Shown: positions 1 to 23,272 of the stretch, piece after piece | Position numbering within the stretch: position 1 is the first letter of the stretch | How the letters are laid out: each line of letters opens with the position of its first letter | From: Selaginella moellendorffii | Taxonomy: Eukaryota; Plantae; Lycopodiophyta | Assembly (NCBI RefSeq): GCF_000143415.4 | Contig: NW_003314451.1 | Span: 1 to 23,272, forward strand | DNA: 23,272 nt | Reading direction: 5' to 3' | Notes under the pieces: generated by a model | Told to the model about the DNA's origin: nothing | What the model saw: the letters and a program-made list of their open reading frames with translations, nothing else | Databases searched by the model: none | Translations under genes and position numbers: made by a program

Positions 1-129
1 ATGATTACTTACATAACAAAGCTAAATCAATGGTGCTTGACATACACCCCAGGATCTTCATCTTGCTCCATGATCTCAAGTACAACATTTGGAAGCTTGC
101 ATGTGAGGAAACCCTGGATAACCACAGCG

Positions 130-720
130 AAATCTTCCAAGAACTTGATAAGTCTTCAAGAGTATCAACGATTGCCTTACAAGTCTCATTCCTACTCACA
201 GTACTTTCGCTGATTCTGTAGAGCTCTAAGAGTGTGATATACTTCTGCTCCGTTTCATAGCTTGTACAAAGTACAAGCAACCCAGATTTGCACCAAAACT
301 GCTCTACGATAGCTGGTATCTTGCTTTCGAATGTGATGGTGTAGGAGATGCACAATACTATTAAATGTTGTCTTTCATGGGCTTGATATCTAGCCTGAAT
401 AAAGAACTTGCTCTAGCTCGTCAAACATTTCTTGCATGATCCTCATTTGTAGTTTCTCTGGGATCAAAGCTTGCTTCCCAGCCTCATCAAGGTTGCACAT
501 CAGTTACTCTTGTTATATTTTTCTACTCTACTGTTGAGAAGCTTCACTAAGATGCACTCCCACTTCTTGGCTATCGACACCATCTTTTCTCGTTGATCTA
601 TGTTCATTAACTCATCTTTAGTCTCATGGAGCTTCACATTGATGAGGAGCATAATTTCTACAAGAGACCAATTTGGCATGTGATCTCTTGGTAGTAAAGT
701 TCTTGCTTTTGTTAGTGACG
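130..720 (-). pseudogene. Degenerate Myb/SANT-like (trihelix or PIF/Harbinger ORF1-type) coding relic
   Basis: ORF 500..805 contains PNWSLVEIMLLINVK...KKWECILVKLL, which has trihelix-like W...LI...KW..I spacing. Downstream fragments read MFDELEQ and ETCKAIVDTLEDL (coiled-coil-like tail). It is broken by stops and frameshifts, and the boundaries are approximate. Confidence 0.35.
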
Positions 721-1196
721 GCCTTAGCAGTAGCAACATGAAGAGATGGCCCAGACCCGTCAGCAGTAAAAGCAACCTCAGTAGCAACAAGAAAATTTCT
801 TCCATTGAAAGCTTTTCTATTACTTTGAAAGTTCTAAAAATGCTTGTTTACCTCTAAAGTTCTTTTTATGTATGTTGCTCCTCATAAAAGATCCTTGGCA
901 AGCACAAGAACTGATAGTGCTAGAACTTCCAAGGAATGGAGGATGTGTTCTTCCATAACAAAGCAAAAATTCACACTTTAAGTGGAAAAATTGATAAATC
1001 ACTTTTTTACATAGAATTCTTGCTCGTATAGTTGTTCCCAACTTCTGGCAACAAATTGACGCGCTCCCAATTTCCCACTACAAAGCAATTCAATCAATCC
1101 ACACTAAGAACCAAAATTTGTACTAAGAGCTAACATATCTTAAATCAATTAATCTGATCTGACCAGCAATTGCTGAGCAGAGTAAATAGCTAATAT

Positions 1197-1232
1197 TAGC
1201 ATTGTCGATAGCTAATGCTATCGACAATGCTA
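1197..1232. repeat. Perfect 16-bp inverted repeat (hairpin) with 4-nt loop
   Basis: TAGCATTGTCGATAGC-taat-GCTATCGACAATGCTA. Confidence 0.95.
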
Positions 1233-1430
1233 CGTTGCCAATGCCATTCGCAAATTGCTAAGACCGTATGCAGAAGGGCTCACTATTGGCACCATTGCTA
1301 CTAATGGTAAATGGTATGAATTAAGTTTTTATTAATGACATATTTTATTTATAATTTGAAGAGCAAAAGGGATCATGGGATCAAAGTTGATGACTTAACT
1401 AGGAGTTAATGACTGTTATTTATTCAGACT

Positions 1431-1723
1431 TTCTATGAGAAAGAGAAAGAGTGAGCCATATAAATTGTTGAAAATTGATATTTTACTAGTTCTTATGTTT
1501 ATATATAGATCTGGAAATATTGAGAATCCAAAAGCACCCACTTTCCTATTTTAATAACCAACTTATGATTTGGGGGATCAAAGAGTTATTAAAATAGGAA
1601 AGTATAAATTATTTTCCCTTTTATAAGTGCTTTTGGATTCCAGACACATATATAAACATAAGAACTAATAAAATATCATTTTTTAGCAATTTAGATGGCT
1701 CACTCTTTCTCTTTCTCAAAGAA
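1431..1723. repeat. ~290-bp AT-rich fold-back (long inverted repeat), MITE-like
   Basis: The left arm TGAGAAAGAGAAAGAGTGAGCCATATAAATTG...GTTCTTATGTTTATATAT...GAATCCAAAAGCAC pairs with the right arm GTGCTTTTGGATTC...ATATATAAACATAAGAAC...ATGGCTCACTCTTTCTCTTTCTCA. There is an inner perfect 19-bp pair ACTTTCCTATTTTAATAAC / GTTATTAAAATAGGAAAGT. No TSD was identified with confidence. Confidence 0.85.
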
Positions 1724-3039
1724 GAACATGTATCTCACATATTAGTAGGAGGAAGCAAATATCACTAAAACACATCCATTATATTACTTACAAGAGTAAT
1801 TTCAATATTATACAACTTTTCTAAGTGAAAAAAGTTGAGGTAAAGGCCTTTGAGGTAGAAGTAGAGGTTGTTTTCAAGTGGATGATGTTAGGTCATAGTA
1901 AATACATCATGAGTTTATAAAGTTCTTAGATCAATTTTCACTTTTCTTGCAAGTTTGAGTGCAAAAAGCTTGCTTAGTATCCTAACCAATTTGATGGGGG
2001 AAGCTGAAAAATTCATGTAAGTGTTGATATTTCTCAATAATGAATATTGGGTAAATTAGTGGAGATGAAACTTTAACTTGTGCATTTTCATCTAGCTAGC
2101 ATAAGTAAATCTTTGGAACATATCCCATTCTCATAGCGGAAAACTTATAAACAAAAGTCTATATGTAAAAGCTTTTTATATGTAACTCTTTTTCCTTTGT
2201 ATGTTAGGCACATTCTGTGAAATATAAGTATTATTCTTGCATTCAATATAGACTTGCAATAAGAACACTACATTAGATTGATGGCTAGGGCTGTTTGTTT
2301 TTTCTTGCTTGGGTGTGTTGTCATCCATATATAGTGCTATTAGCAAGTAGCAACAAATGCCTTCAAAGGGTAAAACTATAATTTATATATTATGTCAGAA
2401 AGGTTTTCATTAATGAAAAGTATCATTCCATGCAAAAGTTACAATCAATGCCAAAAATAAATAAACTCCTCCCCAAGTTATGTGATATGTAATGTTATAA
2501 AACTATATGGAGCATCGACTCACAAAAAAAGTTATAACTCTGAAAATAAGCAAATAAAATACTTATAGCTAAGGTTCTTCTCAAAATGTGAGATGTGAAG
2601 TTATTCACCATTGCTATGCACACAGCTTCACTTTACATATTGCCATTAGTTGCTTAAGCTTATATTTCTCAACATAATTTAGAGGAGGAGGAGGTGATGA
2701 CTTGCATTTGGAGATTTTAATCTCTAAGCCTTGCATTGAGATAATGAGTTTATCCTTAAATTTTAAAAACATAGGAAATTAATTTTATATATAAGTTGTA
2801 GCATAATGTTTCATAAGTCTATTTCTAACACTCTTATGAGCCTTATATTGTGTAACCTAAATATCATTATAAAGTTCCTTAAACACTTTTATGAGTTTAG
2901 AGCTTCTACCTTCACCATCAAAGCCTTCACCTCCATCTACACCATGTAATGTGGAGTATCCACCATAGCCTTGACCAATTGGAGCCTTCATGATGTTACA
3001 TAGAATTTGCTCATTTGTGAATTTGCATCACACTTGAAG

Positions 3040-3290
3040 CTCTTCATTCACCATTTTATTCCTAATCTCCTTGTGTTGCACTTCCTCACATAGAGGCACC
3101 TCCTCACATGGAAGCACATCGTCCACCTCCTTAGTTTTGTCTTTCCTCACATAAGTCACATTTTCCATTTCCTTATATTGCACTTTTTCCTCCATCTCCT
3201 CATATTGCATATAGAAGCATCTCCTCTGCCTCCTCATATGAAGGCACCTTCTCTATTTTCGTGTGTTGCACCTCCTCATATGGAGGGAGC
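3040..3290. repeat. Degenerate short tandem repeats (CACCTCCTCA(C/T)AT units)
   Basis: Recurring GTGTTGCAC(T/C)TCCTCA(C/T)AT and GGCACCTCCTCACAT; on the minus strand these read as EEVPLCEEVQHKE-like repeats. Confidence 0.55.
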
Positions 3291-3424
3291 TCTGAATCCT
3301 TTAGCATCTAGGAGTTCTAGATTTTCCAGCACTTCATGAGTGTAGCGCACGTGGTTTTGACCCTTTATCCTATGGTGATTTACCATAGGATAACACCACA
3401 AAGCGGAACCTAAACCCTCTTTGT

Positions 3425-3475
3425 GCCACGTGACAGATGCCACGTGTCACATGCCACGTGTCCATGCCACGTGTC
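3425..3475. promoter_or_regulatory. Cluster of four GCCACGTG G-box/ABRE-like motifs in the LTR
   Basis: CACGTG at 3427, 3441, 3455 and 3468 (spacing 14, 14, 13), plus one at 3348. The motif identity is clear; function is untested. Confidence 0.55.
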
Positions 3476-4223
3476 TATAGAAACCCGAGGTTCAGGGCCT
3501 TGGGCCACTGAACGAAGGAACGGTGCCAAACTCCCAAGCGTGGAGCCAAGGAGTGATGGAACCGGACCACGGAGCAACTCCCGAGCATACAGCCCAAGGA
3601 GCGAAGGGACAGGAGCCCGGAGCGACTTGGAACAGTCCTAGAGCAACCAGCATCCCAATGCCAGGACCAGCACGCAAAACGGAGCCAAACAGAGTCTGGC
3701 GCTATTTCGGCATACCGGTGGCCTAACGCGAGGATATGGGTACTCCACCAACTAGCATGGAATGGAACTTGGGCTTAGACCCAAGCCGGACGCAGAACAA
3801 GGACAGGCACGCAAGCGGGAGCTAGACTATGCCTCAGGTTGGTCGGCCATGCCCGACCTACCCACTATCCCTACTATACATTTGGAACCCCCCACAGCCC
3901 CCCCCCCTTGAGGAACACACGCTTTGGGCTTTCACCCCAAGCCTCCCTTAGTATCAGGAGTTAGTCTCTGGGACAAACTCGAAACTTACTAAATATGGAA
4001 TGTCCTTAGATTGCGAATTTGGACACGGGACAAACACCATTGTGTTCAGGCCGATCTCTACATTCTGTAGATATGCCAAATGAGCAAATCTGGACACTTT
4101 CCATAAATAGCATTTGGGACCGAAATGAGACTAACACAAAGGGCATGATAGCAAGGGTGTTTGGCAGACACGGTAAGCTATCATCTAGCGATGTTGAGGG
4201 ACCAATCTCAATATCGCGGGGGT

Positions 4224-4497
4224 TCTTGATACTAGCAAGTGCAAGCCAATGACACAAGTTTCTCAAACCAGGCCGAGTATGCTCAGCAAGAAACACATAG
4301 GGTTCCTACCTTATGTTTATCCAATCTAAGTGCATGTTCATTGACCAGTTTCTCAACTAGTCTTGATACTAGCAAGTGCAAGCCAATGACACAAGTTTCT
4401 CAAACCAGGCCGAGTATGCTCAGCAAGAAACACATAGGGTTCCTACCTTATGTTTATCCAATCTAAGTGCATGTTCATTGACCAGTTTCTCAACTAG
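4224..4497. repeat. 137-bp tandem duplication within the 3' LTR only
   Basis: TCTTGATACTAGCAAG...TCTCAACTAG at 4224-4360 and again at 4361-4497. It is single-copy in the other LTR and accounts exactly for 1281 vs 1144 bp. Confidence 0.95.
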
Positions 4498-4621
4498 TTC
4501 AAGTGGGAACTGATAACGGGTCCAGCAATACCGACCTCCTGCCATCGTGGCAGTAAGGTAAGAGTGTCCGTAAGGACTGGCCGACAGGTAACTTTCGATA
4601 CCTGAAGTCACATTCGCGACA

Positions 4622-4634
4622 CTCTCCCCCCCTT
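4622..4634 (-). other. Polypurine tract of element 1
   Basis: Minus strand AAGGGGGGGAGAG lies directly before the TGTCGCG start of the 3' LTR. Confidence 0.9.
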
Positions 4635-7600
4635 GGGAAGATCGACGTCCTCGTCGATGCATACTCGAGTCTAGAATACCGCCAAGGAAACAACTCCATA
4701 AAAAGTTCACGGTACTCACACTATGTGAGAAATGCACCAACTTAAATGAGTTAGGGGGAACCTCTTTGTCTAACGCGGATGCGCTACCAGCTCAGACACC
4801 TTCCGGCCGTCGCCGACAAGGAAATGACCAATGGAGTCAGCCACCCCTGCTGCTCTGGGAGTCACCCAGCTTACAAAAGTGTGATATGCCCCTGCCCGCA
4901 AGGACATAGAGAGAGAAGCCAGAGGCCCCAACCCTCCTAAGCAAAGAAACCAAACCCGTCGGTAAGGTTTAGATAGACTACTGTAAACAGGCAGTTAGAG
5001 TTGTTTACACGGTCACGCCCTTTTAACGGAACGAGGAACATCGACAAAGAGGCGGGTTATGTGACCAGTCGACAGTAGCTACCCCATGACTAGAGATTTC
5101 AACATGCACACGAAGTGCCGAAGCCAGTCTGCCTATACTGGCCCAAACTCAAAGATCAATATATATGGACTATATCAAAGTCATAAACAATGATATCTTA
5201 GAGATTGAATTATCAGTGAATAAAGCTTTAAATTAGAACACAAAAGTATTCCAAGTAAGTTATCATCCAATAAACTAGTATTATAGTGCAAGAACCACCA
5301 AGATCAGCATAATTGGTAAACATAGGAATCACCATCCAACAAAATTCAATAGCAAGTAGATCATCAAGGAAACTCAATGATAAAGTTTAACTATTAAAGA
5401 TTGCAGACAGAATGCTAAACAACTTACGAAAGATAACTCAAAGAACACAAAGTATCATTGATTGACAAGCAAAATGCTCGCGAATGTATCACCCAAAGGA
5501 AATAACATCCAAATCTATCAAAACTAACTCAAGCAATAATCAACAGAACAAAATGAATGTTGCAAAGCAAACAAATATAGTGTTCATGCCAATCATCGCA
5601 CTAGCCAATCCAGATAGATCCCAGCCAATAACACCAAGGAACTCAAGTTGCCTAAGCAAGTGTTAGCAACATCCTACTGATGTCTCAAACCCAAGAGACC
5701 AATCCAGAGCAAACCACAAAGAACATGTGGTATTGCGAAAAGCCAAAAGCCATCAAAGAGAACAACTAACTATCATGAAAGATCGTCAATCAGCCCATCA
5801 ATGTAGTGATGTATAATCATCGTTGAAGAAAGAATCTACCATCCCGAAGAATAGCAAATAATTCCAAACCAACAATAATCAAGCAAAACTTGTGATAAGG
5901 ATAATCAACTACCCTAGATGATAGTCAATCATCACCAATGATTGCCAGATGCAAAAACCAACTTCAACATCGAAGCTAATGAGCCAAAATGCCTTCCCCA
6001 ACAACTTCTAACAAATGGAACAATGAGCACAAAACTCAAGAACCAAAAGCTCGAAGAAGCCTATAACTAAGTCTTGCCTAATAATGATCACGAGTTTCAT
6101 AGAAGCTAACTTCAATGTTAAAGAAGAAATCATGGTGCAACCCACAATATCTTCCTCAACACATCCATAAGCCAAACTTCATAATGCCAAAGCTAATGAA
6201 AAGCATTTTTGCATCAATCCAAAAGCTAAGCATAACGAAGCTATGCTTAACAAGTGATCATCAAACGATCCTCCATGAATCCATCTATAGCAAGACGTAA
6301 CTCACTTCATAACAAGCTCAAAAAGAATCATTAATGATTGCTATATTCCGAACTCAAATCCAGCAAGGACTCAACATTCTAATATCGATCACTAACTCTT
6401 CTTCTCGTAGAGTTAGCATAGTCCACGACTAAATCACTTTTCAAGGAAAAGCTAAAGCTCAACCCTCTACTAAATAATCTCGTCTAGAACACAACTAACT
6501 CAACTTGCCACTCAGTTCGTTTGAACGTCAACACAGTTGCTAACTAGCAAATGCACGAATGCCAACAACACAAAGCTATAGCCAAATCATCAACACTATA
6601 TTCATCAAGACTAATGAAACTCAATATCAATCCTAGGAAGGATATCTCATTTCACTCAGATCTCAATATCAACAATGTCAATGACAAGGCATCACCTCAA
6701 TTCTATCAACATCAGAACAAAGCTAAAAGAAAGCAAGAGTGAATCACCACTCAAAACTCTCTTGCAACCAAGCTAACCAAAGTCGAAGATACTTTAGTCA
6801 GTATCCGAGACTAGTTCTTCAACATTACTCAGGTACAGATAACACTTCCTCAAGGAGTGCATCACCACATCCAAGACTCAATGAAATCCAACACTACGGA
6901 CTAAATGTAACCAAATGATATCGACAGAGGTAGAGTCGACATGTCAACATGGAAAACCCATGTATGTCTAACGACACGATCCTCCGCAACACTATTCGGT
7001 AAAGCAAGCCCACCACTGCTAAATCATCATCGAGCAAAGCAAGTGTCAACGGTCCTTGATGAAGTCTACAAGTAATCACTAGTCGCAAAGCAACTAACAA
7101 TCACTCCTCAACTTGCGTTCACAAGACTCGAACACCAACTCTTGTCATCAAGTTATATACTTATCTAGCATAAACATAATACCTCAAACATGAGATAAAA
7201 GTTCATGGACAAGCACAAACTAAATGACCACTCGAATCCAACTCAACCGTAATAAGCTCACTAAAACATTTAGCCACTAGCTCTGAGCATGCCTTGAAGA
7301 GGCTAGCTATGCATGATCAACACTCAGTCGAAACTAAAGTGAAGACCATGAGATGAACTCACATCGGTACACAACCTCCTCATAGACAAAGCTATAGTAC
7401 GGGTACCAACATCTCAACCTCTAACAACTAAGTTGGACATCACCATCCTTAGCCAAGGTGCAAGGCTGCCAAGACTAAATCAAGATCAGTGAGAGCTCAC
7501 TACTCTCATAGAGTCTTAGCGAAATGCAAGGTGCAACCTGCCACCGAGCATAATGCTACAAAAGAAAGGCATAAGAGTCACCTTTCTTAGAAAAGTGCAG

Positions 7601-9607
7601 CGGCCACTTTTCTACACCAACTCCAGACTCTATCCAACTCAATTGCTTTAGCCCCAAAAGTTAGCATCCCTTTCGGGTCACATCATACAAACTACCTACT
7701 AAGATCTAAGCCAACCGAAGTCAACTCCAACCCCTTCACTAGTTTGTACTGGCTTTCGAAAATGGAATGGTTTTCAAGCAAAGTGATCAATAGATCAGCC
7801 ATTGGAAAAGTCTAAGAAAATTTGTGGAAAATTTTCCATCCTAGAGAAAGAATGACTCTCAGTCCAGGAATGCAAACTTTCAGGACTCAACCAACTTCCT
7901 CCTACCAACAACTTCACATAGATTCACCTCAACACAAATTCTCATGACCCAATAGCATGCTTAAGCATCGAACATCTTTGCCCATTTTCCTGACATCCAA
8001 CTCCGACATCCGCAAAGTGCAAAATGAACATCCAAGGCTTGATCACGAAGACCACATCTTCGGATATCCACATTGCACTAACACTCTTCTTCAATCATCT
8101 TCAAGATCCAATGTGAAGCCAAAACACTAACAAGAAAAATGACATGGAAAAATCAAGGTCCAAGGAAAATTCCTCATCACTTGAAATAACAATGCCACTT
8201 CCACTAACACAAGTGCTAGTGACGTCAATGCCCCAACTCCACATCTTCTCCATCCAACAATCTACTCCAAGTGCTAACGGATCAACCGACAAGCTATAGC
8301 AAATGAATGCTACAACCCTTTTCCAACACCTTAGTGGGCAAACTTAAGGAAACAAGGAACCAACTTAAGCTTAGCATAATGGACCACCATTGAGAATCCA
8401 GTCAAAGCTACTACAATGCTACTTCGTGTAAGTAGACTAGCTTGTCCATCAACCACTTTGGGGTTGATCATCATTTACCCAAGCAACTTCGTAAACGCAT
8501 TACTCTTTATCACATGGATATGATATAAGCATCACAATGACTTGATCATCAATTGAGCAACACCACGAGCAATGCCAATGTCATTACTACAAATGTTTAT
8601 GTGAGTATCAAGTGTCAACTCGATTCGACCAAATGCAACATAAATGCCACACTCCACCAATAGAGGTTTACGACACCCAACACCACTAACTTTTGTTCAC
8701 AACACGGACAAGCTCATGCCACTCTCTTTCCGACCAAACTCAACACTAATCCAACACCAAGCTACTCAAGGAGCAATAGCAAGGTTCCCCGGAAAAGAAT
8801 TGAGCATTGCAACCCAAGTCTTTCAATAGCGAGCCTAGACAAAATGGTTTAGTGTTTCACCACTATCCATCCCATAACTCACCACTTGTAAGACCATCAC
8901 TTCCAACATGCATCAAGGTAGGGACTCTTGATTGCATAATGTGAACACAAGCAATGAGTTAACACCTCATTGCAAATCATCTCTCCAAGAAGAGAAAATG
9001 ATTTACGTATTTGATCCTCCGTCCTCGATGACTCTCTTTTCGGTCTCATCTTTGACCAAACCTCAAGCTTGCTTTCGCACTGCCTTCAGTTCAATCGAAG
9101 AAAAGTTTATGAGAGAGCACGGCAATGATTACTTGAACCAATAGACTATTCCCTACAGTCTTGACTGATCCAATTATAATCATGCCTAGGAAGGATCCAC
9201 TAGTGCCGTGCTAAACAGCTATGGACCAGCCTATTTGCCACTCATAGCAAACTCAGGGAAAGTTTACTTTCACCCACGGTACATGGAACAACTCATGGAA
9301 CCACTGGAACCATCGATAGGCTTACATTAATCCTGCCAACTTAAAGTGTAACCTCAAGTTGCTAATGCGCCTCACTCACGAGCCCAAGCTCAAACTCGTG
9401 CAAATGGAACATCTCCAATCCATCCTATGAGCCCAAGCGCAAGCTCACATCATAAGGTACAACAAGGTAACCCAAAACCTATCCCAAGGAACCAATGCGA
9501 AGTCTTTGCACCAAAACGTGTACCCACTCGGATCATCGTTTTCATCTCTGCGTATGCAACGAGACTAGTTGCCCAATCTCATTGAATAGTACTCGCTGAG
9601 ACTCATC

Positions 9608-9618
9608 CTCTGATACCA
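9608..9618 (-). other. Primer-binding site (tRNA-iMet) of element 1
   Basis: Minus strand TGGTATCAGAG, 2 nt after the CA end of the 5' LTR. Confidence 0.92.
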
Positions 9619-9620
9619 AA

Positions 9621-10764
9621 TGTAGCGCACGTGGTTTTGACCCTTTATCCTATGGTGATTTACCATAGGATAACACCACAAAGCGGAACCTAAACCCTCT
9701 TTGTGCCACGTGACAGATGCCACGTGTCACATGCCACGTGTCCATGCCACGTGTCCATAGAAACCCGAGGTTCAGGGCCTTGGGCCACTGAACGAAGGAA
9801 CGGTGCCAAACTCCCAAGCGTGGAGCCAAGGAGTGATGGAACCGGACCACGGAGCAACTCCCGAGCATACAGCCCAAGGAGCGAAGGGACAGGAGCCCGG
9901 AGCGACTTGGAACAGTCCTAGAGCAACCAGCATCCCAATGCCAGGACCAGCACGCAAAACGGAGCCAAACAGAGTCTGGCGCTATTTCGGCATACCGGTG
10001 GCCTAACGCGAGGATATGGGTACTCCACCAACTAGCATGGAATGGAACTTGGGCTTAGACCCAAGCCGGACGCAGAACAAGGACAGGCACGCAAGCGGGA
10101 GCTAGACTATGCCTCAGGTTGGTCGGCCATGCCCGACCTACCCACTATCCCTACTATACATTTGGAACCCCCCACAGCCCCCCCCCCTTGAGGAACACAC
10201 GCTTTGGGCTTTCACCCCAAGCCTCCCTTAGTATCAGGAGTTAGTCTCTGGGACAAACTCGAAACTTACTAAATATGGAATGTCCTTAGATTGCGAATTT
10301 GGACACGGGACAAACACCATTGTGTTCAGGCCGATCTCTACATTCTGTAGATATGCCAAATGAGCAAATCTGGACACTTTCCATAAATAGCATTTGGGAC
10401 CGAAATGAGACTAACACAAAGGGCATGATAGCAAGGGTGTTTGGCAGACACGGTAAGCTATCATCTAGCGATGTTGAGGGACCAATCTCAATATCGCGGG
10501 GGTTCTTGATACTAGCAAGTGCAAGCCAATGACACAAGTTTCTCAAACCAGGCCGAGTATGCTCAGCAAGAAACACATAGGGTTCCTACCTTATGTTTAT
10601 CCAATCTAAGTGCATGTTCATTGACCAGTTTCTCAACTAGTTCAAGTGGGAACTGATAACGGGTCCAGCAATACCGACCTCCTGCCATCGTGGCAGTAAG
10701 GTAAGAGTGTCCGTAAGGACTGGCCGACAGGTAACTTTCGATACCTGAAGTCACATTCGCGACA
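9621..10764 (-). repeat. 5' LTR of element 1 (1144 bp)
   Basis: Near-identical to 3341-4621. It is adjacent to the PBS and followed by TSD ATGAG. It carries the same G-box cluster at 9705-9755. Confidence 0.95.
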
Positions 10765-12700
10765 ATGAGACTCAAGCTCTAAATCTTACTTTTCACGTCA
10801 TACAATATAAAATTGTGTTCTAGGCTCCATTGCCCCACTATATAAGTTCTAAAAGAGTTAGCAAACAAATTCTAACACATTGAATTGAATCCTTACATTT
10901 CAATGGCAATCATTACACCATTTGTAGTGATGAAAACTCTAACTAGTGCATGTTTTTAAAGTGTTGGTGCAATTTCTTTTAATATCTCCATTTCAATAGG
11001 ATCCTCCACCAGTGGTGTTTTTATGTGATTTGTAGTGGAGTTGATTCTTCCACAATTTGTAAAGGACCAAGATCTTGTTGAAAAAATGCATATGTTTTGT
11101 GGATCTGGGGAATAGAATATAATATGGTCCTCGATATTGAAGCCATATGTACATGAATAACATGCCCATTCTAAGCCTAAAAATTCACAATACCCACCTC
11201 AATAGAGCATGAATGTTTCTCTTAGGAAACAAAAATAATAACAAATGTGTCAATAGGTAGAAATTTATTATGCCACACACAAATTAGTATTCCCGTACAT
11301 GAATTAGAACCATGCATGGTTGATCTATAAATATTGCCTCTAAATCTCCATTTACACTTTGTATAAAACACAAGTTCATATTGTTTACTATATATTTTAA
11401 AGCTTATCAGCAAAAGACTAGCTTGAAAGTATGTTTGCGTGAGTGTGGTCATGTATATGTATAGGTTGAGCAAATTCAGCAAAGTGGAGGGCATCACCCA
11501 TATGCCCCCTTCCACGTCATATAAACACATGCATAATTGACACATAAAGAATCATTACAACCACTTGTGTATAACTATAACATTCCAATGCCCCACAATT
11601 ATGCTCACTGCAATGAGCATAAAACTTATACCAATGAAAAAAGCTAAATAAATGAAAAATTACCCCACACAATAACTATCTCTATGTATTGCAATATGCC
11701 CAAGAAAAGAAACAAAAAGCCTTGACCAACAATCTAATATAAACTCCAACCTTAAGTCCACAATCAATGCAAGAACAATGCCTATATCACGTGGGAATAG
11801 CACAATATGCCCAAAACACAAAGGAACGAGAGTTACAAGTATTTGCAATCTCACTTAACCTTGATCAATATATGCTAATCTTCAAGTGCCAACATCACTC
11901 CTAAATAGCACACATGAAAGAATGGAAGTCATAACTGCTTGCATACAAAGACCTCTCACCCAAACCCTAATCAATGCATGCTCCTACTCTTCATCACACC
12001 CACCAATATGTAAAATTTGCTTTTGAAGCATATCATGCCCACATCACACCTAAGATTGTGGGAAAGCTGTTGTTCTTGGCTGGATATAAAGGAAGTGCAA
12101 TACTAAAGGCAAAAAAAACTTCACTAGATTTTTTGTGATGTCTATGTGGCAGGTTTAAATGGCATACAAATCACATTTTAATCATATAAAATGATGTACT
12201 TTAAATTCTGTTGATTCCATATCATCATATTTTCTTGTAGTGTTAGTGATATAAAAAACATATTTAACTTTACTTTTACTACATAGGCCTTGCAAAACAC
12301 CTCTGATATCTTGGATCAAACTTCCATGCTTAGTCACCTAAAACAGTACTTTTAGAAGTTCAGACTCTTAAACAACTTTAAGTAGCCTTTTATGGTCTTA
12401 TTAAACGTATTATTCCCCAGGAGTAATGGATATTTCTGCACACCCACATTGGCAAGTTGCATCAAACACAATCACTTAGCAAGTTGGCCTCAAACACAAT
12501 CACGTTTCCCCAATAACTAGCACAACTCCACCAAAAAAATATCAATAGCATTACCCCTTGATCTTGCCACTATGGAGAACAAAACGTGCCATGATACTAG
12601 TTTATATTTTCGAAGCGCAACTACACATGAAATTCGAAAAGTCAACAATCATTTTCCAGGATATAGCTTTCTAACATCAATCGGCGCTGGTGGTGATTGC

Positions 12701-14767
12701 ATGGCAGCAAAAAGTTTGGCCGAGGCAATTCGAATCTCGGACAAAGTTGCCGCAAGGTCCACGAACACAAACTCGAGCAAGGTCTGTAGGAACCAATGTA
12801 GGATCTTCTTAGCAGCGGTCGACCATGTCGGAGACTACCTCAAGCGAATCCAGGATCTCAACTTCGCGAGCACTGGGACAGCTTTCGTGTGGGACGAAAC
12901 CGTGGCTGTCCTTAAGAGAGGCCTCCATCTCCTCAAGTCGTGCCAAGAAGGCAATTGGATCGCGCGGAGCCTGCTGTTCAAGGAAAGCTGCGATGAGTTC
13001 CAGAGCATTTATACCGTCCACCTCGGTAAGATCCAAGATTGCCGAAGCTTACAACTCGTGCCTCATGAGGCAAAACTCGAACAGCATGCTGGAAGAAGCC
13101 GGAAGGAATGACAGGAAGGCGCTCATGGCTCTCGCAATGAGCCAAGAGCCGGGAAGCCTGACGACCGAGAGCGAGCAAGCCAAAGAGATACTTTGCTCCA
13201 TGCTCCTGGGAAACAAGTCAGTGATTAACCACAAGGAACTCAAGCTGACAACACACCTGGGACAAGGCGGTTTCGGAACCGTGTACGAAGCAATCTGGCT
13301 CGGTCACAAGTTTGCAGTGAAAGTCTTCCCTCAAGGTGACAAGAGCTTCGCCAAAGAGCTCGCGGTTCTCGAAGCGGACAAGCATCCCAACGTGTTGCAC
13401 ATCGCCGGTCATTCTTTCGATGAAGAGAAGCAGCGGTACTCGCTGGTGATGGAGAAGATGGACATGGACCTGGCAAACTACGTCCTCAAGAAGAACTCTC
13501 TCCCGTTGCTGTCGATCGTGGCAGTGATGCTCCAAGTTGCTACTGGCATGGCGTGGCTTCACTCGAAGAATATAATCCACTGGGACCTCAAGCCGCAGAA
13601 CATCTTGGTTGGCGAAGAAGACAACGATCTCGTGAGTATCAGGATTGCCGACTTTGGAGTCTCGAGGCCAAACTTCATCTCCTCCCAGATCGAAGCCGTT
13701 AGCATCCAAGGCACCAGGAACTTCATGGCACCGGAGGCGTGGAGCAGCGAGCGCTACACGAAAAAGGCCGACGTTTACAGCTACGGGATGCTGATTTACC
13801 AGCTTGTCACTGGAAACGTTCCGTTCGAGGACGGGATGGACATGGAGCAAGTCCTTCGAGGCAAGCGTCCTGAGATACCAGCCACCTGTCCAGAGTTCCT
13901 GTCGCAGCTCATGCGGGAATGCTGGAGCCACGATGCGAAAGAGAGGCCTTCCTTCTCGGATATCTGCGAGCGGCTGAAGCAGCTCAAGACCAGGATCATC
14001 ACTGGCATCGAGTCCATCGACGAGTTACGGGTCAAGTTGGTTGAAGTAGCCGGGTCGTATTCCTCTTCTTCGTACTCGTCGTCTTCCTCATCCTCGTCGC
14101 ACAGCAGGACTCGAGTGAACCTGGATTCTCTTGTCCAAGCGACTGAAGGGCTTTGGACCAAAAATCCTCCATCTCCCCTTGTACAGGTAAACTCTTTTGT
14201 TTTTAGTAACTTCCGGTGCTCATCGCGTTTAGTTTCAGCCGGTACCACACCGTCCTCAGCACTTCACACCAGTAGCAAAACCGGATAACAGGACCGAGCT
14301 CTTCGAACTGGTGAAGAACGGCCTCGTCAGAAACGCCTTCGAGAAAGCTCTGTCCCTGAACGATCCTTCCATGGTCTGGTGGCTTTGCACCAAGGTAATC
14401 CATTCACGTCCTCCAGCTGCTCATCAAAGCTTTGTCAGCTCAGGTGGAGCATACCGTCCTGCTTGTCTTCAGTGAATCAATGCTCATGGAACTGGCCGAG
14501 CAAATCAACACCAACTTCAAGGAAGACACTGCTCGCAGGTTGCTCTGGATCGACGAGATTGGCATCTTGCTGTTCAAAGACGTCAATGGACAGGCATGGT
14601 CATCACCTCAGGTGCTGAGGATCCTGGAGCAGCTTTCACAGAACTTCCACGGCATGATGGCTATAACACCGCCAAAGAGCGAGCTGGGGATGAAGCTGGT
14701 GAACATGCTGGGTGGCACCAACATGGGTCTCCAGGTTCGTATGAAGCTCTTCGTGTTATTCATTTGA
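12701..14767 (+). pseudogene. Copy 1: MLKL-like helical domain - TKL kinase - EDC4/VCS-C-like fusion gene, pseudogenised. Exons 12701-14186, 14239-14394, 14444-14767
   Basis: Kinase motifs GQGGFGTV, AVK, DFG, APE, DVYSYG. GT-AG phase-0 introns of 52 and 49 bp join the exons in frame. A 53-bp deletion at 13012/13013 relative to copy 2 causes a frameshift. The catalytic loop is HWDLKPQN (CGG->TGG at 13581). Confidence 0.88.
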
Positions 14768-14795
14768 TTCAAATCGTTTGTTGTCGCAGCATATC

Positions 14796-15017
14796 TGTTA
14801 GGCACCAGCTTTGACTACGTGGTCAACATCGGTCAAAGGGTATATGAAGGCATGTTAGGGTAAGGGACTTAACTTACCCTAGGGCTCACAGTGGAGTGGT
14901 GGTGCAGTGGAACTTTTGAGGTAGCTCAGGGGTGGTTGGGTGGTGAGGAACCTCAAGAGGTGGCATAGCATAATCTAGGGCAACTAGATTTTTGTCTTTT
15001 TGCGCCGGATCATAACA
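14796..15017 (+). repeat. 5' LTR of gypsy element (222 bp)
   Basis: TGTTAGGC...GATCATAACA, matches 19461-19681. Confidence 0.95.
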
Positions 15018-15018
15018 T

Positions 15019-15029
15019 TGGTATCAGAG
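15019..15029 (+). other. Primer-binding site (tRNA-iMet) of gypsy element
   Basis: TGGTATCAGAG, 1 nt after the LTR end. Confidence 0.93.
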
Positions 15030-15041
15030 AAGTTGGTTGCG

Positions 15042-18000
15042 ATGGCCGACCAAGCTGAACGCTGGAATCCTATTGTCGATGGTGGTGCCAACAATGGTGC
15101 TGACGAAGCTGCAGAGATTTAGACCATTCAAGATGTGGTTCATGAGCTGCGAGCCCTTAACCGAAATCAGTAAGAGATGCAAGATGAGATGCATGGCATG
15201 ATGGATACCATGCGTGGGCGTGTTGAGGCACTCGAGGCTGGACGGGGTAGCGCTCCAAGTAAACCTTCTTTGGTAGATCGACTCAAAATTCCAAATTTTT
15301 CCGGTGATGGTGGTGTGGACGAGTGTCTCGCTTGGCTAGCCAATGTGAAGAAGTTCTTGGCTGCTAGAGGAACTCCAGATGCAGAGGCTTTAGTGGCTAT
15401 TCCGATGGTTTTGCGTGATGCGGGTTTTCGATGGTGGAATTGGCTTGAGGAGTCCCGTGTTGTGGATAAGAAACCACCAGTGTCTACCATGGATGAGTTT
15501 GAGGTTGCTTTTCATTTATGTTTTGCCCCTCATTACGACATGGAGAATGCTCGTACAGAACTTTGACATTTTCAGCAAAGGAAAATGATGCTCGGGGACT
15601 ATATTGAGAAGCTTACTTGCTTGATTAGTCGTGTTCCAACGAAGGATCCAGATCAGAACAAGTCCTACTTCATTGATGGCCTACATAGTGAGAGCATGCG
15701 GCAACACTTGCGTCATTCTCAGCCTACAAAGAGTTTGAAGGAGCTCTTTGATGTGGCTCGTCGACTTGACAATGATAAGCACAAGTCTCGCAAGCGTTTG
15801 CGGAGTCCTTCTGTCGAGAATCGTCGTGATGATCACCATGGACACAAGGATGGGAACAAGCATCACAAATTGAAGTCAGTGGTGACTACTTCGGATGCAA
15901 AGGGGTCCAAGAAGTAGAAGTTCTTTGTGAAGAATTATAGACAAGGTTGTCATCATTGCAGCGAATTTGGACACTACAAGGCTGATTGTCCGCAGTTGAA
16001 GAACAAGCAGCAGGACAAGAAGAATGGCCAATCTTCTTCTCACGGTAAGTCCGATACTAAAAAGTTGTAAACTTTGCAGCGTGAGGATGAGGAGAACGAC
16101 CATTCCGGTTGGAGGAAGCGACTTTCGATCGTTGCTCATCAGCTCAACTGTGTGTGGAACAAGATGGAGCTCGAGGATATGCGTGAATCAGCTTTAATGC
16201 TGGAGGGTGTGTTCCGTGGCGATCTAATGCGGATTTTACTAGATAGTGGGAGCGATGACAACTTTGTTTCTGCTGCGGAGCATGGCCTGGTCACACGTGG
16301 AGTTCTTCCATACACAGTGGAAGGTGCAGCCACCTTTACTCAACATTTCGATGCTTGTGTCGAGGGGCTGGAAGTGTTGGTTGGCAAAACCACACTTGTG
16401 AAGACTTTTTATCTCACGGATATCCATCGTGTGGATCTCATTCTTGGGATGCCATGGTTGGCGAAGGTGGATCCAGAGATAAAGTGGAGCATTAAGCGTA
16501 TCTCGCTGGAGTATGGTGGCGTTAAAGATGTGTGGTTTAGCGAGGGCGTTCAACCACCAGTTGTTATGCTCTCTGCTACATCTTTGAAACGGGCTTGTCG
16601 TAATAGAAAAGCACTTTCAAGTTACTTGCTGTTTGTTCGTGACTTGGGGGACCAAGGCACGTGTGGGGGAGAAGCAATAGTACAGGATGTACTTGACGAG
16701 TTTTCTGATGTTTTTCCATATGAACTTCCTCATGGATTACCTCCGTTACAAGGTGTGGAGCATGGGATTACATTAGAGCCGGGGATGTGGCCAATTTACC
16801 AGTGTCCATTTTGGTTAAGTTATGCGCAGGAGCAAGAAGTTCAACGACAAGTCAAGGAGTTACTTAAGTTTGGATTTATTCAGCCAAGTAAGTCTCCGTT
16901 TGGTGCTCCAGTCTTGCTTGTGAAGAAGAAAGACGGTTCAATGCGGATGTGTATTGACTACCGTGCTTTAAACAAGAAGACAGTGAAGGACAAGATGCCG
17001 ATGCCACGTGTGGATGATATCTTGGACAAGCTTGGTGAAGCACGAGTGTTTACTAAGATTGATCTGAGGAGTGGATATCATCAGATTGCAATGGATGATG
17101 CATCTATCTCCAAGACGGCATTCAACACAAGTTTCGGACATTTTGAGTTTACCGTTATGCCGTTTGGTTTGACGAATGCACCGGCCACATTTACTCGGTT
17201 GATGACGGAGGTATTTGGGCGTTATCTTCATGAGTTTGTGGAGATTTTCTTGGACGATATTCTTGTTTTTAGCAAAGAATATGGAGGAGCATAGGGTGCA
17301 TTTGCGCAAGGTTCTTTTGTTACTTCGAGATAGCAAACTTTATGCGAAGAAGAGCAAATGTGAATTTGCAAAGTCGGAGGTGGAATATCTAGACCATATT
17401 GTGACATCTAAGGGTGTCAAGACAGATCCAAGGAAGGTGGCTATGATGGAAAATTGGCCTACACTGACTACAATGGCCGAGTTGCGCAGTTTTCTTGGTA
17501 TGGCTAGTTACTACCGACGTTTCCAGCATAAGTTTGCAGAGGTGGCTATTCCTTTGACATGGTTGTTACGCAAGAATGTGCCATTCGAGTGGAAGAAGCC
17601 ACAAGAGGAGAGTTTTGTGGTGCTGAAATGATTGTTGAGCGAGGCTTTAGTGCTTCGCATTGCTGATCCATTGAAACCTTACGAGGTGACATGCGATGCG
17701 AGTGGTTATGCACTGGGAGGAGTTTTTATGCAAGAGGGACAGCCTATTGCATATGAGAGTCGAACTTTGAATTCCGCAAAGCAATACTATTCCACATATG
17801 AGCAAGAGTTACTCTCTATTGTTCATGCTTTGTAGACGTGGCGGCACTATCTTTATGGTGCAATGTTCGTGGTGTTGACAGATCACAAACCACTTGTGTA
17901 TCTTTTCACACAGAAGGAGTTGAACACTAGGCAAGCTCGTTGGATGGTCAAACTCATGGAGTTTGGGGAGTTTCCTATTGAGCATTGTCCGGGAAAATCC

Positions 18001-19386
18001 AATGTGGTGGCAGATGCTTTATCTCGTGTTCGTCATGTGACGACATTACAAACACGATTTTGTCATCATTTGAGTAAGGTGGTCAGTGGGTTTGGACAGT
18101 TGGTTGAGCATGCTCAGGCTCAGGATGCTGAGGTGGCCTCTTTGCGTGACCAGATGGAAGCTCCTTTCTCATTGGTGGATGGGATTCTCTATTACAATGG
18201 CCGTGTATATTTGCCACGGGTGGATGCGTTAATTACTCAAGTTTTATTCCACTATCATGATCGTCCAGAGGCCGGTCATTTTGGGGGGAAGAAGACGTAT
18301 AAATTGATTAAGCGCAACTTTTATTGGAGGAATATGAAGGTTGATATCCTCAAGTATTGTAAATCATGCGAGCTTTGTCAGCGGGTTAAGGTGCCACGAG
18401 AGAAGCCGGGGGGACTTTTGCAACCTTTACCTATTCCTCAGAGCCGTTGGTGTAGTATCTCTATGGACTTCATCACTTGTTTGCCACGAACACAGAGGCA
18501 AAAGGAGCAAGTATGGGTTATAGTGGATCGGTTGACAAAGTATGTGCGGTTGTTGGCTCTTCGGAAGATTGTCACTGCCTCAAACTTGGCTGCGGTTTAC
18601 TTGGAGAAGGTTTTTCCTGATTTTGGTTTGCCAAAGGACATCATTAGTGATCGAGATTCAAAGTTCACCAGTGGATTTTGGAAAAGCTTTGCAAAGGTTA
18701 TACAAATGACTTTGAAACTCTCGAGTGGAGGTCATCCTTAGACAGATGGGCAAACCGAGCGTGTAAATCAAATGGTGGAGGATATGCTACATTGTAGCAT
18801 TGGTCAAAGGCAAGGATAGTGGGATTTTTATCTTCCGTTGGTGCAATTTGCTTACAACAATAGCCAACACAGTGGAACCAAGCTAAGTCCTTACTTTGCC
18901 ATATTTGGAAGGCATCCTCGAATAGTAGTGGAGTTGGGATTGCATTTGAGTAAAGACATTCAAGATAAGCTTGATTCCAAGGCAACTGATCTGGCCACAG
19001 AACTTGATGAGATCTTGGTGGTGTGCAAACAGAATTTGCAAGCAGCTCAGGATAGAGCGGAGAAGTTTGCCAATGAGCATCACCAATTCCAGGAATATAA
19101 GGTGGGTGGTCTGATCTTTGTACGCGTGATCTTTCCGTCAAGTGAGCGGTAGAACACCTTGGTGCCTTTACGGACAGGGAAGAGTGATAAACTTTCCCAT
19201 CGATATGCTAGTCCATATGAAGTGCTGGAGCACTTTGGTAAAGCGGCTTATCGGGTGTGGCTGCTAGCTGGGGTGAAAATTCATCCGGTATTTTATGTCA
19301 GCCAGTTGAAAGGTGTACTATTTCGGAGTGACGGGCCCAATGCCTCCTTGATGTATACAGCTGTGGAAGATGGACCAGAAGCTTGA
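15042..19386 (+). pseudogene. gag-pol: gag-pol polyprotein pseudogene (Gag, CCHC knuckle, aspartic protease, RT, RNase H, integrase)
   Basis: Zinc knuckle CHHCSEFGHYKADC (15948-15989). Protease [51 protein letters not shown]. RNase H CDASGYALG. Integrase H..H..CELC, SMDFI, SDRD, HP*TDGQTE, and a GPY/F-like [10 protein letters not shown]. Multiple in-frame stops and a 1-bp frameshift near 17275. Confidence 0.96.
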
Positions 19387-19447
19387 GTAGGATTCCCTAG
19401 AAAGGGTGATCACAAATTCAACTCGTCCTTGGGACAAGGACTTTGTT

Positions 19448-19459
19448 GGGGGGGAAGAA
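19448..19459 (+). other. Polypurine tract of gypsy element
   Basis: GGGGGGGAAGAA, 1 nt before the 3' LTR. Confidence 0.9.
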
Positions 19460-19460
19460 T

Positions 19461-19681
19461 TGTTAGGCGCCAGCTTTGACTACGTGGTCAACGTCAGTCA
19501 AAAGGGGGCTCAAGGGTATATGAAGGCATGTTAAGGTAAGGGACTTAACCTACCCTAGGGCTCACAGTGGAGTGGCGGCGCAATGGAGCTTTTGAGGTAG
19601 TTTGGGGGTGGTTGGGTGGTGAGGTGGTGTAGCATAATCTAGGGCAACTAGATTTTTGTCTTTTTGCGCCGGATCATAACA
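19461..19681 (+). repeat. 3' LTR of gypsy element (221 bp)
   Basis: TGTTAGGC...GATCATAACA; about 14 substitutions and two ~11-12 bp indels versus the 5' LTR (manual count). Confidence 0.95.
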
Positions 19682-19929
19682 GTATCTGAGTTGCAGTTGA
19701 CAGCAAAGTTCAACACATGAGAGTCCTTGGAGGATACTTTCCAGTGGAACACCGGTAGTTTCGGAGTATTTCGATGTTCTAATTTCCTGCCTGCCAAAAG
19801 CATCAACCATGCTTCATGAAAGAACCATAAAGAACTTACCAATTCCCGTTCTGAACTTTGAGTAAACACCTATCATCGTTTCATCCTGCGACAAATATCC
19901 AAGAACAAAGCTCTCACCATTCTTTAGTT

Positions 19930-20478
19930 TTAAACTTGAGTAGACGGGTGAAGATCCCAACCTTTTCGATCTAGCAGCAGCAGTAGCAAGCAGCCTTGGC
20001 AGCTTCCGCAGCAGCGTAGACACCAGTAATTCTCGTCGCCACAGCATCGAGGATCATTGCTCTCCGCTCAAAGAACGACTTTGCCACTTTCAGCTTCTCG
20101 GATCCCCATAGGCTTGTAGACGATCCCGGCAGCTAGCCGCTGCTTCATGACCTTGGCTGGACGAACGTAAGCATCGCCCAGCTTGGCCTTCAATCTCTTT
20201 GGCACCTGAAAATCCAATCGACCACCACCACCACCCCCCGCTTTGTTGCGCTTGCCCGGATTCTTGGAGCCGGTGCTCTCGCCGTGCAAGGACGAAGAAT
20301 TTGCTGGAGCCACACCAGCAAGCGCCTTGTCTTGCTCTTTGATCCCTTCCTTCTTGGCGTGCTCGGACCAGAGATCGCGCGATGCGAACAATGCTGAGTA
20401 CGTGGGGCTCTTCTTGGCGTAGAGGAAGGGATTGGGACGTGGATTGTGGATGTAGAGGCGCAACGAGCGAGCTCCACT
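19930..20478 (-). pseudogene. Frameshifted copy of an unknown Lys/Ala-rich protein gene, convergent with kinase copy 1
   Basis: GC-rich and protein-like (RLYIHNPRPNPFLYAKKSPTY...LDFQVPKRLKAKLGDAYVRPAKVMKQRLAAGIVYK). Its 3' part aligns with the open frame at 23087-23272 but has small indels (about +2, -1, +4, +1). Possible splice acceptor TTCTTGCAG near 20478. Confidence 0.5.
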
Positions 20479-20588
20479 GCAAGAACCCTATCGAAATATC
20501 GATATCGAGGATGACAAGAAAAGCCATTTCTTATGCCTGATTAAAGTATAATTCCCAGACAAGACTTAGGATTTATAATTACTCAAAA

Positions 20589-20611
20589 GAAAAGTCCACG
20601 GTAGACTTTTC
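20589..20611. promoter_or_regulatory. Inverted GAAAAGTC-N7-GACTTTTC pair (WT-box/W-box-like) ~50 bp upstream of kinase copy 2
   Basis: Perfect 8-bp inverted repeat. GAAAAGTC is also present upstream of copy 1 (12636-12645, GAAAAGTCAA, which contains a reverse W-box TTGACT). Confidence 0.35.
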
Positions 20612-20659
20612 CCACGCTGCAAAGCAATGGAGCGGCGCTAGTGGTGATCACCGACGAGC

Positions 20660-22833
20660 ATGGCAGCAGCGAATTTGCTCGAGGCGATTCGAATCGCGGA
20701 CAAGGTTGGCACAAGATCCACGAACACAAACTCGAGCAAGGTCTGTAGAAACCAATGTAGGATCCTCATCGCGGCGGTCGGCTATGTCCGAGACTATCTC
20801 AAGCAAATCCAGGATCTCAACTTCGCGAGCAACAGGCGAGCCTTCGTATGGGACGAAACCGTGGCTGTCCTTAAAAGAGGCCTCCATCTCCTCAAGTCAT
20901 GCCAAGAGGGCGATTGGATCGCTCGGAGCCTGCTGTTTGAGGAAAGCTGCGATGATTTCCAGAGCATTTACGCCGAGATCTACAACTGCGTCGAGCTCGT
21001 CAGCGTCTATCTCTTTCAGCTGGCACCGTCCACCTCGCACAGATCCAGGATTGCCGAGGCTTACAACTCGTGCCTCATGAGGCAGAATTCGAGCAGCATG
21101 CTGGAAGAAGCCGGAAGGAACGATCGGAAGGAGCTCATGGCTCTCGCAATGAACCAAGAGCCGGGAAGCCTGACGACCGAGACAGAACGAGCCAAAGAGA
21201 TACTCTGCTCCATGCTCCTGGGAAACAAGTCAGTGATCAACCACAAGGAACTCAAGCTGAGAACACACCTGGGACAAGGAGCTTACGGAACCGTGTACGA
21301 AGCAATCTGGCTCGGTCACAAGTTCGCGGTGAAAGTCTTCGCTCAAGGTGACACCAGCTTCGCCAAAGAGCTCGCGGTTCTCGGAGCTCACAAGCATCCC
21401 AACGTGTTGCACATTGCCGGCCATTCTTTCGATGGAGAGAAGCGGCAGTACTCGCTGGTGATGGAGAAGATGGACATGGACCTGGCAAACTACCTCCTCA
21501 AGAAGAACTCCCTCTCGTTGCTGTCGATCGTGGCAGTGATGCTCCAAGTCGCTACTGGCATGGCTTGGCTTCACTCGAAGAACGTAATCCACCGGGACCT
21601 CAAGCCGCAGAACATCTTGGTTGGCGAAGAAGACAACGATCTCGTGAGTATCAGGATTGCCGACTTTGGAGTCTCGAGGCCCGATTTCATCTCCTCCCTC
21701 ATCAGCGAAGCCACCCCCAAGCAAGGCACCAGAAACTTCATGGCACCAGAAGTGTGGACCAGCGAGCGCTACACGAAGAAGGCCGACGTTTACAGCTACG
21801 GGATGCTGAGCTACCAGCTTGTCACTGGAAACATTCCGTTCAAGGTCGGGATGGACATGGAGCAAGTCCTTCGAGGCAAGCGTCCTGAGATACCAGCCAC
21901 CTGTCCAGAGTTCCTGTCGCAGCTCATGCGGGAATGCTGGAACCACGATGCGAAAGAGAGGCCTTCCTTCTCGGATATCTGCGAGCGGCTGAAGCAGCTC
22001 AAATCCAGGATCATCACTGGCACCGACTCCACCGACGAGCTACGAGCCAAGTTGGTTGAAGCAGCCAGGTCATCTTCCTCTTCTTCGTACTCGTCGTCTT
22101 CCTCGTCCTCGTCGCACAGCAGGACTCGAGTAAACCTGGATTCTCTTGTCCAAGCGACTGAGAAGCTTTGGACCCAAAATCCCCCGCCTTCCCGTGTCCA
22201 GGTAACTCTTTTGCTTTATGTAACTTCTGGAGCTCACCACCTTTGGGTTCAGCCGGTACCACACCGTCCTCACCACGTCGCACCATTACCAAAACCAGAT
22301 AAAAGGACCGAGCTCTTCGAACTGGTAAAGAACGGCCTCATCATAACGCCTTCGAGAAAGCTCTGTCCCTGAACGATCCTTCCACGGTCTNNNNNNNNNN
22401 NNNNNNNNNNNNNNNNNNNNNNNNNNNNNNNNNNNNNNNNNNNNNNNNNNNNNNNNNNNNNNNNNNNNNNNNNNNNNNNNNNNNNNNNNNCTCGTCCTTT
22501 GTCACTTAGGTGGACCATACCGTCCTGCTTGTCTTCAGTGAATCAATGCTCATGGAACTGGCCGAGCAAATGAACACCAACTTCAAGGAAGACACTGCTC
22601 GCAGGTTGCTCTGGCTCGACGAGATTGGAATCTTGCTGCTCAAAGACGTCAATGGATGGGCATGGTCATCACCTCGGATGCTGAGGATCCTGGAGCAGCT
22701 TTCACAGAACCTCCACGGCATGATGGCTACAACACCGTCAAAGAGCGAGCTGGGGATGAAGCTGGCGAAAGCGCTGGAAGGTACCAACGTGGGTCTCCAG
22801 GTTCGTATGAAGCTCTTCGTGTTATTCGTTTGA
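20660..22833 (+). CDS. Copy 2: MLKL-like helical domain - TKL/Raf-like protein kinase - EDC4/VARICOSE-C-like fusion (~673 aa if repaired). Exons 20660-22201, 22253-(gap), 22510-22833
   Basis: A 514-codon open exon 1 with GQGAYGTV, AVK, alphaC-E (FAKE), HRDLKPQN, DFG, GT..FMAPE, DVYSYG, ERPSF. A 51-bp GT-AG intron follows. Exon 3 comes after an AG acceptor and is conserved with copy 1. A 1-bp deletion at ~22344 gives a stop at 22372 as assembled. Confidence 0.85.
22391..22490. other. Assembly gap (100 N)
   Basis: Run of N. Alignment to copy 1 suggests only ~45 bp are missing (end of exon 2 and start of intron 2). Confidence 0.99.
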
Positions 22834-23086
22834 TTCAAATCGTTTGTCGTCGCAGCATGTCCGAGTTGCAGTGGACAGCAAAGCTCAATACATGAGAGTC
22901 CTCGGAGGATACTTTCCAGCGGAACACCGGTAGTTTCTGAGTATTTCGATGTTCTAATTTGCTTCAACCAATTCCCATTCTTGACTTTGAGTAAACGCCT
23001 ATCATCCTCTCATCCTGCCAGGGAAAACGTGAAGAATTCTTAAGAGACAAAAATCCAATTTAAAAGCTCTCACCATTCTTTAGTTC

Positions 23087-23272
23087 TTAAACTCGAGTAG
23101 ACGGTGAAGATCCCAACCTTTTCGATCTGGCAGCAGCAGTAGCAGCCTTGGCAGCTTCCGCAGCAGCGTAGACACCAGTAGTTCTCGTAGCCACAGCATC
23201 GAGGATCATCGATCTCCGCTCAAAGAACGATTTTGCCGCTTTCAACTTCTCGGGATCCCCATACTTGTATGG
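23087..23272 (-). CDS. 3' end of an unknown protein gene running off the window edge (partner gene, copy 2)
   Basis: Open frame PYKYGDPEKLKAAKSFFERRSMILDAVATRTTGVYAAAEAAKAATAAARSKRLGSSPSTRV*; homologous to the frameshifted 19930-20120 segment. Confidence 0.5.
   Translation of the reverse strand, partial: PYKYGDPEKLKAAKSFFERRSMILDAVATRTTGVYAAAEAAKAATAAARSKRLGSSPSTRV

Follow-up and report, generated by a model that had tools for sequence, protein, structure and literature searches.

The locus at positions 20660-22833 of a 23,272-nt stretch of Selaginella moellendorffii DNA (the window) raises the question of whether a helical domain, an intact kinase and a piece of the mRNA-decapping scaffold EDC4/VARICOSE belong to a single gene, and what such a protein might do. 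An earlier note, made from the letters of the sequence, had proposed this three-part fusion with an MLKL-like N-terminus. The window covers part of an array in which such genes are repeated in tandem and which varies between haplotypes. The product of an intact gene is about 685 residues long and comprises a predicted helical bundle with brace-like helices, a kinase of Ser/Thr specificity and TKL type, and, beyond a Ser-rich linker, Ge-1C, the distal C-terminal domain of EDC4. The identity and architecture of this family can be stated with high confidence. The best overall explanation, a kinase fusion with a captured Ge-1C that appears in the window as an assembly composite and would have an immune-type role, is given a probability of about 0.5. 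All genes and elements described below lie on the plus strand.

The 5′ part of the locus belongs to a copy designated B, whose exon 1 encodes the N-terminal all-helical domain (20660-21244, residues 1-195; predicted to form four long helices, then three shorter brace-like ones), the protein kinase domain (21245-22000, residues ~196-447) and the Ser-rich linker (22001-22201), which the earlier note had correctly placed after the kinase and in which residues 471-487 are poly-Ser. Intron 1 (22202-22252; 51 nt, GT..AG, phase 0) leads into exon 2 (22253-22390), which is broken by an assembly gap (22391-22490) hiding at least 17 nt at the end of the exon and about 35 nt, or most, of intron 2. On the other side, corrected coordinates place exon 3 of a copy designated C, encoding helices 4-8 of the Ge-1C-like domain, at 22510-22800; intron 3 (55 nt, GT..AG, crossed by 5 RNA junction reads) at 22801-22855; and exon 4, which supplies a 25-residue tail and then the stop codon, at 22856-22933.

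The two sides of the gap share the register of the repeat unit, yet come from different paralogues. Compared by blastn with scaffold GL377616.1, the sequence left of the gap matches copy B at 99.8% identity, and that on the right (22491-23272) corresponds to the 3′ end of copy C, the next one along, at 99.1% identity and 6.5 kb away; those 6.5 kb contain exons 3 and 4 of copy B, a spacer, and exons 1 and 2 of copy C. Sense RNA reads that run past 22390 enter a B-type exon 3 (GTAGAGCATAC...) and not the exon on the right of the gap. The scaffold comparison and these read continuations rule out a simple short gap. As it stands in the window, the gene has been pieced together in assembly from the 5′ part of copy B and the 3′ part of copy C, and it contains homopolymer errors. 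Base 22386 in exon 2 is already of the copy-C type, and there may be a real B/C hybrid haplotype across the gap.

Exon 2 also lacks one A after 22344, which brings a stop codon into frame at 22370-22372. The missing A is present in 55/65 and 51/56 of the covering RNA reads (106/121, ~90%), and in contigs too; since the great majority of the reads do not show the deletion, the frameshift is most likely an assembly error. Further single A residues have been lost after 22203 and after 22503, and the sequence near the gap is of poor contig-end quality. Of the fusion gene described in the earlier note, the three-part design, the kinase, the linker and the exon 1-exon 2 splice hold, but its origin from two copies across the gap had gone unrecognised. 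The practical lesson for the window is that a gap fuses two paralogues and that a frameshift there most likely stems from assembly.

A composite locus with sequence errors, together with chimeric RefSeq isoform models in the array, could suggest that the fusion itself is an artefact of annotation or assembly, with kinase and EDC4-like exons drawn from separate genes. For the family this is highly improbable and is rejected on RNA junctions and gap-free loci. The exon 1-exon 2 junction (22201|22253, GT..AG) is crossed by 81 strand-consistent RNA-seq reads (49 + 32) and by contigs from two more runs, from independent studies, and reads span exon 2-exon 3 as well; such junction reads had been named in the earlier note as a check. 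The same four-exon gene is open and contiguous at 5 loci without gaps. The fusion mRNA is produced and spliced, with moderate expression in ordinary RNA-seq libraries, and the artefact reading is valid only for the join across 22391-22490.

A further copy in the window, copy A (12701-14797), is a pseudogene of the same family. A 53-nt deletion, found in both haplotype scaffolds, shifts the reading frame within its N-terminal domain; HRD is replaced by HWD; and exon 4 is broken after 8 nt by a Ty3/gypsy-type retroelement (14797-19700, ends approximate). The element is recognised by its coding domains, protease/RT at 16074-17294 and RNase H/integrase at 17863-18741, and by LTR-like repeats at 14836-14948 and 19512-19624. 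Copy A nevertheless preserves the splicing pattern of the C-terminal exons: two short introns follow the kinase exon, as the earlier note had described, both of them phase-0 and GT-AG, and splicing them reproduces the peptide that the note quoted. Exon 2 (14239-14394), bounded by splice sites, encodes the end of the linker and helices 1-3 of the Ge-1C/EDC4_C-like domain (EDC4_C match at E 0.0057, profile positions 3-32), and exon 3 (14444-14734) encodes the remaining helices.

The C-terminal domain is a diverged Ge-1C, and the assignment made in the earlier note to EDC4/Ge-1/VARICOSE is upheld at the levels of sequence, profile, structure and intron position. Pfam EDC4_C (PF21289) matches 7 paralogue models with 26.2-33.9 bits over profile positions 3-115 of 121; six of the seven exceed the cut-off of 27 bits, copy B falling 0.8 bit short. 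An exhaustive phmmer search gave 23 matches, the best outside the family being the S. moellendorffii EDC4 protein XP_024516677 (E 1e-12, 36% identity), and hhalign aligned the family profile with a plant EDC4 profile over 128 columns (probability 99.5%, E 2.4e-22). Identity to plant EDC4 is 30-36%, and all EDC4-invariant columns are retained in the family, including all 5 intact copies. A profile of the kinase-family C-termini alone found no match among PDB sequences at E <= 1; the Ge-1 match at E 5.5e-19 was obtained with a mixed alignment in which EDC4 rows predominate, and is not independent evidence.

The AF2 model of the domain (pLDDT 84) has eight helices in a 3+5 layout, which is the Ge-1C fold of three N-terminal helices packed on five C-terminal ones (PMC4320757). 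Its top Foldseek matches are 2vxg, 8hbr and 4q2s, and by VIA superposition it fits Drosophila Ge-1C (2vxg) with Z 15.2 and an rmsd of 2.7 Å over 130/131 residues, with Z 13.1 for 4q2s, the Ge-1C of S. pombe Pdc1. The C-terminal domain of TORTIFOLIA1/SPIRAL2, which the earlier note had raised as a possible better match, has the fold in common (Z 12.9), yet it comes after Ge-1 in the ranking and lacks support at the sequence level.

Profile scans found neither WD40 nor other EDC4 regions in the family proteins. The family protein is not an EDC4 orthologue, the true orthologue being a separate S. moellendorffii gene. A phase-0 intron follows WLC-x-x at the identical codon in the kinase family and in the Selaginella EDC4 gene, which shows that the EDC4 exons were captured as genomic DNA. 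The Ge-1C exons descend from the terminal exons of a plant EDC4 gene and have diverged from them since. In a tree of Ge-1C domains the kinase family forms one clade on a branch of about 2 substitutions per site, which joins the unresolved base of streptophyte EDC4; donor lineage and capture date are not resolved by this tree. An intron common to donor and recipient makes for a clean, datable case of exon shuffling.

The kinase domain retains every catalytic motif: the glycine-rich loop GQGAYGTV (205-212), K225 in FAVK, HRDLKPQN with HRD at 311-313, DFG (335-337) and APE (362-364). The Pkinase profile matches at E 1e-52, and the earlier note's description of an intact kinase, encoded within 20660-22201, is borne out. 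The domain looks catalytically complete and of TKL type (TKL/RAF-like). AtMLKL3 (6ka4) is its second-best match of all PDB chains (E 4e-35); the loss of catalytic residues that defines MLKL pseudokinases is not seen.

The MLKL-like character of the N-terminus is less firm. The model of residues 1-195 is of low confidence (pLDDT 58), and its best natural match VIA-wide is the human MLKL N-terminal domain (Z 10.2 over 131 residues, model residues 1-149 on chain residues 2-136), a Z that helical bundles reach by chance. Other VIA matches of this low-confidence model are mouse MLKL (Z 8.8) and plant CC/CC-R domains (Z 7-8), and its Atlas neighbours are MCAfunc (TM 0.65), DUF7792-ARM proteins and fungal kinases with a helical N-terminus. 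DUF7792 gave sub-threshold matches in 7/8 paralogues (best E 5.5e-4). Foldseek returned nothing from the PDB at E <= 0.001. Nor did a profile built from the aligned paralogue N-termini match any PDB sequence at E <= 10, and residues 1-195, used as query in a word-based search for homologues, retrieved paralogues only. An MLKL-like N-terminus, as the earlier note had it, is suggested by the model's resemblance to the MLKL domain, but the model is of low confidence and the N-terminus has no DUF1221 or MLKL_NTD Pfam match.

Across two haplotype scaffolds the array has 5 copies with intact ORFs, alongside pseudogenes. A homologue search retrieved 10 S. moellendorffii paralogue models, the next match being at 34% identity. 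The gene models already bear the RefSeq name 'mixed lineage kinase domain-like protein', and several isoform models in the array join adjacent copies into chimeras. One paralogue, designated X, has a shortened and divergent protein end. Pairwise dN/dS between non-allelic copies is 0.39-0.76 overall and, within Ge-1C, 0.43 to ~1.0 (X-D 1.01, C-X 0.76, more diverged pairs 0.43-0.51); these figures rest on few substitutions, so that values below 1 are modest evidence of constraint. Taken together, the tandem arrangement, the pseudogenes, the structural differences between haplotypes and the dN/dS values give a profile typical of immune-type genes, while the genes adjoining the array are not immune genes.

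The dN/dS near 1 of the tail in some pairs, the divergent end of paralogue X, the long branch and the low identity to EDC4 would also fit an evolutionary by-product, in which an accident of exon shuffling placed EDC4 exons on a duplicated MLKL-like kinase and the tail persists as a stable helical cap without EDC4-related function. This seems improbable given that the four-exon ORF and every EDC4_C-invariant residue are kept in 5/5 intact copies, that dN/dS in the domain is lower in the more diverged pairs, and that the confident model superposes over its full length on Ge-1C. Somewhat better placed, though still unlikely, is a housekeeping or stress regulator of mRNA decay, in which an active kinase, tethered through Ge-1C to P-bodies or the decapping complex, would tune decapping by phosphorylating DCP1, DCP2 or VCS, with the N-terminus regulatory or oligomerising. 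Such a role agrees with the intact kinase motifs, with the moderate expression in ordinary libraries, with the direct contact of Ge-1C of S. pombe Pdc1 with Dcp1:Dcp2 (residues 1-95; the HLMs bind Edc3 instead) (PMC4320757) and with the use of the C-terminal part of VCS as a P-body marker (PMC4749346). A one-species family with tandem amplification, haplotype variation, pseudogenes and dN/dS of 0.4-0.8, however, would be unexpected for a core regulator.

The preferred reading, a kinase fusion of immune type, can be given a mechanism by analogy, which is put forward tentatively. The protein would belong with the MLKL_NTD-kinase fusions such as wheat Pm13, a resistance protein with MLKL_NTD and an active kinase (PMC10951266), and the integrated Ge-1C would be its specificity module. 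Within P-bodies, Ge-1C could serve to dock the kinase on the DCP1-DCP2/VCS decapping complex, or it could show a VCS-like surface to VCS binders there, pathogen effectors included; a rust effector is known to associate with EDC4 (PMC4749346). The functional ideas of the earlier note, an integrated decoy or a module for P-body targeting, may likewise apply. The output would come from kinase and helical bundle as phosphorylation, possibly with membrane-directed cell death. Against this mechanism counts that the captured piece is the distal Ge-1C only, the DCP2/XRN1-binding region being absent; in human EDC4, it is the proximal helical region that binds DCP2 and XRN1 and mediates oligomerisation (PMC4005699). 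With its long branch and about a third of residues identical to VCS, the domain may also no longer bind VCS partners.

A bolder and rather doubtful extension is that a lycophyte, independently of grasses, evolved a kinase-fusion immune receptor with a Ge-1C bait wired via an active kinase to an MLKL-like cell-death bundle. If true, pathogen attack on the decapping machinery would be sufficiently ancient and common among land plants for a bait to have evolved, and this would be the first receptor to couple P-body surveillance to an MLKL-type executioner. Kinase fusion and MLKL-like proteins are recent in plant immunity, and what is known of their function comes only from cereals and Arabidopsis. 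Selaginella, which is not a seed plant, expresses an amplified family that joins such a kinase to a recognisable part of an mRNA-decapping scaffold. Should the tail still bind decapping factors or P-bodies, it would be a natural bait for P-body-targeting effectors, or the family a dedicated decapping-complex kinase.

No publication on a kinase+EDC4_C architecture turned up in literature searches, and in the exhaustive phmmer search it is seen only in the Selaginella family: a kinase domain was present in 0/17 of the 23 matches that were domain-scanned, most being Ge1_WD40+EDC4_C proteins or EDC4_C-only pieces. The earlier note's view that the architecture is undescribed survives to this extent, but RefSeq models of the genes exist and the MLKL_NTD and active kinase half is a plant class already known from Pm13.

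Among known systems, the C-terminal domain of SPIRAL2/TORTIFOLIA1 (8HBR) is alike in fold (TM 0.66 by target), but sequence searches with the Ge-1C-like domain return EDC4-type proteins only. EDC4/Ge-1/VARICOSE (2VXG, 4Q2S) shares homologous sequence, the 3+5 fold, a C-terminal place after a Ser-rich linker and the phase-0 intron; the family differs in lacking the WD40 and proximal helical (DCP2/XRN1-binding, oligomerising) regions, in the attached kinase, in a 5-residue loop deletion and in the extra 25-residue tail encoded by the fourth exon. With AtMLKL1-3 (6KA4, 6LBA; bioRxiv 10.1101/681015) the family has in common a predicted HeLo-like bundle and brace, a TKL-type kinase fold and a Ser-rich C-terminal region; however, the AtMLKLs are pseudokinases whose Ser-rich tail is unlike any known domain, whereas the Selaginella proteins have intact motifs, end in Ge-1C and show no DUF1221 match. 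Pm13-like kinase fusion proteins (PMC10951266, PMC11297308) resemble the family in a predicted four-helix-bundle-like N-terminus with brace-like helices, in an intact kinase and in membership of a lineage-specific, fast-evolving family. Pm13 has an RLK/Pelle LRR_8B kinase and no C-terminal integrated domain, whereas the Selaginella family combines a TKL/RAF-like kinase with Ge-1C.

The three-part architecture proposed in the earlier note, in which an N-terminal helical bundle and a kinase are followed by a C-terminal EDC4-type domain, is right, but 20660-22833 taken as one locus is a composite in the assembly. When the 514 residues encoded by 20660-22201 were searched against proteins, ten RefSeq models of Selaginella moellendorffii matched at 81-100% identity, with no match >34% identity outside those ten. 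P0001 (553 aa, 101-kb scaffold) is the gene of the window itself and stops at a premature stop; P0002 (686 aa, 1.44-Mb scaffold GL377616.1) has an exon 1 identical to that of the window, then the full C-terminal domain. When RefSeq proteins are mapped onto the loci, the genes resolve cleanly into four exons separated by phase-0 introns of ~50 nt, and five intact ORFs of 674-688 codons were obtained by extracting homologous exons: copies B and C on GL377616.1, and X, B' and D on GL377620.1, a second haplotype scaffold. The order and number of family members are X - B' - A' in L003 (the GL377620.1 locus) versus A - B - C in L001 (the P0002 locus on GL377616.1); the array is structurally polymorphic between the two scaffolds. 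RefSeq isoforms P0003, P0004, P0005 and P0006 are chimeras of adjacent paralogues with introns of 3-14 kb, and are probably artefacts of mapping reads within the repeat.

The C-terminal domain is recognized as Ge-1C, the distal domain of the decapping scaffold EDC4/VARICOSE (VCS). Taken singly, the exons match EDC4_C below threshold; the spliced models match at 26.2-33.9 bits (cut-off 27) over profile positions 3-115 of 121. Exhaustive phmmer with residues 515-686 against 1.84 billion representatives matched 23 proteins, one of them the family itself; the best non-family match was Selaginella's own EDC4, XP_024516677 (E 1e-12, 36% identity), followed by EDC4 from liverwort, lycophyte, fern, gymnosperms, angiosperms and charophytes. 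Of the 22 non-family matches, 17 were submitted to a domain scan: no kinase domain was present in any of the 17, most of which are Ge1_WD40+EDC4_C proteins or pieces with EDC4_C only. Profile-profile comparison of kinase-family tails with plant EDC4 tails gave 99.5% probability (E 2.4e-22, 128 columns, 36% identity), and all columns invariant across the EDC4 set are retained. The AlphaFold model built from the tail alignment (pLDDT 84) has eight helices in the 3+5 layout described for Ge-1C (PMC4320757). Foldseek ranked Drosophila Ge-1C (2vxg) first, followed by the SPIRAL2 C-terminal domain and S. pombe Pdc1 Ge-1C; VIA-align to Drosophila Ge-1C gave Z 15.2 and rmsd 2.7 A over 130/131 residues, the next scores being 13.1 (Pdc1 Ge-1C) and 12.9 (SPIRAL2). 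The TORTIFOLIA1/SPIRAL2 C-terminal domain, the rival named in the earlier note, has this fold too, but Ge-1 fits better structurally and is the sole one detected by sequence; the profile, sequence and structure tests agree on the EDC4/Ge-1/VARICOSE assignment made earlier.

Expression was analyzed in two stranded 2026 RNA-seq runs at 12% sampling. Exon 1 is covered at a depth of roughly 30-100, and the splice from the kinase exon to the EDC4-like exon, expected from the earlier reading, is borne out at the exon 1-exon 2 junction (GT..AG) by 49 and 32 reads, all oriented as plus-strand RNA; the same junction occurs in contigs from two older studies, and intron 3 of copy C has 5 supporting reads. 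Opposite-orientation reads skipping 51 nt at 21217-21267 with CT..AC ends (4 + 8 reads) represent a spliced antisense transcript within the kinase exon. Reads at 22491-23000 are mostly antisense; immediately downstream is a gene on the minus strand (L001 18891-19616, the window from about 23088), whose 3' UTR may reach into the end of copy C.

Comparison of the window with L001 by blastn gave three collinear blocks: 10662-15973 with L001 1-5312 (99.8%), 16354-22390 with 5702-11733 (98.7%) and 22491-23272 with 18294-19076 (99.1%). Thus, in GL377616.1, 6.5 kb lies between the two flanks of the 100-N gap (22391-22490), comprising copy B exons 3-4, a spacer and exons 1-2 of the third copy, C; the flanks are in register within the repeat unit but derive from different paralogues. 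Copy B and the left flank disagree at three places only: in the flank, a single A is missing after 22203 and after 22344, and G replaces A at 22386, where G is the copy-C state. The right flank also lacks one A, after 22503, so that three single-A homopolymer losses relative to the main scaffold and covering reads flank the gap; together with the B-to-C switch at 22386 they are the typical mark of a tandem repeat that collapsed at contig ends. The A after 22344 is present in 55/65 and 51/56 RNA-seq reads and that after 22503 in 14/14 and 20/20, while at 22203, where reads are few, the A is carried by only around half of them; since most reads carry the A after 22344, the truncating frameshift reflects low sequence quality at the contig end, or a rare allele at most. 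RNA-seq reads that leave the left flank in sense orientation contain the 17 exon-2 bases that are missing, then GTAGAGCATAC..., which is exon 3 of copy B itself and not the exon right of the gap (22510-22800). A smaller read set (12 + 7) does join to 22510, but its left anchor of <=48 nt lies within sequence common to B and C, and it therefore does not show continuity across the gap. A real B/C hybrid allele is a less likely source of the join than a collapsed tandem repeat.

Copy A (12701-14797) is a pseudogene with an identical 53-nt frameshifting deletion in all three of its representations, and in the window HWD replaces HRD. A degenerate Ty3/gypsy retroelement (approximately 14797-19700) with RT and integrase ORFs interrupts exon 4 of this copy; in the element, protease/RT (16074-17294) and RNase H/integrase (17863-18741) lie between LTR-like repeats at 14836-14948 and 19512-19624 (92%); the insertion is also in the main scaffold. 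One ORF pattern occurs twice elsewhere, at 3423-4466 and 9703-10532 with a spacing of 6280 nt. This long repeat in direct orientation may represent the LTRs of a further element.

EDC4 of Selaginella has a phase-0 intron within the Ge-1C domain, after ...WLCNQ, and the kinase genes have a phase-0 intron at the same codon position, after ...WWLCTK; their upstream exon boundary is within ~3 codons of that of EDC4. These matching positions argue that the tail was captured as EDC4 exons from genomic DNA and not by way of a processed mRNA. In a maximum-likelihood tree the seven kinase tails form one clade (100/100), on a branch of ~2 substitutions per site attached at the unresolved base of streptophyte EDC4s. 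Nei-Gojobori estimates for pairs of non-allelic intact copies gave dS 0.09-0.19 and dN/dS 0.39-0.76 for the whole gene, with dN/dS of 0.33-0.62 for the kinase and 0.43-1.0 for Ge-1C (0.43-0.51 in the pairs of greater divergence, where substitutions are most numerous); the pattern is one of weak purifying selection, and the family is young and fast-evolving.

The Pkinase profile recognizes the kinase at E 1e-49 to 1e-52, and every catalytic motif is present. Among PDB sequences matching it, the kinase-like domain of Arabidopsis MLKL3 ranks second (6ka4, E 4e-35), at a level equalled by MLK1, Abl and EGFR. For residues 1-195, a word-based search returned family members alone; the AlphaFold model of this region, of low quality (pLDDT 58), is all-helical, with four long helices, then three shorter, and Foldseek returned no match for it. 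In a Foldseek-independent scan, the human MLKL N-terminal domain tops natural proteins at Z 10.2 (rmsd 3.2 A over 131 residues, N-termini in register), followed by mouse MLKL (Z 8.8) and the coiled-coil domains of plant Rx, NRG1 CC-R and MLA13 (Z 7-8), although by the calibration of the tool unrelated helical bundles can attain all these values. DUF7792 is matched below threshold in 7/8 paralogues, and the ESM-Atlas neighbours are MCAfunc, DUF7792-ARM proteins and, among fungi, proteins in which a helical N-terminus precedes a kinase. On these results, an MLKL/HeLo-type bundle is a moderately favoured identity for this region.

Literature searches found no paper on a kinase+EDC4_C combination, and the function of the fusion protein is predicted only. 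The MLKL-like half would belong to a known class. Seed-plant MLKLs are HeLo-brace-pseudokinase proteins with a Ser-rich tail unlike any known domain (bioRxiv 10.1101/681015). Wheat Pm13 has MLKL_NTD and an active kinase and establishes this combination as a class of functional resistance proteins, of which grasses have hundreds (PMC10951266). It is the proximal helical region of human EDC4 that binds DCP2 and XRN1 and mediates oligomerisation (PMC4005699), whereas the Selaginella tail corresponds to the distal part. S. pombe Ge-1C is in direct contact with Dcp1:Dcp2 (PMC4320757); plant P-bodies are marked with the C-terminal part of VCS, and association with EDC4 is known for a rust effector (PMC4749346).
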